NCBI RefSeq assembly: GCF_000143415.4
Contig: NW_003314385.1
Location: forward strand, 91,296 to 155,295
DNA length: 64,000 nt
Reading direction: 5' to 3'
Source: Selaginella moellendorffii
Lineage: Eukaryota; Plantae; Lycopodiophyta
The notes below the pieces were generated by a model, which was not told where the DNA came from, did no database searches, and was given only the letters and a program-made list of their open reading frames with translations. The position numbers and the translations under genes are program-made. Below are positions 1 to 64,000 of this stretch, one piece after another. Position 1 is the stretch's first letter. The number at the start of each line of letters is the position of its first letter.

Positions 1-673
1 TGCCATTGCTTGTTTTGTGTAACTATTATATGTCAGGGATTCTGGAAGGAACATCTGCAAGGAAAACCTTATCACATCAGGTAAAAATCTTTGGATCAGC
101 TGTTCTTTTTGTTTACTTGCACTGTTGAGTTGCAGTGCGCTCTACGTTGTGGATCTTGATAAATTCCGCCAAACAGCAGCCGGTGACAACCTGCGTGTAT
201 TTTATGAAAATCTAAGCAAAGATCCAAACAGCCTTTCCAATCTCGACCAGGTGAGGTTTGAAGTTGAGTTGTTTTTAATTTTTTTTTCTCACAATTTGAA
301 GCAGGATCTTCCAAATTATGCTCAACATACGGTACCGATATATTCTCTCCCTCAAGAATGGCTGTGGTGTGAGTCTTGGTGTGGAAATGCCACCAAGGGC
401 CGAGCAAAGACAATCGATTTGTGTAACAATCCCATGACCAAGGAGCCCAAACTACAGGTAAAACCGCAAACTTTCTTGTGTTCGTTGGTAAATTCTCATT
501 GTTCTCCACCGCAGGGCGCCAGAAGAATTGTCCAAGAATGGCCGGCCCTTGACGAAGAAGCGCAACTTTTTACCAAAAGGATCCTCGGCAAAGGCAGGGA
601 CGAGGAGAACACAATGCAAGTGCCCAAGGAACCTTCTTCCACAAACGATGCTGACGTGAAAGACGAGTTGTGA
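1..673 (+). CDS. UGGT: UDP-glucose:glycoprotein glucosyltransferase, 3' exons (gene starts before the window)
   Basis: Exons encode [66 protein letters not shown] (GT24 domain) and end in ER-retention KDEL; GT-AG introns. Confidence 0.95.
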
Positions 674-784
674 GCTCTTAGTAGCATACGAACGAACGGT
701 AAACGAGTCAAGAGTTTGATTTATTTTATTGTATTCAAAACGCGTCTGGGACGTGGTTCCATGAATGATTGGTTTATGCGCTTC

Positions 785-2167
785 TCAGAACGGTGTTGGC
801 GTCAATGGCTCCATTCTCGCGAGATAGTCGGACCGAAGCCCAGAGAAATCTGCCGCATCAGTTTGGAATCTCAACATGGCTGTCGGTACCAGATCCGCTT
901 GGTCTAGACTGAAGTCAGAATCGAAGGCAATCGGCTTTGCCACAGCAACTGGATCCACAAGCTTGAACTCAACTTGGTTCTTGAGGGAGGCCTTGACGAA
1001 CTGCACACGACAAATCTATAAGCCAAAGCGGAGATACAAGAGTAGAGACAACCTCGTGGATTGCGGACGTTGGCTCCTTGGGAAGAAACAGGCCCTGCAG
1101 CACCACATTGTCGGGGAAGAGTATGCGAATCACCGACACCTTGTACTTCTGACGTGCTGCAAGTACTTGCTTCTCCCTCAGAGACTTCGGAATGAGCAGC
1201 TGAGAATCTTCCAGTTTCTTTCGTTTGATCGCCGCTTGCTTCTTCACCTCGTCCAGCGACAGCTCGTAGAAGTCGGCCGAAAGCTCTGCACGCGACGCAG
1301 TACCTTCTGCCGAAACATAAAACACTCGCACCTGCCAACACAGTCGTCAGGACAAAATCCAGAGCCTGGACCAAATACCTGTCTGTCAAACGAACTCGCC
1401 TCTTCGGTTGTCCTCGCCGCAAGCTGTGGCTGTGAAGGCTGTGCAAGCTGTGCCTCGAGCGCCGCTACAACTTCCTTGATCACTCGCAAGCGCTCAGCTG
1501 ACGGCTCTTCCATTACGTTCCACAGCTCACCTTGTTCCATGACGGCCTCGAAGCCCAGAAACTCGAGAAACTCGGCACCACCAACGGCCGAGCCAATACT
1601 CTCCTGGATCTTGGGATTTCCCATGCGAACTTTCCTGAACTTGTCCGACGCCGGATCTCTAATGATGTTTGTGAGAAGCCGGACGACAACTTGGACAGCT
1701 CCGTTGGAGGCGCCGCCAGAGAGAAATGTCGCCACGGCTACCTCCATCTTCTCTGTGTCGTCGTGGGTCATTTCCTGAGAGACATTCGGATTGTTGCTGC
1801 TTTTACTGAAGAGACCACCACCACCATCGTTTACGCTTGGATCGGGGAGTAGACGGGACCGTTGGGGCTCTACGCTCACCTCCGCCGATGCCGATTGCCT
1901 TGGAGTCAATGACGGCGTCGTCGGCTTGGGGCTTCTCGACTTGGATTTGTCGGCCTTGAGCTGCTCCGCTTCCCACCTTTGCTGCTGATTTCTCCTCCAT
2001 TCGTCCTGCTGCTGCCGCTGATCGCTACTCTTGGCTGCTATGCGGGGCGACGGCTCTGGCTGCGGCTCGCCCAACCTGTGTCCCTCTCCCTTAAATCTGC
2101 TAGAGGAGCTGAAAGGATTCTTGAGCTTCTTCATCAGCCCCTTGGCCTTGTCCTTGACGTCGTCCAT
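785..2167 (-). CDS. PUX2: Plant UBX-domain protein (PUB + UBX), CDC48 adaptor
   Basis: N-term MDDVKDKAKGLMKK..FKGEGHRLG; PUB domain (NIIRDPASDKFRKVRMGNPKIQE, FLEFLGF); UBX domain (IRILFPDNVVLQGLF, LVPTAMLRF); spliced. Confidence 0.85.
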
Positions 2168-2196
2168 ATTCGCGCATCAACCCTAGATGGACTGCT

Positions 2197-4976
2197 CTAC
2201 CGCCGGGGGTACATCATGACCGTCTGCTTTATAAGGAGCTCCTTTAGCCGCCTTGGGTGTGCCGCATTGGAGACGATGGTTTGTTCCAGCATTTCCCGCA
2301 ACGAGGATAGCGGCAGTGGCGGCGAGGCATTCAAGAGTGTCTTGAAAAACTTGTCCCACACATTCGTGTTCCAATACCTGAGAAAACGAGGGGAAAACGA
2401 GCTTTAGCTACCGTGGGAAGTTGAAGTACCGTTTAAGCGATGCTTTGGGCTTATGGACGCGACCACCGTCCGGGCTTCTCTCCTCTTCGAGCTCCATGTA
2501 GCTTCCATGGAGCATACAGTGCACTATACAGCATAAACCGTAGCCGTCAACCTGCAAAAGCACTTTATGAGCATCGAGTAAGAAAGCATTGTCACTCACC
2601 TGATAAGTCCATGGCCTTTCTTCCACCATCTCAATGCATCTAAAGGCCGATGTTTTGCTGTCTGCAAAAAACTCGGTCCCTTCTGGAAAGAGTCTCATAT
2701 CTATGCTTCTTCCCCAGTCGATTAAACATAGTCCCTGCAACGCGAGACATAAGCCTCGAGGGACAGAAACTAAGAGATATCTTTTACCTGACCCTTCCAG
2801 CAACCGGGCCTGTTCGGCGCCCAGTTTTCCCAGTTGTCACTGAAACATAATATGCAAGGGCGTAACAAGGCAGAAAAACTTCCAGAATTACCTGTCGTTT
2901 CGAATAAGTAGATTGTCGGGCTTAAAATCAGCGTGAATGATGCCAACTCCGTGCAACACCTCAAGCATGCGCAGCATCTCGATCGTGTAATACATGCAGA
3001 GGAGCTCGTCCATTTTCAGCGAATGCGCTAGATACGCGTTCACAACGTCCTGGATGCAGTAAGTCATGAGATACTAACAATCAAGTGAAGAAACCCCACA
3101 TCACCTGTAAGGTTCCATGCTGGCCATAGCCAGCAACCAAGATGCTGCAATCGGAAAATACATACATTTTCCGGGCACTGCCAAAGCTGTCTCTCTGCAG
3201 CAATGTACATCATATTAGTTACACAAAAGCTTGGCCAATCTACGTAACCTCTTCAACTGGGATCCTCTTGTCCAGCTGATAATATATGTAGAACTCCCAC
3301 GGACACGGCGGCTTTTGGATCTACATATCATGTTTGAGACTCAACTGAAAAACTCCAAGGGGCGCTTCTCACCTTCAGTACAACTGGTGATTCATTGTTG
3401 CTGTTTTCGTGGGCCTGGTAAACTTGAGCAAAAGCACCTTGTCCTGTACATCCTTTTAGGAAATAAGTCGAGTTTCCTGTCACACAGAAAGGAAAATCTT
3501 GGTAACCAGCGCAACAAACAGAACCGTACCTAGTTCGACAGTCTTATTGCGTGCGTTCGCTTTGAGAGATGACAATGAGACGCCTCCGCTATATTTTTTG
3601 CTGCTGCAATGGAATCCCTACAGGCAGGCAACTCTAAGTTCATATAGAGATTATCACCAAAGACCATACCTTGTAAGTTTGCAAGGGTGGCGCCAGTTTC
3701 TTCAGCAAGTCCGCAACCAAGGTCTCGTCCCAAGGATCTACGAATTCGCTCTTGCGGTCTCGCCGGTCGTCGCAGAAAGCATCGTCAACGAATATATTGA
3801 AGTCCATCTTTCCGGCTCCCAGGCTTGGTTTGTCCTGTCCCTGTGGCTTCTTTGCCTGTTCCGAAGGAGCTTCATCTACAAAGACATTTAGCTCCATTGC
3901 TCCTGGTAGCTCACGTCGTTGAGATGAAGGTGCTTTAGGCTGCTTCACTTGATCCAATGGCAAGGGCTGGTTGAACAAGGAAAGAACGTTGACAAGAGCT
4001 TCTCTGGTGTTGATTGTCGGCTCAACCAGACCAATGTGAGTCTCCGCGTTTGCTGCCTCTGGATCAACTCCCAGAACGATAGCTTCCTCCGCGTACTTTT
4101 TGATAGCGATTGTCTCATCTCCATGAGGCCGTGCAATATTGGACATGGGATTAACAGCGGCTACGGAGCTTCCTTTCACTTCGGAAGGCCTGCTCGTCTT
4201 GAACTTGCGCTTCAAAAAGCTCGCGTGCATTTTCTCCAGTTGCTCCACCGGTTGAGCGTGTCTGGGAGGATGGAGATAAGTACAAAGAGAAAACAGCCAG
4301 TGAAAATGGCAGACATACCTCGAGATACCGAGCTCATAAATCTGGTTTGCCTTGGTTATGTCTCCTCGTAGCTCGAGGATCATCGCGTAAGCTTCGTAAA
4401 AGAGAGAATGAGTCTGGCCAATACGCTTCGCCTCTAAGAGCTCAAAGATGTGAAGTGGATCCGCGCAGCAGTCTGCCTGAAGCGGTTGCAAAGAAGGAAA
4501 ATAAGAATACAGAAGCACCAAGCAGAGGAGGAGACTTACGTAGCGCAACCAGATGCGCAGGTACCTCAGGTCCTCCCGGTATCGGGGATCGTCCAGAAAA
4601 GCTTTGGTGCAAAACTCGAGCAATGGACAGAGTTCTCCTCGGACTCCCGGGGCGGAGGAGGAGGTGATGATGCTTTTGGCCCACTTGACACATCTGGGAG
4701 GGAAAATCTCGAGTGAGTGAGAGCGAGCGAGGGAAATGCAGGACGAGCACACTTACGCAACCCATGGCTTGAGCGGATCGCTGCCGGCGTAGCTCTGAAT
4801 GGCGTCAAGAAAGTACCTGGACAAGCAAAGAGAGCACAGATCTGGATGGATGAACGTCTGCTGGAGCTCGATTACCTGCGCTGGGACTGGATGGCATCGC
4901 TGGATCCGTTGCTCTTGAGCAAGTCCTGGAGATTGGGCGGGAGATTCTCCTTACCCTTGTGCTGCGCCAATGCCAT
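2197..4976 (-). CDS. BUB1: Spindle checkpoint kinase BUB1/MadBub (KEN, TPR, CD1, ABBA-like motifs, kinase)
   Basis: Spliced exons: KGKENLPP, DPLKPW..RYREDLRYLRIWLRY (Mad3/Bub1 TPR), EPTINTREALVNVLSLF, GQGAFAQVY..VVLK, KPPCPWEFYIY, HADFKPDN, IDWGRSIDM, last exon RYWNTNVWDKFFKTLLN...YPRR*. Confidence 0.9.
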
Positions 4977-5047
4977 GGGCGGGAGCACAAGAACCCTAGC
5001 GAGAATTTGAAAGCTAGGGTTCTTGAGTGTGCCCAGCGCCAGTGAAA

Positions 5048-7272
5048 ATGGCTGCTCGCAACCTGGCGTGTGACCTCATCAACGACCAATTCGGGGAGCT
5101 TGTCCAGGTAACGCCATCGCCATCGCCATCGCCATCGCTCGCAGCGTAGCTCACCATTGCTCTCTGGGTGGATGACGCTAGAAAGTATGCGACTGCCTTG
5201 TGCAGCGTGGAAGCCTGTTGCTGTCCGAGATTGCGCGCTTCACTGGCATCGACGTCGCGCCGCTGGGCGACTGCCTGAAGCAGCTCATCCAGCACAACTG
5301 CGTGCAAGCCTTTAGAGCATCGGTGGAGCAAGAACACGATGGCCTGGGTGAGTGCGTGACTTCTTCTTCGACTTCGCTTAGTTGTTTTTCTTTGCTTGTC
5401 TAGGCGCTGGAGGGAGGCCAGCACCAAAGCCCAACACCTTCTACATGCTCATACTGGACAACGTCCTCCACCGGATGCGCTTCCCAAAGTTTATGACGCT
5501 CGTCCGCGACGACATTGGCAGCGAGGCGCAAGGCTTGCTCGGCGCCTTACTGCAGCACGGCCGACTGACGCTCGACCAGCTGCTCAAACGCGCAGCGGAA
5601 TGCGCTCAACCAGGTAGAACTCTCTCGCGCTCTTCTATTCTCACGCCTCCATTGCCAGGTGACGTTGAGGTCGAAATGAGCGTGAAGAAAGCATTCGTGG
5701 AGCTTGTCGAGGCGCATTTCATTGAGCGCTGCCCGTTGCCAGAGCCAACGTTGCCTCTGGCGGAGGAAGAACAGCCCAACAAGGTACCTGTGCTTGTTTG
5801 CCTACAACTACAAACAAAAGCTTTTCATTCCTTGCCAAACGAAGCGAGCCAGGATGACGGCTCAGACGCGGGAGCGGCGTGTACTCGATGCGGCGGCACA
5901 GTCGGACGCCCTCAGGTTTCGGTTGCCAGCATCGTTGCAACTACAATCCGGGGACTTGGTCACGCTAGATGATTCTCTTATCACGGGTCACAAGGTATCG
6001 CTCATTCACTTTTGTTATACTGAACCTTGACTGAGGATCACTTGGAACCAGCGCAAGGAAATGGATACGACCCTCCTTGACGACAAAGATGTTATTTGGC
6101 GAGTCAACTACGAGGAGTTCATACGTCGCCTACGGCATCAGGTAAGTAGGAGTAGTGCTCCCAGCTACCATCGTACGTAATCGTTTTATTTCCAGGCCTG
6201 CGTGAGGCTGGTGAGCTCCAAGTGTGACCTTGGGTGTGGAACTGTTTTGGCGTGCATTCTCGACAGAAGCCGCAAGGCAGAGCGGAGCGTCAGACAAAGG
6301 CTGTCCAGTAAGCTTTTAGCTCGATGCTTCGCAACTAGCTTACGTTTCGCTGTCAGGCCCTCTTGAAATGGAAGCGATTGTCGAGGCCGTGAGAAAGACA
6401 GAGGAGGGACGATGCATGCCCTTGGAAAGGATACGCTGCGCTCTTTTGCAGATGACGGCTGATGGTTTTGTCGTTGATCGAGCTGGTGAAGCGAGTGAAC
6501 AGTATGCTATCAGTTCGTATTTCCGCCATTTTATTCTAGTCGTGCTCTTATGCCGCTCGGCATGTTTCCAGATATGCGAAAAATCTTAGATGTTGCGAGG
6601 CAGGCTGAAGTAAGTGAAGGAGATATCGTTATTCTCACATCTCATCTGCTCTGGCTACTTTGACAGATCGAAGGCATTGTGCTACAAAGATTTGGACGGA
6701 AGTGCTGCAGAATCTTTCGGCTCCTGTCAACAAAAGGCCGCCTGGATCACAAGCAGGTGTGCAAGTTTGAACGCTCGACTGTTTTAACGAATTTGTTGTG
6801 CATGTAAAGATCTCCGACAAGTCGCTCGTACCTTCAAAGGAGGCATGGGAACTGCTGTCGAAACTTGTCAAGGAGCACTTCATCGAGCTAGAGGCATGGC
6901 ACTCTTGATTTTGTAACTCAATGCTAGCGTTTGACCTCGTTTCCTAACAGGAGGATGATCCAAAGCCTATCTCGTGGCGCGTCAATCTCGAAATAGTGGC
7001 ATGGAACGTGCTCAACCAAATGCATAATGCAGCATGGAGTCTGGGCCGTCGCCTCTCCCAGGAGCTTGAACAGCAGGAGCAGGAGCAAGATCAAGTAAGT
7101 AGTATGGTTGCTTGCTCGTGAGACTTATGGATTAGATGTGTGTGATCCACCACAGGCTGGCGCGAGTGTTCCTCTTGACGAGGCGAGCAGCAGACGAAGA
7201 AACATCGCCAAGGTGCTCGAGGCATCTGCGACAAGGCTAGACGACGCAATCATGCTGTTCCACGACTTTTAA
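5048..7272 (+). CDS. RPC3: RNA polymerase III subunit RPC3 (C82/RPC62)
   Basis: MAARNLACDLINDQFGELVQ|KVCDCLVQRG..LIQHNCVQAF, RMRFPKF, LLQHGRL, FVELVEAHFIERCP, IWRVNYEEF, C-term LDDAIMLFHDF*. Confidence 0.88.
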
Positions 7273-7357
7273 AGGCTTCAAAAAATTTCGTCTGCCAAGA
7301 ACTCGTCGTACAAGCTCTCCGTCAAAAGGATTGCCCCTCCAGTCGAGAACCAATCTA

Positions 7358-10300
7358 CTACTGCACCTTCTTATCGACGTTACTGCTCGCCTTGCTCCGT
7401 GTAAGTGGTCGCCTTCCGGGGAAGAGAGCCCGTAGAAGCCTCTCCCAAACAAAGCAGCCAAGCGACATCATCCCCGCCCACAGCAGCAGCTTCCACCCAA
7501 GCGGCTTTGGCAGTGGAACCAGCCTGAGCCAGTCATTCAGGTCCCTCAGCAGGTCGGAGCTGATGGTTGTGAAGAACAGAGCTGCGGCTGTTAAGGCGTA
7601 GAAGAACGGCTTGTTCTCTCGGATACTCTGGTTGAACGGGTGGCCGATGTAGTTCACCGCAAACGTAGCCACTTGAATCATCATGTTGGCCATGTACGAG
7701 ACCGTGTTCACCAGGTTGGGGGTGAAGTCCGAGTCCGGCTCCACGCACTCCTCGGGCATATACGACTCGGCAGCCCGGACGACGGAAACCAGGAAGCAGA
7801 GGTGCATCGCAAACTGTCCCAGCATGGATATGATCACGTAGGCGGAGAAGATGTTGGGGTGCGGCCTCTGAGCGGACAGTGTGCTTAAAGGTCGTGCGTT
7901 CGAGATGAAAAGGAAGAATGCCGCCGTGAAGAGACCACTGATTGTTGCCTGCACGTCGCCAAGCTTCACGCCATCCAGGTACATGACACTGAGCACATAG
8001 GCCGTTGACAGGCAATTCAGGCCCAGGATCTTGAACATCTGCAACGTCGTCACCAGAGTGCTCCTGCCTTGACGTATGATATCGGCCGTTGGCTGCACCG
8101 ATGCGTGCTTGGCAGTAAACGCGGACGCCATGGACGCATCACCAAGTCGCACCACGGGAGCGCTTCTACCGTCGTCCGAATTCATCTCGTCCATCATCTG
8201 CTTCAATTTCTGCCTTTGCTGCTCGGCACGACTGGCAGCACTGTTCGGACGACTTGTCTGCGAGGATGTCGGGGCCCTTTGTCTCTTCACTGTCACTATA
8301 GAGGCTGTTGGACAACGAAGAATATAAAGTGCAATGCCTACCGGTAGAGCTGGAGGCCGATGGCGATTTTCCAGGCACTTCTACAGCATTAAGTAGTGCG
8401 ACCCCTACGTGCGCCTTTGAAAAACCCAATCAACGGTAGGAAAGACAGTTTATAAAAGAGATTACAGACCTGTTTCAGAGCACCGACGTCGTTTGTACCA
8501 TCGCCGCACATAAGGGTCGTTCTACCCACATCCTTCAAGGTGATGAGAATGAGCTCCTTGTGATCCGGGGCAACTCTTGCATACACCTGTACTGAAGTAA
8601 CCTCAGGACCGCACAAGAACATGTTTCGACCCTTACCTTTACGAAAGGTAACACTGATTCTAGTGCACCTGTACGCTGGAGCATAGCAAGTCCGTCACCA
8701 GAAACGCACAGGTCATAGTTGTCCGCCAATATCTGGATCTTCTCTACCCTGGAAACAGCTCCCATGTTCGAAAATATAAGAGAAAAGACACAGAGTCTTA
8801 CTCGTAAGCTATCTTCGTTTCCTCGTCAGGCGAAAGCCAATTAAAACCATCCTGCCCGTTTGATGGAGGAGTCAAGATTAAAACTGGCTGAGAGACAATG
8901 TGAACTTGACCAGCAACATGACAAGCCGTAAGAGCTTGATCCCCTGTTATCATCACCTAAGAAACATAAAAAAAAACAGCGTCAGCGTTAGAGCACGAAA
9001 ATCCAACGTTATGTACCAGATCATGAGACGAATCTTTGAGGTCTTTCAGAACGGAGGCCGAATCCTTCCTGAGAGGACAAGCAAAAACCTACGGCCGACG
9101 TTAACTAAAGAGAAAACTTGAAAAACTGCATCATACCGCAAAACCACAAAAAACTAAATCGCTTTCAACGCTCTGCCTTTCTAACGATCGAGCCTCGCCC
9201 ACCTTGTATACAGCACCCGTTAATAGTAACAAAAAACTGCAATTATGTCCATAATCACTTACCGGAATGTCTGGAAGGACTTTGTAAGCTAAAGCTAAAA
9301 CTCGAGCTCCCTGCCGTGTATACGTCTTATATGTGTGGACGTAAGACTCAGGAACGTGAACCAGTCTTTCTTGAATTGTTTCAGGTGCACCCTGGAAGGG
9401 CGAGTCGCCAGATACTTAAAGTGAAAACTAAACACTACCTTTGTGAAGGCCAGAAAGTTCTCATCTATACGCACAACGGTGGACATTCGTTTCAAAGAAG
9501 AAGAAAAGTGATGCCTCTGTATGATTTGAACGGCTGGCACGCTTCCCCTGTCACAAAGGAGCATAAAGTACACGTCTTTACAAGCACGAGCTACCACAGA
9601 CCTGCGGGCAACAGCCTTCTCATCGGCTGTGTAAGACCAATCCACACCTTTCAGAGCAGCCTTCTCAAGAGGATCTCCCACCTGGAGGACACTTTCCACG
9701 TTAAGCACAGTCAACAAGCAAGGTATTACCAGTTTGTTATCCACGAAAACAAGGGCGTGGCAGGCGGCCAAAATCTGCAGAGTACGATCAGGGAGTTTCG
9801 TAGGATCGCTCTCGAGATGAGAGCCTTTCCCCTCCATGTTGCAAACCCCAAGAAATTCCTGTACATCAAACAGTGAGGAGAACTTCCATTTAAACAATAT
9901 GTGTGAATACCATATCATCGCTCGTGAGAGTCCCAGTTTTATCAAAACAACAAGTATCAACCTGGATGCCACACCCCGTCAAAGAAATCAACAAAAGACT
10001 ACAAGCCTACCTTCCCCGCGAAAGGTATTCTAAAAGGTTCAGTGCAATAGATTCCACGTCGTACAAGAGCTATGAGAGAGGTATTCACTGCAATCGAGAG
10101 TTCCATCGGCAACTCCGGCGGTATAACAGAAGTTATTATCATAGAGCAATTCAGGAACAGCTTGAATTTGCTGCGCGTTGGGTGCTCTAGCCCCTGAAAG
10201 TCGCTATGAATAAATAAGAAACTCCAAGCTTGCACAAAGAGAAACTTTACCTGCTTGAGGACATACCCGGCCGCAACCAGAGCAAAGAAGACAAGGAACA

Positions 10301-11973
10301 GAATGAAAAGACCACTCTCCCAATTGTTTGCAGTAACCTGCAGAGCATAGTAGTCACAATGGATCGCAATAAATCACGTGCTCACCCTCTCGGTAGAGAA
10401 AAGTATAGTCCGCATTAGCTTCCCTTGGCTCGTTTCGAAGCCCGTGCGTAGTACGACAGCCAAACAACCACCGTCCGGAGTTTTCAAGTGACTAGCCTGC
10501 AATTTCAAAAGAAGGCGATCCTCAACTCAAGTCGCACACAACTTTGCCTTGCCTTGTCTGGAGTATGCTGAAGTATTTTAGTTCCCCCAAAAAGTACGTG
10601 AGCTTTATCCTTTCGGATTGACAGCTTCTCCTCCATATCGCGGCCTACAATGGAAACCTGTCGATACACTAGTAAACGTACGAGAAGACGAGAATTCCGT
10701 ATGATACCTTCCACTGTGGTGTCGATTCACCCGTCAGAAGAGCTTCATTGGCGATAGCCGTCCCGGCAAGAAGTAGCATATCGGCTGGTACCGTGCGTTC
10801 TTCGCTTGTTTGCCCTGTGGCTCGACCGATTGATACAAGATCTCCCGGTAAAAGATCTACTCCTGAGAGTTTTAACCATCTGCAGGAAAGGCAGCCAATG
10901 ACACAACAGCGGACTTTTAAGTATCAACTTACTTCCCAGTGCGATACACATGAATTGTCTGACTATCCACTCGCACGCGACGCAATTCCGCGAGCGTTTT
11001 CAGGCGGGATTTGACGACAGTGGACTCGAAAAGGATCAACATGAAGAGCGTAAAGATGCTGTAGTACCAGTACTCGTCAAGGCACCATAGGCCTACACAA
11101 AACACCTGGGGAAAGAACATATAAGCCAGGGAACTTTTCGAACGATCAACAAGTACCTGGAAAACGAAGAACGGTTCCATGCAGTGCTCCTTCATTAGCT
11201 TCTGAAACGTAGGTTGAGGGAACTCAAAGCTGCATAAAACGAGGTCAGTGGGGAAATCAATGCCAAGGGCAGGGCGGGGCGCGAGATTTTCCTACACGTT
11301 CCGGCCCCATTTGCCCAAAGCGGCCTTCTCTTTCGCATCCGTTCCATAGCCGCTACTTCTGCTGTACACGCCAAACGTCTCTTTGGACGGATAGAGAAGC
11401 TTGCGAAAGGTATCGTCTGAAAAGATAAACTTTTGCTTGCGAAACTCGAAGCTATGCTCTGGCTGAGACGATATCGAATTCTTGGATCCGACTTCCTGAT
11501 TGACAATGAAGCAATGGTCAGTCCCATGAAATGGATCGAGCGAGCGCATTTCCATACCAGGGTTGTATGCACCAAGGGAACAACTTCTTTGGAGCCGGAG
11601 AACTTGGCAGGAACAACTTTGACGACGTCGGCCTCGCGCACACGATTCACCTGCAAAGAAAGCCACGGGCACGATTCAGCGAGAGGGGAGAGAGAGAGAG
11701 AGAGAGAGTAGCGCGTGGAAGGCAAACCTTAGAAGCGTGCATGAAGCAGCGAAAATCCACCGACCAGGCAGTGAAGAGCACGACGAGAATGTGGAGCAAA
11801 GCCAGGCCGAGCAAGACGATCGCGGCATCCATAAAATCGAGCTGGGGAAGCAGCAGCAATGCCCAGGCAACATAGAGCAGCACAAACGGCCACACATCCA
11901 GCTGCCAGGCGACGCCGCGCCATCTGTAGAGCTCCACGCGCTTGATAGTCTTGGCGTCCACATCCAGCTCCAT
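7358..11973 (-). CDS. PDR2: P5A-type ATPase (Spf1/ATP13A1/PDR2 family)
   Basis: [96 protein letters not shown]. Confidence 0.95.
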
Positions 11974-11991
11974 AGCGCTGCTGCTCACGAT

Positions 11992-12006
11992 AAACCCTAA
12001 CCCTAA
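11992..12006. promoter_or_regulatory. Telo-box (AAACCCTAACCCTAA) just upstream of the P5A ATPase start
   Basis: Exact interstitial telomeric motif; related motifs at ~2179, 4992, 5015 and 19014. Confidence 0.55.
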
Positions 12007-12028
12007 TCCTCTCGGCGGACGAACTAGC

Positions 12029-12241
12029 CTATAAGCCGGCCTCGCTCGAATGCGGCGGTGCCCCTCGTTGCACAGCCTGGACGAGGTATGGCGCCGCGCT
12101 CATCCCCAGGCTGGATGGCTGCGCAGCGCTCACCAGCGATGGCGGGCCCGCGACCTTGGCTACCTTGTGCGCCATTTGAGCAGGATTGGCACCCTCGAGA
12201 GTGTCCACGACCTCGCAGTTCTGTGGGAGCAGCAGTGGGAC

Positions 12242-12276
<35 letters not shown>

Positions 12277-12585
12277 TTTGATACCTGGATGAAGACGAGG
12301 AAGGGCGCCGCAGCATCCACTGGTACTCCAAACTTGTGTGCTATCTCCGCCTGCTCGTCAGCGTTGATCTACAAAGGAGGCACATTCGTTCGGGGCATCA
12401 AAATCGATCACGCAACTCACCCGGAGGAATGTTGCCTGTGGGGTGTCGGCGGAGAGGCGGTTCAGGAGCTCCTCCGCCTCCTCCACGTCCTTGCCTTGGC
12501 GCGGAGAGAAATGCAGCACCACCGCTGAGCCCCGCGCCACGATCGCCTCCAGCTCGCGCAGAGATGTCACGCTGCCCAAGCCCAT
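12029..12585 (-). CDS. Stand-alone thioredoxin-like domain resembling the GRXS17/PICOT N-terminus
   Basis: Three exons: SVTSLRELEAIVARGSAVVLHF..ATFLR | ..EQAEIAHKFGV..APFLVFIQ | VVDTLEGANPAQMAHKVAKVAG..SLGMSAAP, matching the GRXS17 Trx region; stop at 12029 with no Grx domain. Confidence 0.7.
12245..12272. repeat. Intronic (GA)n microsatellite (another at ~11688-11707)
   Basis: Directly visible. Confidence 0.9.
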
Positions 12586-12965
12586 CTCTTCTCTCTTCAG
12601 CCCTAGGTAGCGCAACGTGGCAAACAAAGGGGATGGATGGGGTATGTTATTTCTCACAGGGCCGAGAGCTCTTGGAGCTCTTGTTATCTTCTCTATAGCT
12701 TTTTGAAAGTGGCATATACCCGCAGGATATTCTCTTCCGCAATTCTTTCCCAGCTGGTGGGACGTCTATGTCTTGTCAGCTGGCACAGGGGCTTATCACG
12801 AGCCCGATCTGGGGAGACCTTCGTCTCCCAGTGCTAGGCCAGCGGAGGACTCACTCACCCTTTGGATCAGATCGATGGAATGGTGGTAAGCAGCGCATAG
12901 ATCTATCGAACTAGATCGCAGAGGCAGGGTGTGGAAGTAGCGGGCGCACCTGCATTTGGCACAGG

Positions 12966-13859
12966 ATGAACGATCTTCTGGGTGGTGATGGTGGCGCCGA
13001 TTTGGAGGCAGGGCAGCAGCGCCAGCCGGAGCATGGGAGTGACAAGCTGCTGGGCCGCTTCTTCGACGAGGTGGGGAAGATCAAGAGCGACATGGAGAGG
13101 CTCAAGATGCTGCTGGGCAAGCTACAGGCCGCGCACGAGGAGAGCAAGACGATCCACAAGGCCAAGGCGATGAAAGCTCTCCGGCAGCGCATGGACAAGG
13201 ACATTGAGGAGGTTCTCGTCAAGGCCAAGCTCATCAAAGACGAGATCCAGAAGCTGGATAGATCCAACATTGCCAGCCGCCAAGTTGGCGGATGCGAGGA
13301 AGGGACGCCCACGGACAGGACGAGAACGGTGATCACGGCTAACCTCAAGAAGAACCTCCAGGACGTGATGGCCGAGTTCCAGAAGCTGCGGCACAAGATC
13401 ACGGGGGAGTACAGAGACACGCTCATCCGGCGCTTCTTCACCGTGACGGGGAAGAAGCCCGACGACGAGACGGTGGACTACATCCTCGAGACTGGAGAGA
13501 GCGAGAGCTTCTTGCAGCGGGCGATCCAGGACCAGGGGCGAGGCCAGATTGTGGAGACGATACGAGAGATCCAGGAGAGGCACGACGCGGTGAAGACGAT
13601 GGAGAAGAACTTGCTGGAGCTCCAGCAGATCTTCCTCGACATCTCGGTGCTGGTGGAGTCGCAGGGAGAGCAGCTAAACAGCATCGAGCACCAAGTCCAC
13701 CGCGCGGCAGCGTACGTGGAGCAAGGGGCGGGGAGCCTCCGCGGCGCCAGGAAGATCCAGAGGAGCAGCCGCAAGTGTATGTGCATTGCCATCGTTTTGC
13801 TCCTCGTTGTCATCCTCGTCGTCGCAGCTCCGGTCATCTTTAAGCTCAAGAAGAATTGA
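12966..13859 (+). CDS. Qa-SNARE syntaxin, SYP1 group (SYP12-like), intronless
   Basis: MNDLL start, Habc helices, DRTRT, RRFFTVTG, GESESFLQRAIQDQGRGQ, EIQERHDAV SNARE motif, C-terminal TM helix. Confidence 0.93.
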   Translation: MNDLLGGDGGADLEAGQQRQPEHGSDKLLGRFFDEVGKIKSDMERLKMLLGKLQAAHEESKTIHKAKAMKALRQRMDKDIEEVLVKAKLIKDEIQKLDRSNIASRQVGGCEEGTPTDRTRTVITANLKKNLQDVMAEFQKLRHKITGEYRDTLIRRFFTVTGKKPDDETVDYILETGESESFLQRAIQDQGRGQIVETIREIQERHDAVKTMEKNLLELQQIFLDISVLVESQGEQLNSIEHQVHRAAAYVEQGAGSLRGARKIQRSSRKCMCIAIVLLLVVILVVAAPVIFKLKKN

Positions 13860-13908
13860 TCTATCACACCAAGATTGCTTGCTTGGTTTCACTCCATGAA
13901 TATTACAA

Positions 13909-16429
13909 CTATCTGGCTGTGTTCATCCTTTTGAGAGCGACATAAGCCAGGATCCTGTAGCCGACGACCATGAGGAGCAGAGCAAACACGTCCTCCATTG
14001 GACCGGCCTCGTTCAGGTCCACGTCAGCCATTACTCGCGCCGAGGCAATGCTTTTGCAACCCGTTGCGCTGAGGCAGTCGTAGACCTGGGAGCGACTATA
14101 CTGCACCTTGATCAACAGCCTAAAGGCGTAAAAAGTGTAGGAAACGTACTTGATCCACTTCACAAATGATGCCAGGCCCTGCTTGGATCATCACGCAACG
14201 TTATATCGTGAAAGAGGTTAAAACTTTCAAGGCTTACGTGAGTGAAAAATCCACCCGTGAGCATGAAAATGAGGAGAAGGATTGATGCCAGAGTTGTTGC
14301 ATGCTTTGTGTCCATCATCGCGGCACCGATGAACAGACCAAGCCCCTGCAAGGACATATAAGATCAATCGCTGTGCTCTTCCAAGTGCGTCAAGTTTTCT
14401 CACCTCAGCGGCAATGACAATGAGGAAGAGGCTGAGGAGTGTAAGCAGGAAAGCCCCCACGGTGAGTTTCAAATGCGCCATGAAGTATGTGATGAGCAAG
14501 AAGACCAGCGGCAACACCAGGTTGAGCGGAAGATCACCGAGTGTTCTACTCATGAAATAGGAACTCAGCCTGTACATGTCAGACGCTCTTTCCTTCGCGA
14601 TCATGGCTCGTTCTTGAGGGAATGTGTAGATGGCCACGAAAATGGGGAAGTAGGCCCAATAAATGGAGATAAAGAAGATCAGCCCAACCTGATGGGTTCA
14701 TCTCCATGAGTTACTTAGTGCATGATAGATTGAATTGCTCACCTGGTCTTGTAAGTGTTTTTCCGAGTCGGCGCTTGAGTGCCACCACACGAGGCCGGCT
14801 ACGACCGCCGAGACAAGAACTTGAAACACCCTCAACCAGCTCAGGTACTCGTGCCGCCTCTCTTTGAATCCGCGGCTCATAAGCACCAAAAACTGCTGCC
14901 ACCACCCGATGCTCCACTCGCGCCTTGGCGGGAGGATCACGTCCTTTGCATGGGGCGGAGAATCAACACTGCTGTCCCTAAATGCTACCTCGGAGCTGAA
15001 GCACTCCACCAGATACTGCAAAGCACAGACCCCCGTGACTTACAAGATCAATGGAAACTCTAATGTGGAAAACTTACTTCTTGCACTGCAAGCTCGGGAG
15101 GCTTTCCTACTTTGCTATCACCTTTGCTTTGTATAAGCTTAATCTCTAGCTCTGGGGGGATGGACGTGTCACTGATGTTACCATTGGCGAGATCTAACAG
15201 GAAGTCCGCTGGATTCATAAGCAGCGATGCGTTGAGGCCGATGGAGCTGAAGTACGGCAGAGCATCCTGCCCTCTTCCGAAGAAGATAGCGTGGCCATTT
15301 GAGAGGAGGAGGAGATTATCAAACATATGGTAAAGCCGGCTAGAGGGCTGATGAATTGTTGTGATGACTGTTCGTCCAGCCTGACAATTGGTGGTTAGAC
15401 TTTTCCTCAATGAATGAAGGGATCAATTCTACAATACCTGAGCAAGCCCATGTAACAATTGCAGGATCCTTAAAGCAGTTGTAGAGTCGAGGCCAGAAGT
15501 TGGCTCATCCAGAAAGATTATGGATGGATCAATCAGAATCTCCTGCCCGATGCAAACCCGTTTTCTTTCACCGCCTGATACACCACGCTCGAAAGGCCCT
15601 CCAATTATCGTGTCCTTGCACCTGCATTGCAAATTGCCAGTTAGCAAGGGTTAGCGAGAGAGGGAGAGTAGAACTCTCGCGAGCTAAGATCTTTCTTACT
15701 TATCAAGGCCCAGCTCTAGGATGATACTGTCTGCCCGCTGAATCTTTTCTTGCCTCGAGAGTTTCTTGGGCAGCCTGAGCAAAGCTGCATAGCGGAGCGT
15801 TTCTTTCACTGTCAAGTGCATGAACAGCACGTCATCCTGTGTCACGAAACCCATTCTGCCCCAAATCAAATGCTTGGTGTTTTCAAACCATAGGCATTAC
15901 TTTCACTACCTATGGAAAAGAAAATCTAGAGCCTAGGCTTTTGAAAGTTTAGTACCTTCGCTTGAGTGCCTTGGTGTAGCCCATGTCATTGTAGGTGATC
16001 GATCCAGAATGTAAATTTGTTTGCGATCTTCCAGCTAAAAGACTGAGCAGTGTGGTTTTACCACTCCCGGAAGGACCCATCATCGCTAGAATCTGACCGG
16101 GTCCAACAGCGCCAGATACTCCATGAAGGATTTCCTTTCCAACAATATTGGAGGAACCACGGCACAAGGTTGAAGTCTTGAATCGGATGTTGCATCGAAC
16201 ATCCACAAACTGTGCGAGAGGATCCAACGATTCAATGATCAGATGAGAACAACACGAAATAGACTACCTTCAAATAGATTGGAATCACAACGCTCTTGAT
16301 GTCCACGGAACAGTGTTGGGGAGCTACTTCCACTTCACACATACATGCAGGATCCTTTGTCTTGATCTTGATCTCACCCAATGAGATTTCTTGATGATCC
16401 ACACATGATTGCCTGGGAGGAAGAGCCAT
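13909..16429 (-). CDS. Half-size ABCG transporter (ABCG22/26/27-like)
   Basis: PIYLKF, Walker [66 protein letters not shown]. Confidence 0.9.
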
Positions 16430-17017
16430 GCCAATTGTAATGTATCTCCAGAGCTAACTGGAGACATGCACAAGAGCCCTAATTCGGTTTGCAAAGGCAA
16501 ATATAAACACTGACGGTTGGCCGTCAAATTTCCGCCGCTCAAAAATGAAATCGAACACCTGTACCCGCCTTTCGTTATCAACGGCCACTCACAAATATTC
16601 CAAATTCCAAACTTAGTGGTCGATGGAGGCAATCTAAGATCGATCGCCCAAAAACAGCAGATACTTTCCAGATTCTACATATTTCTTTTGTGCTCCCAGC
16701 AGCCGCACTCACATGCCGCCCTTCCCGCAAAATCTCCTTTAGATCATGAAAGTTCCAGAGCTTCTTCCAGATGTTGCTCTTGTGATGGTCTCTTTTAATC
16801 ATTCTAGAGCAATCATGCTTCCAAGTCCATGAAATGGCCATCCCATATGCCTTTATTGGGAATCTTGTTCCGTGTGGCATCCTCCAAGCATATTCAGACA
16901 CCAGGTATCTACCATATGCCCAAGGATGGCATGGAGATTTGGATATGCCCACAAAGGTCATATTGATGATTTACATCAGGCAAGGAGGCAAGAGGGAGAA
17001 ACAATGAGAAAAAAAAC

Positions 17018-19000
17018 TCATCTCATCTCATCTAACAACGTCGCCTGCGCAATCACCTGGTTGATCACGCCATCCACAATCTCTCTTCTCAGCTCTCCAA
17101 AGAGTGCCGCAACTTCCTCATGCAGCAGCTGGAGTGACTCGTCACCACATCCGGCAGCCCGGTAAAGAACGCCCATCTTCGACAGCGTCTCGAAGTTCCC
17201 GGGAGCAGTCTCGTGCAGGATTCTCAAGTAGTCGCCAGCGCTTGGAAGCTCCGGATGCTTGAGCACGCAGACCGCAGAGTAACGCTCCACCTGTGCCGCA
17301 CGGATGCAATCCTTCTCCTCGTCGCTGAAACCCCTCGCAGTCATCCTCTTCTCCAAGTCCAAAACTTCGTCGAGGGTCTTCTGCGCGTCACCTCGACGAC
17401 GATCATAGAACTTAAAGCTGGCGACAAGATCCTTGTTCGTCCTCTCCAAGACGCACCGCTTGCAAGAGCACTCAAAGTCGAGGCGCTTGCACTTCACCTC
17501 CCGCGCCGGCAACGGAGCCAAGAGCAGTGGTTCCATGCTCCCAGTCGCCTCGAGATAAGATAGCAGAACCTCGTCACCGGCACTCATGTTCCTGGCAGCC
17601 CGGATGAACATCACGCGTCCGAAGCACACCTTGGAGGCATTGGGAGTGCACGAGTGATTGAAAAAGCCGCTCGAGGCCCAGACTCCGGCGATCCAGGCAT
17701 CTCCGGCCTGGGTGGTGAAGCCGCACCGGTGGCCAACTCGTCTCACTCGCTCGATATCCACCTCCTCAACTTTCGATCCCGGCGGTACCACAACTCTTCC
17801 AATGTTGCACTTGAAGCGATCCAAGTCCGGTACCGTCGTCATCTTGCTCGCGTCCGCCATCGCATAGATGTGGTACCGTGGCCTGCTGGAAGTGCTGCAA
17901 GATCGTATCAGCTCCACGTACAAATCCCTGTCCGCGTTCTCGATCCTCGGAGTCTTCACGTACGCAGTCGGGTTGCAAACGATGAGCAGCTCCCCCCGCC
18001 TTACGTCCCGAGTGAGATACACACCTCTTCCTCGACCGTCCGGAGTCATCCTCAGCTCCAGAGGTCCGAAGTAGTCACTACACTCGGGTTCCACCTTCCG
18101 GCCCAGCACGAAGTCCGTGATATCGTACTCACCGTCCCGGCTCTCCCGCAAGTAAGTCCTGGATCTCTCCAAGTCGATCGAGACGTCAGGCGGAGCGTCC
18201 GGCAGCGCCACAGCCGACCGGAAGCACGGAAGTGCGAGCTCGTGCTCCTGGAGCGCGGTCAGGCTCTTGCCTTTGCACCACAGGCTCCGTGCATGGTGGC
18301 TATCGGACGCCCCCGGGATCTTGGTGGCGGTCTCGGCGTCCACAAAGGCCTCCTCGTACCGTCGCAGCCGGAGCCTCGCCTCGGCTCTCCTGGAGAAGAC
18401 TTGCTTCTCCAAGACACCGTAAGTTGGAGCTCCGCTCTTGGCTCTCATGTCCAGCAGCTCGGTGTAGTACAGCTCGGCCAGCACGTAGCTCCCTCGACTG
18501 AGCAACGCGTTGGCTTCCTTGAGGAGCCTCCCGAGCGGCTTGGCGCTGGCGGCTCTCGCGAGTCCCAGGAACTCCACGGATGCGGGGCTGGAGACTTGCA
18601 GCGCGGACGAGAAGCACAGCGGCTCTTTGATGGCAACTCTGGCATTTGGCGGAAACAAGAGCTCGCCATCTTCCTGCCTCGAGGTGGAGGCGACGGCATT
18701 GAAGACGTGCAGCAGCGCACAGCCGCGGTCGTTTCCACCGTCCTCCTCCTGCTCCACGAGGCACAGCACCGCATTGGCGGCCGGGAGAGCTGCGGAGGTG
18801 CATATCTTAGCATACACTACGCGACCGTGATAGCAAACCTCGCGGCTGAGGCACCGGGTTCCAACGCAGGCGTCCACCATGTCCAGCTTCCTCAGCCCTG
18901 GCAGCGGCGCCGATGAGAGCTTGCATCCATCGCTCATCGCCGTGCCGGTGGCATTGGGCACGGCGGCCTTGAACGCGCGCAGCAGCACCTCCTTATCCAT
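17018..19000 (-). CDS. TPR + SET-domain protein (ATXR1/SDG35-like) with extra N-terminal domain, intronless
   Basis: 660-aa ORF; TPR helices (SRRAEARLRLRRYEEA), GRGRGVYLTRDV, FFNHSCTPN, AARNMSAGDEVLLSY, post-SET FECSCKRC. Confidence 0.85.
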   Translation of the reverse strand: MDKEVLLRAFKAAVPNATGTAMSDGCKLSSAPLPGLRKLDMVDACVGTRCLSREVCYHGRVVYAKICTSAALPAANAVLCLVEQEEDGGNDRGCALLHVFNAVASTSRQEDGELLFPPNARVAIKEPLCFSSALQVSSPASVEFLGLARAASAKPLGRLLKEANALLSRGSYVLAELYYTELLDMRAKSGAPTYGVLEKQVFSRRAEARLRLRRYEEAFVDAETATKIPGASDSHHARSLWCKGKSLTALQEHELALPCFRSAVALPDAPPDVSIDLERSRTYLRESRDGEYDITDFVLGRKVEPECSDYFGPLELRMTPDGRGRGVYLTRDVRRGELLIVCNPTAYVKTPRIENADRDLYVELIRSCSTSSRPRYHIYAMADASKMTTVPDLDRFKCNIGRVVVPPGSKVEEVDIERVRRVGHRCGFTTQAGDAWIAGVWASSGFFNHSCTPNASKVCFGRVMFIRAARNMSAGDEVLLSYLEATGSMEPLLLAPLPAREVKCKRLDFECSCKRCVLERTNKDLVASFKFYDRRRGDAQKTLDEVLDLEKRMTARGFSDEEKDCIRAAQVERYSAVCVLKHPELPSAGDYLRILHETAPGNFETLSKMGVLYRAAGCGDESLQLLHEEVAALFGELRREIVDGVINQVIAQATLLDEMR

Positions 19001-19320
19001 TGCACCCAAGCTCTAGGGTTTATGCCACGTCACACGAAAGCATATTCCCAGGATTTTACCTACATTCTTTTCTCAAGGGGTGAATCTCCATCCGCGACCA
19101 ACGGTCGCAACGGCTACCACGTGTTGTTTGTCTGTTGGCCACAGCAACTAAAGCGTAAGCGTTAATGTGGGTTTTTAGCGCATATTCTGTCGCATTCACA
19201 CACGCAACACTTGAGCTCCTGCCAAGGGAAAAAGGGAGGGACGCAAACGCCCAACGAGCTCCAGTTTTTTTAGGTTTGCGCGTTGCCAAGATCGATCCGG
19301 CTGCGCCGACGGAGGTGTAA

Positions 19321-22145
19321 ATGGCGCCGATCTGGTCGGCGGCGCTGCCACTGCTGCTTCTTCTTCGTCACACCATAGGTAGGCGCGCGCCGGTGATTCT
19401 TTGTTCCTTGATCTCTTCCATAGTTCCGGGGCATAGCATTCCTGCTGCATTCTCATCTTGTTCCAGACTGGTCTCTAACGCCTCCAGGAGAGAGCAGGAT
19501 ATCACGGTGTGGCACTCGATCCGGATCAAGTGGTAGCAGCGCACCGCCGACCTTGGCTGCTTGAGGAAATCGACCAGGGCCACCATCCTCCGGGTGTAGG
19601 ACATCACCCTCCTGGGGTGGGGCATCATCCTCCGGGCGTTGGACACCATCCTCCCGGTGTTGGACACCATCCTCCCGGCGTTGGACATCATCCTCCTGGT
19701 GTCGGTCACCATCTCCCCAAGCGTAAGTCTGATTAGCTTCTCTTGGCAGCAATGTAGATCCACTCATGCGTGAATTCATGCTCTACAGCCTCGTCGCTAG
19801 CTCGGGCATTTGTGGCATTGCAAGCCTGGAAGCGCATGATCTTTCGCGACCCGCTAAACATTACCGGGAGCTGGGTGGGCAGCGAAGTATGTAACTACAG
19901 AGGTGTCTTTTGCGGGCCTTCTCTCCACGACCCTACACTCCGCGTTGTGAGTGGGATGTACGTGTACATGTAGACCATGCTTGCGCGGTATTTCACTGAC
20001 CTTTTGATGCGTTGCTTGTTATTCCAGTGATCTGAATCACGCCAATCTTGGTGGTCAACTCCCCAGTGAACTGGGACTTCTGACCGAGCTCGGTATCTTG
20101 TGAGTGTGGTAAATTCATCCACCGTCCAAGAGTTCTTGCTTATCTTTTTCTTTTCCTTGTCCAGTCATGTGAACAGCAACGAATTTACAGGGGGGCTACC
20201 CGAAAGTCTGAAAAATCTCGTTCTCCTTGGAGAACTGTAAGCATTTGCGGTTTAGCTGTTGGTCTTGACGTTAATATTTTTACAGGGACGTAAGTAACAA
20301 CAAGCTGTCTGGAGTATTTCCTGCTGTTACTCTGCAATTGCCAAGTCTTATATATCTGTAAGTTGACACTTTTTCTTCGATATGATATGTAAGTTTGGTA
20401 CTTTTGCAGGGATATAAGATTCAACCGGTTTTATGGAAGCATACCCGCAGAAATCTTTGATAAGAAGCTGGATGCACTGTAAGTTACTATACTGCAATTA
20501 TCTGAGACAGGACTTGACGTTTGCTGTCTTCAGCTTTGTCAACAACAATAACTTCGGAAATCCTATCCCGGCCAATTTCGGAAACTCTCCAGTTTCTGTT
20601 GTGTACGTGTCCTGTTGCACATTTTTTATGCTAAAACAATTTGTTCTGTTGCTGTCATGCTGTAGGGTCCTCGCCAATAACCAGTTCACTGGAGATATTC
20701 CGAATAGCTTAGGAAGCATGTCGAGGACATTAAATGAAATGTGAGTGACGACGAAATGTCGACCATACTGCGCCTGATCCTTGGAGTTCTATTGCAGAGT
20801 ATTTCTCAACAACAGTCTCGCGGGTGCCCTACCATCAGAAATCGGACTTTTGAATCAAGTATCTGTATTGTAAGATGTTTGTTTTTTGTTTCGAAGTTTC
20901 TAATACCTGCTCCTGTGTGAAGTGACGTGGGCTTCAACAAACTAAGTAGCAGTTTGCCCGACAGCATCGCGAACATGGTTGAGCTGGTTGAATTCAACGT
21001 CGGAAACAATCTCCTCTCCGGAATTCTGACTGACAATGTCTGCAACTTGCCGAAGATAAGAAATCTGTGAGTTTCGCTAAACGGTCTTGTATGTATGTTA
21101 GTAAACCTTTTGTGTGTGCAGGACCTTGTCTAACAACTACTTCATTGGGGAGAGTCCCTCGTGCGCGTCTCTATCAAGACGAGGGTATGCATCGCACTCG
21201 TTCATGTTGTTTTTTGCGTGACGCAATTTGTTTTTGCAGTGTGACGGTAAGTACGAGTGGGAACTGTTTCTCAAGTCAGAGTGGCCAGAAGTCAGGCAAA
21301 GAATGCAGAGATTTCTACGGTAAGCTCGTTAGGAAGTTATGCGGATTGTGCTAACTCTTGTTTTTCTTCTTCTTCTTCGCTCTCAGCTCCACCTCCACCT
21401 TCAGCACCAGCTGCTCCACCGGTGGGAACACCCCCACTATCTCCGACACCTCTCCCTCCTAGCCCGATATTTTTTCCACCTCCAACTCCACTGGCACCAT
21501 TCGGCTCTCCACCTCCACCGTCACCAATCGGCTCTCCTCCACTATCTCCGACACCTCTCCCTCCTAGTCCGATTTTATTTCCACCTCCACCTCCACCGTC
21601 ACCAACCGTTTCTCCTCCTCCAGCATCCTGTCCATCGGGATATAGCAGGGGTCAAAATTCGGGACATTGCTTCCAGCTTGTGAAGCAGCATGCAACCTGG
21701 AGCAATGCCGAGAAATATTGCGCACAACATGGGGGTCACTTGGCAGCAGTGACGGATTTTAACGAACTCAAGGACATCGGCGACTTTTGCAGCCAGGCTC
21801 CCCCGAATCAAGGTAAGCACGTAGACTGTCTCGTTCGATATTTCTAACAGGAATTATCCTCTTGCAGCATTGGTGGATCCTTATAGTCCTAAAGGTCAAG
21901 GATGTTATCTGGGAGGCCAGAAAGCGAACGCCTCCTGGATCTGGCCGAGTTCTCCATGCATCAACTTCAACAGCAGTTACTGGAACTTCTTGGAGCCGAA
22001 TAACTTGTATGGAAACGAAAACTGCACGTCCATAAAGTATGAGCCCCCAATCTTGCGAGCCTCGGCTTCTTCACTAGCATACATGCTCAACGATCTATTC
22101 TGCGAACACGAGCTTCCGTTCGTATGCGCACCAACAAGATGCTGA
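19321..22145 (+). CDS. Secreted LRX-type LRR protein with His/Pro repeat, Pro-rich linker and C-terminal C-type lectin domain
   Basis: Manually spliced open frame: signal-like MAPIWSAALPLLLLL; (HHPPGVG)6; LARAFVALQAWK..DPLNITGSWVGSEVCNYRGVFC; DLNHANLGGQLPSELGLL and further LRRs; NC..QKS..EC; SP-rich region; CTLD CPSGY..WSNAEKYC..GGHLAAV..EPNN..ENC..LNDLFC..FVC. The first intron acceptor is the least certain junction. Confidence 0.85.
19578..19713 (+). repeat. 21-bp coding tandem repeat (HHPPGVG x6)
   Basis: Six units that differ only at third codon positions. Confidence 0.9.
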
Positions 22146-22231
22146 GCCCGAGACTAAAAAGTTACGTTTTATATAAAATACAGCCCGGCCAAGTCCTCCC
22201 AGGTAAACAGAAAGAACACAATCGAAGCGTT

Positions 22232-22912
22232 TTAACTGCTTTCATCTTTTGCAGCATTGGCAGCAACATCACCAGCAGCAGCAGTAGCACGCAGCGCTTT
22301 TCTCAAGCCGAGCACTATAAACAGATTCGTGACTGTAAGGAAGGATTCGGCACCGCCGTGAAGCCAATCAACGTTCGAGAGAGATGTGCCGTAGTGAACT
22401 TTGGCTGCATAGCAACACACAGAGTTCGTCATCAAATCGTGGATATAAGGCTTTCGCATTTGCGAGCGTACCATAGATGCCAGCAGGAACTGTGGTAGCA
22501 CAGAAGCGGTTCCAAAGACGTACATATGTTGCAAGTTAGTTAGATCCACAACCAAAACAAGACGAGAAGACTTACTTGTAGCTGCGACGAATGCGAGTAG
22601 AAAGTAGAAGCCAAAGAGGGTGAGCTGGGGCGCAGTCTTGGACTTGGTAAGGTGATAGAGGAAGCCGAGATACGGGAAGAGCGATGCAGCAAACAGCTGA
22701 GACGCCAGGCTCTGTGAATTGACGCCACCGGGAGACCAAGGATCCACCACAGTCGCAGCAGTAGCAGCGACACTAGAGGCCGCGAGCTCCACCAATTCAG
22801 TAGCACCTGTTGCTGCTGTCAATCTTCCGGGCCTGCGATTGCGAAGACGGCCATTGGGATGCAAACCCGTTGTCGCTGGAGGAGGAGCTCCCGTGAATGC
22901 TATCACCACCAT
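22232..22912 (-). CDS. DUF3593 plastid membrane protein
   Basis: LFAASLFPYLGFLYHLTK..LFGFYFLLAFVAAT|IPAGIY|AKVHYGTSLSNVDWLHGGAESFLTVTNLFIVLGLR; transit-peptide-like N-terminus. Confidence 0.85.
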   Translation of the reverse strand: MVVIAFTGAPPPATTGLHPNGRLRNRRPGRLTAATGATELVELAASSVAATAATVVDPWSPGGVNSQSLASQLFAASLFPYLGFLYHLTKSKTAPQLTLFGFYFLLAFVAATSKSSRLVLVVDLTNLQHMYVFGTASVLPQFLLASMVRSQMRKPYIHDLMTNSVCCYAAKVHYGTSLSNVDWLHGGAESFLTVTNLFIVLGLRKALRATAAAGDVAANAAKDESS

Positions 22913-22955
22913 CGTCCTAAACCAGATAGGTAAGTAGAGACTGACTGTCTCCCCT

Positions 22956-25283
22956 CTACACCACTTCCAAAGAATGACCGCCCTTGTGCTCCGGTCTCGG
23001 CATTGCTTCCAGGGCCAAGGATTTCTTCACGTCCATATCCGACATGCTCTTTTGCCTGCGCTGCACGTCCAGGCCACAGCTGGTCTTGGACGCCGGAACC
23101 TCCTTGAACTGAAACTCGGACGATCCAAAACTCTGGCGCTTGTCACCTCGGTCGTCGCACATTGCGAGCTCTTCGAGTGATGGCCGGCCACAGAAGCGCA
23201 TACCGGGCTTCTGCTTGTATCTGTCTCTCAGCTCTAGCACTGCCTGCTCGTGCTGTCTCCGGAGTTGCCTCAGCTCCTGCTCTTGCTTGTGTGCCAGCAC
23301 CGCCATCTCCCACTCAAGTGGATCGTCAATCCCAGCACTAGAGCCTTCTTCCTCGCATGATGACCCCTCCTCTGGAACAGCACCGGCATGCTCGGGTCTC
23401 TTGTCTGGAACTGGCGTCGAATGGAAGTCCCACAACTTTGCTGTTTCCTGATTCTCTCTCGGAGTCGCGTGAGATCTCATTGGCAACGACTGATACGTAA
23501 ACTCCTCGAATCGTCCGTGCATTGTTCCCTCCAAGTTCTGTGGTGAAAGGCTCTCGACTTCGGAGTTTCTGGAAGATACTGTCTCGCAAGTGTCGATATC
23601 GTCGGTATCGTGAAGGATGGTGTCTTCTCTGTGTTCTTCAAACGAAGCCCCGGGTCTCCAGTGAGGGACCAGCAGCACTATCTCCGCATCGATCATATCA
23701 GCGATGGTCGTGACATCCTGGTCGGAGAGGTCTAGCTCGGCTACCATTTCACTTGCCACGCATAGTGCAGTGTCAGCTTCTACGTCGAAGGGGAAATGAA
23801 TGTTTCGAATGCAGCCTGCGATGGAAAGATTAAAGAAGCCACTTTGAGCAGAGAAGCATACCTTCCTGGTCCGCAATCCGGAGTTTTAAAAAGATTGTGT
23901 CGTCGTTTCTTCGCCTGACTCTTACTCTGAAGTCTCTGCTGCGCCGTGTCAACTCGTGGTGATTGTGATGTGCACCTCTAGGTGCCAGGTCATAAGCCAT
24001 AGCTCCAGCGTGAATAGTGGACAGCGAGTCGTCGCCATTCTCTTCGAGAATTACTTCCAGCTCGTCCATGCTGTTGTGAGGCTCGTGAACGACCCCCCTT
24101 TCCGCTGTATGGCACTGAAGAAATGGATCCATGAGCAGCTCTCTTGCTGGAAGCCTCCTACATGCTTTGGCTAGGCACTGCTCCACAAAAGCCCGCATTT
24201 GAGGATCCTGAACTTTGTTCAGCGCAGCGGGCTTCTTTCCCTGTCACAAGGAGTCACCAGGGAATTAGTAACCGGTCGGGAAACTCTAAGATTGAGCTCA
24301 CCGATGTAACCTTCTTGTAGATTTGGGCCGCATTCATGCACTCGCTGTAAGGATACTCGAAGGTGACCATCTCCAGGAGGCACATACCAAACGAGTAGAT
24401 GTCGACAAGTTCATTGTAATCCTCCTCGTACAGCTCAGGAGCCATGAACTCCGGCGTTCCTACACAGTGCATGCTCTGTGAATATCTCAGAATTCCAGCA
24501 ACCTCTTCTTGTGCTGCTTGAGCTTACCAATCACGCTATGAGCACCGTGTGCTTGCCGCAAAATCCCAGCAAGTCCAAGGTCTCCAATCTTCACTTCGCC
24601 GTGGTTTCCATTCACAAAGATGTTGTCACACTTGAGGTCGCGGTGTATGATCGGTGGATCATGGCTGTGCAGATAGAGAAGCCCCCGCAGAATCTGCCTT
24701 GCCCAGTGCTTGACAGCCTTCAAATCAACATGCTTGTGTTTCCTACGGTACCTGCTCTGAGAGAAAGAAAAATTGATCAAGCATCACACTTGTTTTGAGC
24801 ACAGAGAAGAAACAAAACTTACTGCCTCAAGTTCCCCGACGTGAATATCTCGGTGATGAAATTCACGTTGTTGTTCTTGGTATCCACCCACGAGTTGTAA
24901 AACTTGATGATGTTCTTGTGCTTGAGCGATTTGAGCAAGTGTACCTCCGAGTATAGGCGCTCCAAATCCTCGGGACTCCTGAGCACATCGTGGAGCTTCA
25001 CTTGATTCCAGGCAACTTCGATCCCATCGATCTCATCGAAAGCCTTGTATCTGTCACGATTGACAAGTTAAAGCCAAGGAAGCGCAAGAGAAGACAACTT
25101 ACACAGTCTTGAAAGCCCCTTTGCCGAGTAGCTCCTTGTACTGCGCGGGCATGAAGCGTTAGATTACTCTTTTATCATCATCGCATCGCTAAAGCAAGCA
25201 CATACCCGGCCATAGCGACCAGTTGGATCGACTTCCACGAATTCTGCCTCATCCTCACTGCCTAGATCCAGCTGAGAGCTCAT
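22956..25283 (-). CDS. WNK: WNK (with-no-lysine) protein kinase
   Basis: [75 protein letters not shown]-terminal [26 protein letters not shown]. Confidence 0.95.
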
Positions 25284-25649
25284 TCTAGAAGCAAGAAATC
25301 TGGATCTCGATCGATTCTCACACTGATGGAGCTGCGCCTCCGCCTGGCAGCCGTCGCCGGTGCGCATTGGATGGATCCGTGGAGCTAGAAGATCACGCTA
25401 CCCTCCATTGCCCGACTACTTAGGTCGAGGAGCTAGCTAGGTTTACCCACCCAACACACACCCAACCCACACACACTCTCCACACATCACACACGCACGA
25501 GTTACTCCTAATTAAAATTCTATTAACACATAAATGGTTTAAACGCCGTGGATCTGGGTTAAGCTTGAAAAGCATCTTTCCGCCATACAGCGCCAAGGAG
25601 CTAGCTAGTGAAATGGTGGAGCGCGAGAGTGCTAGGGCAGGGGCTGGGA

Positions 25650-27707
25650 ATGGAGGCTCTGGCGCCGCGGGCGCTGCTGCTAGCCGCCGCTCCTCGATCC
25701 AATGCCAGAATCTCCATCGCCTCCCGGCGGCCGTGCCACAGGAGGATAGTGTGCTGCAGCCACAAGCGGGTGAATTCCGCCACGGTGAGCCTGGAATGGC
25801 TGACATCGCTGGTTTCTGGAAGAGGGCGCGGCGAGACTGCTATTCCGACTGCCCAGGTGAGGCTCGAGGACTTGACCAAGCTGCTCCAAGGCTCGCTCTT
25901 CTTGCTGCTGTTCAAGTGGATGGGAGAATGCGGCCCTGTGTATCGACTCACTGGAGGGCCGATTAACTTCATCGTGCTCAGCGATCCCGCCGCTGCCAAG
26001 TACGTGCTAAAGAACTATGGGAAGTACGCCAAAGGCCTTGTTTCCGAGGTGGCCGAGTTTCTCTTTGGCTCTGGATTCGCGACTGCTGAGGGTCAGATAT
26101 GGATGGTGAGGTTTTTTTAGCGACTAGCCAACTTCTACTAGAAGTGCTCATGATCGTTCTCTCCTTGCAGACTCGCCGAAGAGCGGTGGTTCCATCTCTT
26201 CATCGTAACTTCTTATCCACAATGGTGGATGGGGTCTTTTGCAAGTGCTCCGAGCGGCTTATTGACAAGCTTGACAAGGTCGCGCAGACAGGAGAGGCAG
26301 TGAACATGGAGGCTCAATTCTCTCAGTTGACACTGGACGTGATTGGCTTGTCGGTCTTTAACTACGATTTTGATGCGCTGACGACCGATAGCCCTGTGAT
26401 CCAGGCTGTTTACACGGCTCTCAAGGAAACGGAATCTCGTGCTACAGACTTTGTTCAGTACTGGAAGGTACTCGGTGTAGAAAGATGTCGTGCACTCTTA
26501 CCATTTGCGTGCAATGCAGGTGCCTTTGCTTTGTCAAATTGATCCGAGACAGCGAAAGGCCGCCAAGGCGGTTTCTCTCATTCGAAACACTGTTGAGGAT
26601 TTAGTTGAAAAGTGCAAGAAGATTGTTGACACTGAAGGGGAGTGTTTGGAGGGCGAGGAGTACGTGAACAAGTCCGATCCAAGTGTTCTTCGGTTTCTCT
26701 TGGCAAGTCGTGAAGAGGTACGTCACGCAACGGTTTTTCTTCACAAAAAAATACTCTTTCCTTCTGATGTAGGTGTCAAGCCAGCAGTTAAGAGACGATC
26801 TTCTGTCAATGCTAGTTGCGGGACATGAAACCACAGGTTCCGTTTTAACTTGGACAGTATATCTCCTAAGTAAAGTGAGCAAGTAGCCTCTTCTATCGTC
26901 ATTATGTTTAAGTGTGGATTTTCTTATTTTCTTTGTTTTTTTTGTTTTTTTTTTTTTGCTAGAATCCTTTGGTGCTTGCCAAAGTGCAAGAGGAGCTGGA
27001 CACTGTCTTGAACGGTCGTAAGCCCACAGTCGCAGACACGAGAGAGCTCAAATACCTTACACGTTGTATCAACGAGTCCATGCGTTTGTATCCTCATCCT
27101 CCTGTATGTCTGCGTAGTAGACACGGTCTTGTTACTAATTTTCTTCTTGCGCAGGTGCTCATTAGAAGAGCTCAAGAACAGGATACACTGCCTGGCGGAT
27201 ATAAACTGGAACGCGGCCAGAATGTCATGATATCTGTGTATAACATACATCATTCACCAGCTGTAAGCTTCAAATCGCATGTTGAATGTTTCCTGATATT
27301 CATAATCACACGCAGCTCTGGGAGCGAGCAGAAGATTTTGTTCCAGAAAGGTTCGATCCAGATGGTCCCATCCCGAACGAATCGAACACAGACTTCAGGT
27401 GCGGCTAGTAATTTTATTATGGAGCTCTGCTCACTTCGAAAGTTACTCGATTGGCAGATACATCCCATTCAGCGGAGGGGCTCGAAAGTGTGTTGGAGAC
27501 CAGTTTGCAATGCTGGAAGCACTTGTCACACTAGCAATGCTGCTCCAACGTTTTGAGCTCGAGCTGGTTCCTGGTCAAGATATTGGGATGACGACGGGTG
27601 CAACAATACATACGACTAAGGTAAGAGTACGTATACAGTGGAGGAGACCATTGACAGGTCTTTGTTGTGCGTTGTAGGGTCTCTTCATGACGGTAAAGCG
27701 ACGATGA
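25650..27707 (+). CDS. CYP97C1: Carotenoid epsilon-ring hydroxylase CYP97C (LUT1)
   Basis: [38 protein letters not shown], heme motif [25 protein letters not shown]. Confidence 0.92.
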
Positions 27708-27779
27708 GAGTAACAGTTTTCTAGAAAAGAAGAAATTTAATCCGCGGATACAATAATAATCAACGATGAGAGTCATGGC

Positions 27780-27805
27780 CGTTCCTTTCAAGGTGGGCTT
27801 GTTCT
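27780..27805. promoter_or_regulatory. AW-box plus CTTC/MYCS-like motif upstream of STR
   Basis: Minus-strand CCTTG-AAAGGAA-CG fits CnTnG(N7)CG at 27780-27793; CTTGTTCT at 27798-27805. Confidence 0.5.
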
Positions 27806-28133
27806 CATCTCGAGCCGTATGTTTCTTCAAGTGCTGTTTCCGTAGAGCTAGGAAGGAATCTTCTATTTCCTGTAAGGACAAAGGTGGAAAAGCTGGCAGT
27901 CTGGACAAACGGCCAGCTGAAGAGGCGAAGTGAAGGACAAGTATACCATCTTTGCCAGAATCGCCAGGAACTAGAGGCCTCAATTCCACCTCTCCATCAG
28001 AGAATGAAATGCCTGTGGGAACTCAGGAAGAAGGCGTCCTTTTCTTAGGGGGGTAGCCATCTGCTGGCATAAGTATGGTATGAAGTAGCAGAAGCAAGTA
28101 GCATCGAGCGCAAGCAGCAGCGGCAGCAAATTC

Positions 28134-30575
28134 ATGGCTCGTCAGAAGCACAACGGATTACACCGCCACGATCAGCCGACCCTGCAAAACTTACTGGGAA
28201 GTGCGACGCCATATAGCCATGCTGGAAGTGAGTACAGCGAGAAGAACGACAAGCTCTACGGCCCGGGCCTGGTATTTGAAGATCTCTTGTACAGTGTGAG
28301 CAAGAAAGTGAAGAAAGAAGGCAAGTCGGTGGTGACTTCAGTGGATTTGCTGCATAACATCTCGGGCGAGGCACTCAAAGGCCATGTCACTGCTGTTCTC
28401 GGGCCGAGTGGAGCTGGGAAGTCGACTTTCCTGGACGCTCTAGCAGGCAGGATTTGCAAAGGAAGCCTGCGAGGCCGAGTGACGGTGGATGGCAGGGCAG
28501 TGAGTACAAGCATGATGAAGAGAATATCTTCATACGTGATGCAGGACGATCAGCTGTTTCCCATGCTCACAGTGTACGAGACGTTTCTTTTTGCGGCTAA
28601 CGTTCGGCTTCCCAGTGCGTTCACTCCGGAGGAGAAGAAGGCGCGTGTCGAAGAACTGATCACGCAACTTGGCTTGGAGGTGAGTTGTTTAAGCTAAACG
28701 TGTACGCTTAGACTTACATGTGATTGTTTTCTCCTGTAGCATGCAGCTGATACGTACATAGGCAACGAAGGAGTGAGGGGTGTCTCCGGCGGAGAAAGAA
28801 GGAGAGTGTCAATTGGCGTGGATATCATCCACGGGCCATCTCTCCTCTTCCTTGACGAGCCAACTTCGGGATTGGATTCCACGAGTGCATTCGTTGTGGT
28901 GGAACGTCTGAGGGACATTGCGCAGCGGGGAAGCACAGTTATTCTGACCATTCACCAGCCGTCCTACCGCATTCAGCAGTTGCTCAATCGGCTCATTGTT
29001 CTTGCGAGGTAGGCATGTTTAAACTCTAGCTAGCTCTTATTACAGCTTTGAGTGGATCTGCTTCTCAGGGGGAAACTGATCTACTTAGGAAAGCCTGATG
29101 CGCTCGAGGACCACCTTGCAGGCCTTGGACGGCCTGTTCCCGACGGGGAGAATGCACTGGAGAACCTCCTGGACGTTATCAAAGAGTATGACGAGTCGGA
29201 CTTGGGTTTGGAACCTCTGGTGCAGTTCCAGAGGGATGGCGTTCGACCGGATGGGCTTGGAGCAGAAGCGACGCCACTGCCATCCAAGAACAGGAACAGG
29301 AATTACTACCAAGTCGACGCCGAAGATGACAATGACTTCGACCGCTCCCTTCCAAAGAGCATGGCCATGACTCCCTTGCACAACGATCCCAGGCTTGCGG
29401 CTCAGTTTTACAGGGAGTTCTCCGCGTGGCTGTACAACGAAGCCATTGACACGTTAAGACGGACTCCGGCGAGGACACCGGCAAGAGCTTTACGGGGGCC
29501 AACACTCTCTGCATGGAGGACGCCTATAGTGGCACCCGAGAAGCAACAGCGGCAGCAGCAGCAGCCAGTGGACGTTTCGGTGTCTTGCACCGTTGCTCTG
29601 GATGACCGCTTCCAGCCGGCCCACGCGCCATACTCGGATTTCAGCACCGATGACGAGGAGGAGTCGGAGGAGTGGAGGCACAAGTTTGCAAACCCATGGT
29701 CGAGAGAGCTGGTGGTTCTCATGTGGAGGAACTACAAGAACGTGTACAGGACACCCGAGCTCTTCCTCTCCCGCGAGCTGGTGATTGTGGTGATGAGCGC
29801 AATGCTGGCGACACTCTTCAAGCGGCCAAAGGACACTCTGGACGGCGTGAACGAGCTCATGAACTTCTACATCTTCGCGGTGTGCCTGCTCTTCTTCTCC
29901 TCCAACGATGCCGTGCCCACCTTCATCCAGGAGCGATTCATCTTCATCCGGGAGGCGTCGCACAACGCGTACAGGGCCTCCTCGTACGTGATCGCCAACC
30001 TCATCGTCAACCTCCCCTTCCTGGCCATCCAGGCGCTCACGTTCGTGGTGATCACCTGGTGGACTCTCCGCCTCCACGGCAGCGTCTTCACCATCTGGCT
30101 CATCCTCTTCGCGTCGCTCATCACAACAAACTCGTTCGTCATGTTCGTCAGCGCCGTGGTTCCAAACTACATCATGGGCTACGCGGTCGTCATCGCCATC
30201 ACCGCGCTCTTCTTCCTCAACTGCGGCTACTTCCTCAAGCGCTCCCAGATCCCCGGGGTGTGGCTGCCGCTGCACTACATCTCCACCATCAAGTATCCCT
30301 TCGAGGCGCTGCTCGTCAACCAGTTTGACAATGGCTACCACGCGTGCTACGCGAATGGGCCCGTGTTCGAGAAGCCGGGGCCGCTGGGCAAGGTTCACAC
30401 AAGCGTAACGTCCAACTCGTCGTGCACGGTGGATGGAACCGACGTCCTCAAGACCATGGACATGGGTGGCGCGCGAATCGGGGTGGACGTTTTGGTCCTG
30501 CTGGCCTGGGGGGTGTTTTACAGGCTGCTCTTCTACGTCATCATCAGGTTCTACTCCAAGAACCAGCGGCATTAG
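28134..30575 (+). CDS. STR: Half-size ABCG transporter STR (stunted arbuscule)
   Basis: [102 protein letters not shown] are STR-clade signatures; two introns. Confidence 0.88.
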
Positions 30576-30811
30576 ATCTCTTCTCTATGATATTTCGATA
30601 AAGCTCTAGCGATCATAAGATCACTAATAAGTACTAGCGCAATAAAGACTAAGTTTCGGATCATCCTACGTGGCGGCTTCCTGGCGTGTGATTCGTGCTT
30701 GGCCTATCCGCGTTCTATCCACACCATCCCTGGGCTTGGAGGTGAATCCACACACACCATCACTCACTAGTGCTCTTGAGTTTCAAGGGCGCGATTGCTA
30801 GCACAGCAAAG

Positions 30812-31438
30812 ATGCAGGCTCTGGCAGCAATGCAGGCGTCTCCAATGTCGAGCGTGCGCTCCACCATCAGCAGCATCGCCAGCAGCAGTGCTAGCAGTGG
30901 GAGCAGCAGCTTCTTCCAAGGTCAGTCCAAGATGACTGTCTCCATGGCGGGTGCGCGAGTGAGCATGATGGCGACGGCGGACAAGGCAGCAGCACCAGCG
31001 CCGGCGGGATTCACCCCGCCAGAGCTCAAGCCCGACACTCCATCACCGATCTTCGGCGGCAGCACGGGCGGGCTGCTGCGCAAGGCACAGGTGGAGGAGT
31101 TTTATGTGATCACCTGGGAATCGGGCAAGGAGCAGATCTTCGAGATGCCCACGGGCGGCGCCGCCATCATGAGATCCGGGCCCAATCTCCTCAAGCTCGC
31201 GCGCAAGGAGCAGTGCCTGGCGCTGGGCACGCAGCTGCGCTCCAAGTTCAAGATCAACTATCAGTTCTACAGGGTGTTTCCAAACGGCGAGGTGCAGTAC
31301 TTGCATCCCAAGGACGGAGTGTACCCCGAGAAGGTGAACCCCGGGCGGAAGGGCGTGGGCGTCAATCTCAGGTCCATTGGCAAGAACTGCAACCCGGTGG
31401 ATCTCAAGTTCACTGGCAAGGCCGCCTACGACGTCTAA
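30812..31438 (+). CDS. PsaD: Photosystem I subunit II
   Basis: [50 protein letters not shown]; transit peptide; intronless. Confidence 0.97.
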
Positions 31439-32428
31439 GATCTCATTTCTAGTTCTCCGTGTAAACCATGAAACTTTAAAAGCAGTCCATGGGCCTTGCA
31501 TCTCTCACCTTTGAGTAAATGGATCTCGATCGAACTGTGTAAATCTATCTTCTCTTCGTTCCATCTTTTCTTCATTTTTTAAGTAATGTTTATGATAACA
31601 AAGAACGCAAGTTTGAAAAGCTTGTACTGCATGTGGTGGTGTTCTCAGGTATGAAAAGTTTGTTCACCTCAGTATCTACTGCAGCTAGGTAGACGTTTCA
31701 GTCTTGCCTTTGTCCATTTGAACCTACATATAAACATACACTTTAAATCATATTGAAAACTATGGTGTATGATTCTTCATATCCTTTCATCTCTTCTTGT
31801 ACAAGATTCTTGTGTAGAATCACATATGTTACATATGAAAACTTTTTAAATCATGAATTACCTTTATGTTGCTAGTAATGTTTATATGCTTATGTATACA
31901 TAGGAAATAAATGGGGAAAATCATTCTTACACTGCCGCAAACATGGACACAAGGAAAACCATATGGTATGTATATGTTGTAACTGAGAATGTATGTTTAC
32001 AACAACAAAAAAAAAACAATACCTTATACAAAATCTACTACAACACTGTTATTTTAGAGCTTTTGGAAGATTTACACCTCCCATTCCCCATTAACCTCAA
32101 AATATTAGAGGTGGGGATTCCACAATTTTTTTCATTTCTAAAGATGGAAGTATACCTTATGGTTACTAAAAGAAATTATATTTTGAACATCAAAGACAGA
32201 TAAACATTTTTATGAAGTAGAAGAAGCTGGGCTATGGATTAACACTCACATGTTGTTGGGCCTCAAGTGTTCATGAGAAAGGTAAAGAAGGGGTCACAAT
32301 CGTCGTGTCTCAGGTCCAACGCCTGGGGAAGAAGTTGACGAGCGTTTCATCTCCTTGATATATATACGCTCGTGGCAGCAGCCTTGAGTCGACGTGGCAG
32401 ATTGGCTGGCAGTTTAGGGCAGCGCAAA

Positions 32429-34309
32429 ATGAAGCGCAGGAGGGAGGAGGAGAATGGAGGAGGAGGTGAGATCGACGAGGCGCTCCTGGCGGCACTCGAG
32501 TCGTCGTCGAGCGGCGCGGGCGCAGGAGGAGGAGGTGGGGCGGCGGTGGAGCTGCTGGACGTCAAGGGCGTCAAGAAGATGGTGCTGGCGTTTGAGCGCA
32601 AGCTGCGGGACAACATCGAGGCCCGGATGAAGTACGTGGATCAGCCCGACAGGTTTGTGGAGTCGGAGGTGGATCTGGACGAGGAGCTCAAGAAGATGCA
32701 CGCATTGGCAGCCAGCCCCGATTTGTATCCGGAGCTCGTCCGGCTCAAGGTAGTGGGATCCATCGTGAGCCTCCTCGGCCACGAAAACACCGATATCTCC
32801 ACCGACGTTGTCAATCTCCTCAACGAGCTCACGGACGGGGACGTGATCGGCGACAACGAGCCGGCGGGCCTCCTCGTGGACGAGCTCGTCTCCAGCAATG
32901 CGCTGGAGCTGCTCGTCCAGAACTTGTCGCGGCTGGACGAGGCCGACCCGGACGAAGCGGCCGCGGTGTTTAACTCGCTCTCCATCGTCGAGAACCTGAT
33001 CGAGGTGAGGCCGGCGGTGGTGGAGCTCGTGTGCGAGAGGAGCAAGCTCCTCAAGTGGCTCCTCACCAGGATCAAGGTGAAGGAGTTTGACAGCAACAAG
33101 CTGTACGCGAGCGAGATCCTGGCTATACTGCTGCAGTCGAGCGCCGCCAACCAGCTCCGGCTGGGACAACTCAACGGTGTGGACACTTTGCTCCAGAGTG
33201 TGGCGCTCTACAAGTCGAGGGATCCCAAGAGCAGCGAGGAGGAGGAGATGCTGGAGAACCTGTACGATTGCCTGTGTAGCGTTGTGATGCATCCGGACAA
33301 CAAGGACAAGTTTGTCAAGGCCGAGGGTGTGGAGCTCATGGTCATTATCATGAAGCAGAAGAAGAAGCTGGCCTACGGATCAGCGCTCAAGGCTCTCGAC
33401 TTCTCACTCACCAAGTGCTCCGATGCCTGCGAGAGGTTTGTGGACGTGTTGGGCCTCAAGAGCTTGTTCCCGGCATTCATGGGAAAGGTAAAAAAGTGGC
33501 TACGATTACAAGGTAACAATTCGGTCTTGCGTTTCAGGTCCCAAAGAAGTCTGGGGAAGAAGTGGATGAGCGTTTGATATCCTTGATATACTCCTTGTTC
33601 GGTAAAACGTCTTTCATTTTGTTGCCTTTTTATAAGTTTGTGTTTTTGTTGCAGCTGGGCTGACCAAGGACGCCAGCAAGGAACGGCTGCTGAGCAAGTT
33701 CGAAGAGAATGAATACGAGAAGATCGATCGGCTCATGGAATTCTTTGTCAAGTTAGCAGCAGCAGTCATGGTGTAGATTCTTCTAACTTGAGCTCTGTTT
33801 TGCAGGTACCACAACCGGGTGAAGGCGGAGTCGAAGAAGCTAGATGCGGAGAGCTTTGAGGAGGTACTTCTCTTGTTTCTTCACTGGTACTGATTTTCCT
33901 GCGGGATCTGCAGCTGGACGAGGACGACAAGTACTTGAAAAGACTAGACGCCGGGCTTTTCACGCTGCAGGTACACGTGACTCTAGAAAACCTGACAACA
34001 CTTTGTGTATTGCTTGCAGCTACTTGCGTTGATTCTCGCGCACATATGGCTCTCCAAGTACGTAGATTTTTGTTCTTCTCAACTGTTGATCTCCTTCCTT
34101 TGTTTGTAGGCTCCCGGGCGTGCAAAGTCGCATCGACCTTTTACTGAAGCAGCAGCGGCTGTCTAGAGAAGACGTCAAATCTGTATTGCAGGTAGAGTCC
34201 ACTGCTATTTTATGTGTCACTGACGTCTAGGCAATTACAGGAGTATCGTGACAATGTGGACGATGAAGGGGGTAAGGCTAGTGTCGAAGCCTTTATAAGT
34301 GCAATGTGA
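32429..34309 (+). CDS. CTNNBL1: Beta-catenin-like protein 1 (Prp19-complex ARM protein)
   Basis: RMKYVDQPDRFVESEVDL, LLGHENTDI, NKLYASEILAILLQ, KFVKAEGVELM, KFEENEYEKIDRL, RLDAGLFTLQ. Confidence 0.92.
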
Positions 34310-35599
34310 TCGGGAAAAGACCCTTTTCGGGGATGACCATCTGGGACAGGGGCCATGCTCTCGACAGCATTGAAGAAGATATGATCAGCAGCTATGGAAG
34401 ATATCTCTCTACTCCCTGCTTGTGTCGACCCATGATGAACTGTTTTGCGACAAATTTTGGTGTTCGCTGCTAAAGGTTTCTTTGCGATCTCACTCGCTTC
34501 AAGTTCGCGTTTACGAAGTGGCGTGTGGCTTCAGATCTGGTGAGGGCACCATATTTGCCTACTGAGATTACAAAGACTTCAATATATTATGTTTTACATC
34601 TTGTCGTGCCCAACTAAGAAGAATAAGATTGAATCCAGCACATCAAAGAGAAGAGCCTTGTGTCTAACAGGTAAAGCACGATGGTGCTTTACCTGTGTTT
34701 GATCAGTGTTTGATTATGCTGCTCTTTGTTTGTGGAGTACTCAGTTTGTCACCTTTCCAGCATCAAGTTCTACACGGGATTGGTCCCACTTGTCCTCAAT
34801 GCCTTCGGAAGTTTTGCAGGAAAAAGACTTGTTTTCAGGGGAGCCTTGGGTTGTTGCATAGACATTCTGTACTGGAGGAAGATGAATACTGTGATGTTAT
34901 TCTCAAGAAGTTTGACAAGACCAGTTGCTGCAGTGAAAAAGAATGCTCAGGAATGCAGATTGGACATGCATAGATGGCATATATGCAAGACAACTGCTTA
35001 CAAATAATTACTTGATCAGTTAGTCTTCTTTGAGCTGATGTGAAATTTTAAGTGGGTTCAAATTACAACCACCGCTTAATATGACAAATGTGAAAATGAA
35101 CTTGAGATTCTCATGGTTTCTGAATGTGTATGATTTTATTCATAGTATATTCTCTTGAATTTTGCAAGTTCAAAATCCAATGTGTGTAATATACAAAAAT
35201 GGATAGAGACCGTCTATTTACTAAAATTAGGTTATTTATCTATCTATCTCTCTCTCCCTCTTTTTCTCTCTCTCTATATGTGTGAGTATGGGATCCAAGT
35301 GTACAATTATAATCTTGTATTAGCATAATGGGATTTTGATAGCCATTAGATTTTTCAATTCAAACCACTTATTTTTGTATATAAACAGGGTTTCTTTAAT
35401 GCATATTTTTGTATTCCATACACTTATATAATGGAGATGAGGGGCAACTCTAATCACCTTTGTAGATTTATGATTTTAGTTTTGATTTAACTTTTACATT
35501 GTCTAAATATCTTTTATATTTATAACTTTTCCCATTTATTCTCTTTTGTTTTTCTTCCTTTAGTTCATCTTCAAAATCAATAAAGTGTCTTACACTAAC

Positions 35600-36090
35600 C
35601 AAAAAGACCATTCCCCTTCTTTTTCACCATTACATTCTTTGGGATAGGCCAACACAAGCCTTAAGGTACTCTCCCCACCTTTTGCAACTATGGTGCCTCA
35701 ACCATATAGATAGGGTGAGGTTTTGATAAGATCATATTAGTTCTTTGAAATTTTCCCTTTATTATCCTATAAAAATTTATAAAACCTTTTAAAGTCTAAG
35801 AAATTATTGATTTGGGCTTTCACCCCTCGAACTTGGACTTAGTCTCAAACTTGAACTCGGACTTAGTTTTGGTCTCAGTCTTGGTCTCAGACTCAACATT
35901 TTTCATATACTAATTCTTCTTTTGTCCTTTTCTAAAGATTTATTTATCGATCACTTCATACTCATTCCTCAAGCACTTCTTTGAGAGTTCTTTTCCCACT
36001 CTCAACTTTCCAAGTAAAAACTTTGGTTCAAATGTATTATATTTGTTCAGCTTTCACTTTGGCCACTACTATATAGCATACTTTTGGCTG
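35600..36090 (-). mobile_element. Heavily decayed LTR relic of the same family as elements A/B
   Basis: Colinear degenerate matches to the B LTR (ggtactctcc, tttgggctttcaccc, decayed gactc/ggtctc array, agcacttc..gagttc, ggccactac) with C>T/G>A erosion. Confidence 0.6.
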
Positions 36091-37959
36091 TATTTTAGAA
36101 CGTAAAGTTACAAAGAACAAGAAGAAGAAAAAAGAAATAAAAGTACTTAAACCAACTAAACCTAAGAAACTAGAACTATTTTGCAATATAACCAAATTTT
36201 ATGTTGGAGCAAACTTATTAGCAAGAGAAGCTTGCTAATATAGATAGATTTGATATCAATAGTTTATCCTACCCTAGCTGCTTAAAATGTATAAAGATAA
36301 CTCTTTTGTCCCCTTTAATCTAATTAAAAAAGAGGTAATTATTTGATAAAAGAACTCTACTATTTTATCCCTATTTATCCCCTAAAATTCAAAAGATCCA
36401 CAGTGATAGTATATTATGGTTTAATGACAAAGAAGTCTTAGAGGTCAATAGGACTTAATAGACAAGCCTTTAAACCCCAACTCAATAACAATGCTAGCAA
36501 TCACTACCATGAATAGATAGGGATTCAGTAGAGATCAAATAAAAGATTACCAACTAACACATCCAAACTAGACATAAATGTAAACTTTTAAATTTGGACT
36601 TCTTGATAGGTCATTCAGCCCAAAAACCCTAAATATCCCAAAACCCTAGAAAAATGAATTCACTTTTATTTATGAGCTCTTTCCCTTTGTATTTGAACCC
36701 TTATGGAAATAATTGTTTTGGTTATTTACAATAGAAAAAGAGTGATATAACTTAGTAGAAGCAAAATTAATATCTCATGTGGTTGATTACTATCTCTACT
36801 ATATATTTGGAACCCCTTATAATCTACCCCTTGCCCCATATAAAAGCTCATTTTATATTTTCAACTAAATAATCTCTAGGACAAGTTTGAAAATGGAATG
36901 GTGTTAAATTTCAAATTGGAATATAGGAACACTACTATAACTTTACATTAACATCTTTGGTAGATTTAGGCATATTCTATAAATAGTTAATGGGACTAAA
37001 ATAGAACCAACATACAAAATATGATAGTGAGAGTGTTTGGCTATATGGCAATGTTTAATTTAACTGACTTAAGCCTCCAATTTTGGGTTGCCACATCTAC
37101 CACCTCAACAAGCTTGCCACTCATCCATCTCATCAAAAAGCACTTACCAGCCTAATACTAGGCTCACCTATTTTAGGTAGGAACAAGCTTACCCTACCTT
37201 TGAACTAACTTATTTTCTGGGGCAAGAGGAGGTGATGCTGCAAGTGAAGGCTACAAGAGAATACAAGTTTATAGGTATATGAAATTTAAAATTTAAAATT
37301 TAAAGCCTTCAAATAAATTTCATATGTTCTAATAGATGCTTATATGAAGCTGTTGGTTTTACTTCCTTTTGCTATAGAAATGGATAAGGACTAAAGACAA
37401 ACTGAGACTAGGTTTCTGAATTCACCAAAATGTACTAATACTCCAGTGAAGAATAGGTGGCATTGACATTTAGTTTTGTGTAAACCAGGAGTGTTGCACT
37501 CAATTGTTGTGCTGTTTTGCAAACGGTATAGGCAGTGGATATACTTAGAATATTTTTGAATATTTTAGGATATTCTACCATCTAACTGTTATTAATGTTT
37601 ATAATCTATAAACTTTCTTAAACACTTCCTGATATTCAATAAGATTAATCTTGTATTTATATGTTATAAACTTCCATTTGATTAATTAGATGCATGCAAC
37701 GCACAGCAAAAAATTATTATTATTATTATTCTGGTCACTCATTAATCTTTGATACTGCGTGGACCACTGCTCTTATGAACAGTAGGTAAGAAGCTGGAAC
37801 GCACTCCAATCTGCATGTGTGTAGATACTTTGCGTACATATAATTGCATAACCGTAGTACCAGCTGGCTACCTTTGAATGATTATATGAATCTGTTAGAA
37901 CAAAAATCATGAAAATGATATAATATTTATGCATATGAGCTGTGTGAGATGTGTAAATT

Positions 37960-39275
37960 ATGAAGGTGGAGCTTGAGTTAGCGCGACTTTCTTATGAGCA
38001 GTCACCAATACTTTGGCTGGCTGCCGGGCTTGGTGTCAATGAATTCTTTGCTCATAAGTTCTCGCAGCTTGTCTACCTTTGGGGATCCATCGTTCTTGGG
38101 GTCAATACCGACGATCTTCCGGTTGAGCAGTTCTTTTTGTCAGTCGCTCTGCTTGTGATTAGGTACTTTAGAATACATGTTCTTCCGAAGCCCTCTCCAG
38201 AAGACTTGTGGAGCTACAGTATCCTCGCAGTATTCGGCTTGATACTTGACGTGTTTAGTATGGCGGTGGGTTGCTCCGGCCTTGCTTTGATGTCAAATGA
38301 GTTCAGCCTCTCGATCTTTCTACTGGTGTTCTACTCTTTCTCCTTGCTCGAGACGTTAATCTATTTCCTGGCGAGGGTATCTTGTTTTGCACGAAAGTAT
38401 TCTATCTGAGGAAACTCTACAAGCTCTTGCATGAACAGCAGGTAAGCAACGAGCAAGATGCTGAGAATCAGGAATGCAATGGTAATGGCCCAGCAACAGT
38501 GCCAGTTCATGACAAGTTCAATGTTCAGCTCCTGAATGCTGTTGCCTTCCTTGAGATTTACAGCATGCACCATGAGAAGCCCGCTTACTATGATGCTTTG
38601 GACAAAGAACAAGTGTGCGTTCGCAACATTATGGTTTCATCAGAGGGTGGCAAGAAGCGCTGGTCCTTGCCAGCGCTTAGTGGATCTTCCACTCTACTGA
38701 TTCGGAAGGGCATTCTGCACAATGTGGACTTGGACGAGGTCCTTGAGTTCATCTACAAACGCTACAACGACCCTGCAACTTGGCTACAGAATCTGAAGTA
38801 CCGCTGCACAAAGTATGAAGTACCTGCACACAAGATTGGGGAGAATCCTACAACTTCAATTTCTTTCACAGGTCCTTGTGGTTTTTGTGTTCGTCACTGT
38901 GAACATTCTCTTTCTTCTCCACTGGATGACGAGTATGAAGAACGTATAAGTTATGTTTCACACAACAAGCCTCTGATCAAACGGATCTTCAATGAGCTCC
39001 TCACCTGGGAAAGCAGCCTTGACATCCGACGGTCCGCGGTGGCACTCTTGCTTTGCATCTGCGAAAACAAGGAGGCTGCTTCCGTGGTATCTCAAGCTGC
39101 TAAATCGGATGACCGACGACTCCAAGCACTTCAAAACGCCTTGCCTCCCAGTCCGGATAACGAGCTTAACAGGCTTCTGCAGAAACTAAATCTTTCAGAA
39201 AATGATCTCCAACAGGGTGAGACTCTGGACCTGAAGAACAAGGTCACAGAAACAAAACAAAAGTACATGATATAG
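37960..39275 (+). pseudogene. Multi-TM + ARM-like (BLE2-family-like) gene split by a frameshift near 38390
   Basis: 149-aa hydrophobic ORF (LWGSIVLG..FFLSVALL; VFYSFSLLETLIYFL) overlaps a 297-aa ORF in another frame; no usable intron at the junction. Family resemblance from memory. Confidence 0.45.
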
Positions 39276-40922
39276 ATATGTGTATACATATGTGGCTTTT
39301 CTATTTCATTGTGAGATATGCCATTAGGAAAGAAGATAAAAGAATCCATAAATCCATATATATATATATATATATATCTAAAATGCTTCTCTTCCTTTGG
39401 TCCTTTAGTTCCAACTAGTATAATTGTGAGAATGCATAGTTTATTATGTTTTTATTCTAAAATGAATTTATCTATAAATAAATTAACTGTTAAAAATGAA
39501 GTTTTAATTGAATGAGATACTATAATAAACATATTTTCTTTGCAACATATGCCATACCTATATCTAGATCCTATACCACAAAATGTTTGAGGCTTGGTTG
39601 CTCAAAGAGTGTAGCTAAACCTTAAATTTAATCTAATATAGGAGGGGGATTAAAGTGAGTTTGGGAAATCCATGAAGTGATGGGTAACATTTTATTACTC
39701 ATATAATAAATAGTTAAATTTAAATAAAACCAAGTAGAAATTAATATAATAAATAGAAATTTTGGCAAAGGAATTTAGCTAATCCAAAGGCAAAGGTGGT
39801 TGAGTAAATAAGGTAAACTGGAAAATTGGAAAAGGAAATTTTTTAGGTTATAAATAATATCTATTGATCACTTAATATAGTTCTTTTGTAAGCTCTTAAA
39901 TTTAAATTTCTTAAAATGTCACTTAGCCCAATATTACTCAAACCCAAGAATGCATAATATATGAGTTCACATATAATAAAAGCCCATAGTTAAAGAATTT
40001 TATGCCATATGAATTCCTTTTATATTGAAGAAGATTAAATTTAGTTTTTTTCTATTAGAAATTATAGTAGTATTATACAATTTTCTCTTTGACTTAATTG
40101 CTTATTGGACTTATGTTATTTAATTTCTTGTTATATTTAGGATATGTTTTAACTTTTGAATAAAATTGTTAATTGAACCTAAACTAATCATTTCAACGTC
40201 AACTTTTATATTTAATGGATTATGTTAACTTCTTTTGACTCGAGCTTAGCTCTTGAGGTGAGCTCAAAAACCACCTAACCCTTTGTTTTTCCAACAACAA
40301 AATTTGTGAGTGTAAGTTTTGCAAAGATAGAGGATAATGTTGGTCCCTCTTCAAATCATGATCATACTGGAATGATCAGAAGTTCAGGTAAGGATTTTAA
40401 TATGTTTTACTATCATGGTTATAATACTCCTTTTTTTGCAGATGATGAAGATAAACTCCTCTTAACTTTGTCGAAGGATCCAAAAGCTGCCAAAACTCTA
40501 TCACCATTAATACAACCACTTTCAAGAATTGTAACATAACTAGTTATGTAGCTTTCAATATTTTCATAGGTGTTGGGCAGCAAGAGTTAGAGCTGTTTAA
40601 GCTTACTCCAGCCAAATAATAATAAAAAACAATATATTCAGTGTGTGAATATGGTAGTATATGTTCTAGAGAACATGCGTGCCATGTGGGTGGGAATACA
40701 TGTTTTGGAGAGCATATAGAAGCCATGTAGGATGATAATGGTTTGGCAGTAACATTCTCATAAATAACAAATCTCAATCCAATGGCACGGCCGGATCACC
40801 TTAATGAGCAAGAGAGTTCAAGTAGGCACCACTCGCCCAGGAAACAGTCAGGAAGGCGAAAAACATTCCTCGCCAAGTTGGCGTCACTACCATAAGATCT
40901 CATCCACCTCCATGTGTAACTG

Positions 40923-42617
40923 TTAGTCACAATCACTCACATGTAAGAGATGGTTTCTCATTAATACATACGAAGAGCCGCAGTTTGGATCCATTTCATT
41001 TGCTGCTGACTGCCATCGCTTGGTGTCGTGGTGAATCTTGCAAGCATTTGCAAATGCCACCCATATCTGTGTCTCGGCCTGGAAAGGCATGGCGTCAAGA
41101 ACATCCCAAGCGCACTCTAGATGCCCCGCGCGTCCAAAGCTGTCAACCACGCAGCAGTAGTGCTCTTGCCCGGGAAGAATCCCATAGTCCTGCTGCATGG
41201 ATCTCAAGTAGTGGCAAACTCGCCAGAGTCCACCCAGCTGACTACATGCCGTGAGCAAGCTCACAAACGAGACCCCTCGCGGACAGAGGCCCTCGAGCGC
41301 CATGGATTGGAAGAGTGTAATTGTTTGTCCGGCAAGCCCCGCGTTGGCCAGAGCCGTGAGCATCGTGTTCCAGGACCACTCGTCTCGTTTCGGCATTATA
41401 TCGAAGAAAAGCCGGGCTTGGCGGACGCTGCTCTGTGCGTGCGCTGCAATCAGCGTGTTCCAGGACACCACATTCGTCTCGGGCATTCTCTCAAACGCGG
41501 CCACTGCCTCGTCGACATGCCCTTGGTTAGCATTCACTGCGATCATGGAGTTCCAGGAGAGAGTGCTCCATTTTGGCATTCGATCAAAGACTTTCTTGGC
41601 TTGTTCTGTATGGCCATTGAGGCCAAAGGCTGCCACCATTGCATCGCACGACACAAGATCTCGATTGGGCATGGAGCAAAACATTTGTGTGGCGCGGTCG
41701 AGTGTCCCCGGGGATTGGGCGTAGCAAACCATCATCGACGTCCAAGTAACTGGATCCCATACGGGGATTTGAGAGAAGAGGTTCTCTACCTCTTGCGTCC
41801 CTCCGGCATGAGCGTAAGCCGTGATTACCGTGTTCCATGACACTCGGTCTCTTACAGGCATCGACTCAAACAGGATCTTGGATCTTGCGAGGTTACCACT
41901 GCGAGCTGCCGCGGCGATGAGGGAGTTCCATGACACAACGTCCGGCTCTGGGATGGCCTGGAACAGATCCATGGCTGCCTGGAGCTGCCCTCTTTGAGCA
42001 TATCCAGCAAGCATCGTGTTCCAGGAGTTCACAATAGTTTCTGACATCCTGCTCATCACCTCGAGGGCGTTATCTATCATTCCAAGCTGGGTGTATGCAG
42101 TGATCATCGCGTTCCAAGACACCACATTTCTCTCCGGCATCCTTGTAAAGATTTGGCTCGCATCTTGGACATGCCCGGCTTGGGCATATGCGCAAAGAAG
42201 AGACGTCCAAGAGATTACATTGGTCTCTGGCATTTTCCCCAGAAAGTACTCTGCAGCATCTATATCCCCAGATTGTGCCAAGACCCCAACAATCATTGTC
42301 CAGGAAATCTCGCTGCGACATGGCATTACTTGAAACAGTGACTTTGCTAGCAAAACGTTCCCGCAATGGGCATATGCAGAAATAATCAGGTTCCAGGAGA
42401 CAGCATTAGGCTTGTGAATCGAATTAAAGACGCGACGGGCCTCCTCCAGGCTCCCACATCGAGAATACATCTGGATCAAAAGATTGGAGAGATACGTATG
42501 CTGGTGTGGGTTAACGAGATGCCGCTGGATGCAGGCGTGAATGGCGCGCGCCTCGCTCAGATCCTTCGCCGATCTCACTAGTGTCACGTAAAACGTGCTC
42601 TTACAAGACCCTGTCAT
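40923..42617 (-). CDS. PLS/E-class pentatricopeptide repeat protein, intronless
   Basis: NLLIQMYSRCGSLEEARRVF, repeated MPERNVVSWNAMI units, EHYCCVVDSFGRAGHL, SSYVLM (E domain); no DYW. Confidence 0.92.
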   Translation of the reverse strand: MTGSCKSTFYVTLVRSAKDLSEARAIHACIQRHLVNPHQHTYLSNLLIQMYSRCGSLEEARRVFNSIHKPNAVSWNLIISAYAHCGNVLLAKSLFQVMPCRSEISWTMIVGVLAQSGDIDAAEYFLGKMPETNVISWTSLLCAYAQAGHVQDASQIFTRMPERNVVSWNAMITAYTQLGMIDNALEVMSRMSETIVNSWNTMLAGYAQRGQLQAAMDLFQAIPEPDVVSWNSLIAAAARSGNLARSKILFESMPVRDRVSWNTVITAYAHAGGTQEVENLFSQIPVWDPVTWTSMMVCYAQSPGTLDRATQMFCSMPNRDLVSCDAMVAAFGLNGHTEQAKKVFDRMPKWSTLSWNSMIAVNANQGHVDEAVAAFERMPETNVVSWNTLIAAHAQSSVRQARLFFDIMPKRDEWSWNTMLTALANAGLAGQTITLFQSMALEGLCPRGVSFVSLLTACSQLGGLWRVCHYLRSMQQDYGILPGQEHYCCVVDSFGRAGHLECAWDVLDAMPFQAETQIWVAFANACKIHHDTKRWQSAANEMDPNCGSSYVLMRNHLLHVSDCD

Positions 42618-42727
42618 CCATTACACTGGAGCAAACCCAGGAAAATTTGCCAGAGAATGCCCGGAGTGGGCATCTGGAGACGCAAGCGTCCAGTTAAGAG
42701 CTGGTTTATCTTTGAAGAGATTGGCTT

Positions 42728-42768
42728 ACGTGGCATCCGGCGGGCCAATGGCAATGAGCCCCTTATCC
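42728..42768 (+). promoter_or_regulatory. Light-responsive-type elements (G-box-like ACGTGGC, CCAAT, I-box-like CTTATCC) before PsbP
   Basis: ACGTGGC 42728, CCAAT 42745, CTTATCC 42762; ACGTGGC also occurs upstream of PsaD at 30668. Confidence 0.45.
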
Positions 42769-42836
42769 ACAAGGGATCCAATTGGTGGCGGGAGAAAGAG
42801 AGGGCTTTCTCCAATCGATCCATCCATCCGAGAGCA

Positions 42837-43837
42837 ATGGCGGCCACAGCGGCAATGGTGTCCTCGGCGGCGGCATTGGCATCGTCGCGGAGCGGCGTCC
42901 ATGGCGCCAGCCTCGTCTTGGCCAAGGCGCCCCTCCCCAAGGCGGTGGCGGCGAGGCAAAGCCTGAGCTGCAGCTGCTCCATGGCGGACGAGGAGGAGCA
43001 AGGAGTGTCGAGGAGACTGGCCTTGGCGCTGGCGGCCGGAGCTCTTGTGGCCACCGGCAAGGTGTCCACTGCGAGTGCGGCTTATGGCGAGGCGGGTAAG
43101 CCGTTCTCCTCTTCCTTGCCATGGTTTTAGCTAGCAAGCTAATCCAATTGTCTCCTCGCTTTGCTCGAGCAGCCAATGTGTTTGGCTCGCCAAAGCAACA
43201 GTCGGGCTTCACCACCTTGACCGGCGATGGCTTCAAGCTGGACGTGCCCTCCAAGTGGAATCCCAGCAAAGAACTCGAGTTCCCTGGCACACTGCTGCGA
43301 TACGAGGACAACTTCGACCAAAAATCCAACCTTGCAGTCATGGTCATCCCCACGGACAAGAAATCCATCACCGACTACGGATCGCCCGAGGACTTTCTCA
43401 GTGCTGTAAGTATCAATCATCTCATGTCGATTCACTTGATTTCTTGCTTTCTTTTGCAGTATAGCTATCTCCTCGGCAAGCAGGCCTATGCTGGCAAGAC
43501 CGTCTCAGAGGTATAGTTCATCTCATCCATGTCCATGAATCGAGCTCAAAGTTTTTGCGTGAATCCTGGCTGGCAGGGAGGATTTGATCCCAACGCCGTG
43601 GCCACTGCCGCGGTGCTACAATCCAAGACAAAAGACATCAATGGGAAGAAGTACTACGATCTGGATGTACTGACCAGAACAGCCGACGGTGACGAGGGTG
43701 GCACGCACCAGCTGATCGTTGCGTCCATCAACAATGGCAAGCTCTACTTGCTCAAGGCACAAGCGGGCGACAAGAGGTGGTTCAAGGGCGCGCAGAAGTT
43801 CGTCAAGGGTGTTGCCGAATCCTTCAGCTTGGCTTAG
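42837..43837 (+). CDS. PsbP: Oxygen-evolving enhancer protein 2
   Basis: Twin-Arg [13 protein letters not shown]|[51 protein letters not shown]. Confidence 0.97.
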
Positions 43838-43979
43838 ATATATATACCTTATAGCAAGCTCCACCACAAAGCTCTAAAACGTGAAAGAAAGCGATCCTTA
43901 AATTCATCGCTGATCGCTCTCGCTCTCGATAGAGGTGTACATTTTCTACGATGCTTGCGTGAATTTTATTCAAGGAATA

Positions 43980-45422
43980 TCAGAAGAATTTAAATTGTAA
44001 ACCAGTTTGGCGCGAACGATTACTCTCGAGAACTTTGTTGATCAAGTCTTTGATCTTCCGAGGCGATACCTTGAAAGCAGCGCGAGCGGCCTGTTTCACC
44101 TGGGCAGCCTTGCTCCTCACAAGTTCGCCCTCGTCAATCACCGCGCGAAAAGCTTGCTCGAAAGCAATTCTCGTGATCAAACCATCTTTTCCATCTTTCG
44201 CCAGCCCCACGCCAATCCCCAAGTGCTCCACGATAATCCGTGCGTTCCCTCGCTGCTCTCCATAAAATGGCATCGTGATCATCGGAACGCCCCGGCTTAA
44301 GCTCTCCATCGTTGAGTTCCATCCGCAGTGGGTCATGAAACCACCCACGGCCCTGTGCGACAGAACCAAGAGCTGTGGTGCCCATTTCCTCACCGCCATT
44401 CCTGTCTTGTTCGTCGTCGCCCGTTCCAGGAATCCTTCCGGAAGTAACTCCTCGGCACCATTGTGCAAAACCCACAGAAATCTCTTCTCGCTTGCTTCCA
44501 ATCCAAGCGCAAGCTCTTCGATTTGTTTCCGGTTAGCGCGAGCGAAGCTTCCAAACGAGATGTACACGACGGACGCGGTGGGCTGCTCGTCCAGCCATGC
44601 CAAGCACTCGACTTTGTCATAGTCTTCACAAGCATTGTCCTCCGCGAAGTAAGAGTCTGGAAGCAAAGGCCCGATATCCACGAAAGGAACCTTGTTGGGA
44701 TTTATCTGGGGGTTCTCGCTCACAGCGATGCATGCCTCCTCCTCGATCGCAGCAAACGTGTTGCACATCACTCCAGCTGCCTCGTGATCTCGAACAGCGT
44801 TTGTCACGTAGAAATCCCGCATGACTTTGGGGACTGTCTCTAAGATCAAGTCGATAACTTGGTCGCTCGAGAGTGGCGAGAGTCCAGCCGAATCTATCCC
44901 GGGTATTCGCACCAGCTCTTGAACTCGTACAGGAAGCTTGTTCTGGTGTAGCATATTCTTGACGTAGAAATGGAAGGCTAGTGCCATTCCCGGCGATGGG
45001 TAGAAGATAATCCTGGGAATGTTGAGCTCGTCTGCTACGTCTTGGGCCCAGGAAGCAAGCAAGTTGTCCGTGATGATGCAGCTTATAGGAGGATTGGCAG
45101 CACTAATGAGCTCCTTAAGTTCTACTCCATCTTCGGGATGGAATCCAAAGGCCCAGCCCATGAGCTCCATCGAGTCGTGCCCTGAGCTCGATTCCTGCTG
45201 CTCTTTGGAAGGGAAGTTTTTCTTGAGCGTCTGGAACTTGATGTGTGGGTTGCATGCTCGTGCTTTGGCCTCTCTCTTCACTTGCTCAAGCCTAAAATCA
45301 TGACAAACGTAGCTTACCTCGAAATCAAGGCCGGCTAGCCTGCTCGCGAGCACCAAAGCTGGGATCATATGCCCTTGAGCTGAATAAGGAACCACCATCA
45401 AGTGAGGGACCTCCTCCTCCAT
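43980..45422 (-). CDS. Family 1 UDP-glycosyltransferase, intronless
   Basis: VPYSAQGHMIP, SVVYISFGS, PSPG box WAPQLLVLSHRAVGGFMTHCGWNSTMESLSRGVPMITMPFYGEQ. Confidence 0.95.
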   Translation of the reverse strand: MEEEVPHLMVVPYSAQGHMIPALVLASRLAGLDFEVSYVCHDFRLEQVKREAKARACNPHIKFQTLKKNFPSKEQQESSSGHDSMELMGWAFGFHPEDGVELKELISAANPPISCIITDNLLASWAQDVADELNIPRIIFYPSPGMALAFHFYVKNMLHQNKLPVRVQELVRIPGIDSAGLSPLSSDQVIDLILETVPKVMRDFYVTNAVRDHEAAGVMCNTFAAIEEEACIAVSENPQINPNKVPFVDIGPLLPDSYFAEDNACEDYDKVECLAWLDEQPTASVVYISFGSFARANRKQIEELALGLEASEKRFLWVLHNGAEELLPEGFLERATTNKTGMAVRKWAPQLLVLSHRAVGGFMTHCGWNSTMESLSRGVPMITMPFYGEQRGNARIIVEHLGIGVGLAKDGKDGLITRIAFEQAFRAVIDEGELVRSKAAQVKQAARAAFKVSPRKIKDLINKVLESNRSRQTGLQFKFF

Positions 45423-45741
45423 TATTGATCACTCTCCTTGGTACCCTGGACTTCCTTCTAGACAGGCCTTGAAACAAATGGTGCCAAAATGATCACTGTT
45501 GTTCCGGCAAAAATGAAGCAGCATAGCTCGCTCGTAGCATCGACAAACAAGCTAAAACGAATCTTAAGACAGAGCATAAAAAACAAAACAAATACCATCG
45601 GTGAGGATCGGCTTGTTAGCTTATGCCACCACCTCGGGTAGTTGTCCATCATACTTGATAACCTCCTCTAACTCGTCATTGTTACATGACACACCTCACC
45701 ACATCTGTTAGTGCAGTGTGCTTTGATCCCGATTTGTCTCA

Positions 45742-46782
45742 TGGTATCGGAGCTGGGATAGCATTATGGAAGGAAAGCCATCCATCCACAAGTTTGATGG
45801 AGAAGAGATTCAAGATCCATCTTGAATCCTACCTCTTGTTTCATGGTTTGTAGGGGATTGTAGATGGGACAGAGCCATCACCAGCTCTAGGCTTTAGCGC
45901 TGCTGAGGTGCATGGTTAGAACGTTTGGGATTCCAAGGCTAGAGGGAGTATTGTGATGTGCTTGTCCTTGAATGTTTTCTTTGCTGCTCCATCAATTCTA
46001 AAGTCCATTGTGGTAGTGCTTTGGACATGGTTGAGTGACACTTACAGCACCAAGAGTGAAATGGATGTCTTCAACTTCTATTCACAAATGGATTCCTTGA
46101 GGCTAGAGGAAAATGGTAGTATCCAGACTCACATTGCCAAACTCCAAGGCTTCTTCACACAATTTGCAATTGTTGGGGCAAAGCACTATCTCACATATGA
46201 GCAGCAAAAGATGCAACTCTATAAGTCCTTGCCAGCTAGTTGGAAGAATGCAGTTGAGAGCTTGCTTCTCCAACTAGGGATGACTTGGGCAGATGCCATG
46301 AGGAGTCTTCACAACATTGAAGCCATGTGGAACGAGAGAGCAGAAATACCATAGGCTATGTATGTTTTGCAGGCTTCTGGTAAGCCAAGGTGGCAAAACT
46401 GCATACAGCTGCAAATGCCCAGAAAGGGCAAAAATCCATGGCATCTGGGCATGCCAAGAATCAATGCATTTGCTGTTTGGAGATGGGCTATTGGGCTTGA
46501 GATTGTACTAGCTATGATGGCAAAAAGCCAATCTACTCAAGGGTGATGGAATTGGTACAACAAATGAGGCTATTGAGGAGCTCTACAATGTAGAGGCAGT
46601 TGTAGCACCGAGTAGGCAGCTCTTAGACTCTAGTTGTACTAATCTTATGGGCAATAAGAAGAGTTTTTTTGAGTGTTATCAGTTGAGAATTGGAAAATGT
46701 GGTGTTTATTTAGGTAACAATACCACTATCCCTGTGGAAGGCATTGGGCAATTTGGCTCTCACTTGACCATAACATTTAATG
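45742..46782 (+). mobile_element. Decayed Ty1/Copia element, 5' part (PBS, gag, Zn-knuckle remnant, protease)
   Basis: ..CA followed by TGGTATCGGAGC PBS at 45742; gag remnants (HGL*GIVDGTE, KSLPASW), CICCLEMGYWA*DC, protease LDSSCTNLM; stops present; 5' LTR start not determined. Confidence 0.8.
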
Positions 46783-47019
46783 TGTGAGACACAAAATCCC
46801 TAGGCCCCAAAGTGGAGCCGGAAGGGTGCCACGTGGTAGTGGCCGAAGCGAAAGCCAAACGAGTGTAGCACGTTTGGACTAAAAGCTCCGACTTGAGAGG
46901 TCGAGAGCGGGAGTGGAACTCCCAACAAAGTGCTCAAGGAGCGAGCACGAAGCGAACAATAAGCAAGGCTCCAAAAAGGGACCCAAAAAGGACCAACACA
47001 TGACACGTGGAAGTGTCCG

Positions 47020-47505
47020 AGATGGAGTCCGAGGCGGACCCTAGTTGGAGTCCGAGATGGACCCGAAGTGGAGTCCGAGATGGACCTGAGATGGAGTCCG
47101 AGATGGACCCGAGATGGAGTCCGAGATGAAGTCCGAGGTGGACCGAGACGGAGTCCAAGGTGGACTTGAGGTGGAGTCCGAGATGGACCGAGATGGAGTC
47201 CGAGATGGACCGAGACGGAGTCCGAGATGGAGTCCGAGATGGAGTCCGAGATGGAGTCCGAGGTGGACCCGAGGTGGAGTCCGAGATGGACCGAGACGGA
47301 GTCCGAGATGGAGTCCGAGATGGACCGAGACGGAGTCCGAGATGGAGTCCGAGATGGAGTCCAAGAAGGACCCGAGATGGAGACCGAGGTTGAGACCGAG
47401 ACCGGGACCGAGACCGAGACCGGGACCGAGACCGAGACCGAGACCGGGACCGAGACCGAGACCGAGGCCAAGGCTGAGACCGAGCCCGAGTCCGAGTCCG
47501 AGTCT
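47020..47505. repeat. LTR minisatellite (12-bp GATGGAGTCCGA, 11-bp GATGGACCCGA, 6-bp GAGACC), A 5' LTR
   Basis: Directly visible tandem array. Confidence 0.9.
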
Positions 47506-49036
47506 GAGAGGGTGAAAGCCCAAAGCGTTCGTCTCCCAGACCCTGGGGGGTTTGGTGAGCTCCAAAAGTATAGTAGGGGGGAGGACTGCAATGGAGCCAG
47601 TTTGGCCAGGAAAGGCCAGTTTGGCCTAGGAAGGCCAGACCCAGTGTTGGGTGATAAACTGACCACTGGGAAGTCCAAGACTAGAGTGAATACGGACCGA
47701 CAAGCAGGGTAGCTTGGTGAAGTGTTCAAGGGCCGGCTCTAGTTCCCCCGGGAGATCGACTGGCCGATGCTCCTAGTCCAAGTGTGGGTGGCGCTACTTA
47801 CTTGGATACCAGGCGTGGCTCAATAGAACCTCGCTCTAAGCCCATGGCTAGAGCACCTAAAGGCGAAAGGTGGGGAGAGTACCCAGGTGGCTCGCGTAAG
47901 GCCACGGTGTTCCGAAATGTTGTCCCAAAGGCCCAAACTGTGGAAAGGAAGAGGAGCAGTCCTCTGAGGTAGTGACCAAGGACACAGTCGTGTGGTGAGG
48001 AAGTCCCAGAGGACCGTGGGACTTAGTGGTCGGGTGTAAGCGACTAATTTTTCCATTCTACTTTAGTCACTTAACCACACCTCCAACCACTTAGAGGAGT
48101 CTCGTTCACAACCTCCATAGGTCCAATTTAGGACTTGGGACTTGCTAGCCCCAAGAATGGCATCCATGCCACTCCACACTTGCACCTGGTCCAAGTGCTC
48201 CACGTGTCCGGTCCCAAGACCGACACCCAAAGGTACCACTGACATCTCGGCCCGTTACGCTAAGGCCATGCCCATTCACCTTTGCTGCACTAGTGGTCCA
48301 ATACCACTTGCATCACCATCCCGTCTCTCCAAGACTGGGCCATCTGTCCACGAGTGGTCATCCTGGATCCACTCCTTAGCATCCTTAGGATGCCCACAGA
48401 CCTGGGGAATCGCCTTCCCGAAAGTCCCTTTGTCAGTTCCTACCAAGTCCCTTTCTGCCCCTGGCCGTGTTTGCCAACACTGCCACTGGATCGAGGCCCA
48501 CAGGCCCGACCACTAAGTCCCATGGTCCTCTGGGACTTCCTCACCACACGACTGTGTCCTTGGTCACTACCCCAGAGAACTGCTCCTCTTCCTTTCCACA
48601 GTCTGGGCCTTTGGGACAACATTTCGGAACACTGTGGCCTTACGCGAGCCACCTGGGTACTCTCCTCGCTTTCTGCCCTTGGGTGCTCTAGCCATGGGCT
48701 TAGAGCGGGTTCCGTTGAGCCACACCAGGTATCCAAGTAGGTAGTGCCACCCACACTTGGACTGGGAGCATCGGCCAGTCGATCTCCCGGGGGAACTAGA
48801 GCCGGCTCTTGAACACTTCACCAAGCTACCCCGCTTGTCGGTCCGTGTTCACTCTAGTCTTGGACTTCCCAGTGGGCAGCTCATCACCCAACACTGGGTC
48901 TGGCCTTCCTGGGCCAAACTGGCCTTTCCTGGCCAAACTGGCTCCACTGCAGTCCTCCCCCTTACTATACTTTTGGAGCTCACCAAACCCCCCAGGGTCT
49001 GGGAGACGAACGCTTTGGGCTTTCACCCTCTCAGGC

Positions 49037-49745
49037 TCCGGACTCGGACTCGGACTCGGACTCAGACTCGGACTCGGACTCGGGCTCGGGCTCGGTCTTG
49101 GCCTCGGCCTCGGTCTCGGTCTCGGTCCCGGTCTCGGTCTCGGTCCCGGTCTCGGTCCCGGTCTCGGTCTCGGTCCCGGTCTCGGTCCCGGTCTCGGTCT
49201 CGACTTCGGACTCCATCTCGGACTCCATCTCGGGTCCATCTCGGGTCCACCTCGGACTCCATCTCGGACTCCATCTCGGACTCCATCTCGGACTCCATCT
49301 CGGACTCCATCTCGGGTCCATCTCGGGTCCATCTCGGACTCCATCTCGGACTCCATCTCGGGTCCATCTCGGACTCCATCTCGGACTCCATTTCGGGTCC
49401 ATCTCGGGTCCACCTCGGACTCCATCTCGGACTCCATCTCGGACTCCATCTCGGGTCCATCTCGGACTCCATCTCGGACTCCATTTCGGGTCCATCTCGG
49501 GTCCACCTCGGACTCCATCTCGGGTCCATCTCGGACTCCATTTCGGGTCCATCTCGGGTCCACCTCGGACTCCATCTCGGGTCCATCTCGGACTCCATCT
49601 CGGACTCCATTTCGGGTCCATCTCGGGTCCACCTCGGACTCCATCTCGGACTCCATCTCGGGTCCATCTCGGACTCCACTTCGGACTCCAACTCGGGTCC
49701 ATCTCGGACTCCACTTCGGACTCCAACTCGAGTCCATCTCGGACA
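49037..49745. repeat. LTR minisatellite, B 3' LTR
   Basis: GGACTC/GGTCTC hexamers then TCGGACTCCATC and TCGGGTCCATC units. Confidence 0.9.
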
Positions 49746-52700
49746 CTCCCACGTGTCATGTGTTGGTCCTTTTGGGTCCCTTTTTGGAGCCTCGCCTTTT
49801 GCTCGCTTCGTGCTCGTTCCTCGAGCACTTCGTTGGGAGTTCCACTCCCGCTCTTGACTTTTCAAGTCGGAGCTTTTGGTCCAAACGTGTTACGCTCGTT
49901 TGGCTCTCGCTTCGGCCACTACCATGTGGCGCCCTTCCAGCTCCACTTTGGGGCCTAGGGATTTTGTGTCTCACAACTCCACCACCCATAGACGAAGTTC
50001 GATGTCCTCATCGAACGGTAAACCCTTTCATAAAGTAACACCCACATGTGTTACCATTTCCATCTTTGGCACCTAGCCAATCTTTGTCTATGGTTTGACA
50101 TCAAAGGCTCACCATGCCTTGTCCATCCTTTAAGGAGCGTAGTCTCTCCAATTTAGAGACTGATTGGACCACATGTAATGGTTCATCCTTTTATTGGTTT
50201 AGTTCTCGCTAAACCTCTTAGAGACCCTTCTTTAAGTCAATCCCACTACTCCTTCTCGAGTAGTCTCAATTTCCATCGATATAACCTTTGCACTTTGGAA
50301 CTTTGAATTTTGACTTCTTGGAGTCAATTTCTTAGGTGTCTCCGACACCTTGCCTTGCACCTTTTGTGCAACTCCACTTCCCATCCTAGGAAGTTCTCTA
50401 CTCGAGGGCACCATCATCCTCTCTTCTATTTCGTGCCAAAGTTCCAGTTATCATACTTTGTGCTAGGGCTGTTCATGGCCCTATCATTTGGCTACCTTAC
50501 CGCTCCCTCCCTTGGAGCTTCCACTTTCGCCAAATCGGAGCATTTCGGAATCCCTCCTTGGAAACACACTTCCTTTCCCGCAACTTGTTAGCGTCCAACA
50601 CATTAGTGTTCCTCGCCTAACTTTGTCACTTGGATTCCTTCCAAGGGATTCCACGGCCCTATCTTGGCCACTCATCTTTTGCTCCTATCCGTTGATTGTT
50701 GCACCAAGCAACATCGAATCTCTACCTCCCTCCTTGAGGTATTGTTTCGGTTCCATAGCAAAGACTCTTCTTTGCCAAGTCCGGAGGACGTTCACCCCTA
50801 GTACGTCTCTTTAGCATCTTCTGCTATGGGCTCTATCCACGGCCCAACTTCGTGACCCTCCCATGGGTCTTTTATAGAGACTACTTTCCTCGGACTCACT
50901 ATGCCATCGCACGGTCATAGTTTATTTCCCTTAGGTGCTCTTCCCACTTGGTTATCACGACCAAGCAACACCACCTTAAACAGTTCAATTTCAACATTTT
51001 GAACCAGGAACTTCATTCCTTAGCCACCCAAGGACCTTGTCCTTATCTGGCCATAAGATCACCTAGTGATCTCACCTTGGCACCTTAACAGAGTTGCCAA
51101 GAGGTACTTGGTTTTCTAGACCTCCAAGTTGTTGACTATAACCCCGGGGGCATCCCCCACACTTGGCGGTGCACCCAAGCTAGCCCTTACGGCCAAGGGT
51201 TCATAGCAACTGAGATTAGGTGTCCCCATCTCACTCACCACGACCTTGGTGCCACTTGCACCAAAGTGTTCAAGTTAGATATGCTGAGCTTTCACACTAA
51301 GCAATCTAACCGTGCATCACGACTCCGAGGCATCCCTCGCTTGGCGGTGTGCCCAAACCAGTCTCCCCACTGAGAGTCCATGACCACCGAAATATGAGTG
51401 TCCTCATATTCCAAACCATCACCACGCCCTAGTGATTTGGGACTCGAACCCAAGCACTAGAGGGTCGGGACTCGAACCCAACCTCCGTATATGCATCTAC
51501 GGATGGCATCACACAAGATGCCTGGCGTGACTCCCCACGCCGGTGCACCAACTTATTTTTAAAGCGCGCTACTGATCACAGCTTAGGAACCTAGTTCCTC
51601 CACACTACCAAGTCCTCTCACTTGACATGTCTGTGATCATGCATGGACTCTTCCATGCTTGGCCCCATGGCCCACCCTTTTTGAAGTTATCACCTTCAAC
51701 TAGGGTCTTTGTTCCCCCGACGTGCCAATCTCACTTGGCAAGTTCTCCGACCATTGTAACATGGTTCCTGCATAAGCGTGAAAGTCCTTGACCATCGACT
51801 TTCGTTCAAAGCCCTCTCTTTGAACACTCGGGGACTACTTCCCTAACCTTGATAACCTTGCCTCATGGCAAGTTTCAAGACCACGCTTCTGCTGCGCCAC
51901 TCTGATTTCGCGCATTCCATGAACCATTTACACTTGGCCTTTCTAGGTACTACGCTACCTAGAATCGTCTTTGGGAACCTTGAAGGAACTCTATCCCTCA
52001 GCTTGCTAAGGCCTCCCTTTTTGCAAGCCTTCCAAATGCCATATAGTCTAACATGGACAATTCCATGTTTTAGACTCTCCATGGCATCACGGTTGCTAGC
52101 GGCAACACCCTTGAGCCCCCACTTGATTTTCCACTCCCAGCTGGCATAACCAACCTTGGTTATGCCCTTTGATTTCTATGGTTCAGTTCCATCCCAACAC
52201 TACTTGCCTTTGGCTTCACACCTTTCCTTCGGTCATTCTCCTCCAGACCAGGAGGATAGCTTTGCACTTTCTATCATGCCTTAGCAAGTATTCTTAGGGA
52301 TGAACCTACCCAATAGCCCAGGGAGTGGTTCCTCAATCCGGGTATGCTCAGCTTATAATCCCACACACTGGGGTTACATTGTTGCTTATGGGCCTTTACA
52401 TGCCCATCACTAGCCTTGCCAAAATTCCATTTTTGGCTTTGTCCAACTTGGGTAGACAGTCCTCTCCTGTCTCCGCAACCTTGAACATTTGGATAGCACC
52501 TTCTATCCATCATTCGCTAGGGACTTAGTCCCTTGGGCTTTATCCATTGCCCTCGCGACATCAAACACCACCTCTTGGTGTTCTAGAGTGTTCGGGTGTC
52601 CCAATGATGGCTTCCTTGACAATGAATATTTCCTTTCATGACATTGACTTGCTATATCGCAACATCAGCAATTTATCCCCCGTAAGGGTATATCTAACTT

Positions 52701-55030
52701 CTTTATACCATTAAGAAGTCTTGGGTAGTTACCTTCTACCCGCTTAACCAATTATCTTGCACCTCTTGCTTAGTTGCCCCATAGCTGTCAAGTCTTACAA
52801 CTCATTGCTTGGTGCTTTCACACCTCCATCATTATCTGGGTCACCACACTCCAACTGCATGCTCTGCAGCTTAGGCTATGCTATTCCCATTTCCATTGGG
52901 ATTCCTTTGGCAAGGGGTTCTCATGAACCCACCAACATAGCCTCAAGGTATCACACCTTGGCACATTTGGTGTCTCCACACCATCGGCTCCACGAGCCTA
53001 CCTCTATGACACTTTTTCTTTGTGTCTAAGTCTTTGCCAAGACCAATACCGCTCTTTCTCATGCCAACCATTTGTTAGCACGGCACCATAGAGGTCACAC
53101 ACAACTTTGTGTCAAAGTTGTTTTCTATTTGGGAACACCTTTCCCATAACTTTAGCATGGCATATTTTGCCATTGATGAGATACCCTCTGTTCTCATCCT
53201 TGGATCCTATGATCCCCCCCCCATCCTTTGTGGGGTACAACACACCTCAGTCCAAATGCTTCCATCAGTCCTTTTAGGACCATCCATTGACTCTACTTGA
53301 GTCATCCAGCAATTTTGGACTTGGTTAATCCACAGACCCGTAAGGTCCTACTTGTGAGGCACTAGCTCACTGGAATACACTTCTTGCATTCCTGTCCTAC
53401 TCAAAAGGACTATTTTCACAAGTGTTACTCCGACACTTGATTTTGTTCTCTGGGGGCAACCTTTGCCCCTTAGGACTACTTGTCCATGTGATGAGAACAC
53501 CAACTCATCCACTTAATACACCCCCAACTCCTTGGGTTGTTCCAGCATTTATTAGAGGTAGCCCCGGCTACCTTTTCAAGGACTTGAGTCCTCTTCCGTA
53601 TTTGACCTCCCACGGTCATTACTTTTGGTCTCACTTTCATGAGCACCAACCTCAACTATGTGAGGAAAATCTTGTGACTCCTTTATTGATTTGGAGTCTT
53701 TATCTTTCCCGTGATCCCAACTGTAGTTGTTTACCACAACTACATTAGCCAGTTTGCTAAGTCAAACGCTCATCTGGATCACATCCTCAACTCTTTGAGG
53801 AAAACCATATACTGTTCCCAAGATCCCAAAGTCGTTCCATTATTGGCCCTTTTCTATCCACCACCTCGTCTACAAGTTCACACATGAACTGTAGTGGAGA
53901 GCCATGTCTTCCCGACTTGCTACTCCTCAAGGATAGGCCCACTCCTCGGACCTTCCGATGCCAACACTAGTGGTGATATACTTGAGCACCAATAAAAGTC
54001 GGACTAAGGAACAGCTCCGATACCAAATTGAAAGCGACTAATTTTTCCATTCTACTTTAGTCACTTAACCACACCTCCAACCACTTAGAGGAGTCTCGTT
54101 CACAACCTCCATAGGTCCAATTTAGGACTTGGGACTTGCTAGCCCCAAGAATGGCATCCATGCCACTCCACACTTGCACCTGGTCCAAGTGCTCCACGTG
54201 TCCGGTCCCAAGACCGACACCCAAAGGTACCACTGACATCTCGGCCCGTTACGCTAAGGCCATGCCCATTCACCTTTGCTGCACTAGTGGTCCAATACCA
54301 CTTGCATCACCATCCCGTCTCTCCAAGACTGGGCCATCTGTCCACGAGTGGTCATCCTGGATCCACTCCTTAGCATCCTTAGGATGCCCACAGACCTGGG
54401 GAATCGCCTTCCCGAAAGTCCCTTTGTCAGTTCCTACCAAGTCCCTTTCTGCCCCTGGCCGTGTTTGCCAACACTGCCACTGGATCGAGGCCCACAGGCC
54501 CGACCACTAAGTCCCATGGTCCTCTGGGACTTCCTCACCACACGACTGTGTCCTTGGTCACTACCCCAGAGAACTGCTCCTCTTCCTTTCCACAGTCTGG
54601 GCCTTTGGGACAACATTTCGGAACACTGTGGCCTTACGCGAGCCACCTGGGTACTCTCCTCGCTTTCTGCCCTTGGGTGCTCTAGCCATGGGCTTAGAGC
54701 GGGTTCCGTTGAGCCACACCAGGTATCCAAGTAGGTAGTGCCACCCACACTTGGACTGGGAGCATCGGCCAGTCGATCTCCCGGGGGAACTAGAGCCGGC
54801 TCTTGAACACTTCACCAAGCTACCCCGCTTGTCGGTCCGTGTTCACTCTAGTCTTGGACTTCCCAGTGGGCAGCTCATCACCCAACACTGGGTCTGGCCT
54901 TCCTGGGCCAAACTGGCCTTTCCTGGCCAAACTGGCTCCACTGCAGTCCTCCCCCTTACTATACTTTTGGAGCTCACCAAACCCCCCAGGGTCTGGGAGA
55001 CGAACGCTTTGGGCTTTCACCCTCTCAGGC

Positions 55031-55709
55031 TCCGGACTCGGACTCGGACTCGGACTCAGACTCGGACTCGGACTCGGGCTCGGGCTCGGTCTTGGCCTCG
55101 GCCTCGGTCTCGGTCTCGGTCCCGGTCTCGGTCTCGGTCCCGGTCTCGGTCCCGGTCTCGGTCTCGACTTCGGACTCCATCTCGGACTCCATCTCGGGTC
55201 CATCTCGGGTCCACCTCGGACTCCATCTCGGACTCCATCTCGGACTCCATCTCGGACTCCATCTCGGACTCCATCTCGGGTCCATCTCGGGTCCATCTCG
55301 GACTCCATCTCGGACTCCATCTCGGGTCCATCTCGGACTCCATCTCGGACTCCATTTCGGGTCCATCTCGGGTCCACCTCGGACTCCATCTCGGACTCCA
55401 TCTCGGACTCCATCTCGGGTCCATCTCGGACTCCATCTCGGACTCCATTTCGGGTCCATCTCGGGTCCACCTCGGACTCCATCTCGGGTCCATCTCGGAC
55501 TCCATTTCGGGTCCATCTCGGGTCCACCTCGGACTCCATCTCGGGTCCATCTCGGACTCCATCTCGGACTCCATTTCGGGTCCATCTCGGGTCCACCTCG
55601 GACTCCATCTCGGACTCCATCTCGGGTCCATCTCGGACTCCACTTCGGACTCCAACTCGGGTCCATCTCGGACTCCACTTCGGACTCCAACTCGAGTCCA
55701 TCTCGGACA
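55031..55709. repeat. LTR minisatellite, B 5' LTR
   Basis: Same array as 49037-49745 but 30 bp shorter in the hexamer part. Confidence 0.9.
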
Positions 55710-58700
55710 CTCCCACGTGTCATGTGTTGGTCCTTTTGGGTCCCTTTTTGGAGCCTCGCCTTTTGCTCGCTTCGTGCTCGTTCCTCGAGCACTTCGTTGG
55801 GAGTTCCACTCCCGCTCTTGACTTTTCAAGTCGGAGCTTTTGGTCCAAACGTGTTACGCTCGTTTGGCTCTCGCTTCGGCCACTACCATGTGGCGCCCTT
55901 CCAGCTCCACTTTGGGGCCTAGGGATTTTGTGTCTCACATCGGGCCTGTGGGCCTCAATCCAGTGGTAATGTTGGTGAACACGGCCATGGGCAGAAAGGG
56001 ACTTGGTGGGGATTACAAAAGGGATATTGGGGAAGGCTATTCCCCACGTCTGCGGGCATCCTAAGGATGCTAAGGAGTGGATCTGGAATGATCACTCATG
56101 GACGGATGGTCCAGTCCTTGAGAGACGGGATTGTGATGCAGGTGGTGTTAGACCACTGGTATGACCAAGGTAAAGGGGCATGGCCTTAGCGTAACGGGCT
56201 AGTATATCGGTGGTACCTTGGGGTGTCGGTCTTGGGACCGGACACATGGAGCACTTGGACTAAGTGCAAGGGATGAGTGGCATGGATGCCAATCTCGGGG
56301 CTAGCAAATCCCAAGTCCTGAATTGGACTTAAGGAGGTTGTGAGTGAGACTCCTCCAAGTGGTTGAAGGTGTGGTTAAGTGACTAAAGTAGAATGGAAAA
56401 ATTAATCGCTTACAACTTGGTATCGGAGCTGTTCCTTAGCCCGACTCTTATTGGTGGCCAAGTATACCACCACTTGTATTGGAATTGGAAGGTCCTAGAT
56501 ATGGACCTATCCTCGAGGAGTAGCATGTCGAGAGGACATGGCTCTCCACTCAAGTTCATGCGTGAACTTGTGCACGATATGGTGGATAGAAAAGGGGCCA
56601 GTAAGGGAACGACTTTGGGATCTTGGGAACAATATAATGGTTTCCTCCGAGAGCTGAGGACGTGATCCAGATGAGCGTTTGACGCAGCAAACGAGCTAAT
56701 GTAGTTGTGGTAAACAACTATAGTTGGGTTCACGGGAAAGATGCAGACTCCAAAAGAATAAAGGAGTCACAAGATTACCCTTATATGGTTGAAGCTGGTA
56801 CTTATAAATTTGAGACCGGAATTGTTGACTGTGGAAGGTCAAATACAAAAGAGGACACAAGTCCTTGAAATGGTAGCCGAGGCTACCTCTAATAAATGCT
56901 AGAACAACCCAAGGAGTGGGGGTGTACTCAGAGGATGAGTTGGTATTCTCATCACATGGACAAGTGGTCCTAAGGGGCAAAAGGTTGCCCCAAGAGAACA
57001 AATCAAGTGTCGGAGTAACACTTGCAAAGATGATCCTTGGGAGTAGGACCTGAATACAAGAAGTTGTATTCTAGTGAGCTGGCACCTCAAAAGTAGGGCC
57101 TCATGGGTCGTCGGATGACAAAGTCCAAAAAAGCTAGATGACTCCAATAGAGTCAAGGAATAATCTTAAAGGATTGATGGAAGCATTTGGACTGAGGTGT
57201 GTTTTACCCCACGAAGGATGGGGGGGGATCATAGGATCCAAGGATAAAAACAGAGGGTATCTCATCGATGGCAAAATGTGCCGTGCTAAAGTCGTGGGAA
57301 AGGTGTTCCCAAATAGAAAACAACTTTGACACAAAGTTGTGTGTGACCTCTATGGTGCCGTGCTAACAAATGGTTGGCATGAGAAAGAGCGGTATTGGTC
57401 TTGGCAAAGACTTAGACACAAAGAAAAAGTGTCATAGAGGTAGGCTCGTGGAGCCGATGGTGTGGAGACACCAAATGTGCCAAGGTGTGATACCTTGAGG
57501 CTATGTTGGTGGGTTCATGAGAACCCCTTGCCAAAGGATTCCCAATGGAAATGGGAATGACATAGCCTAAGTTGTAGAGTATGCAGTTGGAGTGTGGTGA
57601 CCCAGATAATGATGGAGGTGTAGAAGCACTAGCAATGAGTTGTAGGACTTAACGACTATGAGGCAACTAAGTGAGAGGTGCAAAATAATTGGTTAAATGG
57701 GTAGAAGGTAGCTACCCAAGCCTTCTTAATGGCATAGGGAAGTTGGATATACCCTTACGGGGGATAAGTTGCTTATGTTGCAATATAGTAAGTCAATGTC
57801 ATAAAAGGAAATACTCATTGTCAAGGAAGCCATTATTGGGACACCCAAACACTCGAGAACACCAGGAGGTGGTGCTTGATGTCGCGAGGGCAATAGATAA
57901 GGCCCAAGGGACTAAGTCTCTAGCGAATGATGGATAGAAGGTGCTATCCAAATGTCCAAGGTGGCGGAGACAGGAGAAGACTGTCTACTCGAATTGGACA
58001 AAGCCAAAATTGAAATTTTGGCAAGGCTAGTGATGTGCATGTAAGGGCCCGTAAGCAACAATGTAATCCCGGTGTGCGGGATTATAGGGTGAGCATACCT
58101 GGATTGAGGAACCACTCCCTAGGCTATTGGGTAGGTTTATCCCTAAGAATACTTGCTAAGGCATGATAGAAAGTGCAAAGCTATCCTCCTAGTCGGGAGG
58201 AGAATGACCAAAGGAAAGGTGTGAAGCCAAAAGCAAGTAGTAAGGGGATAGAACCAAACCATAGGAATCGAAGGGCATAACCAAGGGTAGTTATGCCAGT
58301 TGGGAGTAGAGAATCAAGTGGGGGCTCGAGGGTGTTGTCGCTAGCAACCGTAATGCCATGGAGAGTCTAAAATATGGAATTGTCCATGTTAGACTATATG
58401 GTAATTGGAAAGCTTGCAAAAAGGGAGGCCTTAGCAAGCTAAGGGACAGAGTTCCTTCAAGGTTCCCAAAGATGATTCTAGGTAGCTTAGTACCTAGAAA
58501 GGCCAAGCGTAAATGGTTCAAAGAACGCGCGAAATCAGAGTGGCGCAGCAGAAGCGTGGTCTTGAAGCTTGCCATGAGGCAAGGCTATCAAGGTTAGGGA
58601 AGTAGTTCCCGAGTGTTCAAAGAGAGGGCTTTGAACAAAAGTCGATGATCAAAGGCTTTCACGCTTGTGCAGGAACCATATTACAGTGGTCGGAGGACTT

Positions 58701-60724
58701 GCCAAAGCGAGATTGGCAAGTCAGGGGAACAAATGCCCTAGTTGAAGGTGATAACTTCAAAAGGGTGGGCCATGGAGCCAAGCATGGAGGAGTCCATGCA
58801 TGATCACAGACTTGTCAAGTGAGAGGACTTGGCAGTGTGGAGGAACTGGGTTCCTAAGCTGTGATCTATAGCGCGCTTTGAGTATAAGTTGGTGCACCGG
58901 CGTGGGGAGTCACGCCAGGCATCCTGAGTGATGCCGTCCGTAGATGCATATACGGAGGTTGGGTTCGAGTCCCGACCCCCTAGTGCTTGGGTTCGAGTCC
59001 CAAATCACTAGGGCGTGGTGATGGTTTGGAATATGAGGACACTCATATTTTGGTGGTCATGGACTCTCAGTGAGGAGACTGGTTTGGGCACACCGCCAAA
59101 TGAGGGATGCCTCGGAGTCGTGATGCACGGTTAGATCGCTTAGAGTGAAAGCTCGGCATATCTAACTTGAACACTTTGGTGCAAAGGGCACCAAGGACGT
59201 GGTGAATGAGATGGGGACACCCAGTCTCAGTTGCTATGGATCCTTGGCCGGGAGGGCTGGCTTGGGTGCACCGCCAAGTGTGGGGGATGTCCCCGAGATC
59301 ATAGTCAACAACTTAGAAGGGTCTGGAAGACTTAGTCCCTATTGGTAGACCTATTAAGGGGTCAAGATGAGATCACTAGGTGATCTTGTGGCTAAACAAG
59401 GACAAGGTCTTTGTTTGGGTTAAGGGATATGATTCTTAGTTCAAAGTGTTGATTTGAACTACTGATAATGGTGTGGCTTGGTCAAGGTGACCAAGTGGGA
59501 AGAGCACCTATGGGAAATGAGCTATGTCACGGCTATGGCATAGTAAGTCTAAGGAAAGTAGTCTCTATAAAAGATCTAAGGGAGGGTCTCAAAAGTTGGG
59601 CCGTGGATAGAGCCCACAGTAGGAAATGCTAAAGAAACATACTAAGGGTGAGCACCCTTTAGACTTGGCAAAATAAAGTCTTTGCTATGGAATCAAGAGG
59701 ATATCTCGACAATGGAGGTAATGATCCGATGTTGTTAGGTGCAACAATCAAGGATAGGAGCAAAAGACTAGTGGCCAAGAAAAGAGCCATGGGAATCATG
59801 GGAAGGAATCCAAATGGCAAAGTTAGTCAAGGAACACAAATGTGTTTGATGCTAGCGGATTGTGGAAAAGGAAGTGGACTTCCAAAGATAGATTCCCAAG
59901 TGCTCCAATTTGGCGAAGTAAAAGCTCCAAGTGAGGAGCGGCAAAGTAGCCAAAGGATAGGGCCGTGGACAGCCCTAGCACAAATGATGATGATTGGAAC
60001 GTAGTGCCAAGGGCGGCACAAAACAGAAAAGAGGGTGATGGTGCCCTCAAGTAAAGAACTTCCTAGGATAGGGAAGTGAACTTGCACAATATGTGCAATG
60101 CAAGGTGTCGGAGACACCTAGGAAAATTGACTTCAAGAAGTCAAAAGTAAATGTTCCAAAGTGCAAAGGTAGATCAATGGAATCTGTGACTACTCAAGAA
60201 TGAGTAGTGGAATTGAGTTAAAGAGGGTGTCTCTAACAGGTTTGCGAGAACTAAACCAATAAACGGAAAGAACCACCACAAGTGGCCCAATCAGTCTCTA
60301 AGTTGGAGAGACTATCCCCCTTAGAGGATGAACAAGGCATGGTGAGCCTTCGGGGTCAAACCATAGACAAATATTGGCAGGGTGCCAAGGATGGAAATGG
60401 TAATACCTGCGGGTGTTACTTTATAAAAGGGTGTACCGTTCGATGACCGTTCGATGAGGACATCGAACTTCGTCTATGGGTGGTGGAGTTGTGAGACACA
60501 AAATCCCTAGGCCCCAAAGTGGAGCCGGAAGGGTGCCACGTGGTAGTGGCCGAAGCGAAAGCCAAACGAGCGTAGCACGTTTGGACTAAAAGCTCCGACT
60601 TGAGAGGTCGAGAGCGGGAGTGGAACTCCCAACAAAGTGCTCAAGGAGCGAGCACGAAGCGAACAATAAGCAAGGCTCCAAAAAGGGACCCAAAAAGGAC
60701 CAACGCATGACACGTGGAAGTGTC

Positions 60725-61270
60725 TGAGATGGAGTCCAAGGCGGACCCTAGTTGGAGTCCGAGATGGACCCGAAGTGGAGTCCGAGATGGACCCGAGATG
60801 GACCCGAGATGGAGTCCGAGATGGACCCGAGATGGAGTCCGAGATGAAGTCCGAGGTGGACCGAGACGGAGTCCGAGGTGGACCCGAGGTGGAGTCCAAG
60901 ATGGACCGAGACGGAGTCCGAGATGGAGTCCGAGATGGAGTCCGAGATGGACCGAGACGGAGTCCGAGATGGAGTCCGAGATGGAGTCCGAGGTGGACCC
61001 GAGGTGGAGTCCGAGATGGACCAAGACGGAGTCCGAGATGGAGTCCGAGATGGAGTCCGAGATGGACCGAGACGGAGTCCGAGATGGAGTCCGAGATGGA
61101 GTCCAAGAAGGACCCGAGATGGAGTCCGAGGTCGAGACCGAGACTGGGACCGAGACCGAGACCGAGACCGAGACCGGGACCGAGACCGGGACCGAGACCG
61201 AGACCGAGGCCAAGGCTGAGACTGAGCCCGAGTCCGAGTCTGAGTCCGAGTCCGAGTCCGAGTTCGAGTC
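60725..61270. repeat. LTR minisatellite, A 3' LTR
   Basis: Same units, different copy number from A 5' LTR. Confidence 0.9.
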
Positions 61271-62270
61271 TGAGAGGGTGAAAGCCCAAAGCGTTCGTCT
61301 CCCAGACCCTAGGGGGTTTGGTGAGCTCCAAAAGTATAGTAGGGGGGAGGACTGCAGTGGAGCCAGTTTGGCCAGGAAAGGCCAGTTTGGCCCAGGAAAG
61401 CCAGACTCAGTGTTGGGTGATAAACTGACCACTGGGAAGTCCAAGACTAGAGTGAATACGGACCGACAAGTAGGGTAGCTTGGTGAAGTGTTCAAGGGCC
61501 GGCTCTAGTTCCCCCGGGAGATCGACTGGCCGATGCTCCTAGTCCAAGTGTGGGTGGCACTACCTACTTGGATACCAGGCGTGGCTCAACGGAACCTCGC
61601 TCTAAGCCCATGGCTAGAGCACCTAAAGGCGAAAGGTGGGGAGAGTACCCAGGTGGCTCGCGTAAGGCCACGGTGTTCCGAAATGTTGTCCCAAAGGCCC
61701 AAACTGTGGAAAGGAAGAGGAGCAGTCCTCTAAGGTAGTGACCAAGGACACAGTCGTGTGGTGAGGAAGTCCCAAAGGACCGTGGGACTTAGTGGTCGGG
61801 CCTGTGGGCCTCGATCCAGTGGTAGTGTTGGTGAACACGGCCATAGGCAGAAAGGGACTTGGTGGGGACTACAAAAGGGATATTGGGGAAGGTTATTCCC
61901 CACGTCTGCAGGCATCCTAAGGATGCTAAGGAGTGGATCTGGAATGATCACTCATGGACGGATGGTCCAGTCCTTGAGAGACGGGATTGTGATGCAGGTG
62001 GTGTTAGACCACCGGTATGACCAAGGTAAAGGGGCATGGCCTTAGCGTAACGGGCTAGTATGTCGGTGGTACCTTGGGGTGTCGGTCTTGGGACCGGACA
62101 CGTGGAGCACTTGGACTAAGTGCAAGGGATGAGTGGCATGGATGCCAATCTCGGGACTAGCAAGTCCCAAGTCCTGAATTGGCCTTAAGGAGGTTGTGAG
62201 TGAGACTCCTCCAAGTGGTTGAAGGTGTGGTTAAGTGACTAAAGTAGAATGGAAAAATTAGTCGCTTACA

Positions 62271-64000
62271 TAATGGTGCCATGCATATCTCCACCTTGTG
62301 ATGAAATTTAATGTCCATTGCCAAGATATGTGATCCAAATGCAATGGTAGTCTTTGATGCAAAGGGAGTCTCTTTGGTTGACTTTAGCAACTTTCATATG
62401 CTTGGTACACAATTGCCATGTGGGTCACATATTAGGGACTTGTATAAGATCACTGTTGCTAACCAGGTTTAGGCCTTTCAAACCGTGGAGGCAGATTCTT
62501 GTATAAAGCTTTGGCACAAGAGATTTGGTCATGTCCATTACCAATCTTTTCAACGGATGAAATCCTAAGATATTGTTACTAGATTGGATTTTCAATGTAT
62601 CCCATCTACATTTTGTGAAGCTTATGTTTTAGGCAAGTATCACCAAAATTTCTCACCCAGCAAGCATCGAGCAATTGGACTTTTGGACTTGGTCCATTCT
62701 GATATTTGTGGCCCTATGGACGTACTAAGCCATGATGGTGCAAGATATTTCATCACAATCATTGATGACTATAGCTGTCAGACATGCATCCACTTCTTGA
62801 TACATAAGAGTGATGTAGTTGCTACATTTCAAATGTACAAGGCTTATGTTAAAAATTTCCTTGGTTGAAAGATAAAAGTTTTTTGAGTTGATAGTGGTAG
62901 TGAATACCTCAACAATGAGCTTTAGGGCATCTGTCGTGATGTAAGCATACAATTGCAAGCCACAACCCACTACACCCCCCAGTAAAATGGTGTTGCAGAA
63001 AGGAAGAATCACACTTTTGTCAATGTTACTTGTGCTTTGTTATCTGATGCACATCTTAACAAGATGTTTTGGCAAAAGGCCATAGCCACAACAATGCATA
63101 TCCAAAATCGCCCTGCTATAACTGCTTTGGACGCCTCCATCCCTAATGTGCTTTGGATGGGTTCTACTCTTGATATGTCCCACTTTCGGGTCTTTGGTTG
63201 TGTAACATATGTGCTACCTCTAATCAACTTTAGAAAAGCTAGATCCCAAAAGTAAAAAATTTATCTTCATGGGATATGCACAGGACTATACCATTGGGAG
63301 AAAAGTTTACAAGTTGTGGGATCTTGCATCTCACAAGGCCCTTGTAAGCATAGATGTCATGTTCAATGAGGATGACTTTCCCATATGTATAGAAGCTCTT
63401 CAAAATCCTTCTTTCATTGTTAAGACTCAACTTATTCCTTTGATCTCACTTATGGGATATGGTCCACTCTTGCCTTTGCTTTTAAATCCGATTCATGAGT
63501 TGCCACTAGAGATTCCACTGGGGAATCCTCCACTTCTTGACATGCTTGAACCAGCTGATGCTCCTCCAGTCAAGGACAAGCCTTCGACACCTCCACCACC
63601 TTGTCGACGTCGTGGCATGCTTGACCCAATACTAGTTCTTGATCACCATCAAGAACATCGGCCCTCATTGAAAGTCCAGGAAAATGCTGAAACAAATGGT
63701 GTAGAGCTTGATGACTTTCATGGCCTAGTTGATGTTGGCATCCCCATAACCTATGATGAGGCTATCTCAAGATCTGAGGCTCCATCTTGAATGGAAGCTA
63801 TTGCAGAAGAAGTTGCTTCCATTTAGATTAACGAATATATTCCAGTTGATTCAGTGCCACCAGAACGACATATTTTGGATCCAAAATGTTATTTTCAAAA
63901 AGTATGGGAAAGATGGTCAGGTTATATGTTATAAGGCACAATTGGTTGTTTGTGGATTTTGCCAAGTCCATGGCCTTGACTACAATAAAACATTCTCACC
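62271..64000 (+). mobile_element. Decayed Ty1/Copia element, continuation (pre-integrase, integrase, start of RT)
   Basis: NLMSIAKI, LWHKRFGH, LDLVHSDICGPM, YFITIIDDYS, NGVAERKNHT, HFRVFGC, FMGYAQ..YKLWD, PITYDEAI; many stops and frameshifts. Confidence 0.9.

What the first reader, a model, noticed from the sequence alone, without database searches (positions are those of the whole stretch)
19321..22145. Secreted LRX-type LRR protein fused to an EPN-type C-type lectin domain
Seen: splicing at GT-AG sites gives one stop-free frame from a signal-like peptide through a complete LRX LRR domain and a short Pro-rich linker into a CTLD, with no TM helix or kinase. The CTLD keeps all Ca2+ site-2 ligands (EPN, E of ENC, ND of LND) and the expected cysteines. 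Established: LRX LRR domains bind RALF peptides and are normally wall-anchored by a long extensin tail; EPN marks mannose/GlcNAc-type specificity in animal CTLDs; in angiosperms CTLDs are known mainly from a single receptor-like kinase. Inference: an undescribed apoplastic adaptor linking peptide sensing to Ca-dependent glycan binding (wall or fungal glycans), collectin-like in logic.
Basis: partly seen in the sequence, partly recalled or inferred. Interest (0 to 1): 0.9.

Follow-up and report, generated by a model that had tools for sequence, protein, structure and literature searches.

The report
Spikemoss LRX protein ending in lectin
A real, spliced and transcribed Selaginella gene encodes a secreted LRX-type cell-wall protein that ends in a calcium-type (C-type) sugar-binding domain instead of a long extensin tail; the layout was noted in moss in 2016 and has not been studied functionally in any paper I found, so this is a new member in a vascular plant rather than a new kind of protein.

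Summary
Window 19321-22145 (+) is a 15-exon gene encoding 647 aa.

The window is Selaginella moellendorffii scaffold GL377689.1. The public gene call there has the same span and product length and already carries a Lectin_C hit.

The "undescribed" claim fails. MacAlister et al. 2016 (PMC4738400) reported that four of five Physcomitrella LRX-like proteins end in a C-type lectin domain.

The Selaginella protein belongs to that family:
- Its LRR domain groups with the moss proteins (bootstrap 96 / SH-aLRT 90).
- Its lectin domain is 48-53% identical to theirs.
- It shares the HPPGVG motif and a lost Cys pair.

It lacks the moss C-terminal EGF-like module.

Best reading: a wall-resident RALF-binding LRX whose lectin domain gives calcium-dependent, non-covalent glycan attachment. 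Binding is untested.

This scan already found the same architecture on another piece of this genome (s1-430237) and reached the same reading.

Verdict: new member of a known kind; moderate interest.

The parts
19321..22145 (+). Whole coding region of the LRX-CTLD gene (15 exons, 647 aa)
   Evidence: Gene model. All introns are skipped in contigs of 4 runs. An identical public gene call exists at L001:6856-9680.
19321..19378 (+). Exon 1: signal-like peptide MAPIWSAALPLLLLLRHTI(G)
   Evidence: Highest 19-aa hydropathy window of the protein. Moss orthologues begin with typical signal peptides. Intron 1 (19379-19497) is confirmed. No dedicated signal-peptide predictor was available.
19581..19706 (+). 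Six perfect HHPPGVG heptads (a 21-nt tandem repeat), N-terminal to the LRR cap
   Evidence: TRF reports period 21, 6.4 copies. Among the six units there are 58 synonymous and 0 nonsynonymous pairwise differences. Two HPPGVG-type copies occur in all moss family members whose N-terminus is present, and none in 107 other LRR proteins.
19789..21319 (+). LRRNT cap, about 10-11 LRRs and C-terminal cap with 4 conserved Cys (exons 3-13; mostly one LRR per exon, introns in phase 2)
   Evidence: Exon 3 hits only LRX8/PEX1 and LRX2 in the PDB (E 1e-17). The domain is 50-54% identical over about 320 aa to LRX-named proteins. LRX8 F109 and H150 equivalents are F135 and H176.
21387..21628 (+). Pro-rich, Tyr-free linker (81 aa, 51% Pro, one SPPPP and one SPPP), built on a 105-nt tandem duplication
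   Evidence: Composition and repeat structure.
21629..21812 (+). CTLD N-terminal half (C495-Q555: beta0/beta1, alpha1, alpha2)
   Evidence: Lectin_C 20.7 bits; alignments A2 and A3.
21868..22142 (+). CTLD C-terminal half with CYLGG, EPN (21993-22001), E606 (22017-22019) and N630/D631 (22089-22094), ending at C647
   Evidence: Lectin_C 21.3 bits. PDB hits include codakine, CD209-like, mincle and selectins. Alignment A3; coordinates.
22203..22254 (+). Optional 52-nt GT-AG intron in the 3' UTR
   Evidence: Spliced in X2 and X9, retained in X1 and X4.

Best explanation
This is the Selaginella moellendorffii member of a small, old family of LRX-like cell-wall proteins. The family is otherwise known only from mosses. 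In it, the usual long cross-linkable extensin tail is replaced by a short hydroxyproline-type linker and a C-terminal C-type lectin domain.

Shown here:
- The gene is real, spliced and transcribed.
- Its LRR domain is LRX-type and keeps the two residues that are needed for RALF4 binding in Arabidopsis LRX8.
- Its C-terminal domain is a CTLD that keeps the EPN/E/ND calcium and sugar-site residues and the canonical disulfide cysteines.

Inferred mechanism: the protein is secreted into the wall. The LRR domain binds the species' RALF peptide. The lectin domain binds a glycan with equatorial 3-/4-OH groups (mannose, glucose or GlcNAc type) in a calcium-dependent way. This gives the LRX-RALF module a reversible, non-covalent hold on wall polymers or wall glycoproteins, in place of Tyr cross-linking.
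For: Gene and transcripts.

Organism: an exact protein match whose 90% cluster contains S. moellendorffii XP_002993002.2, and scaffold GL377689.1.

LRX identity:
- The N-terminal cap hits only LRX8 and LRX2 in the PDB.
- The LRR domain is 50-54% identical to LRX proteins.
- F135 and H176 correspond to LRX8 F109 and H150, whose double mutation is the paper's interface-targeting LRX8 mutant and failed to rescue the lrx quadruple mutant (PMC7132299).

Family membership:
- The LRR tree groups it with 12 moss LRX-CTLD proteins at 96/90 support.
- The CTLD is 48-53% identical to the moss CTLDs, with two shared insertions.
- The HPPGVG motif and the lost Cys pair are shared.

CTLD:
- Pfam hits.
- The family profile hits animal CTLDs in the PDB at down to 5e-7.
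- An AlphaFold model of the Ceratodon orthologue CTLD has pLDDT 90.2.
- Its best Foldseek matches are sugar-binding CRDs: CL-K1, langerin, Endo180 CRD2, codakine, DC-SIGN, mincle and MR CRD4, with target-normalised TM up to 0.83.
- EPN, E and ND are kept in 13 of 14 family CTLDs; one moss paralogue has QPD instead.

Linker: Tyr-free here and with 0-1 Tyr in the mosses.

Candidate ligand: S. moellendorffii has one RALF gene (PMC5258720).
Against: - No binding of any kind has been measured for any family member.
- The structure model is of the moss orthologue (52.6% identity), and animal CTLDs were in its input alignment.
- WND is LND here, and two family-specific insertions flank the sugar site, so specificity could differ from animal EPN rules.
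- The LRX dimer-disulfide Cys is T183 here, and one Cys-tail disulfide is missing, so quaternary structure may differ from LRX2 and LRX8.
- LRR-to-CTLD transcript continuity rests on overlapping contigs across a repeat.
- Signal-peptide status rests on inspection only.
Confidence: 0.55

Rival explanations
1. Apoplastic pattern-recognition adaptor. The CTLD recognises foreign glycans such as fungal mannan, chitin-derived GlcNAc or glucans. The LRR part couples that recognition to RALF or receptor signalling, with a collectin-like logic.
For: EPN-type CRDs nearest in fold are animal innate-immune lectins: CL-K1, langerin, DC-SIGN, mincle and MR CRD4. The protein is secreted and soluble.
Against: There is no collagen or neck oligomerisation module. 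The family is small and conserved (4 genes in P. patens, 48-53% CTLD identity between moss and spikemoss). It is not expanded or fast-evolving as immune receptors usually are. The rest of the protein is a wall-integrity module. No expression or infection data were examined.
Confidence: 0.15
2. The CTLD is not a lectin here. It is a protein-binding or structural module, as in many animal CTLDs. It might bind a CrRLK1L/LLG-type receptor, another wall protein, or serve as a folded cap for the linker.
For: Many CTLDs bind proteins. WND is replaced by LND. Two family-specific insertions and four extra cysteines are present. The best sequence hits of the family profile in the PDB are snake-venom protein-binding CTLDs, although these hits cover the N-terminal half only.
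Against: All five Ca site-2 residues are kept across the moss-lycophyte split. One paralogue shows the classical EPN-to-QPD switch, which only makes sense for a sugar site. The best fold matches are sugar-binding CRDs.
Confidence: 0.2
3. Annotation or assembly artefact: two neighbouring genes (an LRR protein and a separate lectin) wrongly joined.
For: No single contig spans 21463-21539. In X1 the 3' contig has a higher mean depth (248.6 against 42.5).
Against: Exon 14 is one open frame running from the linker into the CTLD. The exon 13/14 joint contig runs 75-77 nt into exon 14. The contigs overlap by 30 nt exactly where a 105-nt duplication lies. The X1 3' contig also covers the convergent neighbouring gene, and where it does not the depths are similar (X9: 17.1 against 16.3). 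The moss orthologue P0016 encodes LRR, linker and CTLD in a single intronless ORF.
Confidence: 0.03

Closest known systems
Physcomitrium (Physcomitrella) patens LRX-like extensin chimeras with a C-terminal C-type lectin domain (MacAlister et al. 2016, PMC4738400). Here: P0003, XP_024370173.1, XP_024373216.1, XP_024391105.1, and the Ceratodon purpureus proteins KC19_4G213000 and KC19_1G052900.
   Same: Same domain order. The LRR domain is sister to theirs in the tree (96/90). The CTLD is 48-53% identical with the same 10 cysteines, EPN/E/ND and two shared insertions. The linker is short and Tyr-poor. The N-terminal HPPGVG motif and the missing LRX Cys pair are shared.
   Different: The Selaginella protein ends right after the CTLD and lacks the roughly 50-aa EGF-like Cys-rich tail found in all the moss proteins. 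It has six HHPPGVG units rather than two. Its linker has few SP3-5 motifs (2 against 2-9). Its gene has 14 introns, whereas the Ceratodon gene checked is intronless.
Angiosperm LRX/PEX proteins (Arabidopsis LRX1-11; structures 6QXP for LRX2, 6QWN and 6TME for LRX8)
   Same: LRX-specific N-terminal cap. A collinear LRR domain of 10-11 repeats. Four of the conserved cap/tail cysteines. The RALF-contact residues F and H.
   Different: No long extensin domain and no Tyr cross-link motifs. One Cys-tail disulfide is missing. The dimer-disulfide Cys is Thr. There is an extra N-terminal His/Pro/Gly repeat and a C-terminal CTLD.
Animal Ca-dependent EPN-type carbohydrate-recognition domains (collectin CL-K1, langerin, DC-SIGN, mincle, codakine)
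   Same: CTLD fold (orthologue model; target-normalised TM up to 0.83). Long-form N-terminal hairpin cysteines. EPN, E and ND site-2 residues.
   Different: About 20-26% identity only. WIGL is CYLGG and WND is LND. Two insertions and four extra cysteines are present. There is no collagen, neck or TM context. It is a plant wall protein.
Plant C-type lectin receptor-like kinase (single gene in Arabidopsis, At1g52310 class)
   Same: The only other CTLD context reported in land plants (as cited in PMC4738400).
   Different: That protein has a TM helix and a kinase; this one has neither. No such plant protein appeared among the 11 hits at E<=1e-3 when the C-terminal CTLD half was searched against 1.84 billion representatives.

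Membership tests
LRX (leucine-rich repeat extensin) family | Secretion signal at the N-terminus | tested here: inconclusive
   MAPIWSAALPLLLLLRHTIG is the most hydrophobic 19-aa window of the protein and fits the -3/-1 rule by eye. The moss orthologues have clear signal peptides. No signal-peptide predictor was available.
LRX (leucine-rich repeat extensin) family | LRX-type LRR domain (specific N-cap, about 11 LRRs, C-cap) | tested here: met
   Exon 3 hits only LRX8 and LRX2 in the PDB at E 1e-17. The domain is 50-54% identical over about 320 aa to LRX-named proteins. It falls inside the LRX tree.
LRX (leucine-rich repeat extensin) family | RALF-binding pocket residues (LRX8 F109, H150) | tested here: met
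   F135 and H176 are conserved (residues from PMC7132299). Binding itself was not tested.
LRX (leucine-rich repeat extensin) family | Cys-rich tail with a full disulfide ladder to LRRs 7-11 | tested here: not met
   Of the eight Cys columns conserved in 91 other LRX-like proteins, six are kept (two in the N-cap, four in the C-cap and tail). The LRR8 Cys (97% C) is A304 here, and its tail partner column is absent. The same is true in all 12 moss proteins.
LRX (leucine-rich repeat extensin) family | Long C-terminal extensin domain with many SP3-5 repeats and Tyr cross-link motifs | tested here: not met
   The linker is 81 aa with one SPPPP, one SPPP and no Tyr.
C-type lectin-like domain (Pfam PF00059), Ca-dependent CRD type | Profile match to Lectin_C | tested here: met
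   The halves score 20.7 and 21.3 bits separately against a cut-off of 22.6. The public full-length product has an unmarked Lectin_C hit. The family profile hits PDB CTLDs at down to 5e-7.
C-type lectin-like domain (Pfam PF00059), Ca-dependent CRD type | CTLD fold | tested here: met
   Tested on the Ceratodon orthologue (52.6% identical), not on the window protein. The model has pLDDT 90.2 and pTM 0.88. Foldseek gives 458 or more PDB matches at E<=1e-3, the listed top 50 all C-type lectin domains.
C-type lectin-like domain (Pfam PF00059), Ca-dependent CRD type | Canonical cysteines C0/C0', C1/C4, C2/C3 | tested here: met
   C495/C508, C525/C642 and C608/C634 align with the animal positions. 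Four more cysteines (C548, C568, C586, C647) are family-specific.
C-type lectin-like domain (Pfam PF00059), Ca-dependent CRD type | Ca site-2 / sugar ligands EPN, E, ND | tested here: met
   E598, N600, E606, N630 and D631 occupy the aligned columns.
C-type lectin-like domain (Pfam PF00059), Ca-dependent CRD type | Ca-dependent carbohydrate binding | not testable with these tools
   Needs recombinant protein and glycan arrays with and without Ca.
Moss LRX-CTLD chimeras (MacAlister 2016) | LRX-like LRR, short Tyr-less extensin-like region and C-terminal CTLD in one polypeptide | tested here: met
Moss LRX-CTLD chimeras (MacAlister 2016) | Common descent with the moss proteins | tested here: met
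   The LRR-only tree gives one branch at UFBoot 96 / SH-aLRT 90. CTLD identity is 48-53%. The HPPGVG motif and the lost Cys pair are shared.
Moss LRX-CTLD chimeras (MacAlister 2016) | C-terminal EGF-like Cys-rich module after the CTLD | tested here: not met
   The window protein stops 5 residues after the last CTLD strand (TGA at 22143-22145). All the moss proteins continue for 49-53 aa.
Plant C-type lectin receptor-like kinase | Transmembrane helix and cytoplasmic kinase | tested here: not met
   No internal hydrophobic window. The ORF ends at 22145 and transcripts continue into the 3' UTR.
Collectins | Collagen Gly-X-Y region and coiled-coil neck giving trimers | tested here: not met
   The linker is Pro/Ser-rich without Gly-X-Y periodicity.

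The most novel reading that the evidence does not exclude
The LRX-lectin layout may be the ancestral way land plants tied the RALF-sensing LRX module to the wall. In this reading, a reversible calcium-gated (and perhaps pH-gated, via the conserved His-rich HHPPGVG repeat) lectin grip on wall glycans arose before the moss-vascular plant split. It survives in mosses and lycophytes and was replaced by covalent extensin cross-linking in euphyllophytes. If so, the protein would directly couple apoplastic Ca/pH, RALF and wall polysaccharide status.
Probability: 0.2. Interest if true: 0.7.

Novelty: new member of a known kind. Interest (0 to 1): 0.42.

Why it matters
LRX proteins are central to RALF-based cell-wall integrity sensing, but how the module is held in the wall outside seed plants is unknown. 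C-type lectin domains are very rare in plants and none has a known ligand.

This family is now shown to span mosses and a lycophyte, with the calcium and sugar-site residues intact for more than 400 million years. It offers a tractable way to ask two questions: whether a plant CTLD binds sugar, and whether lectin anchoring can substitute for extensin cross-linking. P. patens has four paralogues and is easy to edit.

It is not a new kind of system. The architecture was noted in passing in 2016, the gene is publicly annotated, and this scan had already found it on another piece of the same genome.

Tried and rejected
- The spliced window protein has no single reference, so I did not paste it into any tool. 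Pfam, PDB and homology searches used exon-wise pieces, and the structure was predicted for the closest moss orthologue. Full-length work was done in scripts.
- The search for homologous proteins with exon 14 found nothing. The profile search A1 did not return the window's own protein, although the gene call exists.
- The look-up of encoding contigs had no record for P0003.
- The first structure run, with only the 15 family rows, gave pLDDT 54 and was discarded. Adding 16 animal CTLD rows gave 90.2.
- Introner-like origin of the 14 introns: rejected, because pairwise intron similarity equals that of shuffled controls.
- A CTLD-only transcript suggested by the higher 3' depth in X1: not supported, because that contig also covers the convergent neighbouring gene.
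- The dimer-disulfide Cys as a family discriminator: rejected, because only 27 of 91 other LRX-like proteins have it.
- Literature searches for LRX plus C-type lectin in Selaginella or other plants found only the 2016 moss paper. Neither the plant-lectin survey (PMC6362431) nor the extensin survey (PMC4769139) mentions it.
Full report
**1. Observation**

Reading 18800-22700 and splicing at GT-AG sites gives 15 exons and a stop-free 1944-nt CDS of 647 aa. Introns are 49-119 nt long.

I laid contigs of four public runs from four studies on 19200-22400. All 14 introns are skipped at exactly the modelled sites. These include 19378/19498, 21319/21387 and 21812/21868. The runs hold about 0.5-0.6 of the sampled words, which matches the exon share of the stretch. 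That fits transcript assemblies, although the runs are only guessed to be RNA.

Contigs break only at 21433-21568, inside the Pro-rich linker. The linker is a 105-nt tandem duplication (21417-21521 and 21522-21626, 81% alike). Neighbouring contigs overlap there by 30 nt, and exon 14 is one open frame running from the linker into the lectin domain.

The depth of the 3' contig is close to that of the LRR contig wherever the 3' contig does not also cover the convergent neighbouring gene (X9: 17.1 against 16.3).

**2. Organism and public annotation**

The window ORF 43983-45422(-) is in the protein collection letter for letter. Its 90% cluster holds S. moellendorffii XP_002993002.2.

The SET-domain ORF 17021-19000(-) places the window on GCA_000143415.2, scaffold GL377689.1. 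The gene called beside it spans 2825 nt and gives a 647-aa product with LRR and Lectin_C hits. That is the same model as mine.

**3. Domains**

- **Residues 1-20:** a hydrophobic signal-like peptide.
- **Residues 48-89:** six perfect HHPPGVG heptads.
- **Residues about 95-413:** the LRR domain.
  - Exon 3 alone hits LRRNT_2.
  - In the whole PDB it hits only LRX8/PEX1 and LRX2, at E 1e-17.
  - The domain is 50-54% identical over about 320 aa to proteins named LRX.
- **Residues 414-494:** an 81-aa linker with 51% Pro, no Tyr, one SPPPP and one SPPP.
- **Residues 495-647:** the C-type lectin domain.
  - Lectin_C scores 20.7 and 21.3 bits for the two exon-encoded halves.
  - The C-terminal half hits codakine, CD209-like, mincle and selectins in the PDB.
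  - In an alignment with animal CTLDs, the canonical cysteines and EPN (E598, N600), E606, N630 and D631 fall in the expected columns.
  - WIGL is CYLGG and WND is LND.
  - There are two insertions (alpha2-beta2 and beta3-beta4) and four extra cysteines.

There is no internal hydrophobic segment and no kinase.

**4. Relatives**

I searched the C-terminal CTLD half against 1.84 billion representative proteins. Only three clusters scored below 1e-10; the remaining eight hits below 1e-3 include multi-CTLD proteins that look animal-type and carry no source name.

One of the three is P. patens P0003 (623 aa), which has the same architecture. Further searches gave 12 full or nearly full moss proteins. 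All members that carry a source name are from Physcomitrium or Ceratodon. All have LRR, SP-rich linker, CTLD and an extra EGF-like Cys module of about 50 aa.

The four P. patens proteins (P0003, XP_024370173.1, XP_024373216.1, XP_024391105.1) match the "four of five" described by MacAlister et al. 2016.

**5. Is the Selaginella gene a member of that family?**

Four independent characters say yes.

1. A maximum-likelihood tree of the LRR domain alone (46 rows, LG+C20+F+G4 by PMSF) puts the window protein and the 12 moss proteins on one side of a branch, with ultrafast bootstrap 96 and SH-aLRT 90. A quick run with 61 rows gave 86. The canonical S. moellendorffii LRX (SELMODRAFT_81544) falls outside the group.
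2. The CTLD is 48-53% identical to the moss CTLDs over about 150 aa, with the same ten cysteines and the same two insertions.
3. Two HPPGVG-type copies are present in every moss member whose N-terminus is present, and in none of 107 other LRR proteins retrieved.
4. One Cys pair that is 97% conserved in 91 other LRX-like proteins is missing in the window protein and in all 12 moss proteins.

The main difference is that the Selaginella protein stops right after the CTLD and lacks the EGF-like tail.

**6. Function-relevant residues**

Moussu et al. 2020 (PMC7132299) describe an interface-targeting LRX8 F109A/H150A mutant that failed to rescue the lrx quadruple mutant. They also showed that C157, Y87 and A133 form the dimer interface.

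By alignment, the window protein has F135 and H176 at the RALF-contact positions. H is invariant in all 103 proteins compared.

The dimer-disulfide position is T183. Only 27 of 91 other LRX-like proteins have Cys there, so this does not discriminate the family.

S. moellendorffii has one RALF gene (PMC5258720).

In the CTLD, EPN, E and ND are kept in 13 of 14 family sequences. One moss paralogue (P0022) has QPD plus SD, which is the classical galactose-type switch.

**7. Structure**

The window CTLD spans two exons and has no single reference, so I modelled the closest orthologue, Ceratodon P0016:436-593 (52.6% identical).

- With family rows only, the model was poor (pLDDT 54).
- With 16 animal CTLD rows added, it reached pLDDT 90.2 and pTM 0.88.
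- The best Foldseek matches in the PDB are Ca-dependent sugar-binding CRDs: CL-K1, langerin, Endo180 CRD2, codakine, DC-SIGN, mincle and mannose-receptor CRD4. E-values are about 3e-8, and target-normalised TM reaches 0.83.
- The ESM Atlas neighbours are Lectin_C clusters.

**8. Mechanism**

Shown:
- a secreted-type, soluble LRX-like protein;
- intact RALF-contact residues;
- an intact Ca/sugar-site signature.

Inferred: the LRR binds RALF. The CTLD binds a mannose/glucose/GlcNAc-type glycan in a Ca-dependent way. This provides non-covalent wall attachment in place of Tyr cross-linked extensin, since the linker has no Tyr.

I give this 0.55. The rivals are foreign-glycan sensing (0.15), a non-lectin protein-binding CTLD (0.2) and an annotation artefact (0.03).

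**9. Novelty**

- The architecture was published for Physcomitrella in 2016, as a remark without functional work.
- I found no paper that mentions it for Selaginella or any vascular plant.
- The gene is publicly called with a Lectin_C hit.
I reached the moss paper and the homologues independently before I saw that note.

The result is therefore a new member of a known kind. Four details are new here:
- the evidence for a single origin;
- the conserved HPPGVG repeat;
- the lost Cys pair;
- the missing EGF tail.

**10. Limits**

- There is no biochemical evidence.
- The structure is for an orthologue.
- No comparison was made with the plant CTL-RLK lectin domain.
- Absence from ferns, liverworts and hornworts rests on one half-domain search.
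- The signal peptide was judged by eye.

Noticed in passing
window 19581-19706: Six HHPPGVG heptads are identical at the protein level, yet they differ at 58 pairwise synonymous and 0 nonsynonymous sites, all at third codon positions. The peptide repeat itself is therefore under purifying selection. Two copies sit at the same place in every moss family member whose N-terminus is present, and none in 107 other LRR proteins. The function is unknown; a His-rich repeat could be a metal or apoplastic-pH sensor, but that is speculation.
   Followed up: partly
window 19958-21239 (introns 3-12); L003:3001-4197; L004:3001-4941: This gene has mostly one LRR per exon (LRR8 and 9 share exon 11), with phase-2 introns at the same repeat position. 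A Ceratodon LRX-CTLD gene and the canonical Selaginella LRX gene are intronless. The introns are no more alike than shuffled controls, so they are not introner copies. Whether this is an ancestral structure with retro-type loss elsewhere, or a gain here, is unresolved.
   Followed up: partly
window 22203-22254: A 52-nt GT-AG intron lies 57 nt downstream of the stop codon. It is spliced in two runs and retained in two others. The 3' UTR overlaps the convergent DUF3593 gene (22232-22912, minus strand).
   Followed up: no
P0022 (moss, unnamed JGI source), CTLD residues 407-559: One moss paralogue has QPD and SD where all others have EPN and ND. In animal CRDs that switch changes specificity from mannose-type to galactose-type.
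   Followed up: no
window 21011, 21752, 22026-22027: Transcript contigs from other runs carry the nonsynonymous variants L348F, T536A and T609A/M. The last removes the N607-C-T glycosylation sequon next to the Ca-site Glu. Two further variants (20828, 22076) are synonymous.
   Followed up: partly
clusters of P0001, P0012, P0015, P0017, P0019, P0020, P0021: Many 193-196-aa CTLD-plus-EGF fragments of the moss proteins are on record. They are probably assembly breaks in the Pro-rich repeat, as in Selaginella, but a short CTLD-only transcript was not excluded.
   Followed up: no
L001 (window about 7000-29000): Neighbouring called genes: ABC transporters, a P450, a protein kinase, DUF3593, a SET-domain protein (17021-19000, minus strand) and a syntaxin. 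Nothing suggests a functional cluster with the LRX-CTLD gene.
   Followed up: no
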